39,983 nucleotides of DNA. It comes from an uncultured bacterium. GTDB lineage: Bacteria > CAYJRR01. The position numbers and the translations under genes were made by a program. This document shows, in pieces, positions 1 to 39,983 of the stretch (within the stretch, counting starts at the first letter, position 1; every line of letters begins with the position of its first letter). Below the pieces are notes generated by a model, which was given only the letters and a program-made list of their open reading frames with translations, made no database searches and had not been told where the DNA came from. The DNA lies in the NCBI GenBank assembly GCA_964372275.1, contig CAYJRR010000026.1, positions 1 to 39,983 of the forward strand, read 5' to 3'.

Positions 1-1938
1 GGCGAGCGACTCGGCGATCTCCACGCGCGGATCGTCTCCGGCGGGGGCCGGCAAGCGCCGGAGATCCGCGATCACCGCCCGCGCGTCGGCGGTCCGGTCG
101 GCGGAGGCGAGCGCCTCGGCGTAGGCCAGCCCGATCTCCAGGTCGTCGGGCCGCTCGCGGTGGAGCGCGCGCCACTCCTCGGCGGCGCGCTCGTAGTCTC
201 CGGCGATCTCGTGCCGCAACACCTCGATCCGCCGCCGCTCCTCGGACGAAAGGTGAACCCCGAGCTCCGCGGCGCGCCGCGCCTCCTCCCGCGCCGCCTG
301 CGGTTGGTCGAGTTGGTGGAGCGCGCGCGCCAGCGCCTCGCGCGCGAGCGGAAAGGCCGGATCGGCGGTGGCCGCGGCGGACAGCCTCTCCCGGGCGGTC
401 ACCAGTTCGCCGGCGCGCAGCGCGTCGAGCCCTTCGGCGTAGGCCTTCGCCGCCTCGGCAGACGCGGGGACGGCCGCGCGCGCGGAACGCGCCTCGTCAC
501 GCGTCGCGACCCCCAGCTTCAGCGACCGTCGGATCGCCGACGAGGCGCGGGTCGCGAGCGCATCGACCCCGCCGGCGCTGCCGCTTTCGGAGACGGCGGT
601 CAGCTCTCGCCCGGTCGCGCCCTCCTCCAGCCAGAGATCGAGACGGAGCTTTCCGTCCTCCGCCGCCAGGAAGGTCCCGTGCGCGACCAGGTCGACCGCC
701 AGGTGCTTCCGAGCAGCCTCGATCTGGGTGCGCTCGAGAGAGGCCACCGCCGCGATCCCGAGCTCTCGCCACGCCTCGGCGACCCGCGCCGGCGGAGTCG
801 TCCGCAACCCTCCACCCGCCGCCAGATCGGCGCGCATCATCTCGGTCAACGCCGTTCCGATCCAATCCGCCGCCGGGTCGCCCGACAGGTTGCGGAATCC
901 GAGCACCGCGATCGTCCGCGGCCCGCGCGCGGTCCGCCGGCGCACCGCGTACCCGGCCGACGCGAACGCCGCCAGCGCCAGGACCGCCACCGTGGCGCGA
1001 AGGCGGCGGCTCCGCCGCGCGCGCCGCGCCTTCGCCGACGGGGCCACCGCCTCGCCCCCCAGCGACCGAACGACGTCTCCCGCGCTCTCGTAACGGTCGC
1101 CCGGATTGCGTTCCAGGCAACGCAGGATCGTCTCCTCCCAGCGGGGATCGAGATCCGGCACCAACGAACGTGGTGGTGGCGGCGGCGACTTCAGGCGCAT
1201 CACCGCGGTCGCGAGCGACGTCTCCCCCAGGTAGGGGAGGCTGCCGGTCACCATGTGATAGATCACCGCCCCCAGTGCGTAGAGATCGGCGGCTCGCCCG
1301 ACCTCTCCCCCTTCGACCTGCTCCGGCGCCATGAACGCCGGCGTCCCCACCATCTCACCGGTCGCCGTCAGCGTGGCGTCGTCCTCGCCGGCCACGGCCC
1401 GGGCGAGCCCGAAGTCGGTCACGACCGCCCGCCGCGCGCACAGCAGGACGTTCCCGCTCTTGAAGTCCCGGTGGACGACCCCCGCGGCGTGTGCCGCGTC
1501 GAGCGCCGCCGCCATCTGTTCCACGATCGGGAACGCCTCGCCGGCCGTCATCCGTCCGGTTCGCTTCAGATGCGCCGCGAGCGATTCGCCCGGCAGGAGC
1601 TCCATGGTGAGGTAGGGGATCCCCCCCGTTCCGTCGGCCGCGGCGCCGTGCGCCCCCACGTCGAACAGCCGGCAGACGTTCCCGTGCGTGACCCGCCGCG
1701 CCAGCACCATCTCCCGCCGGAATCGCTCCGCCGCCTTCGACGTCCGGTTCGCGTCGGCGCGCAACGTCTTGAGCGCCACCCGCCCGCCGAGCGAAAGGTC
1801 CTCGACTTCGTAGACCTCCCCCATCCCGCCGGCGGCCACGAATCGCTCCACACGATACCGGCCGTCGACCACCTCCCCGTCGCTGAACGCGCGATGCGCG
1901 GGCGCGCGCGGGGGATCGTTCGACTCGGGGGGGGCCAT
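1..1938 (-). CDS. Hanks-type Ser/Thr protein kinase with TM segment, TolB-like/adenylate-cyclase-associated domain and TPR region (3' end runs off the window)
   Basis: Missing from the ORF track because it has no stop inside the window. Manual minus-strand translation from ATG 1938 gives MAPPES..GRYRVERFVAAGGMGEVY..VALK..ERFRRE..HRDFKSGNVLL..VTDFGLA..GTPAFMAPEQ..DLYALG, then a TM (VAVLALAAFASAGYAV), IAVLGFRNLSG..WIGTALTEM and Ala-rich TPR-like helices. The frame stays open to position 1. Confidence 0.93.
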   Translation of the reverse strand, partial: MAPPESNDPPRAPAHRAFSDGEVVDGRYRVERFVAAGGMGEVYEVEDLSLGGRVALKTLRADANRTSKAAERFRREMVLARRVTHGNVCRLFDVGAHGAAADGTGGIPYLTMELLPGESLAAHLKRTGRMTAGEAFPIVEQMAAALDAAHAAGVVHRDFKSGNVLLCARRAVVTDFGLARAVAGEDDATLTATGEMVGTPAFMAPEQVEGGEVGRAADLYALGAVIYHMVTGSLPYLGETSLATAVMRLKSPPPPPRSLVPDLDPRWEETILRCLERNPGDRYESAGDVVRSLGGEAVAPSAKARRARRSRRLRATVAVLALAAFASAGYAVRRRTARGPRTIAVLGFRNLSGDPAADWIGTALTEMMRADLAAGGGLRTTPPARVAEAWRELGIAAVASLERTQIEAARKHLAVDLVAHGTFLAAEDGKLRLDLWLEEGATGRELTAVSESGSAGGVDALATRASSAIRRSLKLGVATRDEARSARAAVPASAEAAKAYAEGLDALRAGELVTARERLSAAATADPAFPLAREALARALHQLDQPQAAREEARRAAELGVHLSSEERRRIEVLRHEIAGDYERAAEEWRALHRERPDDLEIGLAYAEALASADRTADARAVIADLRRLPAPAGDDPRVEIAESLA

Positions 1939-1991
1939 CCGGGCGAAGTCTATCCGAGGCCTCGAACGGCCCGTGCTAGAACTCCGCCCGC

Positions 1992-2717
1992 ATGCGCCGC
2001 CGAACGGCGATCCCGTTGCCTGTTCTTCTCGAACGCCTCGAGCGCGCCTGGCCCGACGCGCACTGCGAGCTTACGCACCGGAATCCGTTCGAGCTCCTGA
2101 TCGCCACGATCCTTTCGGCGCAGTGCACCGACGTCCGGGTGAACCTGACCACGCCGGCGCTGTTCACCCGGTTCCCCACGCCGGCGGCGATGGCCAAGGC
2201 GCGCCCGGCGGAGCTCGAGTCGTTGATCCGTTCGACCGGCTTCTACCGCAACAAGGCGAAGTCGATCCTCGGGGCGTCGAAGCGGATCGTCGAGGCGTAC
2301 GGCGGAAACGTTCCGGACTCGATGGACGACCTGCTCACGCTCCCGGGGGTCGCGCGCAAGACGGCGAGCGTGGTGCTCGGCAACGCCTTCGGCAAGAACG
2401 AAGGGATCGCCGTCGACACCCACGTCACACGGCTGACCCAGCGGTGGGGGCTCACCCGCGAGTCCGACCCGACCAAGATCGAACGCGAACTGATGGCGGC
2501 GCTCCCGCGTGAACAATGGACGGCGTTCAGCCACCGCACCATCTTCCACGGCCGCCGCACCTGCGCCGCGCGCAATCCGCGCTGCGGCGACTGCCTGCTC
2601 GCCGACCTCTGCCCCAGCGCGGAGCCGGCGAGCGCGCCCGCTACGCCGGAGGGGCGGCGGCGGTCGGTCGCCACAGCTCGGTCACGACCTCGCGCGCGTC
2701 GATCGACCCGCCGTTGA
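1992..2717 (+). CDS. nth: Endonuclease III (HhH-GPD DNA glycosylase/AP lyase, 4Fe-4S)
   Basis: PFELLIATILSAQCTD, GFYRNKAK, HhH motif LPGVARKTA, IAVDTHV, and Fe-S motif C-x6-C-x2-C-x5-C (CAARNPRCGDCLLADLC). Confidence 0.97.
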   Translation: MRRRTAIPLPVLLERLERAWPDAHCELTHRNPFELLIATILSAQCTDVRVNLTTPALFTRFPTPAAMAKARPAELESLIRSTGFYRNKAKSILGASKRIVEAYGGNVPDSMDDLLTLPGVARKTASVVLGNAFGKNEGIAVDTHVTRLTQRWGLTRESDPTKIERELMAALPREQWTAFSHRTIFHGRRTCAARNPRCGDCLLADLCPSAEPASAPATPEGRRRSVATARSRPRARRSTRR

Positions 2718-3396
2718 TCTCCTCGTAGGGGCGATGGGCGATCCGCAGGAACGCCTCGGCGATCGTCTCGACGGGCGGAAGGGTGTCGGGGTCCTCGTCG
2801 GGGTAGGCGGCGGCGCGCATCGCGGTGCGCGTGGCGCCGGGGTTCACCGCCACGGCGGCCAGGCCGTAGGGCCGGACCTCTTCGGCCAGCACCTGGGTCA
2901 GCCCCTCGACGGCGAACTTCGAGACCGAGTAGGGCCCCCACGTCGCGCGCCCGCGGCGGCCGACGCCGGAGGTGACGTTCACGATCAGACCCTCCCCTTG
3001 GCTGATCATCGTCGGCAGGAAGGCGCGGGTGACGAGGAACGGCCCGGTGGCGTTCGTCTTGATCACGTCGTTCCAGGCGCCGGGGGTCACCTCGAGCAGC
3101 GGCGCCTTGGGACCCAGGATCCCGGCGTTGTTGACGAGGATGTCGACGCGTCCGAGCTCGCTCGTCGCCATCAGCGCCAGCGCCCGCGCTCCGTCCGGCT
3201 CGCCGACGTCGAGCGTCGTCCACCCGGCTCGACCCCCCTCGGCCAGGATCGACTCGGCGACCTGCCGCACCTCGTCATCGGTCCGCGCGCAGAGAAAGAC
3301 GCGCGCGCCGTCCTTGGAGAAGGCGCGCGCCATCGCGGCGCCGATCCCGCGCCCGGCCCCGGTGATGACGACACCTTTGTCGGTGAACCGTCTCAA
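2641..3396 (-). CDS. Short-chain dehydrogenase/reductase (YciK-like)
   Basis: TGAGRGIG Rossmann motif, NNAG, catalytic YSVSK, NPGATRTAMRAAAYP. TTG start 11 nt after the DAG-kinase stop. Confidence 0.92.
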   Translation of the reverse strand: MRRFTDKGVVITGAGRGIGAAMARAFSKDGARVFLCARTDDEVRQVAESILAEGGRAGWTTLDVGEPDGARALALMATSELGRVDILVNNAGILGPKAPLLEVTPGAWNDVIKTNATGPFLVTRAFLPTMISQGEGLIVNVTSGVGRRGRATWGPYSVSKFAVEGLTQVLAEEVRPYGLAAVAVNPGATRTAMRAAAYPDEDPDTLPPVETIAEAFLRIAHRPYEEINGGSIDAREVVTELWRPTAAAPPA

Positions 3397-3407
3397 CGGC
3401 GCCGACG

Positions 3408-4448
3408 CTACGCCGCTTTTTCCAAAAGGTCGAGGGCGCGGAACGGCTCCGGCGCGACGCCGAAGGTGATCTCCCGCCGGTAGCCGGCGGCGTCCCCGCC
3501 GACCTGGAACGGCATCGGCTCCGAGAAGCGGACCTGCACCGCCTCGACGAGGTAGTCCTCGATCGACGACGATTCGTAGCGTCCCTGCCAGATCGGGATC
3601 AGCCGGCGAACGGCCTCCCCCACCGGCGTCGTCGCGATCCGAAGCTGCATCATCCCGGGGACGATCCGGGCAAACGGGAACATCTTGAACCGGAACCCGT
3701 AGTAGGGGACGGTCCCCGCCGCCAGCATCTTGATCGGCCCCTGGTAGAGCACCTGACCGGGGGAGACCTGCCGCTCGAACAGGCCATGGGGGGTGGCCCG
3801 GTAGATCCGGCGGCCGGCGTTGATCACCCGCACCTCGGGGTCGGCCCGCCGAAGAAGTTGGTTGGGGACCGTCTTCCCGAACGCCGCAAGCAGGTACCCC
3901 GGAAGGCTCCCGACCACCTTCTTCAGGATCGCCGGCCGCGCCCGGTCTTTGAAAAACATGAAGTCGTTCAGGATCTGGGCGTCGTATCCGAACCCGACGA
4001 ACGGGGCCTGCACCCCTTCGCAGTCGATCAGGTCGAGGTCGGTGGTGGCGTGGCTCTCGGCCAGCGCCATCCGCAGGAGGTCTTCGGCCGGCCGGGTGCT
4101 CCCGAGGACGTCGGCAACGGCGTTCCCCGTCCCGAGCTTCAGCACGCCGAGCTCCGGCAGCGGCAACGCCGCGCTCGGATTCTGCCGGCGCATCGCATGG
4201 ATTTGATTACGGATCGTGGTGGCGACCTGCACCACCGTGCCGTCCCCGCCGCCGGCGACGATCCGCCGGAATCCGCGGCGGAGGGCCTCCTGGATCGCGT
4301 CCTCCGCCTCCTCGCGGGTGCGCGTGGAGATGACGGAAGCGCCCGGCACCGCCTCCTTCAGGCGGCGGGCGGTGGAACGACGGACCCCGCGTGCGTGCTC
4401 GTTGAGAAGAACGGTCAATCCTGCGCCTGGTGCGAAGGTGGCTCCCAT
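3408..4448 (-). CDS. Diacylglycerol/lipid kinase family protein
   Basis: AGGGDGT, LKLGTGNA, GFGYDA and C-terminal FQVGGD motifs of the DAGK catalytic/accessory domains. AAGGAG lies upstream of the ATG. Confidence 0.88.
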   Translation of the reverse strand: MGATFAPGAGLTVLLNEHARGVRRSTARRLKEAVPGASVISTRTREEAEDAIQEALRRGFRRIVAGGGDGTVVQVATTIRNQIHAMRRQNPSAALPLPELGVLKLGTGNAVADVLGSTRPAEDLLRMALAESHATTDLDLIDCEGVQAPFVGFGYDAQILNDFMFFKDRARPAILKKVVGSLPGYLLAAFGKTVPNQLLRRADPEVRVINAGRRIYRATPHGLFERQVSPGQVLYQGPIKMLAAGTVPYYGFRFKMFPFARIVPGMMQLRIATTPVGEAVRRLIPIWQGRYESSSIEDYLVEAVQVRFSEPMPFQVGGDAAGYRREITFGVAPEPFRALDLLEKAA

Positions 4449-4667
4449 ACGGTCGCGACGCTCCTTGTGAAGGGGTCCTCATCCTCCTGGGGGCCGGCCG
4501 CGTGCCCGGGGTCGACCGCCACGATGGGCAGACCCTACCCCGCCCCGGCGATCCGACCCAAACAGAAATCTTGTGGAGGCGGTCCGATAGCGTAAAAACG
4601 ACACGAATCGATGCGGTGGCGCCACACGTCGTGGCGAAGACGCGACAGCCCGTGGTAATCAGGCGGC

Positions 4668-5231
4668 GTGAAGATCTACACCCGCACCGGCGATCAGGGA
4701 GAGACCGGACTCTACGGGGGGGGACGAGTCCCGAAGGACGATCCCCGGGTCGACGCGTATGGCGAGCTGGACGAGGCGAACGCCGCCCTCGGCGCCGCCC
4801 GGGCCGCTTCGCTCGAACCCGACCTCGACGCCCTCGCCGCCGAGTTCCAACATGCCCTGTTCGACCTGGGGGCCGAGCTGGCGACCCCCCCGGGGGCCAA
4901 TCCGAAGGCCGCCGCCCGGGTTCCGCGGGTCGACGCCGAGGCGGTCGCCACGCTGGAGCGGGAGATCGATCGGTTGACGGCCGAGCTCCCGGCGCAGACC
5001 CACTTCATCCTTCCGGGTGGCCACCCGTCCGGGGCCGCCCTCCACCTGGCCCGCACCGTCCTGCGCCGGGCCGAGCGGAGAGTCGTCCAGCTCCACCGCG
5101 CCCAGCCCATCCGGCCGGAGATGCTCCAATACGTGAACCGCCTGTCCGACCTGCTGTTCGTGATGGCCCGGGCGGTCAACCACCGGCGGGGCGCCCCCGA
5201 GATCCGGTGGGAATCGGAGAAGCGGCGCTAG
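4668..5231 (+). CDS. pduO: ATP:cob(I)alamin adenosyltransferase, PduO type
   Basis: KIYTRTGDQGET, AYGELDEAN, QHALFDLGAELA, FILPGG, ARTVLRRAER, YVNRLSDLLFVMAR. GTG start. Confidence 0.95.
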   Translation: MKIYTRTGDQGETGLYGGGRVPKDDPRVDAYGELDEANAALGAARAASLEPDLDALAAEFQHALFDLGAELATPPGANPKAAARVPRVDAEAVATLEREIDRLTAELPAQTHFILPGGHPSGAALHLARTVLRRAERRVVQLHRAQPIRPEMLQYVNRLSDLLFVMARAVNHRRGAPEIRWESEKRR

Positions 5232-5241
5232 AGTATCGCGC

Positions 5242-5622
5242 ATGCCCGCGCATTCGCGCTCGGCCGGACCCGGACCCCAGGCGTTCATCCGCGTTGCGTC
5301 GCGCGCCGACGTGGCGACGGTTGGCGGCGCGCTCAAGGTGACGGTGAACGGCAAAGGGGTCGCCCTGTTCGACGCCGGCGGTGAGATCCATGCCGTCGAG
5401 AACGCCTGTCCGCACCGTGGGGCGCCGCTGGCGAACGGCCGGGTTCAGCCGATGACCGACGGCCTGTTCGTCATCTGCCCCGACCATGCCTGGCGCTTTC
5501 GCCTGACCGACGGCGTCTGCCCGGAGGCCGGACCGGAGTGCCGGCTGATGGTCTGGGACGTGCGCCTCGAGGGCGAGGAGATCCACCTCTCGCGCCTACC
5601 GCGCTTGATGGAGGATCCGTGA
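5242..5622 (+). CDS. Rieske [2Fe-2S] ferredoxin (NirD/dioxygenase-ferredoxin-like)
   Basis: Rieske boxes C-P-H (NACPHRGAPL) and C-x2-H (ICPDHAWRF). Confidence 0.88.
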   Translation: MPAHSRSAGPGPQAFIRVASRADVATVGGALKVTVNGKGVALFDAGGEIHAVENACPHRGAPLANGRVQPMTDGLFVICPDHAWRFRLTDGVCPEAGPECRLMVWDVRLEGEEIHLSRLPRLMEDP

Positions 5623-6566
5623 GCCGCCGCCGCGCGGACCGCGTGGCGCGGCGCGCGCCCCCCCGGCCCCGCGTCCGTCCCTGGAAACGGATCGCGTCGG
5701 AGCCGGTCGCCGACTACCGCATCTTTCGCGTGCGCCGGGATCGCTCCGTCTCCCCCCGGACCGGGCGCGCGCACGACTTCACCGTTCTCACCGGGGTCGA
5801 CTGGGTGAACGTCCTGCCCCTGACCCCCGACGGGAATGTCGTCTTCATCGAACAGTTCCGCCACGGGGTGCGGCGGACGACGCTCGAGCTCCCCGGAGGG
5901 ATGGTCGATCCCGGCGAGCGTCCGACGACGGCCGCCCGGCGGGAGCTTCGCGAGGAGACGGGCTACGCGGGCGGCCGACCCGTCGCGCTCGGCTGGGTCT
6001 TTCCCAACCCCGCCGTCCAGAACAACCGCTGCCACACCTTCCTGGTCCGCGGCGCGCGACGAGTCGCCCCGCCGTCGGTCGACGCCGCCGAGGACATCTC
6101 GACGCGGGAGATCCCGCTGGCCGACGTGCCGCGCCTGATCGCGAAGGGGCGCGTCCGGCACGCCCTGATCGTCGCGGCCTTCCACTGGCTGTGGCTCCGC
6201 GAGCGCACGCACGCGAGCGGACCGATCCGGGCCGTGCTCGCGATCGCCCTCCTTCTCGCGGCGGCGACGCCGGACGGCGCCCGCGCCGAGGCGATCGAGG
6301 ATCGAATCGCCCCGGCGTGGCTGTTGGCGCCGGTGGCAACGGCCCCCGACGCCCCGTTCGCGCGGTCCGACGCGCCGGTCCCCGACGACCGGCTGATCGT
6401 CGCCGGCTACGCCTGTTTCGACCTCGTTCCGGCGATCCTGGTGATCGGCGCGGCGGTGACCCTCGCCGGCTACGTGGGATACCAGGCGGTGAACGGCGCG
6501 GCGCCGGCCACGGGGGATTCGCTCGGAGCGCCCCCCGCGGCGGGGCCGATCCACGTTCGGTTCTAG
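5619..6566 (+). CDS. NUDIX hydrolase (ADP-ribose pyrophosphatase-like) with a hydrophobic C-terminal extension
   Basis: Nudix box GGMVDPGE-x5-ARRELREETG, EQFRHG, FPNP. Likely GTG start at 5619 overlapping the Rieske TGA (GTGA), rather than the track's 5538. Confidence 0.88.
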   Translation: MSRRRADRVARRAPPRPRVRPWKRIASEPVADYRIFRVRRDRSVSPRTGRAHDFTVLTGVDWVNVLPLTPDGNVVFIEQFRHGVRRTTLELPGGMVDPGERPTTAARRELREETGYAGGRPVALGWVFPNPAVQNNRCHTFLVRGARRVAPPSVDAAEDISTREIPLADVPRLIAKGRVRHALIVAAFHWLWLRERTHASGPIRAVLAIALLLAAATPDGARAEAIEDRIAPAWLLAPVATAPDAPFARSDAPVPDDRLIVAGYACFDLVPAILVIGAAVTLAGYVGYQAVNGAAPATGDSLGAPPAAGPIHVRF

Positions 6567-7072
6567 TATCCCTGCGATACGCGAACGCGGCGCCAGCCGG
6601 TGTCGGTCCAGACGGTTCGCTCGACGAGCGGACCGCCGTAGCCGTCGGCGTAGCCGGAGCTGCATCCGTAGCCGTATCGGTACCCGTAGCCGTATCCGGA
6701 GCCGGAGCCGTAGAGGTAGCGGCGGGCGTGGTAGGCGCCGTGGCGGCGGGCACGGGAGAGGTGCTCGCGGGTGTGGCGGAGCGACTCGCGCGCGTGGGTC
6801 ACGCCGTGATCGACGTCGTCCGCCAGGTGGTAGAAGTCGTGCGCCAGGCCGCCCTCCCCGTACCAGTAATGGAAGGCGTCGTGATTCGCTTCCCGCTGGA
6901 GATGGTCGACGTCGTGACGGAACTCCCCCTCGGCGTGCTCCTCGGCGTGGCGGTAGGCCTCCTCCTCGTGGTAGAGGCGGTGATCCCGATCGCCGGCGGA
7001 GGCGGCGGGTGCGGCGAGCAGGACGGCGGAGACGGCGCAGGTGGCGGCGAGTCGCGGGACGGGACGGTTCAT
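6563..7072 (-). CDS. Secreted His-rich protein with HxxxH hendecad repeats and a Gly/Tyr-rich tail
   Basis: ATG at 7072 preceded by GAGAGG. Sec-type signal MNRPVPRLAATCAVSAVLLAAPAASA, high GC3 codon usage and strict His periodicity. This is the C-terminal 169 aa of track ORF 6563..7618. Confidence 0.8.
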   Translation of the reverse strand: MNRPVPRLAATCAVSAVLLAAPAASAGDRDHRLYHEEEAYRHAEEHAEGEFRHDVDHLQREANHDAFHYWYGEGGLAHDFYHLADDVDHGVTHARESLRHTREHLSRARRHGAYHARRYLYGSGSGYGYGYRYGYGCSSGYADGYGGPLVERTVWTDTGWRRVRVSQGY

Positions 7073-7162
7073 GGCGTGCCTCTCGGGGTTGGTCGGTGGT
7101 CGGACGGGTCGTCCTGCGTACGTCGACGCCCGGCGGTCGGCGGCTATTCGAGGGAGGATGGC

Positions 7163-7825
7163 GTGAGCGCGTCGGACCGGGGGACGCCCCCCTTCCCGCC
7201 GGATCCCCCCGGAGACCCGCTGGCGCGACTGGCGGCGAGGCTCGAACGCCGCGTGCGAGAGATCGGGGCGCTGCGGTCGATGTCGGCGCACGTGACGATC
7301 TGCCTGGACGGACCGGCGCAGCTCCGACTCTTCAGCCGGTTCGACGCGCAGGCGGCGCGCGAGGGGTTGACGATCGACGAGCTCGACGTCGACTCGGACG
7401 CCGACCGGGCGCGGATCCGCGACTGGAGCCGCGACCGCGCCCGGGAGCGAGGCCTTCCGGAACCCGACTGGAACGAGTCGAACGGGTTCCGGCGCACGAT
7501 CGTCGACGAGCCCGATCCGGTCCCGCTCCTCTCCGGACGGCTCGAATGCGTGCGGCGCCGGTTTCCGGACCGGCGCATCGTCGAGCTGTCCGTCCTCTCC
7601 GAGCGCATCGACCGCCACGGTGTCGAATCGCGCGTGCTGTCGGTCGTGGTGGAGGGCCCCACGCTCGCCCCTGCCGCCACGACCCCGGTCGTCCTCGCAT
7701 CGTCAGGAGGGGATCCCACCCGACTCCGCCGGGAGGAGGCGTTCTGGGACGCGGCCGACCGCTGGGCGGAGGGCGAGGCCCGCCGGCTCGGCGCAACCTT
7801 CACCCGCGCCCAGGGCGGTGACTAG
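7163..7825 (+). CDS. Hypothetical protein (220 aa)
   Basis: GGAGG followed by GTG at 7163. Globular-looking composition (..AHVTICLDGPAQLRLF..VLSVVVEG..FWDAADRWA..). This is the C-terminal part of track ORF 6191..7825. Confidence 0.65.
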   Translation: MSASDRGTPPFPPDPPGDPLARLAARLERRVREIGALRSMSAHVTICLDGPAQLRLFSRFDAQAAREGLTIDELDVDSDADRARIRDWSRDRARERGLPEPDWNESNGFRRTIVDEPDPVPLLSGRLECVRRRFPDRRIVELSVLSERIDRHGVESRVLSVVVEGPTLAPAATTPVVLASSGGDPTRLRREEAFWDAADRWAEGEARRLGATFTRAQGGD

Positions 7826-7859
7826 GGGGTTCGGCAGGGGGTTCGGGGGACTCCCCCGA
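7824..7859. repeat. REP-like extragenic palindrome
   Basis: AGGGGGTTCGG occurs twice (7824-7834, 7836-7846), then the hairpin TCGGGGG-ACT-CCCCCGA (7843-7859), between convergent genes. Same motif as 28317-28340 in the opposite orientation. Confidence 0.6.
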
Positions 7860-7909
7860 CAAGCGCGGACGCGCGGAACGATCTCCCCCGGGGAGCGCGA
7901 ACGCGCGGA

Positions 7910-9649
7910 TTAGAACATCTGCTCGAGCGATTGGATCTCGTTCAGCAGCTTGTGCGCGGGCGCCGTGCGATCCGCCGGGAGGACGGCGTGCGCCAGCGCG
8001 GGCGGATAGCGGACCGAGTACTCCACCCGCCAGGTGCGGCTCTGCTTCGGCCCGATCTTCGCGTCCCAGTGCAGCACCCCTTCGCGGTCGGGCTTCACCT
8101 CGGGTTGGATGCGAAGGATCTCGACCTCCACGTCGGCCAGCGCGGAGACCGGGACACGCTCGGCCAGGTCGAGGGCCACCGCCTCCTCGGAGAGGTTCTC
8201 GGCGGAGATCAGCCACGAGACGGTGAGTCGCGTTCGCTTGCCGCTGCGCTCGACGGAGCTCCGCTTGCGGTCGACGGTGCGCGCCAGCTTCACGCGGTCG
8301 GCGACCCCCGCGAAGACCTGGAACGCTTCCCCCTGCGAGACGAAGGGAAGCTCGCTGTTCCCGAGGAACGCGCCGTCGAGGAACAACGAGACCTTCCCCG
8401 GGAGCAGGGGGCGCGGCCCGGCGTTGACGAGGTCGAGCGTGCGCGCGGCGTTCAGCGACAGCTCGGGGGCGGCGACCAGGCGCTGCGCGGCCGCAAGATC
8501 GACCGCGCCGATCGGAAGCCGCACGGATTTCCCGTCGGCCCGGACGGTGCGCGACCCGGGCACGTGGAAGTGCGCGGTCGTCCCGCGCTCGCGCACCGAT
8601 TCGAAGGCGCGCTCGACGCGGCGCTGGGTCTCCTCCAGGACGGAGAGACTGGCCGCGATCTCCGGTCGGGCCTTGCCGATCGCCTGGTTCTGGCTCGAGT
8701 AGGACGACAGGGCGCGCTGGAAGCTCGCGCCGGCCCGGGCCGCCAAGCCGGCGAGCACCGGCCCGCCGCCGAACGTCAGCGCCTCCAGCTGGGGGACGCG
8801 GAGGGTGTCGCTCGGACGCTGCGTCGACAGCGAGATCTTCGCCCCCTCCCAGTCCTCGCCGGTGTTCTGGGTGACGAGCGCAAACTGCGCGATCCCCACC
8901 GTCGAGTTGCCGCCCGACGCGCGTAGCTCGGTCAACGGTTCCCAGGTCGCTCCCGGCGTGAGGTAGGTCAGGGAGAGCGATGCGCGCCGTGAATCGCCGT
9001 CGGCGGCGATCTCCACCACCACCGACCGCTCCTCGAGCTGCGCGCTCGCCTGCACGTCGGCGAGCCTCTTCGACCGGGCGGCGAGCTCGGGTTGGAGCGC
9101 CTGCCGCTTGCGCTCGACCTCGCGGCGGGCGGCGGCGATCCGCCGCAGGCGCGCCCCCACGAAGTCGAGCGTCTCGGCGAAGGTCGCGGTCTTCACGTCC
9201 CGGACCGCCATCTCCTTGGGGAGCTTGTCGAGCGAGAAGGCGCGGATCGCCTCGACCTGCGCCGCTTCGGCGTCGAGCACCTTCGCCTCGTCGTTCAACG
9301 CGGCGATCTCGCCGGCCACCTCGCGCACCGCCGCCTCGGCCTTCGCGACCTCCGCCTCCGGGGACCGCGCCAGGAACGACCGGACGACCTGCACGTCGAG
9401 GATCCGGCCGGCCTCCGGGGGAACGACCGCCACCCGCACCGACTCCTCGTCGATCCAGCCGGGCAGGTTGGCGAAGACGTATCGCTCCCCGTCGCGCGGA
9501 ACGTCGACGGAGGCCGTGCGCGTGACCTGCGCCCGATCGGCGTAGAGCGTGACTTCGGTGACCTTCGAGACCAACGTCCGCTCGTTCGACGCGGCCGCCG
9601 CCGACACCCCACCCAGGGCCGCGAGCGCGGCCAGGACCGTCCGTTTCAT
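7910..9649 (-). CDS. DUF4140/DUF4139 domain protein (mucoidy inhibitor MuiA-like), exported
   Basis: Signal-like MKRTVLAALAALGGVSAAAA, VTEVTLYADRAQVTR, coiled coil, LTYLTPGATWEP, QNTGEDW, LSTQRP, LLPGKVSLFLDGAFLG, ERVPVS, GVLHW. GAAGGGGG precedes ATG 9649. Confidence 0.9.
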   Translation of the reverse strand: MKRTVLAALAALGGVSAAAASNERTLVSKVTEVTLYADRAQVTRTASVDVPRDGERYVFANLPGWIDEESVRVAVVPPEAGRILDVQVVRSFLARSPEAEVAKAEAAVREVAGEIAALNDEAKVLDAEAAQVEAIRAFSLDKLPKEMAVRDVKTATFAETLDFVGARLRRIAAARREVERKRQALQPELAARSKRLADVQASAQLEERSVVVEIAADGDSRRASLSLTYLTPGATWEPLTELRASGGNSTVGIAQFALVTQNTGEDWEGAKISLSTQRPSDTLRVPQLEALTFGGGPVLAGLAARAGASFQRALSSYSSQNQAIGKARPEIAASLSVLEETQRRVERAFESVRERGTTAHFHVPGSRTVRADGKSVRLPIGAVDLAAAQRLVAAPELSLNAARTLDLVNAGPRPLLPGKVSLFLDGAFLGNSELPFVSQGEAFQVFAGVADRVKLARTVDRKRSSVERSGKRTRLTVSWLISAENLSEEAVALDLAERVPVSALADVEVEILRIQPEVKPDREGVLHWDAKIGPKQSRTWRVEYSVRYPPALAHAVLPADRTAPAHKLLNEIQSLEQMF

Positions 9650-9738
9650 CCGGAATCCCCCTTCGTCCTCGGTTGGAACCCGCGACAGGCGGATTCCTTC
9701 CGAGGCCGCGTTGGACGTCGGCGCGGTCGACGGCATTC

Positions 9739-9837
9739 GATCCGGTCCGCGCCGCCCGCGACGTCGGCGTAGCTCCAGACCCTTTCCCAGACCGGGGCGC
9801 TGAACGCCTCGACCCGCTCGTCGCGCAGGCTCCGATG
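9739..9837 (-). pseudogene. Decayed duplicate of the alpha-2-macroglobulin gene 3' end
   Basis: 9757-9829 matches 11105-11177 at 68/73 nt, ungapped. It translates as SLRDERVEAFSAPVWERVWSYADVA versus NLRDERAEAFSALVWEGVWSYAYVA in the intact gene. Confidence 0.85.
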
Positions 9838-9892
9838 ACGGAGGGAGTCCCGGATGCGCAAGCGCCTGGATCCTCCGCCCGGGTAACGAGGG

Positions 9893-10846
9893 CTATAGCG
9901 GCCAGAGCAGGTGTTGCACGTCGAGCAGTGTCGCCGCTCGATCCTGCCAGCCGTCGATCCGTATCTGACGGTTCGGTTCGCTGTACCGGTGCAGGAGGAA
10001 CAGGACCATCAACCGCCGACTCAAGGACGGATCGATCTCCACGTCCGAGAGCCCATAACCCCGAAGCAGACTCCGAACCCGGCGGGGCATGCCTCCGGCC
10101 ATGAACGTGCTCGGACCAAGCAGGTCGTACTCACCCCACCCCGTCATGACGTCACCGAAATCGAACAGGCCCGAGAGTCGCCACCCATCGGCATCGCGTC
10201 TCAAGAGAAAGTTCTCGGGGATGTACTCCCCCGTGAGAATCACCGGATCGACCTTCGTCGGAACGAGGGTCCCGGCATCCTGCAGATACTCTTCCAGGCC
10301 TTCTAAGTACCGCTCCGACAAGCCAAGGCGCAGATGCCGGGCACGACAACCTTCGATCTGTTCTCTGATGAAGCGATCCCATCGCGGCTCGAGTTGCAAC
10401 AGCTCTCCGGGAGGAATCCGCTGCACCTCGGCGATCACCCCGCCGACTTGTCGGAGAACCCGCTCTTTCTCCTCCTCTGCCAGCGTCGGCCAGACCTCGT
10501 CTCCCATCCAACCCTCGAGCCGAGTGATCACCAGGTACGGCCACCCATCCCGTTCCCCTTGCAACACGATCTCCGGAGTAGGGACGGCAAGCCGGCCTTG
10601 GAGCAGCCGAAGGGACGCCCGCTCCGATTCGAACTGATGCCGGAGCATCGGAGGAAAGATCTTGAGGATGAGCCTTTCATCGAGCGCGGCGACCAGATTG
10701 GAGCCGTTCGGAAAGACGTGCAGATCGACATGGGGTAGCGAATGCGACCTCGCAATGTCGATCGCCGCGGAACGCCACAACGCCGGAGCGGTGCGAAAAG
10801 CCTCGTAGTGATCGAGGCTCATGGGTCCGGGAAGGGCAAGGGACAT
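9893..10846 (-). CDS. Aminoglycoside phosphotransferase/choline kinase (APH) superfamily protein
   Basis: GSNLV..LILKIFPP, E-helix (FESERASL), GWPYLVITRLEG, LTGEYIPENFLL (Brenner-motif position), GLFDFGD. Visibly lower GC than its neighbours. Start is ATG 10846 or GTG 10876. Confidence 0.85.
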   Translation of the reverse strand: MSLALPGPMSLDHYEAFRTAPALWRSAAIDIARSHSLPHVDLHVFPNGSNLVAALDERLILKIFPPMLRHQFESERASLRLLQGRLAVPTPEIVLQGERDGWPYLVITRLEGWMGDEVWPTLAEEEKERVLRQVGGVIAEVQRIPPGELLQLEPRWDRFIREQIEGCRARHLRLGLSERYLEGLEEYLQDAGTLVPTKVDPVILTGEYIPENFLLRRDADGWRLSGLFDFGDVMTGWGEYDLLGPSTFMAGGMPRRVRSLLRGYGLSDVEIDPSLSRRLMVLFLLHRYSEPNRQIRIDGWQDRAATLLDVQHLLWPL

Positions 10847-10996
10847 CGGCGCTACGTAGCACGGTGATGCGTTCACATGAACCCTGGATGACGCCGTTCA
10901 CGTGTCCTGCCCGTGCAGCTGCCCCGACTTCTCGCAGCTCCGCCCTATTCCCGCGGCCGCAGGAACGACATCGGACTCGAACGTGAGGCCGGCCAG

Positions 10997-13900
10997 CTAC
11001 TCCACGATCATCCGGTCCCCGGCGCCGCGGCCGAAGGTCTCGGGTGCGTACATCTCCTCCGCCTTCGGCGGCGGGACGACGAACGTGCCCGGCGTCGTGG
11101 CGCGCGCGACGTAGGCGTAGCTCCAGACCCCTTCCCAGACCAGGGCGCTGAACGCTTCGGCCCGCTCGTCGCGCAGGTTCTGGTGGTCGTACCAGGGGCG
11201 GAGCCAGATCCACCAATGGCCGCCGTGCCGGTCGCCGAATCCCGGCCCGCCGATCGTGGCGACCGTCGGATCCGGTCCGGGCGGGAGGGCCCCGGTGGTC
11301 GCGAGAGCCGGGTTGAGCGCCTCGAGGCCGGCCGGAAGCGGATCGACCAGCGCCACGTGGTAGCGGCGCGACGGCGCGACCATCGTCAGTTTCACGCGCA
11401 CGCGGCGGCCGGCCTTCACGCGCCAGGTTCCGTCGGCATCGCGCCGCACGTCGTCCGGATCGTCGACCCCTTCGTAGACGCGTTCGACGGTGAAGCCGGC
11501 GTCGTACGGTTTCGGCGTGAGGTCGTCCGGCGCGTAGCGGAGGCCGACGCGGTAGTAGAGCCGCCCGGCCCCCTCCTTGGCGACGATCAGGTCGGTGGTC
11601 CCGCGTTCCGGAAGCGCGGCCAACGGGATCTCGACGTGGTGCCGCTCCGTGGTGCGCCCCTTGAAGGCGTGCTCGCCGGCGTACCGCTCCCCCAGCCACG
11701 CGCGGGCCACGAAGTCCGGCGTCGCCTTCTCGAAAGCCTGGAAATACCGGTCGAGGGCCAACAGGACGAAGACGTTCTCCTGCGTGTTCCCCCAGCGCCC
11801 CGCCTTGCGGTGCGCGAGGAGACCGGAGACGAGCTTGGGGATCAGGTCGCTCCTGGGATCGGCGCCGATCAAGCCGTCCAGCACCAGCGCGTCGGCGCGG
11901 CGGTCGGAGTGGAGGAGGAGGTGCGCACCGTCGCCGTAGGAGACGGCGAAGTGCGCGTTTCCCGCCGTCTCGACGACGCGGTTTCCGAGGTGGCGCAGGA
12001 TGGCGTCGGTCTCCTTGCGGGATCCCGGGTCGCGGTGCAGGACGGGGAGGATCCACGCCAGCCCCTCGAGGGGCGTCTTCTCCGCGCCGCCGGATTCGCG
12101 CAGCAGCGCGCGGGCCCGCCCCGGGTCGGCATCGCCGTAGAGACTTCGCACGGACAGGGCGTAGGCGATCAGCGCGCGACGGCTCTCGATACCGTAGTGG
12201 GAGGGGATCCGCTGCTCGATCGACCGGAGATATCCGAGCGCGCGCGTCCGCGCCGGCTCCGGGACGGCGAACCCCTTCTCCTGCGCGCGCGCGAAGGCGT
12301 GCGCGACGTGGATCGAGAGGTAGGGCCACGAATCGTCCCCGCGGCGCCAGAAGGCGAATCCGCCGTCGTCGTTCTGCAGCCGCACGAGCCGCTCCAGGTC
12401 GCGCTCGACGGCGGCGACGATCTCCGCCGGTTCCGGCAGTCCTTCCGCTTCGAACGCCGCGAGCACATCGCGCAGCGCGGCGATCGACAGGACGCGCGAC
12501 GCGAGCTGCTCCGAGCACTCGAAGGGATAGGAGACGAGGTAGAGGACGGCGTCGGTCAGCGCCTGCAACGCCGTCGACGAGGTGGTGACCTCGAGGCCCC
12601 CGAACCCCTTCACGCTCCCGGCCGGTGCGACGACCGGCTGGGTCACCGCCCCGGCCTCGTCGAGCGTCCCGTAGGTCGCGAACCCCTCCGTGGTCGCCGG
12701 CGTCCAGACCGGCCACTTCACTTCGGCCGCGTCGGCGGCGCCCTTGCGGGCGGCTCCGTCGCGGGAGCCGGATCCGCTCGCGGCGGCGGCCACCTGGAGG
12801 TGGACGCGTCCGGCCCGATCCGCGGCGGCCGGGAAGCGGACCTCCGCGCGGTCGTTGGCCGGAACCGTCACGCGGCGCCCCGCCCCCGCGGTGATGCGCA
12901 GGTTCGACGCCCTCACCGCCACGTCGACCTCGAGCGGGGCGTCGGTCTGGTTCTGCACCACGACCGGCAACTCGAACCGGTCGCCGAAGTTCGAAAAACG
13001 CGGCGGGGAGGGCCGCACCATCAACGGCAGGCGGGCGGTGATCGCCGACTCCCCCTTGCCGAACTCGTTGCGGCGCGCGGCGGCGACCGCCATCACCCGG
13101 TAGCGGGTGAGGTTGTCGGGAAGCTTCACCGCCACGTCGACCCGACCGCGGCTGTCCGTCGGGAGAGCGGCGGCGAAGAAGGCGAGCGCCGAGAAGTCGG
13201 TGCGCATCCGGATCGCAGGCTGCGGCCCGCCCGGCTCCGGTGCCGCCATCGGCGCCCCGGCGAACGACTCCTGCAGCACCACACCGTCGAACTCCATCTC
13301 GGCATCGGCAACCGCTCGCGTCTTCGCCCTCGCGCCACCGGGGACCCGGTTCAGGCGAGGCTCCGGCGAGAGCAGGACGTCGTCGGGACGGGCGAGGAGG
13401 ATCGATTCGCGAAGGTGGTGATCGTCGACGCCGGGATCGCGCTCCCGATAGAGGGTGGCGATCGGATCGGGGGTGCGATAGCCGCTGAGCGAGAGCACCG
13501 CTTCGTCGACGACGACCAGCGCCACCTCGCTGCCGGCGACCGGACGGCCGGCGGCGTCGGTCACCACGACCTCGACCTCCGTCTCGCCCCCGGGCTCGAG
13601 CTTCCGGTCGCGCGGGGTCACCTCCAGCGACAACGTTCGCACGCGCGCCGGGATCGGAAGGGAGAGCGAACCGCCCGCGAAGGCCGGACGTTCGGGAAGC
13701 GTCGGATCGACCTCCCCGTCGTCGTTGGTCCGCGGCGCGCTGCCGACCACGTCGACCTGCACGTGGACGTTGGGAGTGAAGCCCTCCTCGATCGGGATCT
13801 TCACCGTGTGCGAGACCCCTTTCATCGCGAAGCGCTCGGCGCGGACGATCCCGGAACGGCGGAGCGTCATCACCGCCTCGCCCCCCTCCCAGGGGGCGAG

Positions 13901-16900
13901 CACCAGCACCTCGGCCGTCTCTCCGGCGCGGTACTCCCTCTTGTCCGGGATCAGCGTCACCGTCTCGCGCTCCACCGTCCGCCGCGGCGGCGCCTTACCG
14001 CCGGCGACCCAGACCGAATGGCGGCTGCGATTCGGCCGCCCCTCGGCGTCGGCGACGAGCGCCGTGATCCGGTGCAGGCCACCCTCTTTCGGCTTCACCG
14101 CGCACGCCACCGGCTGCGTGCCCGACCGAAGGGAGCAGTTCTGCGGATCGCGCGCGACCTGGCGCCACTCCCCTTCGATCGGCTCCCAGTCCATCCGCTC
14201 GACGACGATCGCGATCTCCCGCTCGCCGATCGCCTTCCCGTCGAGGTCGGTGACGATCGCCTCGATCGCGATCGGCGCACCGGCCTGCACGAAGGTGCGC
14301 GCCGTCCGGAGACCGACGTAGAGCTCGGCGGGGTGGACGAGCCAGCTCGCCGACGCGCTCCAGGCCTGTCGATTGACGTCGAGGACGGTCGCCTCCGCCG
14401 TCACCTGCGTCGGTTGCGGCGGCCGGACCGCCGGGACGTCGACGCGCAGGTGGTGGGCGCCATCGCCCCCCGTCTTCGCTTCGTAGGTCTCGACCTCCAC
14501 CTCGCCGCCGTCGCCGTGCGACTCCCACCACGGAACGAACGTCCCGAAGGTCCAGCCGTCGCGGTTCGGGGGGACGAACGTCGCGCGCCTCGCCGTCACC
14601 CGCCAGCTCGTCTCGGCGCCGGCGAGCGCGCCGCCCGCGTAATAGGTGGCGCGGACGCTCGCGGTCGCGTGCCCGCCGACGAAATGCGGGCCCTCCGATG
14701 CCTCGGCGGCCACCTCGAACTCGGGACGGCGGAACTCCTGCACCTCGATCGGATGGTGGTGCTCGTGATCGCCGAAGGCGCTCGGGCCTTCGATCTCGAG
14801 GTCGGCCGTGCCGAGGTTCATCGTCGGCGGCAGCTTCAGCGTCAGGTCGAAACCGCCGGCCGGTCCGATCCACTGCGTCCCCTTGTCGATCTCGTTCCCC
14901 TGCGAATCGACGAGGCGGTAGCCCACTCCGGTCCGCGCCGACCGGTCGTCCAGCAACGGCACGACGTCGCCCTGCGGCCCGAGACCGACGCGGCGGACCC
15001 ATCCCTTCACCCGGACCTCTTCGCCGGGGCGGTACATCCCCCGGTCGTCGAAGACCACGAATCGAAGCGCGTCCGGCCGCTCGGCGCGCTGCCAGCCGCC
15101 GCTCCCCCACCACTGGACCTGACGGGGCAGGATCGCGACGTCCCCTCCGCGCCGCGCCACGAGCACCGGCGCCTCGAGCATCGTCAGCGGCACGGTGGCG
15201 AGTCCGCCGGCGTCGGTGGTGCGCGTCTCGGGTCCGAGCGAGAGCTCGACACCGGCCAACGCCGATCCGTCCGTCAGGTTCGTGACAAATGCCAGGAGCT
15301 GCGTGGCATCGGAGAAGGCGTCAAGGCCGATCCGGGTCCGCTGCACCCAGGCGATGAACCGCTGCCGGTCCTTCTTCCGGACCGCCGGCTCGATCACCAC
15401 CACCGCGTGGCCGAGGTCGCCCGGAAAGGCCGCGGCCAGGTCGACGCGCGTCTCCGTCAGCTCGTCCTCCTCGCCGGCGACGTCGACGGACCTCTCGAGC
15501 AGCTTCCGGCCGGGGGGCTGCGCCTTCGCGTCCTCGCGGAAGAAGTCGCTCAAGTAGGCGCGGAACGACGGCCAATCGGCGGGCGTCACCGCCCAGGCGC
15601 CGATGCGCAGCGACCGGTGGTTCACGCTGAAGACGGAGAGCGTCGGTTCGGCCGACGGATCGAGCACGACGAACGGGCCGCCCGGCACGCTCATCTGCGG
15701 CTCGGCCTTTCCCACCTTGAAGGTGAAAGCGGCGTCCCGGCCGAGCGTTTGCCCGAAGGTGTCCGGAAGGTCGGCCGAGAGCGTGACACGGTAGGCGGTC
15801 CGACCCTTCGTCCGGCCCGCGACCGAGAGCCACGTGCCGTTCGCCGACACCTTCATCCCGGGGATCGGCGGTTCGGCGGTCACCATCTCCTTGCGGAACC
15901 GCTTCGCGTCGATCGGATTGGCGAGCTCGAACTGGAACGGCGTGTGCGGGCGGCAGTCGTTGCGCCAACCGCAGCGGTGCGAGACGACCTCCATCGGTCC
16001 GAAGGTCCGGAAGGAGTACTCCTGGACCTTCTCCGTGCGGCGCTCCCCTTCCGCCGACGGCGCACCGGGAACGATCTCGACGCGGACCTCGGCGCCGGCC
16101 GGAAGCGGCTCCTCCGTCCGCACCGCGATCCAGCGACCGTCCGCCGTTTCGCGGGACCTGCGCAGCGCATCGGGGTCGGCGTCGACCTCCTCGCGGGTGG
16201 CGAGGCGAAGCTTCGCGCCGCGGATCCGGATCCACGGAAGGACGGTCGCCGGATCGATCGTCTGGTCGAAGGCGAGGACGATCGTCGGCTGACGCGTGCT
16301 CGGCCCGCCGACCGGGTGGGAGGCGACGAGCGTCGGCGGCGGCGTGCGGAAGGAGAACGACGCCGCCGCGGCGAGCGTCCCGCCGGCCGCCGAGCGCGCG
16401 CCGGCCGGAACCTCGACACGGTACGCCGTCGCCATCGGGAACCGCCCGCCGTCCGGCTCGAACAGGAGGGTCCGGGTGCCGATCCAGCGCCATCGCCCCG
16501 GCACCGGCGGATGCAGTCGCACGGGGACCTCGGCCGTGGCGAGCGCGTCGACCGACGCGAGGGCGACCATCGGCTGCGAGAAGGTGATCGAGAGCGACGG
16601 CGCGAGAGGGACGTCGCCGTCCGGCTGGTGACGAAGGACCTCGACTTGAGGTGCGGGGAGATCCCCGGGGGAGCCCGACGGGCGAAACGATCCGGCGGCG
16701 CCGACCGCCTCCGACGGCGGAAACACGGTCTTCGCCGCGGCCGCTCCGGGACGCGGAGGGGGAAGGGAGCGATCCCGGAGGGCGAACGGCGCCGTCTCGG
16801 GCTCGCGTGGCAACGGGGGAAGGCGTGCGAGGACGGCGTCGGTGTCGGAGTCGCTCAGCCTCGAGGCCCGGGCCGGCGCGGCGAGATCGGCCTTCGGCGC

Positions 16901-17068
16901 GTCGGGGACCCCTTCGCCCAGCCGCAGGACCACGTCGGTCGATGCGTCGTCGAGCATCAGACTCTCCCCTCCGGAATCGGGCGCCGGGGCGTGCCCCGCG
17001 GTCCCCGGCCGTGCCGACGGGGAGCAGGAGGCGGCGAGGAGCGCGAGCACGCACCAGACCCGACGCAT
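10997..17068 (-). CDS. Bacterial alpha-2-macroglobulin family lipoprotein with N-terminal Ig-like (Big_5-type) repeats
   Basis: Lipobox MRRVWCVLALLAAS-C, ITFSQPM Ig repeats, DRGMYRPGE, VQEFRRPEFEV, AVVDEAVL, LPDNLTRYRVMA, thioester motif YPFECSEQ (CSEQ at 12506-12517), QNDDGGF, WGNTQE, DPLPAGLE, AEEMYAPE. Confidence 0.95.
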   Translation of the reverse strand: MRRVWCVLALLAASCSPSARPGTAGHAPAPDSGGESLMLDDASTDVVLRLGEGVPDAPKADLAAPARASRLSDSDTDAVLARLPPLPREPETAPFALRDRSLPPPRPGAAAAKTVFPPSEAVGAAGSFRPSGSPGDLPAPQVEVLRHQPDGDVPLAPSLSITFSQPMVALASVDALATAEVPVRLHPPVPGRWRWIGTRTLLFEPDGGRFPMATAYRVEVPAGARSAAGGTLAAAASFSFRTPPPTLVASHPVGGPSTRQPTIVLAFDQTIDPATVLPWIRIRGAKLRLATREEVDADPDALRRSRETADGRWIAVRTEEPLPAGAEVRVEIVPGAPSAEGERRTEKVQEYSFRTFGPMEVVSHRCGWRNDCRPHTPFQFELANPIDAKRFRKEMVTAEPPIPGMKVSANGTWLSVAGRTKGRTAYRVTLSADLPDTFGQTLGRDAAFTFKVGKAEPQMSVPGGPFVVLDPSAEPTLSVFSVNHRSLRIGAWAVTPADWPSFRAYLSDFFREDAKAQPPGRKLLERSVDVAGEEDELTETRVDLAAAFPGDLGHAVVVIEPAVRKKDRQRFIAWVQRTRIGLDAFSDATQLLAFVTNLTDGSALAGVELSLGPETRTTDAGGLATVPLTMLEAPVLVARRGGDVAILPRQVQWWGSGGWQRAERPDALRFVVFDDRGMYRPGEEVRVKGWVRRVGLGPQGDVVPLLDDRSARTGVGYRLVDSQGNEIDKGTQWIGPAGGFDLTLKLPPTMNLGTADLEIEGPSAFGDHEHHHPIEVQEFRRPEFEVAAEASEGPHFVGGHATASVRATYYAGGALAGAETSWRVTARRATFVPPNRDGWTFGTFVPWWESHGDGGEVEVETYEAKTGGDGAHHLRVDVPAVRPPQPTQVTAEATVLDVNRQAWSASASWLVHPAELYVGLRTARTFVQAGAPIAIEAIVTDLDGKAIGEREIAIVVERMDWEPIEGEWRQVARDPQNCSLRSGTQPVACAVKPKEGGLHRITALVADAEGRPNRSRHSVWVAGGKAPPRRTVERETVTLIPDKREYRAGETAEVLVLAPWEGGEAVMTLRRSGIVRAERFAMKGVSHTVKIPIEEGFTPNVHVQVDVVGSAPRTNDDGEVDPTLPERPAFAGGSLSLPIPARVRTLSLEVTPRDRKLEPGGETEVEVVVTDAAGRPVAGSEVALVVVDEAVLSLSGYRTPDPIATLYRERDPGVDDHHLRESILLARPDDVLLSPEPRLNRVPGGARAKTRAVADAEMEFDGVVLQESFAGAPMAAPEPGGPQPAIRMRTDFSALAFFAAALPTDSRGRVDVAVKLPDNLTRYRVMAVAAARRNEFGKGESAITARLPLMVRPSPPRFSNFGDRFELPVVVQNQTDAPLEVDVAVRASNLRITAGAGRRVTVPANDRAEVRFPAAADRAGRVHLQVAAAASGSGSRDGAARKGAADAAEVKWPVWTPATTEGFATYGTLDEAGAVTQPVVAPAGSVKGFGGLEVTTSSTALQALTDAVLYLVSYPFECSEQLASRVLSIAALRDVLAAFEAEGLPEPAEIVAAVERDLERLVRLQNDDGGFAFWRRGDDSWPYLSIHVAHAFARAQEKGFAVPEPARTRALGYLRSIEQRIPSHYGIESRRALIAYALSVRSLYGDADPGRARALLRESGGAEKTPLEGLAWILPVLHRDPGSRKETDAILRHLGNRVVETAGNAHFAVSYGDGAHLLLHSDRRADALVLDGLIGADPRSDLIPKLVSGLLAHRKAGRWGNTQENVFVLLALDRYFQAFEKATPDFVARAWLGERYAGEHAFKGRTTERHHVEIPLAALPERGTTDLIVAKEGAGRLYYRVGLRYAPDDLTPKPYDAGFTVERVYEGVDDPDDVRRDADGTWRVKAGRRVRVKLTMVAPSRRYHVALVDPLPAGLEALNPALATTGALPPGPDPTVATIGGPGFGDRHGGHWWIWLRPWYDHQNLRDERAEAFSALVWEGVWSYAYVARATTPGTFVVPPPKAEEMYAPETFGRGAGDRMIVE

Positions 17069-17190
17069 GGCGGAGGAGCGTAACACCGCCCACTCCAGAC
17101 ACCGGCTCCGCCCGGCCGGTTCCCTCCCGGCCGTCCCACGCGAGCGCAACGCTTGATCTGCACGGACGGGAGGGCGTATGACGCCCGCCG

Positions 17191-19065
17191 ATGAGCGACC
17201 TTCCGATCCAGCATTCGGCGGCCTTCCGGGCGAGACGCGCCCTCAACTGGTTCCCGCTCGGCCTGGCCTACGCCTTCCTCTACATGGGGCGCTACAACCT
17301 CACGGTCGCCAAGAACGCGCTCGGCGACCTGATGACCAAGGAGGACTTCGGATTCATCTTCCTGGTCGGCACCTGGGTCTACGGCACCGCGTTCCTGCTC
17401 AACGGACCGCTGACCGACAAGATCGGCGGACGGCGCTCGATGCTGGTGTCGCTGTTCGGCTCCGCGGCGGCGAACGCGGCGATGGGGTTCTTCCTCCACG
17501 CGATGCTGACCGGCTGCGACCCGGGGAGCGTCGACATCCGCTTCTGGATGAGCGCCCTCTACGGCGTGAACATGTACTTTCAGTCGTTCGGGGCGGTGGC
17601 GATCGTCAAGGTCAACGCCTCGTGGTTCCACGTGCGCGAGCGCGGCGGGTTCTCCGGGATCTTCGGCACGATGATCTCGTCGGGAATCTTCATGGCCTTC
17701 ACCGTGAACGGCTGGATCCTGCAGCTCCTGAAGCCGGCCGATGGAGGCCTGCTGCCGAGCTGGCACGTCTTCTTCGTCCCGGCGGCGCTCCTCGGATCGA
17801 TCTTCGTGGTGGAGTCGTTCCTCCTGCGCGATCGACCCTCGCAGGCCGGACACGCCGACTTCGACACCGGGGACGCCGACTCCGGCGCCGACGCCGGCGC
17901 GCCGGTGAGCGTCGGGTCGATCATGCGGAGGATCTTCACCAACCCGATCATCCTCACGATCGCGGCGATCGAGTTCTGCACCGGGCTCGTCCGCCAGGGA
18001 GTGATGCAGTGGTTCCCGATCTACCTGAAAGAGGTCTGGGTCCTGCCGTCGAAGCACCCGCTGGTGAACGGCGATGTCACGGGACGACTTCCGCTGTTCG
18101 TGACCGTCTTCGTCGTTGCGGTCGCGCTGTTCCTGTGGGCGCGGCGGCTCAAAGGCAGCCAGCGGCGTCTGGCGATCGTCGCCGGAGCGCTCGTCGCGCT
18201 CGCCCCCTTCTCGGTCTGGGGTTGGGGGGGGTTGCTGTTCGTCGCCGGCGTGATCGGAGGCAACGTCGCGGGGTACGTCAGCGACCTGTTCTTCCAATCG
18301 CGGCGCGCGCCGGCCGCCGGCGGCCTCGACCTGCTGCTGACGATCTGCGCCGTCGTGATGGTCTTCTCGCTCGGCGGGACGACTTCCGAGGTGGGATGGG
18401 CGGTCCCGGCGAAGGGCAAGGAGGGGCAGCCGCCACCGCCGGCGCTCCAGGTCGGCGATCGCATCGTCGAGGTGGCCGGTCGAAACGGATTCTCCAACTG
18501 GAAGGAGATCAGCGAAACGGTGCGCTGTCTCCCCGCCGCGTGCGGCCGGCCGAAGTGCCAGACCGAGATCGCCCACTGGGATCCCGACGCCTGCACCTGC
18601 AGCACGAAGGCATCGCCCGATCCCTCGATCGCCCCGTCGGACGGGACGATCGCGATGACGGTGGTTCGAGGCGGCGAGGAGATGGAGCTCACGATCCGGG
18701 ATCCGAAGGCGACGATGATGGCGGGGGACTCGCGGGCGCTGGCCGCCGGACCGCGGCTGACCCTTTCGCCCTGGGTCCTGGGGGTGCTCGGATTCCTGAT
18801 GTCGCTGTGCGTGATCGGAACGCACGGACTGCTTTCGGGCACGGCGACGATGGACTTCGGCGGACGGCGCGGCGCCGCCACCGCCGTCGGCGTCATCGAC
18901 GGGTTCGTCTACCTCGGAAGCGGCGTGCAGGCGCTGGCCCTGGGAAGTCTCACCACCAAGGACTGGAGCTACTGGCCGATCTTCCTCGTCCCCTTTTCGC
19001 TGGCCGGCTTCCTGCTCTGCCTCCCGATCTGGAACTCCAAGCCCCGAAAGGGCGGCGGGCATTAG
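17191..19065 (+). CDS. MFS transporter, organophosphate:Pi antiporter (GlpT/UhpT)-like, with an inserted PDZ-like domain
   Basis: YAFLYMGRYN (TM1 Arg), GPLTDKIGGRR motif A, WFHVRERG, LRDRPSQAG, LVRQG..WFPIYL (TM7 Arg), GYVSDLFFQSRR, GVIDGFVYLG. Insert LQVGDRIVEVAG..TVVRGGEEMELTI. Confidence 0.9.
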   Translation: MSDLPIQHSAAFRARRALNWFPLGLAYAFLYMGRYNLTVAKNALGDLMTKEDFGFIFLVGTWVYGTAFLLNGPLTDKIGGRRSMLVSLFGSAAANAAMGFFLHAMLTGCDPGSVDIRFWMSALYGVNMYFQSFGAVAIVKVNASWFHVRERGGFSGIFGTMISSGIFMAFTVNGWILQLLKPADGGLLPSWHVFFVPAALLGSIFVVESFLLRDRPSQAGHADFDTGDADSGADAGAPVSVGSIMRRIFTNPIILTIAAIEFCTGLVRQGVMQWFPIYLKEVWVLPSKHPLVNGDVTGRLPLFVTVFVVAVALFLWARRLKGSQRRLAIVAGALVALAPFSVWGWGGLLFVAGVIGGNVAGYVSDLFFQSRRAPAAGGLDLLLTICAVVMVFSLGGTTSEVGWAVPAKGKEGQPPPPALQVGDRIVEVAGRNGFSNWKEISETVRCLPAACGRPKCQTEIAHWDPDACTCSTKASPDPSIAPSDGTIAMTVVRGGEEMELTIRDPKATMMAGDSRALAAGPRLTLSPWVLGVLGFLMSLCVIGTHGLLSGTATMDFGGRRGAATAVGVIDGFVYLGSGVQALALGSLTTKDWSYWPIFLVPFSLAGFLLCLPIWNSKPRKGGGH

Positions 19066-19126
19066 TACAGCGGGCCCCCCGCCGGGTGGTGGCGGCGAAC
19101 GGGATCTGCGCTAGGATCCGCCGCCT

Positions 19127-19789
19127 ATGGCCAAGACCGCCGCGCGTCCCCTCCCCCGCTCCAAGCCCGCTCCCCGCCGCGCCCGTCCGCGGCTGACCGA
19201 GGAGCAGCTGGAGGAGATCGAGCTCCGGCGGAAGGCGATCGCCGAGAGCCAAGCGGCTCGCGATCGGGAGCGGCGGGCGGCGTGGGAGGAGCACCAGCGC
19301 GAGAGGCGCGAGGCCGAAGCGCGTGCGACCGCGCTACCGGTCGACCCCGAGTACGCCGCCGCGCTCCAGCGCGCCAAGGAACGCGCCGAGAAGGAGCGCA
19401 ACGAACTGCATCGGCGGTCGTTCGACAAGGAGCTCCGCGCCCGCTACCCCGAATCGGGCCTCGAGACCCGCTTCCGGAAGGCGCACGCCGACGTCGACAC
19501 GCGACTGCTCGGCCTCTGGGCGCGGCTGCAGGAGGCCCTCGCCGGCGCCGACGTCCTGCTTCAACGAACCGCCGCCAAGGAGATGGCCCAAGGCTGGCGC
19601 GACCGAGACGCGCGCCTCGCCGAACTGAAGGCGGCGTCGTCCCGCCATTCGAGCAAGCGCGCCGACGCCTCCGCCGTGCTCGAAAACCAGACCGCCAAAC
19701 TGAAGGAGCGGCTCGCCCTCCTGGAGAAAAGCCGCAACGCCGCCCGCAAGCCGACCCGCCGCCGAAAGCGCGCGCCCGCCAGGGATTGA
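19127..19789 (+). CDS. Hypothetical coiled-coil protein with basic termini
   Basis: E/R/A/K-rich helical ORF with GC3-biased codons that fills the gap between the MFS and HAD genes. Confidence 0.7.
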   Translation: MAKTAARPLPRSKPAPRRARPRLTEEQLEEIELRRKAIAESQAARDRERRAAWEEHQRERREAEARATALPVDPEYAAALQRAKERAEKERNELHRRSFDKELRARYPESGLETRFRKAHADVDTRLLGLWARLQEALAGADVLLQRTAAKEMAQGWRDRDARLAELKAASSRHSSKRADASAVLENQTAKLKERLALLEKSRNAARKPTRRRKRAPARD

Positions 19790-19804
19790 TTCACCGCCGT
19801 CGGA

Positions 19805-20557
19805 TCAGCGGAGAAATCCGTCGATCGCCGGCACGTCGCCCCGTAACGCTTCCGCCCCCGGAGAGTAGTCGGTCCTCACCCAGACCACCATCGCCCCCGG
19901 GAAGGCGTCCCGCAGCCGATTGACGTGCGTCGTTTCGTTGTCGAACGACGCGGCGACGTCGCCCATCGCGCGCAGGCGGGCGACGGCGATCTCCTTCCAC
20001 TGCGTGTCGGTCATCTCGAAGGTCGGCTTGAGCAGCAGCGTGCCGGGCACGAACCCGCCGTCCAGGAGGGAGCCGACCGTCCCCTCCCGCATCGCCTCGT
20101 GTCGTCCGGTGAGGTAGGCCACCGTCCCCCCTTTCGACTCGACGTCGCGCACGAAGTTGGAGGCGCCCGGAAGCGGGACGTCGTGGCGGCAGAAGGCGCT
20201 GGTGAAGAAACGGTCGCGCCAGAACGGCTTGAAGGCGCGCGTCAGAGCCTCCAGCCTGCCGTCGAGCCCGTCGAGTCTCGCGATCGACTCCGACAGGCGC
20301 CAACCGTCGATCGACTCGACCGACAGTCGCTCGACGCCGGTCAGCCCGTGGTCGCGCGCGAACGCCTCGAGGATGCGGAGCTGTCGCGGACGGTTGTCGA
20401 AGAGGGTCGAATCGAGGTCGAAGGTGACGATCGCGCCGCCGGCCGATGCCGCCTCCTCCACCCGCCTCAGGACGGCGTCGAGAATCCGCGTCTGTTCCGG
20501 ACTCCGGTGCGCGCTGCGCCAGGTCGCGGGGGGTGCGATCTCGGAGGCGGCCGCCAT
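19805..20557 (-). CDS. HAD-superfamily hydrolase (acid phosphatase/PNK-phosphatase-like)
   Basis: Motif I FDLDSTL, motif II YLTGR, LLKP, motif IV FDNE. Start uncertain (20557, 20608 or 20614). Confidence 0.85.
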   Translation of the reverse strand: MAAASEIAPPATWRSAHRSPEQTRILDAVLRRVEEAASAGGAIVTFDLDSTLFDNRPRQLRILEAFARDHGLTGVERLSVESIDGWRLSESIARLDGLDGRLEALTRAFKPFWRDRFFTSAFCRHDVPLPGASNFVRDVESKGGTVAYLTGRHEAMREGTVGSLLDGGFVPGTLLLKPTFEMTDTQWKEIAVARLRAMGDVAASFDNETTHVNRLRDAFPGAMVVWVRTDYSPGAEALRGDVPAIDGFLR

Positions 20558-20731
20558 CGGGCCCTTGTACCCGAACTCCGCTGGGGCGGCCAGTTCCCAT
20601 GGCGGCATCGGCACCTGGGCGATTTTTCCCCGAACCGCCCGGGGCGCGGTTCGGCGTCTCGGCGGACCGTTCCATCTCTTCGTGAAACAAGCGGTTTTGG
20701 GGCCGCATCGGCACGCCGAAATCGGCCGTCC

Positions 20732-20747
20732 TGGAATGGGGTGTGCA
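20732..20747 (+). promoter_or_regulatory. Possible sigma54 (-24/-12) promoter
   Basis: TGGAATGGGGTGTGCA has GG-N10-GC spacing and ends about 55 nt upstream of ATG 20803. Confidence 0.35.
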
Positions 20748-20802
20748 CTTCGAGTCGGCTTCCCCGCGGGGAGGTCCGCGAAGTGCCCTGTCAGGAGCGT
20801 CC

Positions 20803-22512
20803 ATGAGATCGGTTCGGTCCGCTTCGGTCGTGATGCTGTTCGCCGCCGGAATCCTTTCGGCCTGTGGCGATACGCGGTCGGGCGCGAGCGCCGGTCCGGA
20901 CGAGACCCCCCCCGTCCTTCGCGTCCTCGCCCCCTCGCGCGGCGCGATCGTCGCCGGAACGAGCGCCACGATCGACGTCCGCGGAACCGTCCAGGACGGA
21001 CGGGGTGTGAAACGCGTCGAGGTCAACGGCGAAGAGGCGATCGTCGAGCCCGACGGAACGTTCGCCGCGACGGTCGCAATCGATCCGGGGATGACCCTGC
21101 TGAAGACGACCGCCGAGGACCGCGCCGGAAACCTCACCGACGACACGCGCGCCGTGATCCGCGGAAACCTCGTCTCCCAGGGAACCTCGGTGTACCAGGG
21201 GATCGTGGCCCGGGTCACCGCCGACACCCTCTTCGACGTCGGGACGATCGCCGGGACGGCGATCGAGCAGATCGACCTGGGGACCGCCGCGCAGCCGTTC
21301 AACCCGGTGGTCGACGTCGGCGGCTCCTGCCTCAACGCGCGCGTCGACGTCCTCGACGCCGACGAGTGGAACGCCGATCTGTACCTCTACCCTGTCGAAG
21401 GCGGCCTCTACTACTCGCTGTGGCTCGACTGGCTCTGGGTCGACATGAACGCGACCTTCAAGGTCGCCTGCCTCGGCGGTAGCTCCGGGGTCTACCTCAC
21501 CGCCGACACCTTCGAGCTGTCGGGGGTGATCTCGCTCGACGTCGCCCCCGACGGGTCGTTCGACGCGGAGATGGCCTCGGCCTACGCGGCGTTCCAGAAC
21601 TTCAATCTCGACGTCGGCTTCATCCCGGGCTCGGTGGTCAATCTGTTCGCGCCCGGTCTCGACATGAAGGTCGCCAGCATCATCGCCTCCAAGGTGGCCG
21701 ACGTCGTCCCGACGAGGATCGAGCAGTATTTCGATTCGCTCGCGATGCAGCACACCAGCGTGATCGCCGGCCGCCAGCTTCAGATCGGATACGTCCCGAC
21801 GCGCCTCGACCTCACCTACGACGGCGCCTGGGTCGGACTCGACACCACGGCCGCGGTCTTGGGGAGCCCCGCGGGCCCCGGCTACGTCTCGACCCCGGCC
21901 GCCGTGCCGCCGATGCCGGCCGGCGAATCGCCGGAGCAGGGGATCCGGATCGCCATGGCCGACGACGTGCTGAACCAATCGCTCACCGCCTTCTGGAACA
22001 CGGGCGTGATGAACAAGAGCTACGACGTCAGTGAGCAGACCGACGGCGGGATCGGGCCGCGGGTGGAGCGGGTCGACGTATGGTGGACCCTTCCCCCGTT
22101 CGTCGTCTCCAGTCCGTCCGACCAGGACGCCAAGGTCTACATCGGCGACCTTCAGATCGACGCGGTGGAGCTCGTCGACGGCGTGGAGAAGAAGACCCGC
22201 GTCTACGGACAGGCCGTGGCCGAGGTCGACGTGATCATCACCGAGCAGAACAAGCTCCGACTGCGCGCCGGCGAGAAGACCGCCTGGTTCGACATCGTCG
22301 AGGAGGAGAGCGATCCCAATCCGATCGAGCAGGCGGCGATCGACATCCTGGGCGGGCTCGCCTTCGAGAACGTCGTCCCGTTCGTCGAGAATCTGATCGG
22401 GGAGTTCCCGATCCCGAGCCTTCCCTACGTGCAGATCACCGGCGTCGACGTGACGGCGACCTCCGGCGAGGGGGGCTATCTGGTGCTGGGCGCGACGATC
22501 GAGCCGAATTAG
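20803..22512 (+). CDS. Lipoprotein with an N-terminal Ig-like (glucodextranase-B-like) domain and a possible BPI/LBP-like body
   Basis: CAGGAG RBS, lipobox ..AAGILSA-C, DETPPVLRVLAP..VRGTVQD..VEVNG..DGTF..AEDRAGN Ig signature. Acidic beta-rich remainder containing GIVARVT and IAMADDVLNQSLTAFWNTG. Confidence 0.85.
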   Translation: MRSVRSASVVMLFAAGILSACGDTRSGASAGPDETPPVLRVLAPSRGAIVAGTSATIDVRGTVQDGRGVKRVEVNGEEAIVEPDGTFAATVAIDPGMTLLKTTAEDRAGNLTDDTRAVIRGNLVSQGTSVYQGIVARVTADTLFDVGTIAGTAIEQIDLGTAAQPFNPVVDVGGSCLNARVDVLDADEWNADLYLYPVEGGLYYSLWLDWLWVDMNATFKVACLGGSSGVYLTADTFELSGVISLDVAPDGSFDAEMASAYAAFQNFNLDVGFIPGSVVNLFAPGLDMKVASIIASKVADVVPTRIEQYFDSLAMQHTSVIAGRQLQIGYVPTRLDLTYDGAWVGLDTTAAVLGSPAGPGYVSTPAAVPPMPAGESPEQGIRIAMADDVLNQSLTAFWNTGVMNKSYDVSEQTDGGIGPRVERVDVWWTLPPFVVSSPSDQDAKVYIGDLQIDAVELVDGVEKKTRVYGQAVAEVDVIITEQNKLRLRAGEKTAWFDIVEEESDPNPIEQAAIDILGGLAFENVVPFVENLIGEFPIPSLPYVQITGVDVTATSGEGGYLVLGATIEPN

Positions 22513-22596
22513 CGACGTATCCAACTACGCGTATTCGCACGCGCGCGGTGTCAACCGTTGGGTGGCCCGACTCCGCGTGGTTCAATCAACGGTCGC

Positions 22597-24831
22597 ATGG
22601 TGGAGCTCCTGAAAAGCGAGCCCGAGGGGCCGGCCGCGGTCGACCTCAAGGACCCGTCGCTCTACCTGAACCGGGAGCTATCCTGGATCCAGTTCAATCA
22701 GCGCGTCCTCGAGCAGGCGCGCTCGCCGGAGACGCCGCTCCTGGAGCGTCTGAAGTTCCTGTCGATCAGCGGGACCAACCTCGACGAGTTTTTCATGGTC
22801 CGGGCCGCCGGTCTGATGCAGCAGGTTGCGGGGAAGATCGAGGAGCCCGGACCCGACGGGCGGACCCCGTCCGCCGCGCTGCGCGAAATCGCGCGCCAGG
22901 CGCACGAGCTGACGGCCGACCAGTATCGACTTCTCGGTGACGAGCTGACACCGGCGCTCGCCGAGGCGGGGATCCTGCTCGTGCGGCGGAACGGTTTCAC
23001 CCCGGAGGACCGACGCCAGCTCGATCCCTACTTCCACGAGCAGATCTTCCCGGTGTTGACGCCGCTGGCGGTCGACCCCGGCCATCCGTTCCCGAGCCTC
23101 CGAAACCTCACTCTCAATCTGGCGGTCCGACTCAAGCGCCGCGACCGCGCCGCGTCGCTCGGCGTGGTGCAGGTACCGAGCGTCCTGGCGCGATTCGTTC
23201 CGCTCGCCTCCCCCGCCGGGACGCGGCGGCTGGCCTTCCTGGAGGACGTGATTGCGCTGGAGGTCGACCACCTCTTCCCCGGGACCCAGATCGAGGCGGT
23301 CTGTCCGTTCCGCATCACCCGCAACTGGGAGCTGCACTTCGACGAAGAGGATGCCGACGACCTGCTGGAGATGATCGAGAAGGAGGTCCGTCGGCGCGAC
23401 CGCGGCAACGCCGTTCGGCTGGAGGTCGACGAAAGCGCGGACGACGCATTGCGCGCCGAGCTGGTGGAGGCCCTGGGGCTCGGAACCGAGAACGTCTACC
23501 CGATCGCCGGTCCGTTGAACCTCGCCGATCTGATGCGCGTCTACCACACCCACGAGGGGACGACGCCGGGGGGACGGGGGGGCCCCGAGGAGGCCCGACG
23601 GGGGGACCGTTCGACGCGGCTCAAGGACGAGGCGCTGGTCCCGGCGCTTCCGGCGGCGGTGCGCGAAGCGGAGCGGATGATCCCGCTCATCGCCCGCGGC
23701 GACCTGCTGCTGCACCATCCCTACGAGTCGTTCGATCCGGTGGTCGACTTCGTCGAGGAGGCGGCGGAGGACCCGGACGTGCTGGCGATCAAGCAGACGC
23801 TCTATCGCACCAGCGGCGGCTCCTCGATCATCAAGGCACTGGCGCGCGCCGCCGAGAACCGCAAACAGGTGACGGCGATCGTCGAGCTGAAAGCCCGCTT
23901 CGACGAGGAGAACAACATCGCCTGGGCGCGGGCGCTGGAGGAGGCCGGGGTGCACGTCGTCTACGGCCTGATCGGGCTCAAGACGCACTGCAAGATGTGT
24001 CTGGTCGTCCGGCGGGAGGCGAACGGGATCCGGCGCTACCTCCACCTCTCCACCGGCAACTACAACCCGTCGACGGCACGCCTCTACACCGACCTGTCGC
24101 TGTTCACCGCACGCTCGGAGCTGTGTCGCGACGCGTCGGCGCTGTTCAATCTCCTCACGGGAAACGCCTCCTCGGGGGAGCTCGAGCGCTTCTCGGTGGC
24201 GCCGATCGACCTGCATCGCCGGGTTCTCGAGCGGATCGGCGAGGTCGCCGATGCCGCGCGCGCCGGGAAACGGGCCGAAATCTGCGCCAAGATGAACGCG
24301 CTCGTCGACGGGGACGTGATCCGCGCCCTCTACCGCGCCTCGCAGGCGGGAGCGACGATCGAGCTGTTGGTCCGCGGGATCTGCTGCCTGCGGCCCGGGG
24401 TCCCCGGCGTCAGCGACCGGATCCGCGTTCGAAGCGTGGTCGACCGCTTCCTCGAGCACAGCCGGATCTTCCATTTCATCGCCGGCGACGCGGAACGGGT
24501 CTACCTCTCCAGCGCCGACTGGATGCCGCGTAACTTTCAACGTCGCGTCGAGGTGATGTTCCCGGTGGAGGAGCCGGCGGCGGCGCGGCGATTGGTCGAC
24601 GAGATCCTCGGGACGCTCCGGCACGAGCGGGCGCGCTCGTGGCAGCTTTGTCCCGACGGCGAATGGCGCCCGTTCCCGTCGGGCGGCGCCGCGGCGGCGG
24701 GCGGGGAAGGCGCCGGCCTCTACTCGCCGCAGGCCCGCTTTCTCGACCTCGGGCGGGAGGCGGAGCGGGCGCCTCCCAAGCTGCAACCGGTTCCATCGCT
24801 GCACGTCGTCGCGGACGGCAAGAGCGGATAA
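22597..24831 (+). CDS. ppk1: Polyphosphate kinase 1
   Basis: YLNRELSWIQFNQRVL, NLDEFFMVR, PLAVDPGHPFP, LLHHPYESF, IKQTLYRT, ELKARFDEENNI, LKTHCK, TGNYN, VRGICCL, RFLEHSR, SADWMPRNFQRRVE. Confidence 0.98.
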   Translation: MVELLKSEPEGPAAVDLKDPSLYLNRELSWIQFNQRVLEQARSPETPLLERLKFLSISGTNLDEFFMVRAAGLMQQVAGKIEEPGPDGRTPSAALREIARQAHELTADQYRLLGDELTPALAEAGILLVRRNGFTPEDRRQLDPYFHEQIFPVLTPLAVDPGHPFPSLRNLTLNLAVRLKRRDRAASLGVVQVPSVLARFVPLASPAGTRRLAFLEDVIALEVDHLFPGTQIEAVCPFRITRNWELHFDEEDADDLLEMIEKEVRRRDRGNAVRLEVDESADDALRAELVEALGLGTENVYPIAGPLNLADLMRVYHTHEGTTPGGRGGPEEARRGDRSTRLKDEALVPALPAAVREAERMIPLIARGDLLLHHPYESFDPVVDFVEEAAEDPDVLAIKQTLYRTSGGSSIIKALARAAENRKQVTAIVELKARFDEENNIAWARALEEAGVHVVYGLIGLKTHCKMCLVVRREANGIRRYLHLSTGNYNPSTARLYTDLSLFTARSELCRDASALFNLLTGNASSGELERFSVAPIDLHRRVLERIGEVADAARAGKRAEICAKMNALVDGDVIRALYRASQAGATIELLVRGICCLRPGVPGVSDRIRVRSVVDRFLEHSRIFHFIAGDAERVYLSSADWMPRNFQRRVEVMFPVEEPAAARRLVDEILGTLRHERARSWQLCPDGEWRPFPSGGAAAAGGEGAGLYSPQARFLDLGREAERAPPKLQPVPSLHVVADGKSG

Positions 24832-24843
24832 GCTAGTGCCGGC

Positions 24844-27549
24844 GTGCGAAACCTGCCCCGCGACTACGGGCGCTATCGCCTGACCGCCCTCCTGGGCGTG
24901 GGCGGAGCGGCCGAGGTCTACCGCGCCGAGACGCAACCGGTCGCCGGGATCACCCGGCAGGTGGCGATCAAACGGATCATCGGCGGCGCCATGCACGAGG
25001 GTGGCGTCGACACCTCGCTCCTGGACGAGACGCGAATCTGGGTACGGCTGCAGCATCCGAACGTCGTCTCGGTGATCGATTTCGGCGAAGAGGAGGGGGA
25101 CTGGTATCTCGCGCTCGAGCTGATCGAGGGGGTCACCGCCTCCGAATACGTGGCGAGCATGGGGGCGCTGCCGGCACGCGAAGCGCTCACCATCGTGGAG
25201 CGCGTGGCCAGAGCACTGGCCTACGTGCACGCGCTCGAGGAGAACGGCCGCCCGATGGGCCTGGTCCATCGCGACGTGAAGCCGGCGAACATCCTCCTGT
25301 CGAGCCGCGGCGAGATCAAGCTGACCGACTTCGGCATCGCGCAGGCCAAAGTCCGGAGCACCAAGACCCAGATGGGAGTGCTCAAGGGTAGCGCCTCGAC
25401 CCTCTCCCCGGAGCAGGTGCGCGAGGAGCCGCTGGACGGCCGAAGCGATCTGTTCGGCCTGGGATCGACCTTGCACGTCCTTCTCACCGGCAAGCCGCTG
25501 CTCGACCTGCCGCTGGAGCAGCTGCTGGTGGCGTTGGAGGAAAACCGCGTCCCCGACCCGCCGGCGGACCTGCCGGAGGCGCTGCAGGAGCTCCTCCGCT
25601 CGCTGACGGCGGCCGACCGCAACGCGCGCATCTCGAGTGCGGCCGAGGTCGCGAAGCACGCGCGGCTGATACTGACGCCGGACCTGGTCGAGGACGTCGA
25701 GCTCGAGATCGCGAGGAAGGTCCCGGTGGCCCGGAAGCGCTTCGACCAGGAGCGCTCGCGGCGATCGGAGAGCTTTCGACGCGCGAAGGCGGAGGCGTTC
25801 GCGGCGCGGGAGCAGGGCGCCTCCGGCCTGGTAAAGCTCGCGAGCGCCGATCCGCCGGCCGCCGCGCCGGAGGCGCCGCTCGAGGTTCCGGCCGAGCCGG
25901 AGCCGACGGCGACGGTCGCGTCCCCGTCCGTTCCCGCCGACACCGTTTCCAAGGCGGCCGATCTTCCGCCGGCCGAGATTCCGCAGGCGCTCGTCGACAC
26001 CCAGGTCGGCGTCAAGCAGCTCCCGCCGGAGTTGCCGGTACCGGGTCCGACCTTCGCGACCGAACGTCCGTCGGCGACGGTCCGGAAGGGAAGCACCGGC
26101 TCGTTCCAGAAGCCTTCCGACTCCGGTTCGGTGCGGAAAGGGGATTCCGGGTCGGTCCCGGTGCGCAAGGGTGATTCCGGCTCCGTGCGGCGAGCGGGGG
26201 AGAGCACGGCTTCGTTCTCCGTTCGAAAGGCCGCGAAGCGATCGAAGGTCGAGTCGGATCCCCTGCCGCCGTCGCCCACCGTCGAACGGGCGAAGACGCC
26301 GCCGCCGATCCCGTCCCCCGCGCCGGCCCCCGCGGAGGTCGCGGACGACGACGAAGAAGAGGACCTGCACTGGATGGCGGGGATCCTCGCCTCCAAGTTC
26401 ACGTGGATCGGACTGGCGGCGGTCCTGGGGATCGTCGGATTGATCGTGGGAATCCCGCTCCTGCGATCGGGCGGCGACACCTCCTGCTCGTCCGCGCAGG
26501 GCAAGGTGGCCGAGACGCTCCTGGCCGGCGGCGCCGGCGCGGCGCTGAAGGAGATCCAGTCCCAGTCCGCCGCCTGTCCCACGCTCGATCCCGATCTCTC
26601 GATCCGCGTACGGCTCGCGACGATGGCGGGAAACTCCAAGGGGGCGGTCGGCCTGCTGCCGCCGGCCTCGTCGCGCTCTGCGGAGCATCGCATCCTCGCG
26701 GCCTCCGTCGACTTCACCGACCGCAACTACCGCGCCGCGGAGGCTGCGGCCGTCAAGCTCGCCGGCGAGGGGGCGGAGAAGGTCGGACCCGCCGCGCGGT
26801 GCCTCGCGGCGGCGGCCGCGCTGAACCAGGACGACCCGAACCGGGCGATGGGTCACGTGTCGGGGCTGTCGTCGCCGTGCGCCGTCCTCCTCGCGGGGGC
26901 GGCGAAGCTGCAGAACGGGGACGCCGCGGGAGCGAAGGCGGAGATCTCCCGGCTGAACGCCAACGGCGATGCCACCGTCGAGGCGGCGATCCTCTCCGCC
27001 GCCGGCACCTTGAGCCTGGTTCAGGGCGAGATGACGAAGGTCTCGACCGACGCGGCGGCTGCGCGAGCCGCCGCCGAGCGGGCGCTCCTGACGCCACAGC
27101 CGTTCATCTGGTACACCGCGGCGAATCCGCGCGGCGGCGGGCGGATGGTCCTGCGGGTCACCGGTCCGTTCGACGATCCGGCGCTCTACACGCGCCTGTT
27201 GCAGGGGGACGCCGCGCGCGCTGCCGGGAGTCTCGAGCAGGCGCAGAGACTCTACGGCGAAGCGTTGCGACGCGGCGGGAGGACCGCGATTGCCGACCAC
27301 CGGATGGCGCAGCTGCTCCTCGCGCAGGGGAAGGCGCAACTCGCGCGGGCCAACCTCTCGCGCGCCATCCAGTTCGATCCGTACTACGCCCCCGCGTTGG
27401 TTCAACTGGCGATGCTCGACGAACGGGACGCGCCGTCCGCCGCGGTCCAGCGCGCGACGCAGGCGCTCGCACTCGAGCCCGAGAACGCCGACGCCAAGCG
27501 GATCGCCATGAAGGGCGCCCCCGCGCCCAAGCCCACCCGCCGCCGTTAG
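24844..27549 (+). CDS. Membrane Ser/Thr protein kinase with Pro/Ser-rich linker, TM and extracytoplasmic TPR-like region
   Basis: GVGGAAEVY, VAIKRI, HPNVV, HRDVKPAN, DFGIA, SPEQ, DLFGLG. TM FTWIGLAAVLGIVGLIVGIPLL. C-terminal TPR-like helices (RAIQFDP, ALALEPENADA). Confidence 0.92.
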   Translation: MRNLPRDYGRYRLTALLGVGGAAEVYRAETQPVAGITRQVAIKRIIGGAMHEGGVDTSLLDETRIWVRLQHPNVVSVIDFGEEEGDWYLALELIEGVTASEYVASMGALPAREALTIVERVARALAYVHALEENGRPMGLVHRDVKPANILLSSRGEIKLTDFGIAQAKVRSTKTQMGVLKGSASTLSPEQVREEPLDGRSDLFGLGSTLHVLLTGKPLLDLPLEQLLVALEENRVPDPPADLPEALQELLRSLTAADRNARISSAAEVAKHARLILTPDLVEDVELEIARKVPVARKRFDQERSRRSESFRRAKAEAFAAREQGASGLVKLASADPPAAAPEAPLEVPAEPEPTATVASPSVPADTVSKAADLPPAEIPQALVDTQVGVKQLPPELPVPGPTFATERPSATVRKGSTGSFQKPSDSGSVRKGDSGSVPVRKGDSGSVRRAGESTASFSVRKAAKRSKVESDPLPPSPTVERAKTPPPIPSPAPAPAEVADDDEEEDLHWMAGILASKFTWIGLAAVLGIVGLIVGIPLLRSGGDTSCSSAQGKVAETLLAGGAGAALKEIQSQSAACPTLDPDLSIRVRLATMAGNSKGAVGLLPPASSRSAEHRILAASVDFTDRNYRAAEAAAVKLAGEGAEKVGPAARCLAAAAALNQDDPNRAMGHVSGLSSPCAVLLAGAAKLQNGDAAGAKAEISRLNANGDATVEAAILSAAGTLSLVQGEMTKVSTDAAAARAAAERALLTPQPFIWYTAANPRGGGRMVLRVTGPFDDPALYTRLLQGDAARAAGSLEQAQRLYGEALRRGGRTAIADHRMAQLLLAQGKAQLARANLSRAIQFDPYYAPALVQLAMLDERDAPSAAVQRATQALALEPENADAKRIAMKGAPAPKPTRRR

Positions 27550-27563
27550 ACCGCGCCTTCGCG

Positions 27564-28250
27564 CTACGTCGGGGGAACGGCCCCGCCCTCCGTGCCGAGA
27601 AGGACGGCGCGAAGAGCGGCGACGTCGTCGACGAGCCAACGCGGCCGTTCGGCGGTGAGAGCCGCTCGGTCGCCGTAGCCCCAGGTGCAGGAGGCGACGT
27701 CGACGACGGCGGCGCGCGCCGTCTCGACGTCGACGACGCTGTCTCCGACGAACAGGATCCGTTCGGCCGCAACCGCCGGGTACCGTTTGCGGCAGATCTC
27801 GACGCACATCGGGTCGGGCTTCCGGGGCGCGTCGTCTCCGCACGCCACGACCGGATCGAAGACGTCGCCGAACAGCCGATCGATGATTCCCGCGGTGAAG
27901 ATTCGCGGCTTGTTGGTGGCGACGGCGAGCCGCACCGAACGGTTCCGCAGGTCGGAGAGCATCCGATCGATCCCGTCGTACGGGCGCGTGGCGTCGAGCA
28001 TGTGCTCGCGGTAGTAGGGGACGAAGACCTGCCGCGCCTTCTCCAGAAGCGACGGGTCTTCGGCGCGCGGTCCCAGCGCGCGGGCCAGGAGTCTCGTCAG
28101 ACCGCCGCCGACGAAGGTCGCGATCACATCCGCGGGAAAGGTCTCGAATCCCAGCTCGCGGAGGGTGTGGTTGGTCGCGGCCGCGAGGTCGAGCTTGGTA
28201 TCGGCGAGCGTGCCGTCGAGGTCGAAGATTGCAAGCTCGTACCGGGGCAT
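27564..28250 (-). CDS. gph: HAD-IA hydrolase, phosphoglycolate phosphatase-like
   Basis: FDLDGTLADT, FVGGG, RPYDG, VATNKP, RKPDP, FVGDSVVD, TWGYG. Confidence 0.88.
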   Translation of the reverse strand: MPRYELAIFDLDGTLADTKLDLAAATNHTLRELGFETFPADVIATFVGGGLTRLLARALGPRAEDPSLLEKARQVFVPYYREHMLDATRPYDGIDRMLSDLRNRSVRLAVATNKPRIFTAGIIDRLFGDVFDPVVACGDDAPRKPDPMCVEICRKRYPAVAAERILFVGDSVVDVETARAAVVDVASCTWGYGDRAALTAERPRWLVDDVAALRAVLLGTEGGAVPPT

Positions 28251-28255
28251 CGGAT

Positions 28256-28332
28256 GAATGGTCCGCCCTTCGGGCTTCCTCGGGGACTCCCCGAATGGTC
28301 CGCCCTTCGGGCTTCCTCGGGGACTCCCCGAA
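28256..28332. repeat. Perfect 37-bp tandem duplication carrying REP-like hairpins
   Basis: GAATGGTCCGCCCTTCGGGCTTCCTCGGGGACTCCCC at 28256-28292 and 28293-28329, followed by GAA. No spacer between the units. Confidence 0.95.
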
Positions 28333-28343
28333 CCCCTGGCAGT

Positions 28344-29057
28344 CTACCAGCGCTGGACCAGCCAGTCGCGGCCGTTCCGGCGGCGCAACCAACCCTCTCC
28401 CGGCGGCGGATTGACCAGCAGGGCGAGCTCGGTCGAGGACTCCAACAGGTCGTAGTCGTAGTGACTGTTGCCCGCGGCGAAGTGGGGCGCGGACCCCACC
28501 GCCGACCGGAACGCCTCGACCTTCGTCTCGAGCGTCGGAAGGGGGGCGGCGAGATCCGCGGCGATCCGTCCCCCTTCGACCTTCGCCTCCGCCGCGAGGA
28601 CGCGTTCCGGCCCGATCTCCAGCAGCCGCGCGCCCGCGGCGACGCACCAGGCCGGGCTGCCGGAGACGATCCACGCCTCCGCTCCGATCGACTTCAGCCG
28701 TCCGACGAGCTCGCGCATCGCGGGGAAGAGATGACGTTCCCACGAGGTCGCGACGAAACGGTCGGACCACTCGACGACCGTTCCGTGGTCGAGCCCCTCG
28801 AACGCCGTGACGCAGTGCTCGAAGGCGTGACGCAGATCACCGGTGGCGAGCCTCCGCTCGTACTCGCGCCACGCGGACCCCGCCTCGGGCCAGGCCGGAA
28901 GGCGACCTTGCCGCTCGCCGGCCCATTGCAGGAACGACTCTCCGACGTCTTCGCGCCACAGCGTGCCGTCGGCGTCGAAGGCGGCGCGCGTCGACGGCGT
29001 CGCGCGCGCGAGCCACGCGTCGAGCCGCCGGGCGACGTCGGGGTCCCAGACGGTCAT
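28344..29057 (-). CDS. HAD-IB (SerB-like) phosphatase
   Basis: AAFDADGTLW, IVSGSP, TKVEAF, AAGNSHYD. ATG 29057 overlaps the TGA of the upstream TPR gene (ATGA). This is the C-terminal part of track ORF 28344..31310. Confidence 0.88.
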   Translation of the reverse strand: MTVWDPDVARRLDAWLARATPSTRAAFDADGTLWREDVGESFLQWAGERQGRLPAWPEAGSAWREYERRLATGDLRHAFEHCVTAFEGLDHGTVVEWSDRFVATSWERHLFPAMRELVGRLKSIGAEAWIVSGSPAWCVAAGARLLEIGPERVLAAEAKVEGGRIAADLAAPLPTLETKVEAFRSAVGSAPHFAAGNSHYDYDLLESSTELALLVNPPPGEGWLRRRNGRDWLVQRW

Positions 29058-32000
29058 CTCTGCCCGAGAAGTCGCGGAGCGTCGGCCATCAGGCGGCGCG
29101 CGCCGGGATGGACGTCGACCGCCGCCGGGTCGACGGTGCGTGCATTGATCGCCCGGCGCAGCGTCTCGATCGCTTTTCGGGGATCCGCGTAGGCGTATTC
29201 GTGGGCGGCGAGGTTCAGCCACGGCTTCGCCGCCCCGGGAGCGCGCTCGGCGGCCGCGGCGAACGCTACGCCGGCCTCTCCGACCTCTCCGCGGCGCAAG
29301 AGCGCGATCGCCAACAGCCCGTGCGATTCGGACCGGGATTCGTCGACCTCCACCGCCCGGCGGGCGATCAGTTCGGCGGCGTACGGATCTCCCGCCTGCA
29401 GGTAGGCGGTCGCCAGCCGCGCCAACAGTCCGGCGTTCAACGGATCGCGCCGAAGCGCCTCGACGATCTCCGACGGCGAACGGAAGCGCCCGGCGCGAGG
29501 CGGGGGTGGACTCGGGCGTGAGGGCTCGCCACGCGCACCGAGCGCGGCGCACGCGGAGAGCCACGGCGAGAGCACGTTCAGCTCGTTCCCTTTGGCGACG
29601 CAGGCGCCGAACGTCGTCCGCGCCTTCTGGTCGATCGGGAGCGCCTTCTCCTCCAGGAGCCGGCGATACTCGGCCCTCTCCTCCGCGCTCAAGGCGGGAG
29701 GCTCGGGCGCCGCCCGGAGGAACTCCGCCAGTCCACGGTAGGCCTGGCCGACCCGGAACAGCGCCGCGATCGCCCACTCCGGGCTGCCGAGCTTCACCAC
29801 CTCCGCCGCTTCGGACTCGAGCTGCCGTACCCTCTCCAGGCGCCGCTCGATCGCCGCCAAATCCTCCGCCGACGCGTAGCGAATCGCCTCCAGGGCGCGC
29901 TTCGTCTCCTCCGTGAGAAGGAACGCGGCCTCCGCCGCCGCATCGCGGTCCTCCGGCCGGAGCGCCTTCGCCGCGCGCGAGGAGTCGACGGCGGCCACCA
30001 ACTCGAGCTTCGCCTCCTCCATCTTCCCGGCGCGCCAGAGCGCGTCGCCGACGACGAAACGGGCGAGCGGACCATCGCCCCCCGCCTGGATCAATCGCTT
30101 CGCCGCCTCCGCCGCCTTCGCCCAATCGCCGACCGCGCGGTAGGCCGCGATCGAACGCCGCGCCGCCTCGGCCGGCGAGATCCCGCCCGGCGCCTGCGAC
30201 AGGCGCTGGTAGTCGACCGCCGCGCGATCGGCCTGCCCCAACTTCTCCCGGATCGCCGCGGCCCGTTCGAGAAGGGACCACGCCTCCTTGTCGCCCGGGC
30301 GCGCCTTGACGTAGGCCTCGAAATAGCCCGCCGCGCGCCCGAAGTCGGCGGAGTCGATCGCCAGCCGCGTGATCGACTGCAGCACCTCCGGCGCGAGCTC
30401 GCTCCGCGCGTACCGCGCCAGGAATCGCGTCCCGGCGTCGTAGATCTTCTCCGGCTCGCCGCGGTCGCGGTGGGTGATGAAGAGGGTGTAGAGGGCCTTC
30501 TCCCCCAGCTCGCTTCCGGCGGACGACTCGGCGAGGCGCGCCAGCTTCTCGGCCGGATCCTCGCCTCCGTCGGTCTCGGCGAGGACGCTCCCGACGCGCC
30601 GGAAGTCGGCCTGCTTCCCGATCTCCGCCGCCTTCCGCCGGAACGCGGGATCGGGAAGGGTGGGGTCGGTCGAGAACGCCTTCGCCGTCTCCGAAAGTCC
30701 GTCGAGGTCCTCCAGCTGCGCCAGCGAGTCGAGCACCAGGTTTGCCGCCGCGTAGGCCTCTTTGGTGCCGGGATGGGCGCGGAGGTAATCGCGGAAGAGC
30801 GCGATCGCCGTCTTGTAGTCCCCCTCCTCGTAGTGGGCGCGCGCGACGTTGAAGGTCACCGCCGCGACGTCCCTCCCGTCCGGGTGGATCTTTGCGTAGT
30901 ACTCGCCGAGCTGTTTTTCGGCTTCGCGCGCCTGCACACGGCGGAACCGGCCCAGCCGGTCGCGGTCTGCGTTGGCGAGGTGGTACTCCGCCAGGGCGTC
31001 GTGGATCGCCTCCCGTTCCCCCGACTTCCGTTCGCGGGCCACCGTCTCGAACGCCCTCCCGGCCTCCCAGTGGAGGCCCGCGGCGGCGAGCGCCTCGGCA
31101 TGGTTCTCCTCCATCGCCAGCCGCGTCGCGCGATCGTCGAAGTACGAGAGGTGGGCTTGGTACGCCCGCGCGGCCTCGGCCGCGAGCGCGACCTTCCTCG
31201 CCGGATCGGGCTCCTTCTCCGAGGCGAGCTGGATCCGGGTGGCGATGTCCCGGACGTAGACTTCGAACTCCTTCCGTGCCGCCTCGCGGTCGGACCTCGG
31301 GATCCGCCACGACGACGCGTAGCGGGCGGCGATTTCGGTCAACACCCGCGCGTCATCGGCGACGAACGGCAGCGGTCGCTTGGCCGTATCGGGATCCTTG
31401 AGGACCTTCTGCGCGCACTCGACGAACCGCCGGCCGAAGCCGTGCGCGCGCTCCACGTCGTGGGTCAAGGTCAGCAGCGTCCGATAGACCTTGGACGCGG
31501 GGCCCCAGTTCTGCTGCACGTAGTAGCGGTTCCCCAGCTTCTCCAGGATCGCCGCATAGAGCGTCCGCGAATCGGCCAGAGCGCCGTAGTAGACGACCGC
31601 TTCCTCGGGCTTCTTCACTTCGGTGAACGGCTGCACCGAATCGACCAGCGCCTCTCGGCGCACGCCCCGGAGCTTCTGCGCGGTCGCCGCCGGCAGTCCG
31701 CTCGCGGCGGAGGCGATCGCTTCGTCCGCTGCGCGGGCGGCCCCTTCGAACTCCGCGAGCGCGGCCTTGTGGTCGGCATGGTTCATCGCGATCCAGCCGA
31801 GCTTGTATCGCGCCAGCGCCGTCAGGCCCGTATCCCGGCGCGCCACCACTTCTGCGTAGTGCTTGCGGGCTTCGTCCAGGTCACGGTTCTCGAAGTAGAA
31901 GTTCCCGAGGAGGAGATACGTCTCCGGCACCAGCGGACTGTCGGGGTGCTCGGCGATCAGCGCTTTGTATTCGCGGAGCATCTCCGGACGCTGCGAGAGC

Positions 32001-32500
32001 TCCTGGTGTTCGTGCCCCAGGTAGAATCGAACCTTGTCACGGTGGAGGAATCCCGGGAACTCCCGCAGGATCCGCCGGTAGAGCTCGATCGCGAGCTCCT
32101 TGAAGTACTTCGACTCCGGTGCGGAGATCGCTTCGCCGCCCGCCCGGGCGCCGCGCTCCTCCACCGCGCGATAGTAGAGAAGCCGGCTCTTTTCGACGTA
32201 CAGCTCGGCCAGGCGGAGAAGGACGTCGGCGAGGATCGCGCTGTCCTTGCTCTTGGAAAGCAGCTCCTTCGTGGCATCGATCGAGGCGTCGACCTTGGCC
32301 AGGTCGGACCGGACCCGCTTCAGGAACGCCTTGGGATCCTCGTCTCCGGCCCGGCCGAGGACCGAGTCCCCCGGCAGCGGCGCTCCGTCCGCATCGCGAT
32401 GCGGCGCCAAGGCGATCGAGACGAGGAGCCCCGCAGCGACCGCCCGTACGGCAGCCCGCGCGACGGGGCGCGCGGCGGCGAGGGCGGCGCCACCGTTCAC
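29054..32500 (-). CDS. Large exported TPR protein, GltD/NfsD-like, with extra C-terminal TPRs
   Basis: GTG 32500 overlaps the upstream TGA. Signal-like hydrophobic stretch, RLAELYVEKS, many TPRs. GltD-type tail PEWAIAALFRVG..APEPPALSAEERAEYR..PIDQKA..NVLSPW followed by further TPRs. Confidence 0.85.
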   Translation of the reverse strand: MNGGAALAAARPVARAAVRAVAAGLLVSIALAPHRDADGAPLPGDSVLGRAGDEDPKAFLKRVRSDLAKVDASIDATKELLSKSKDSAILADVLLRLAELYVEKSRLLYYRAVEERGARAGGEAISAPESKYFKELAIELYRRILREFPGFLHRDKVRFYLGHEHQELSQRPEMLREYKALIAEHPDSPLVPETYLLLGNFYFENRDLDEARKHYAEVVARRDTGLTALARYKLGWIAMNHADHKAALAEFEGAARAADEAIASAASGLPAATAQKLRGVRREALVDSVQPFTEVKKPEEAVVYYGALADSRTLYAAILEKLGNRYYVQQNWGPASKVYRTLLTLTHDVERAHGFGRRFVECAQKVLKDPDTAKRPLPFVADDARVLTEIAARYASSWRIPRSDREAARKEFEVYVRDIATRIQLASEKEPDPARKVALAAEAARAYQAHLSYFDDRATRLAMEENHAEALAAAGLHWEAGRAFETVARERKSGEREAIHDALAEYHLANADRDRLGRFRRVQAREAEKQLGEYYAKIHPDGRDVAAVTFNVARAHYEEGDYKTAIALFRDYLRAHPGTKEAYAAANLVLDSLAQLEDLDGLSETAKAFSTDPTLPDPAFRRKAAEIGKQADFRRVGSVLAETDGGEDPAEKLARLAESSAGSELGEKALYTLFITHRDRGEPEKIYDAGTRFLARYARSELAPEVLQSITRLAIDSADFGRAAGYFEAYVKARPGDKEAWSLLERAAAIREKLGQADRAAVDYQRLSQAPGGISPAEAARRSIAAYRAVGDWAKAAEAAKRLIQAGGDGPLARFVVGDALWRAGKMEEAKLELVAAVDSSRAAKALRPEDRDAAAEAAFLLTEETKRALEAIRYASAEDLAAIERRLERVRQLESEAAEVVKLGSPEWAIAALFRVGQAYRGLAEFLRAAPEPPALSAEERAEYRRLLEEKALPIDQKARTTFGACVAKGNELNVLSPWLSACAALGARGEPSRPSPPPPRAGRFRSPSEIVEALRRDPLNAGLLARLATAYLQAGDPYAAELIARRAVEVDESRSESHGLLAIALLRRGEVGEAGVAFAAAAERAPGAAKPWLNLAAHEYAYADPRKAIETLRRAINARTVDPAAVDVHPGARRLMADAPRLLGQR

Positions 32501-34035
32501 GGCGCGGCCCCCGGCTTCCCTTCGCGGGTCATCCCTTCGCAGCGGTCCTCGACCACCACACGCAGGTCCTCGAGCTCGTCGTTCCAGTACTCGCCGTCGA
32601 ACCGGTAGAACTGGATCGACGGACTGGCGGGTACGTCGACGATCAGCTCCCCGACCTCCGGCGGCCGCGTCCGCGCCCGCCGGTTGCGCGAGAGCGCGAT
32701 CTCGTATTCGAGGATGTTCATCTGCTCCTCGCTCTCCAGGAGCAGGTCGCCGAGCGACTCCACCTTCGCCTCGATCGACAGATAGAGCCGTCGCCTGGCC
32801 TCGGCCTGCTTCAGTTCGTAGAGCGTCGACAGTGCGGACTTCAGCCCGTTGGCCTCCCACCCGGTGGGGGTCGTCGTGCGAAGCAGGTCGATCTCCCTGG
32901 CGAGCGCGTCGACGAAGGATCCGCGCTCCCCCACCTCCGGCGAGCGCAGCGCGAGGGCGCGAAAGGTCTCGTCGGCGGCGAGATCGCCGCGGGCGTAGAC
33001 GTTCCGGATCGCCGGACCGAACGCCCGCCGGAACGACGCCACCGCCTCCTCCGCCGCGTCGAAATGGCAGACATCGCTCAACATCAGCGCGCGGAGGGTG
33101 TACTTCTCCGGATCGTCGAACTCCCGGTACAGCGGCGACTCCAGGGCCACGAGGAGCCCCAACGCGCGGCTGTACTCCCCGAGCCGGTAGTGACACCAGG
33201 CCCGCTCCAGGAGGAGCGGCGCGCGCTCGGCGCGCGGGAGGGAGATCGATTCGTACCGGGCGAGCGCCCGCCGGTACTCCCCGGCCTCGTAGTCGAGCCG
33301 GGCCAGGGTGAGGTCGACTCGGCGCGCCAGCCCTTCGTCTCCGACGTCGGCGGCGTCGAGCGCGAGCAGGCTCGATCGCGCGCGCTCCGCATCGTCGGCG
33401 GCGATCAGCGCGACCGCCTCCTGGTAGCGGCGCTCCCAGTAGAACGTGCCGCCGACCCGGAGGTCCTGGAAGCGCGCCTCCGCCCACCGGGCGAACCCTT
33501 CGCGCGCGTCGGTCGTTCCCTGGTGGAACGCCACGAAGTCGTCCACCCCTTCCGGGAGGTACCCGAAGTCGGTGTCGGAGAGCAGCTCTCCGACGACCAG
33601 CTCGGCGTCGAACGGCCGTGCCCGGACCGTCTCCGCCAGACCGGCGAGCGCGGGCGCGAGGAGCCGCGCGTCCCGGCGGCCTCGCGCCACGTTGACGTAG
33701 TACTCCGCCGCCGCATGGTGGAGACCGACACGGTCGAGGGCTCGGGCGAGGTGGAACTCCGCGCGCTCGTACTCCGGGATCTCCGGCGGATTTCGCTTCA
33801 GAAACGTCCAGAGCAACGGGACCGCGCGTTCCGCCGATCGCCGGTCGTCCGCGGCGGCCAGACTCAAGCCCTCACGGTACTGCTTCCGCGCGGACATCCC
33901 CTTGTCGGGCCCCGCCGCTTCGGGACCCGCCGCGGACACCCTCGCCGCGGAGGCCGCGGTGGCGAGACACGCCGCCACGGCGATCGCGCGCGCCGCCAAG
34001 GCGCCATCGATGCCGATCGCGCGCCCTCCCCTCAC
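32497..34035 (-). CDS. GltC/NfsC-like TPR protein
   Basis: GTG 34035 overlaps the upstream TGA. Signal peptide, AEFHLARAL, LTLARLDYE, LLERAWCHY, and C-terminal FDGEYWNDEL..RC motif recalled from GltC-family proteins. Confidence 0.82.
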   Translation of the reverse strand: MRGGRAIGIDGALAARAIAVAACLATAASAARVSAAGPEAAGPDKGMSARKQYREGLSLAAADDRRSAERAVPLLWTFLKRNPPEIPEYERAEFHLARALDRVGLHHAAAEYYVNVARGRRDARLLAPALAGLAETVRARPFDAELVVGELLSDTDFGYLPEGVDDFVAFHQGTTDAREGFARWAEARFQDLRVGGTFYWERRYQEAVALIAADDAERARSSLLALDAADVGDEGLARRVDLTLARLDYEAGEYRRALARYESISLPRAERAPLLLERAWCHYRLGEYSRALGLLVALESPLYREFDDPEKYTLRALMLSDVCHFDAAEEAVASFRRAFGPAIRNVYARGDLAADETFRALALRSPEVGERGSFVDALAREIDLLRTTTPTGWEANGLKSALSTLYELKQAEARRRLYLSIEAKVESLGDLLLESEEQMNILEYEIALSRNRRARTRPPEVGELIVDVPASPSIQFYRFDGEYWNDELEDLRVVVEDRCEGMTREGKPGAAP

Positions 34036-34712
34036 CGCGCGCGCCTCGTCGACAGCGAGACGCCGAGGGTGACGTAGACCTGGTCGTCGATCCCCCCGCC
34101 CTCCTTGAAGTAGAGGTTCTCGATCACCTCGAGGCGGTAGCTCAACAGATGCGACGAGTACCAGCGGAATCCGACCCCCAGATCGAACGCCGGCCGGAAC
34201 GACGTGAGGCGGTCGGCCTTCCCATTCTCGTGCAGCGCCCAGCCGACACCGCCGATGCCGGTCGTGGCGTACAACTCGTGGTGGACGATCCAGCGCTCGA
34301 GCAGCGCCTGCTTCCCGTAGAAGGGCGCGAACTGCACGTGGGTCGAAAGGAGGTATTGCGCCTTCTCGTAGGGATCGTTGTCGACGTCGAACTCGCTCCG
34401 CAGCCGCCGTGAGAGATCGGTGGTGTGGTTCCAGGAGTAGGCGCCGCGCAACACCTCCCAGGTGACGAAATCGGAGAAATGGTAGGCGTAGGAGAAGTCG
34501 AACGAGGTCCCCTTGTAGAAGGCGTTCTGCGGGAGCCAGCCCGCGGCGAGCCGGAACTCGTGACCCGGCCGGAACCGCCGGTCTTGTACGACGTAGACCG
34601 TCCCCCCTTCGCGCGCGGAGGGCGGCGTCCGGGCGCCGTCGCCCGACGCGCCGGCCGGAACCGCGATCAGCATCGCGGCCAGCGCGAGCGCGGAAGGACC
34701 GGATGCGTTCAC
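34032..34712 (-). CDS. Outer-membrane beta-barrel protein, GltA/GltB-like (copy 2)
   Basis: GTG 34712 (GTGA overlap). Signal peptide, YVVQDRRF..GHEF, YAYHFSD, FAPFYGK, GVGFRWY, alternating beta-strand pattern. Confidence 0.85.
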   Translation of the reverse strand: MNASGPSALALAAMLIAVPAGASGDGARTPPSAREGGTVYVVQDRRFRPGHEFRLAAGWLPQNAFYKGTSFDFSYAYHFSDFVTWEVLRGAYSWNHTTDLSRRLRSEFDVDNDPYEKAQYLLSTHVQFAPFYGKQALLERWIVHHELYATTGIGGVGWALHENGKADRLTSFRPAFDLGVGFRWYSSHLLSYRLEVIENLYFKEGGGIDDQVYVTLGVSLSTRRAR

Positions 34713-35410
34713 CGCTCGAGCCCCGCCGAGGATCCGCGTTCCTGGAACGGCTTTCGTTCCTTCTCCGGCAAGGCGAAGCCCAATCCAATCGTCAGGTAGA
34801 CGTGGTCCTGCACGCCGCCGCCCGATCGGCGCATCAGGTTCTCCAGGACCTCCGCCTTGACGCTCCACCGCCGCGAGGCGTACCACCGGAATCCCAAACC
34901 GACGTCGATCGCGGGTCGCACTCCGCCGCCGTTCGAGCCGTCTTCGGGCCCGGTCCACCCGATCAGCCCGAGCCCGCCGACGAGGTAGGCCTCCTGGTGC
35001 AGGAGGCCGCGGTTCATCACCGTGAACCGCCCGTAGAGAGGCGCGAACCGCGCGTGGCTTCCGACGAAGAATCGGGCCTTTTCGTAGGGGTCGTCGTCGA
35101 CGTCGAACTCGTCGCGGATCTGCCGGCGAATCTTGCTGTCGAAAGGCGCGAAGACGCCGATTCGAACCGCCTCCCACGAAAACGACTCGGTGCGATGCCA
35201 GATGTACGACAAGTCGGGTCCGGCCGCCTTGTAGAACGGGTCCTGGGGAAGGTAGGCGATCGATGCCCGGAGCTCGTGTCCGCGCCGGTAGCGGCGCTCC
35301 TGGATCACGCGTCCGGCGAGCCCGTCGTCCGCCGCCGAGGACCGCGTGGAAGCGGCCGTCGACGCGGCGACCGCCAACGCCACGAGCGCCGATCGGGCCC
35401 GGCTCCGCAT
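34709..35410 (-). CDS. Outer-membrane beta-barrel protein, GltA/GltB-like (copy 1)
   Basis: Signal peptide, VIQERRY..GHEL, PQDPFY, FAPLYGR, GLGFRWY. Paralog of the downstream gene. Confidence 0.85.
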   Translation of the reverse strand: MRSRARSALVALAVAASTAASTRSSAADDGLAGRVIQERRYRRGHELRASIAYLPQDPFYKAAGPDLSYIWHRTESFSWEAVRIGVFAPFDSKIRRQIRDEFDVDDDPYEKARFFVGSHARFAPLYGRFTVMNRGLLHQEAYLVGGLGLIGWTGPEDGSNGGGVRPAIDVGLGFRWYASRRWSVKAEVLENLMRRSGGGVQDHVYLTIGLGFALPEKERKPFQERGSSAGLER

Positions 35411-35436
35411 GGGGGAATCCTACTCCAGCCGCCGCT

Positions 35437-37425
35437 CTAGAAGCCGACCGAGTCGAAGAGGAACGGATAGTTCACGATCACGTATCCGTTCCCCTTGGGA
35501 CGCGGAAACTGCCATCCGCGGATCTTTCCGCCGATGCAACCGGCCACGTCGCCTCCCCGCAGCGACGAGAATTTGGTCTTCACCCCGGCGACGCCGCCGT
35601 CGGGACGGATCGTCCACTCGACCTGCACCTTTCCGGCGAGGGAAGGATCGTTGATCAGGTTCTTTTCGTAGCAATGCCGGATCTCGGCGATGTGCCGGTT
35701 CACGACGGCCGCGATCTGGGAGCGGTCGAGGGATCCTTGCACGCCGACGCTCGCGGTCGGGGTCTGCGTCACGACGCCCCGAACCTTTCCGCCGCCACGT
35801 TTCGCAAGGCCGCCGTATCCGCCCTTGGCGCTGGCGAGCAGGTCCTTCCCGCTCAGGGTGTCGATCGCCACCGATCCGTTGAGACGCCCGGGCCGGCCGA
35901 GCGCGACATCGCCGCCCGGAATCTTCCCGGTGAGCGATGAAACCTTGAATCCGCCGCGTTTTCCGGAGGTCGACCGGACGGCGTCGAGGTTGGTTGCGGC
36001 CGCCAGCGAGGACGACGAGGAGTCGATCTTCAGGTCGAGCTTTCCCAGACCGCGCAGGACGCCGGCGGACGCGACACGCGATTCGGTGCGGTCCGCCCCA
36101 CCGATTGCCGGCGGTGGCGCCTTGCTCGGTCGCCGCGCCAGCCGTTGCGGCGGTGCCGGCGCACGCTTCGGCTCCGGTTTCGCAGGCTCCGGAGTGGGGA
36201 CGACCTCGGCCTCCTTCGGCTCGGCCGTCTCCTCCGGCAGCTCGACGCGTGCGAACGCGCCCCACTCCGGCTCCTTCGGACGCAGGGCGTCGGCGATCAT
36301 GAAGGTCCCGGCCACCAGCACGTGCATCCCGAACGCCCCGGCCCCGGCGGCGGCCACGCGGCCGGTGGCCAATGCGCGCGCCTCGGCGCGGTTCGGCTCG
36401 ACCGGCTCGACGAAACGCATCAGGTACCCGATCTCGCCGATCCGGAGATCGAGCACGTCGCCGACGCCGAGATCGATCCTCCCCGAAACCGGCCGGCGCG
36501 AGGAGCCGCTCGAGAGTTGGGCGCGTGCTCCGTCGGGGACCTCCACCGTCGCCCGGTCGCGCTCGTCGAACGAAACCAAGTCCGAACCGGAGAACGGGAC
36601 GCGATAGACGCCACGCAGGTCGACGCGCGCGACCTCCAGCACGTTGACGCCGCGGTAGCGCACCACCTCCACCACGCCGCGCCCCTCCTCGGGTCGCGAG
36701 TTCCAGCCGCGGACGAGGAGATCGGCGTAGTCGAACGCGGGGGTGGCCGTCGCCTCCTCCTCGTCCTCGTCGTCGACGTCGTCGAGGAACCGGCGGACGC
36801 CGGACGTGGAGAGCGGCGACGGTCGCTGCGCGTTCGTTGCTTCCGCGGCGCTCGCGTCGAGCGGGACCGGCGCGATGGCGGTATCGGCGATCGCCCAAGC
36901 GGGGGGCGCGGACGCCGGAACGACGGCGGTGGGGCGGGGCGAGGAGCCGGAGACCGCCCTCCGCTGAAGCGGCACGGCGGGCGGCGGCGGCTCGATGGCG
37001 CGCTGCTCCGTCGACGGTGTCGGCCGATCCCCGCCATCGCTCGACGGCCGTTCGCGCCGCACGGGAGGCGCGTGCCGCGCGGTGGTGGTGGCCACTCCAC
37101 CCCACACCCGGTACGACTTCAGGCGATATCGCTCGATCACCACCTCGTCGCGCGAGGTGAGCAGCGCCTCTTTGAAGCGCCGGCCGTTGACCCAGATCCC
37201 GTTGCGCGAACCGTTGTCGCGCACGAAGACGCCGGCGGGCCGGAGCTCGACGACGCAGTGCACGCGCGACACCGCCGGATCGTCCAGACGCACGTCGGCC
37301 GTCTTGGAGCGGCCGACGGTCACCGACTCCTTGTCGAACTCCCAGGCGCCGACCGGCTCGTTCTCCCGGAGGACGACGACCCGGAGCGATCCGTCGGAAA
37401 TGGGCGCCCTAGCGTCGGATCTCAC
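35437..37425 (-). CDS. GltG/NfsG-like protein: FHA domain, TM and AgmX/PglI (TonB-like) C-terminal domain
   Basis: FHA motifs VGRS..DPAVSRVH..DNGSRNG. TM (FGMHVLVAGTFMIA), Pro-rich linker, C-terminal GSLDRSQI..IRHCYE..LAGKVQVEWTI..VAGCI..WQFPRP..VNYPFLF. AAGGAGG RBS. Confidence 0.92.
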   Translation of the reverse strand: MRSDARAPISDGSLRVVVLRENEPVGAWEFDKESVTVGRSKTADVRLDDPAVSRVHCVVELRPAGVFVRDNGSRNGIWVNGRRFKEALLTSRDEVVIERYRLKSYRVWGGVATTTARHAPPVRRERPSSDGGDRPTPSTEQRAIEPPPPAVPLQRRAVSGSSPRPTAVVPASAPPAWAIADTAIAPVPLDASAAEATNAQRPSPLSTSGVRRFLDDVDDEDEEEATATPAFDYADLLVRGWNSRPEEGRGVVEVVRYRGVNVLEVARVDLRGVYRVPFSGSDLVSFDERDRATVEVPDGARAQLSSGSSRRPVSGRIDLGVGDVLDLRIGEIGYLMRFVEPVEPNRAEARALATGRVAAAGAGAFGMHVLVAGTFMIADALRPKEPEWGAFARVELPEETAEPKEAEVVPTPEPAKPEPKRAPAPPQRLARRPSKAPPPAIGGADRTESRVASAGVLRGLGKLDLKIDSSSSSLAAATNLDAVRSTSGKRGGFKVSSLTGKIPGGDVALGRPGRLNGSVAIDTLSGKDLLASAKGGYGGLAKRGGGKVRGVVTQTPTASVGVQGSLDRSQIAAVVNRHIAEIRHCYEKNLINDPSLAGKVQVEWTIRPDGGVAGVKTKFSSLRGGDVAGCIGGKIRGWQFPRPKGNGYVIVNYPFLFDSVGF

Positions 37426-37792
37426 GCGCCCCTCCTTCGTCCCGTTTCGCGATCTCCGTCGGCCCCTCGGATGCGGCCGCCGCGCCGGCCATCGGCACCG
37501 AAGCCGCTGACGGCGGGGCGGCGGCGGGCGCCGTCGATCCCGCCAGGCTCTCGTTCCGGTAGCTGCTCCGCGTCTTCACCAGCGATCCGAACTCCCCTTC
37601 CTTTCGCTCGATCAGGTGCACGGCGCCGCGGTGCACCTGCCCCTGAACCAGCTGGTCGTCGAAATCGACCTTCGACGCGTTCGCCGCCGTCTGCGCCGAG
37701 GCGGCCGGGATCCATGCGAGGACGGCCGGTGCGGCCAGCACGGCCGCGGCCGCGACGGAAGAAAGCCATGTCTGGATCGATGGCGCGCTCAC
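37409..37792 (-). CDS. GltF/CglF-like small exported protein
   Basis: AGGAGG then GTG 37792. Signal peptide, then KVDFDDQLVQG..IERKEGEFGSLVKTRSSYR, resembling the GltF-type 'IDF-D--IEG..RK..F--LI--R' motif. Located directly before the GltG-like gene. Confidence 0.78.
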   Translation of the reverse strand: MSAPSIQTWLSSVAAAAVLAAPAVLAWIPAASAQTAANASKVDFDDQLVQGQVHRGAVHLIERKEGEFGSLVKTRSSYRNESLAGSTAPAAAPPSAASVPMAGAAAASEGPTEIAKRDEGGAREIRR

Positions 37793-37802
37793 GACGTTCC
37801 TC

Positions 37803-39362
37803 CTATTCGGCGACCGGATCGGCAATCAGCAACTCGGAGAAGTCCTCGGGCACCAGCACCACGTCGACCATCGCGGAGTAGGCGACCGTCTTCCTTGCGA
37901 TGCGGAACGACTTCTCCTTCTGGGCGTTGTCCTGCGGGCTCTGCGCGAAGTAGACGAGAATCTCGTTCTCCCCGGTGAGCGTCGGCATCACCGACACGTT
38001 TTCCACGCGGAAGTCGTAGCAGCGTGCGTTGTCCGGCTGCTGATCGAGGTAGTCGTACTCGTAGGCCCAATCCGAGCGGATGTCGCCGTCGGAGTGGTGC
38101 GGGCTCATGTGCGTCCGCAGCTCGGCCAGGTCCTGCACTCCGTCGGCGTCGAAATCCATCCCGTCGTTGGGGAAGAGAAGGTCGTTCAGGTAGGTGTGGT
38201 CCAACCCGTCCGGCACCAGATCGCCGATCACCAGGTCGTCCTCGTTCTTGTCGGCGTCGGGGTAGAGGCTGGAGCTCGCCAGCCACTTCTCCTCGCAGTC
38301 GGTCAGGCCGTCGAAGTCGGTATCGGCCGTGCGCGTCTCCTCGGTGCAGACGCACTGGTTGTTCTCGGATCCGGGGATCAGCGGATCCCACCCGGCATCG
38401 CGGCTTTCCATCAGGTCGCCGCAGCCGTCCGCGTCGGTGTCGCGCTTCGACGGGTCGGTTCCCAGGTCGCGCTCCCTCCCGTCCGGGATCCCGTCGCGGT
38501 CGCTGTCCGCCTGGTGTCCGGTGCGGGTCGGCATCGCGTTCCGGTTCGTCACCAGGAAGAACCGCTGGTTGAAGTTCCGGCGGATCGAGGAGAAGTCGAA
38601 GTCGGCGTAGTCGATGTCGTCGCCGTTGGGGAACGATCGGAAGATCCCGTTCCCCGCCTGCGCCATCTGCATCAGGATCTGCTGCGCCCCCATGTCGCCG
38701 CCGAGGAAGATGGTGTTGACGGTGACGTCCCCCGCGCGGTCTTTGAGACTCATCAGGTTCTCGACGCCGGGGAGGATCCCGTCCGGATCGCCGGGTCCGT
38801 TCGGCGCGCCGTCGGAGAGGAAGATGACGACGTAGCGCGTACGGCGTGCCTCCACGCCGCTGGCGAGGATGTCGGCGTTCAGCTCGCCGACGGCGAAGTT
38901 GAGGGCGGAGGTGTAGGGGGTGCCGCCGTTGCCCGGGTTCTGGACCGCGGCGATGTTGGCGTTGAAGACCGCGGCGCTCGGCGTGAACCGATCGGGCTGG
39001 GTAATGCGCGAGGCCCCCTGGTCGGCGAACCGCTCCGCTCCGAAGAACATGGCCGGATTCGCCTGGTCGGGGTCCTGGAGCGCGTTGGCCAGCTCCTTCG
39101 CCGCCTCATAGCGGCGCTGGTTGGGGTCGTTGTTCTGCATCGAACCCGAGTCGTCGATGATGAACCAGATCTTGACGGGGAACTTCAGCGTCTCGGGATC
39201 TTCGGTGCAGAACGAGCCCTGTACCGTGATCGTGTCTTCGGGCGGGGCCGGCGGCGGTCCCTCGTTGCGATGAAGACCGGCGTCGGTGCAGCCGGCCGCG
39301 AGGACGGCGGCAACCACCGGCCACGCGCCGCCTCCTCTCTTCGGCACACCCGTGGCGCCCAC
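37803..39362 (-). CDS. VWA-domain lipoprotein with thrombospondin type-3-like Ca-binding repeats (MtsB/MtsD-like)
   Basis: Lipobox VLAAG-C. QGSFCT..FPVKIWFIIDDSGSM (MIDAS DxSxS), GGTPY, VIFLSDGAP. Repeats DSDRDGIPDGRE, DTDADGCGDLME, DTDFDGLTDCEE, DFDADGVQDLAE. Start is 39362 or 39347. Confidence 0.9.
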   Translation of the reverse strand: MGATGVPKRGGGAWPVVAAVLAAGCTDAGLHRNEGPPPAPPEDTITVQGSFCTEDPETLKFPVKIWFIIDDSGSMQNNDPNQRRYEAAKELANALQDPDQANPAMFFGAERFADQGASRITQPDRFTPSAAVFNANIAAVQNPGNGGTPYTSALNFAVGELNADILASGVEARRTRYVVIFLSDGAPNGPGDPDGILPGVENLMSLKDRAGDVTVNTIFLGGDMGAQQILMQMAQAGNGIFRSFPNGDDIDYADFDFSSIRRNFNQRFFLVTNRNAMPTRTGHQADSDRDGIPDGRERDLGTDPSKRDTDADGCGDLMESRDAGWDPLIPGSENNQCVCTEETRTADTDFDGLTDCEEKWLASSSLYPDADKNEDDLVIGDLVPDGLDHTYLNDLLFPNDGMDFDADGVQDLAELRTHMSPHHSDGDIRSDWAYEYDYLDQQPDNARCYDFRVENVSVMPTLTGENEILVYFAQSPQDNAQKEKSFRIARKTVAYSAMVDVVLVPEDFSELLIADPVAE

Positions 39363-39594
39363 GGTCGGAACGATCCTTCACGTTCCATGCCCGCTACGCG
39401 GTGCGACAATTGGTTCAAGATCCTCTTTTCCAAGCCAAAAAATCGGGCTCGGAGCGCTGAACGTCGAGTCATTGCCGGGGGTCCAGACCCCCGGGGTGAG
39501 ACCTGCAGGATCCAGGGGCCGAGCCCCCGGCGAGTGACACGTCGCCTTCGGCAACCTCGCCGGCGCCCCGAAGCGGACTCTTCTGTCCGCCGGG

Positions 39595-39983
39595 TTACTC
39601 GTCCGACGGGTCTCCGCCGTCGGCGTTCTCGTCGTCTTCGGCCGGGGCGGCCGCCTTCGACGCGCGCGTCCCCTTCTTCTTGGTTCGCGATCGGGTCGGC
39701 GCCGCGCTGGCCGCCGCCGGCTCCTCGGCCCGGATGCGATCGATCTCCGCCTCCTTGGCGGCGATCTCCTCGTCGAGCTGCAGCACCTTCTTGAACGTCC
39801 GCTCGAGGTCCTGCTTCGACAAGCTCCCCGCCTGGAGGGCGCGATACGCCTCCTCCCCCAGCCGCGCCACCTGGCGCGCGCGCTCCCGCCGGAGCTGCAT
39901 CAGGTCGAGCAACGTCCCCTTGGCGATGCGCGACTGCTTGAGCAGCTCCTCTGTGCGCATGTTCGCCGCGATCGTGTTGAGCA
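39595..39983 (-). CDS. Hypothetical coiled-coil protein (5' end probably beyond the window)
   Basis: Frame is open to the window edge (..LNTIAANMRTEELL..). Helical RRERARQVARLGEEAY..LDEEIAAKEAEI with a K-rich then acidic tail. Confidence 0.7.
   Translation of the reverse strand, partial: LNTIAANMRTEELLKQSRIAKGTLLDLMQLRRERARQVARLGEEAYRALQAGSLSKQDLERTFKKVLQLDEEIAAKEAEIDRIRAEEPAAASAAPTRSRTKKKGTRASKAAAPAEDDENADGGDPSDE

Follow-up and report, generated by a model that had tools for sequence, protein, structure and literature searches.

The window, a stretch of 39,983 nucleotides from an uncultured bacterium, carries on its reverse strand a gene for a small histidine-rich protein, P0001 (Table 1). 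The neighbouring genes include those for a NUDIX hydrolase, a DUF4139/4140 protein, a Rieske protein and a cobalamin adenosyltransferase, together with a divergent unknown ORF and others; no metal-related gene lies beside the window copy, which stands alone.

Codon-position GC identifies ORF 6563-7072(-) as a real coding gene: the values at positions 1, 2 and 3 are 0.75/0.50/0.88, the GC3 and GC2 being usual for genes of the same genome, and the in-frame upstream extension (to a GTG at 7618) has values of 0.88/0.56/0.76. The start Met is matched by an equivalent Met in all relatives in the alignment. A consensus scan of positions 6300-7500 detected neither a sigma-70-like promoter nor an intrinsic terminator. 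The ORF was reproduced with 0 differences in contigs from sequencing runs X1 and X2, which may represent the source sample and not be independent of it.

The original prediction, made from the letters of the window, that the protein is exported is supported by the signal peptide with its A-S-A motif and by the aligned AxA cleavage motif, which is kept in 10 of 10 family members (see below). The genome contains five Omp85-family matches, which point to an outer membrane, so that a Sec product would be periplasmic. As read from its N-terminus, P0001 is probably Sec-exported, hence periplasmic.

Table 1. Features of the P0001 gene and its product (positions in the window; residues counted from the start Met).
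Feature	Position	Strand	Basis or remark
Whole gene, 169-aa precursor (P0001) and stop codon	6563..7072	-	Translation
Shine-Dalgarno-like GAGAGG, 6 nt 5' of the ATG	7079..7084	-	Direct sequence reading
Signal peptide, residues 1-26: Arg3, Arg7, hydrophobic core, A-S-A ahead of the predicted cut	6995..7072	-	Sequence inspection
His run 1, residues 31-68: four HxxxH pairs, 11-residue spacing, inside predicted helix 22-71	6869..6982	-	
Turn YGEGG, residues 71-75; residues 72-75 non-helical in the model	6848..6862	-	
His run 2, residues 78-115: four HxxxH pairs, mirror of run 1, inside predicted helix 76-121	6728..6841	-	
Gly/Tyr-rich low-complexity tail, residues 119-147, predicted disordered	6632..6718	-	pLDDT <50 for 122-146
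C-terminal 22 residues, predicted beta-hairpin (strands 149-156 and 159-166), GY at the end	6566..6631	-	

Histidine register and predicted structure

Numbered from GDRDH (residue 27), the 16 His of P0001 occupy positions 5, 9, 16, 20, 27, 31, 38 and 42 in the first run and 52, 56, 63, 67, 74, 78, 85 and 89 in the second. The gaps between them are 4, 7, 4, 7, 4, 7 and 4 within each run and 10 across the turn, and every His i of helix 1 pairs with a His j of helix 2 such that i+j=94, in all 8 pairs. Translation and counting thereby confirmed the 16-His register of the original prediction, in both its positions and its codons (6982-6728). The accompanying remark that the intervening residues show no repetition was upheld, no 33-nt DNA periodicity being found across the His region. 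Short 12/18-nt direct DNA repeats (family D1) are present at 6638-6721 and are confined to the Gly/Tyr tail.

The His pattern is real and non-random. We counted HxxxH-x6-HxxxH motifs within mature residues 1-95 and in composition-preserving shuffles of them; the observed count was 6, the shuffle maximum was 3, and 0 of 1,000,000 shuffles reached 6. An alternative statistic, the best two residue classes modulo 11, is ill-posed, with the register shifting by one at the turn, and its value of 8, reached by 6,043 of 100,000 shuffles, carries no weight for or against. Across the whole 4.64 Mb genome translated in six frames (9.27 million residues), there are 16 occurrences of the two-pair motif, 6 of them inside this ORF and the remaining 10 isolated single ones; no run of at least three pairs was found elsewhere in the six frames.

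AlphaFold2, supplied with a 10-row alignment, placed helices at residues 22-71 and 76-121, with a pLDDT of 84-95 over residues 31-110. The core of P0001 is confidently predicted to be an antiparallel two-helix hairpin, and the monomer prediction supports the fold that had been proposed at the outset. A two-copy dimer prediction for residues 27-125 returned a score of 0.00 ('no answer'), which speaks neither for nor against dimerisation. Structure searches (Foldseek and VIA-align) retrieved generic long helical hairpins alone (Z at most 9.2, Foldseek E at least 0.57). Foldseek's highest-ranked entry for the first model, the APP/APLP E2 domain in its zinc complex (3umi; E 0.57, non-significant), was rejected, this being a eukaryotic multi-helix domain unrelated to P0001.

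On a reading of the sequence, the hydrophobic residues of P0001 cluster at repeat positions c/f/j (3-4-4 spacing), at an angle of about 150 degrees to the His stripe; family-wide, hydrophobics are common at d and h too, flanking the stripe. The i+j=94 mirror symmetry may reflect His facing His across the hairpin, and the c/f/j seam may equally allow outward His.

Both elements that the original prediction placed after the helices, a GSGSGYGYGYRYGYG tail and a beta-hairpin-like end, are present in P0001, the hairpin as a prediction. The single-sequence model gives blocks 151-160 and 161-169 a pLDDT of 90 and 75, and the alignment-based model gives them 66 and 63. The 7 P0002-like relatives have a shorter Tyr/Gly tail, and P0003 and P0004 are without a tail. 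The Gly/Tyr tail and the terminal beta-hairpin would constitute a separate, variable appendage to the hairpin core.

Sequence family and gene neighbourhoods

Pfam, NCBIfam and PDB sequence searches with P0001 returned nothing significant, and a word-indexed search with P0001 alone scored 0 of 514 candidates and found no close homologues. An exhaustive search over 1.84 billion representatives yielded three relatives, all weak, and ten came from a profile search; all are unnamed. In the resulting alignment (A2), HxxxH-x6 in two runs, the Gly turn and the signal peptide are common to 10 of 10 members. Seven of the 10 have exactly 4+4 pairs, and one pair is lost or altered in P0003, P0004 and P0010. 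His occupies 11 of the 15 invariant columns, and the turn Gly, G72, is invariant as well. Outside the His positions, P0001 is identical to its relatives at 8-15 of 72-80 columns (four pairs tested), and composition alone leads one to expect 6.4-7.7; with non-His identity thus near chance, the His positions are those under selection. The check set by the original prediction, whether the His spacing is kept while other positions drift, is therefore borne out, the drift extending nearly to chance.

A search with A2 for fused (longer) forms found none, which is weak evidence, and a contig scan with the A3 patterns gave 600 pattern matches, of which 0 were confirmed. Among 61 relative genomes, 9 (G000 included) matched at E <=1, those outside G000 with short, chance-level matches only; the best of these (E 0.005) covers 34 residues of signal peptide. 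The top score in the ESM Atlas was 0.83, with unnamed clusters, and lies below the meaningful level.

For the main, P0002-like subfamily, 7 metagenomic loci were recovered, which are few and interrelated, L011 and L012 being nearly identical in sequence. Copper or heavy-metal efflux/oxidation genes adjoin the His gene in 5 of the 7. In L009, the order is HMBD lipoprotein, outer-membrane efflux protein, multicopper oxidase and His gene; L010 has the C-terminus of an RND pump upstream and, on the downstream side, two YbjQ_1 ('heavy-metal-binding') proteins together with a tyrosinase; L011 and L012 contain a divergent HMBD-bearing P-type ATPase and an HMBD lipoprotein; and L014 contains a divergent outer-membrane efflux protein. 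In all 6 loci for which downstream DNA is available, the next gene encodes a DUF2231 membrane protein. Membrane His residues are conserved in DUF2231, and the downstream protein ends in a GHHHHH...DHDHAH tail. Of 8 DUF2231 homologue loci from GTDB genomes (7 in Flavobacteriales/Bacteroidetes MAGs, 1 in a deltaproteobacterial MAG), 0 had a hendecad His ORF nearby, and a literature search found no paper joining DUF2231 with copper.

In the genome of P0001, the single DUF2231 gene, the multicopper oxidase genes and the HMBD genes are all on other contigs. The metal role assigned to the protein in the original prediction thus gains indirect support from the relatives, which lie in copper/heavy-metal clusters, but not from the window gene itself, which is outside any metal cluster. 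P0001 is linked to the copper-cluster subfamily at E 3.7e-5 to 1e-3, with most of the signal coming from His columns, and the two may have arrived at the same pattern by convergence instead of common descent.

Comparison with known proteins

P0001 resembles the histidine zippers in being small and in having two antiparallel helices (as predicted), a conserved Gly joint and repetitive His on both helices. Unlike them, it is rich in Glu, Arg and Tyr instead of Ala and carries a Gly/Tyr tail, and its relatives are tied to DUF2231 and copper operons. One zipper protein, Dld1, is reported by Nostadt et al. 2020 to bind metal ions. The strict HxxxH-x6, with two His per 11 residues, is a property of P0001, beside which the zippers are set by description and not by sequence; phmmer/hmmsearch against the PDB matched no solved zipper member. 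Histidine-zipper hairpins, hypothesised to be metal scavengers, were described for the Serendipita indica Dld1/DELD family (PDB 5LOS) and for three bacterial CASP14 targets, T1083 from Nitrosococcus oceani, T1084 from Meiothermus silvanus and T1087 from Methylobacter tundripaludum (PMC8616854). In these proteins, the His sit where helices pack together, whether of one chain or of different chains; members are 15-23% identical to each other and are sometimes missed by HHpred, and the authors of the structures offer function as speculation only (PMC8616854). The fungal DELD family is secreted and small, with a separate C-terminal tail (PMC8616854; excerpt of PMC3192844).

Like P0001 as predicted, SmbP is small, periplasmic and His-rich; it differs in that most of its His follow a heptad-type spacing of 7 residues in the aligned stretch, in contrast to the HxxxH-x6 of P0001. 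SmbP is helical. It has a mass of 9.9 kDa and binds divalent metals, Cu(II) and Ni(II) among them (excerpt of PMC12955753). The family profile searched against the PDB touches SmbP (3u8v) only, at a non-significant E of 6.1. Membership in SMBP (PF16785; threshold 29 bits) was rejected, since none of the 10 members gave a row at E <=10. When the genome was searched with PF16785, two weak matches appeared (E 0.06 and 0.5), both away from this gene, and the SMBP family had 0 matches in 401 genomes, in which the controls were silent too. Neither 3u8v nor any solved histidine zipper, 5LOS included, was among the structure matches listed, an absence that does not exclude them.

SilE is a periplasmic metal 'sponge' that stands beside CusCFBA-type efflux and binds several metal ions (excerpt of PMC5008109). 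SilE/PcoE of the sil/pco operons are small, like P0001, and periplasmic, as P0001 is predicted to be; SilE has His and Met motifs and lacks order before Ag+ is bound, whereas P0001 is predicted to be a stable hairpin. With 0 Met in mature P0001, the predicted hairpin and no sequence similarity, membership in SilE/PcoE was ruled out. The Csp copper storage proteins are Cys-lined four-helix bundles, in which an inner one-ligand stripe binds many metal ions. The analogy with Csp drawn originally holds as a concept, and no homology was found: P0001 has His as the putative ligand, a predicted two-helix hairpin and one Cys, located in the tail. None of the 10 members had CpxP/Spy/ZraP (LTXXQ, Metal_resist) among its matches at E <=10, in searches whose HMMER filters discard most matches above about E 0.1. 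A literature search on hendecad, histidine and metal gave nothing relevant.

The earlier statement that no named family was recognised for P0001 is accordingly accurate for sequence families, none of which matched, but not for the concept, since the histidine zipper and SmbP are published. P0001 represents a new sequence family, a hendecad variant of an already described architecture.

Proposed function

On balance, we consider P0001 likely to be a bacterial histidine-zipper-type hairpin that serves as a periplasmic multi-site transition-metal binder, with Cu(II), Zn or Ni as the most likely ligands. Metal binding, its stoichiometry, the orientation of the His stripe and the oligomeric state are what we infer for P0001. 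The hairpin core would be built on the 11-residue repeat, with His at positions a and e and the helices mirrored about the Gly turn, and its eight HxxxH pairs could offer eight bidentate sites. Were the stripes to face each other across the hairpin, four His4 sites would result, 16-17 Angstrom apart, and the second, hydrophobic seam (c/f/j in P0001) would be free for dimerisation. Metals may be buffered in the periplasm or handed to export/oxidation systems. We put forward only tentatively, as a possible but doubtful extension, that P0001 is an undescribed hendecad zipper with a row of four His4 sites, the relatives' version of which is a periplasmic partner of DUF2231, forming a relay or sink for Cu (or Zn/Ni) beside CopA-type ATPases, Cus-type pumps and multicopper oxidases.

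Metal could also be bound between molecules. Outward His stripes bridged by metal, with the c/f/j seam holding the hairpin together, would produce a sequestering polymer or matrix in the periplasm or at the surface, in which the Tyr/Gly tail, put forward in the original prediction as a possible driver of polymerisation, may be oxidatively crosslinked. The c/f/j hydrophobics of P0001 opposite the His stripe fit such an assembly, as do the disordered Gly/Tyr-rich tail common to 7 of 9 relatives and the tyrosinase and multicopper oxidase near relatives in L010 and L009. We nevertheless consider it unlikely, given that the hydrophobics of the family also occupy d and h beside the stripe, that P0003 and P0004 have no tail and that published zippers place their His at helix-helix interfaces (PMC8616854). 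A heme or porphyrin binder with inter-helix bis-His ligation, acting with the DUF2231 membrane protein, takes up the heme alternative of the original prediction; it would recall the many heme proteins with facing His in helical bundles and would suit the conserved membrane His of DUF2231. Yet heme-handling genes are absent near the window gene and in the relatives' loci, no heme protein is prominent among the structure matches, and 16 His per 85 residues with acidic neighbours resemble ion chelation and not discrete heme pockets, which makes this reading highly improbable.

Chelation need not be involved if the protein is a pH- or stress-responsive hairpin, a chaperone or sensor-modulator of the Spy/CpxP/ZraP kind in which protonation of His switches folding or partners. 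Sixteen His titrating near neutral pH in a periplasmic helical hairpin, and a window copy with no metal-related neighbours, are compatible with this; the absence of any LTXXQ/Metal_resist match at E <=10 among the 10 members, and relatives whose neighbours are copper/heavy-metal genes and not envelope-stress genes, render it quite improbable. Finally, the ORF could be non-functional, either an open frame arisen by chance at 70% GC or an orphan in decay, a view to which the absence of close homologues and the consensus scan without promoter or terminator lend themselves. It is barely credible against the genome-typical GC3 (0.88) and GC2 (0.50), the Shine-Dalgarno-like site and signal peptide, the same architecture in distant relatives and a pattern that no shuffle reproduced.

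Read as a metal-binding histidine-zipper-type hairpin, P0001 has a practical side: SmbP-type proteins already serve as small metal-affinity/solubility tags (excerpt of PMC12955753), and the same use is conceivable for a hairpin of 95 residues that carries 16 ordered His. For the biology of these proteins, the family provides a strictly periodic and easily mutated example, with relatives located within clusters for copper/heavy-metal efflux and oxidation. What was a structural curiosity thereby becomes a proposal on metal stoichiometry and copper tolerance that experiments can address. If true, the proposed partnership would give the first physiological role for histidine zippers and for DUF2231.

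The histidine register and its gene

P0001, the 169-residue product of a minus-strand gene in the window, carries a histidine feature that is real and striking. Numbered from the predicted mature N-terminus, all 16 of its His fall into two runs (5, 9, 16, 20, 27, 31, 38, 42 and 52, 56, 63, 67, 74, 78, 85, 89), forming eight HxxxH pairs at 11-residue spacing, four on each side of YGEGG; translation and the His positions thus fully confirm the register described in the original prediction. The arrangement has exact mirror symmetry, each His i pairing with a His j such that i+j=94. The motif HxxxH-x6-HxxxH occurs 6 times in P0001, compared with a maximum of 3 in 1,000,000 shuffles (0 reached 6), and all six frames of the genome together (9.27 million translated residues) contain it 16 times, the 10 occurrences outside P0001 being isolated singles. 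At the DNA level the hendecads are not recent repeats; short direct repeats (12/18 nt) are confined to the Gly/Tyr tail, where they suggest expansion of the tail by slippage.

The reading frame ending at position 6563 extends without a stop as far as a GTG at 7618. Three observations favor the ATG at 7072 as the true start: a GAGAGG 6 nt upstream, a shift in codon-position GC, and an equivalent Met that is the start in all relatives. From 7072 down, codon positions 1/2/3 have GC fractions of 0.75/0.50/0.88, typical of this 70.6% GC genome, compared with 0.88/0.56/0.76 in the upstream extension, where the plus strand looks coding instead. Residues 1–26 resemble a Sec signal peptide, with Arg3, Arg7, a hydrophobic core, and A-S-A preceding the predicted cut.

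A rare family that retains the histidine spacing

Exhaustive phmmer comparison of P0001 with 1.84 billion representatives retrieved three proteins only (E 3.7e-5 to 1e-3), and a four-sequence profile built from P0001 and these relatives retrieved ten from a 5.8-billion-protein collection, all from metagenomic or unnamed sources and none annotated beyond “hypothetical.” Searches with P0001 produced sub-threshold noise only in Pfam (including DUF3958, rejected at 15.7 bits vs the cut-off of 26.3), no match in NCBIfam, and nothing at E < 0.25 among PDB sequences. The family is rare: no member was found in species-representative genomes searched with subfamily patterns, no fused longer forms were found, and the source genome contains no second copy of the gene.

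A signal peptide, two HxxxH-x6 runs, and a Gly-containing turn are present in every family member, and seven members constitute a tight main subfamily (55–80% identical) with a Tyr/Gly-rich tail at the C-terminal end. The original prediction had proposed examining whether His spacing is conserved while other positions drift, and this is the pattern found: His accounts for 11 of the 15 invariant columns in the ten-row alignment that includes P0001, and non-His identity lies near the composition level, with 8–15 of 72–80 non-His positions common to P0001 and its relatives and 6.4–7.7 expected from composition (four pairs tested; shuffle fractions 0.004 to 0.10). Exactly 4+4 HxxxH pairs are found in seven of the ten members, one pair being lost or altered in the other three. 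From these sequences, we regard the His register as being under selection. Because non-His identity is close to the composition expectation, a shared ancestor of P0001 and the main subfamily is likely rather than certain.

Gene neighborhoods of the relatives and of P0001

Seven metagenomic loci of the main subfamily place its genes in a copper/heavy-metal export and oxidation neighborhood. In all six loci with downstream DNA, a DUF2231 membrane protein, with a His-rich C-terminal tail of its own (GHHHHH...DHDHAH), is encoded within ~70 nt 3' of the His gene. In locus L009, genes for an HMBD lipoprotein, an outer-membrane efflux protein, and a multicopper oxidase, in that order, precede the His gene and its DUF2231 neighbor. 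In L010, the His–DUF2231 pair has the C-terminal part of an RND pump encoded upstream and two YbjQ_1 proteins and a tyrosinase just 3' of it. The near-identical L011 and L012 carry a divergent gene for a P-type ATPase that bears an HMBD at its N-terminus, as well as one for an HMBD lipoprotein. A divergent efflux outer-membrane protein is encoded in L014, and in L013 a group II intron-type reverse transcriptase is all that lies upstream. YbjQ_1 is described as “putative heavy-metal-binding,” and one of the two L010 copies has an Asp/His-rich N-terminus.

No such His gene adjoins the DUF2231 homologues of eight GTDB genomes, and the His–DUF2231 pairing is therefore specific to this lineage. Seven of those loci come from Flavobacteriales/Bacteroidetes MAGs (L018–L024, GC ~0.6) and one from a deltaproteobacterial MAG, and at least L020 has a lipoprotein-like ORF, a different small, putatively metal-binding partner in the same position relative to DUF2231. 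Essentially nothing on DUF2231 was found in the literature.

In the window, the His gene and a NUDIX gene converge, their stops overlapping by 4 nt; on its other side, the His gene is divergent from an ORF that probably starts at the Met of MSAHVTICLDG. The 40 kb window contains no metal gene; the DUF2231, multicopper oxidase, and HMBD genes of the genome are on other contigs. Five Omp85 hits indicate that the organism has an outer membrane. A phylum-level search returned this genome alone (4.6 Mb, 70% GC), and all 60 compared “relatives” share only the domain with it.

Coordinates of features in the window and at compared loci
Feature	Sequence	Position	Strand	Remarks
NUDIX gene	window	5538-6566	+	C-terminal extension of ~130 residues with hydrophobic stretches
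His gene (P0001)	window	6563-7072	-	
Gly/Tyr tail repeats	window	6638-6721		imperfect, 4 copies, 71-100% identical
Divergent ORF	window	7259-7825	+	coding-like codon-position GC; no Pfam match
DUF4140 + DUF4139 protein	window	7910-9736	-	608 aa; signal-like N-terminus; just past divergent ORF
Bacterial alpha-2-macroglobulin	window	10997-17242	-	2,081 aa; MG2, bait region, A2M, bMG10 domains
DUF2231	L009	4105-4797		after His gene
DUF2231	L010	1470-2093		after His gene
YbjQ_1	L010	2014-2586	-	
YbjQ_1	L010	2583-2951	-	
Tyrosinase	L010	3492-4472	-	
DUF2231	L011	8479-9123		after His gene
DUF2231	L012	4120-4770		after His gene
Reverse transcriptase	L013	3-1070	-	
DUF2231	L014	1117-1620		after His gene
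DUF2231	L015	441-1130		after His gene
Lipoprotein-like ORF	L020	3463	+	His/Met-rich repeats; Cys-containing C-terminal stretch; 5' of DUF2231 homologue

Predicted fold, known histidine-rich proteins, and possible function

AlphaFold2 predicted a hairpin from the single sequence (mean pLDDT 67) and, with the ten-row alignment, helices at 22–71 and 76–121 (pLDDT 84–95 over residues 31–110), followed by a disordered Gly/Tyr stretch (122–146) and a beta-hairpin formed by the last 22 residues. Structure searches with these models returned generic long helical hairpins only. Across the family, His fills hendecad positions a and e in each of 74 repeats, g is mostly Arg, k is mostly Glu, and c, d, f, h, and j hold hydrophobic residues. 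In P0001, c/f/j form a hydrophobic seam with 3-4-4 spacing, ~150 degrees from the His stripe, so each helix has two candidate contact faces.

Related architectures have been described. In the histidine zipper of Hartmann and Lupas, the paired antiparallel helices of a hairpin are joined by interdigitating His residues; the first structure came from Serendipita indica (PDB 5LOS), and “a wide range” of further examples includes three bacterial CASP14 targets forming antiparallel homodimers (PMC8616854). On function, that account can only speculate, its hypothesis being metal scavenging (PMC8616854). Fungal DELD proteins are secreted, 101–135 aa long, with regularly spaced His and Ala, two predicted helices, a conserved Gly interruption, and a C-terminal tail that is distinct in function (PMC3192844). 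Dld1 is assigned to metal ion homeostasis in the table of a review (PMC9610748). The only PDB match to the family profile, at a non-significant E of 6.1, was SmbP of Nitrosomonas europaea, a periplasmic Cu(II)- and Ni(II)-binding protein of 9.9 kDa (PMC12955753). In the printed profile alignment, SmbP His are mostly 7 residues apart, unlike the HxxxH-x6 of the P0001 family, and no member reached the Pfam SMBP model. SilE, the classical periplasmic metal sponge beside a Cus-type pump, relies on His/Met motifs and is unstructured in the metal-free state (PMC5008109), whereas mature P0001 lacks Met. The picture drawn in the original prediction, an exported two-helix His-stripe metal sponge, is largely right; the concept has precedents, histidine-zipper hairpins and SmbP being already in the literature.

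We infer that P0001 would be exported to the periplasm and fold as a straight 11-residue-repeat hairpin. By height bookkeeping, either the His stripe or the c/f/j seam could form the layers within it. Given the analogous published zippers and the exact mirror symmetry of P0001, we consider it somewhat more probable that the two His stripes meet across the hairpin than that they face outward. Stripes that meet would leave the c/f/j seam free for dimerization, as in the “Tuna” target. Metal would be taken up at the HxxxH pairs: with ligands from both helices there would be four His4 sites, and with each helix binding on its own, eight His2 sites assisted by neighboring Glu/Asp.

What is new here is a sequence family without a name, its strict register of two His per hendecad, a Gly/Tyr tail, and the consistent association of the relatives with DUF2231 and copper-resistance genes. 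Alongside the ATPase, pump, oxidase, and His-tailed DUF2231 protein, the operon-borne relatives may buffer or hand on copper (or Zn/Ni) in the periplasm.
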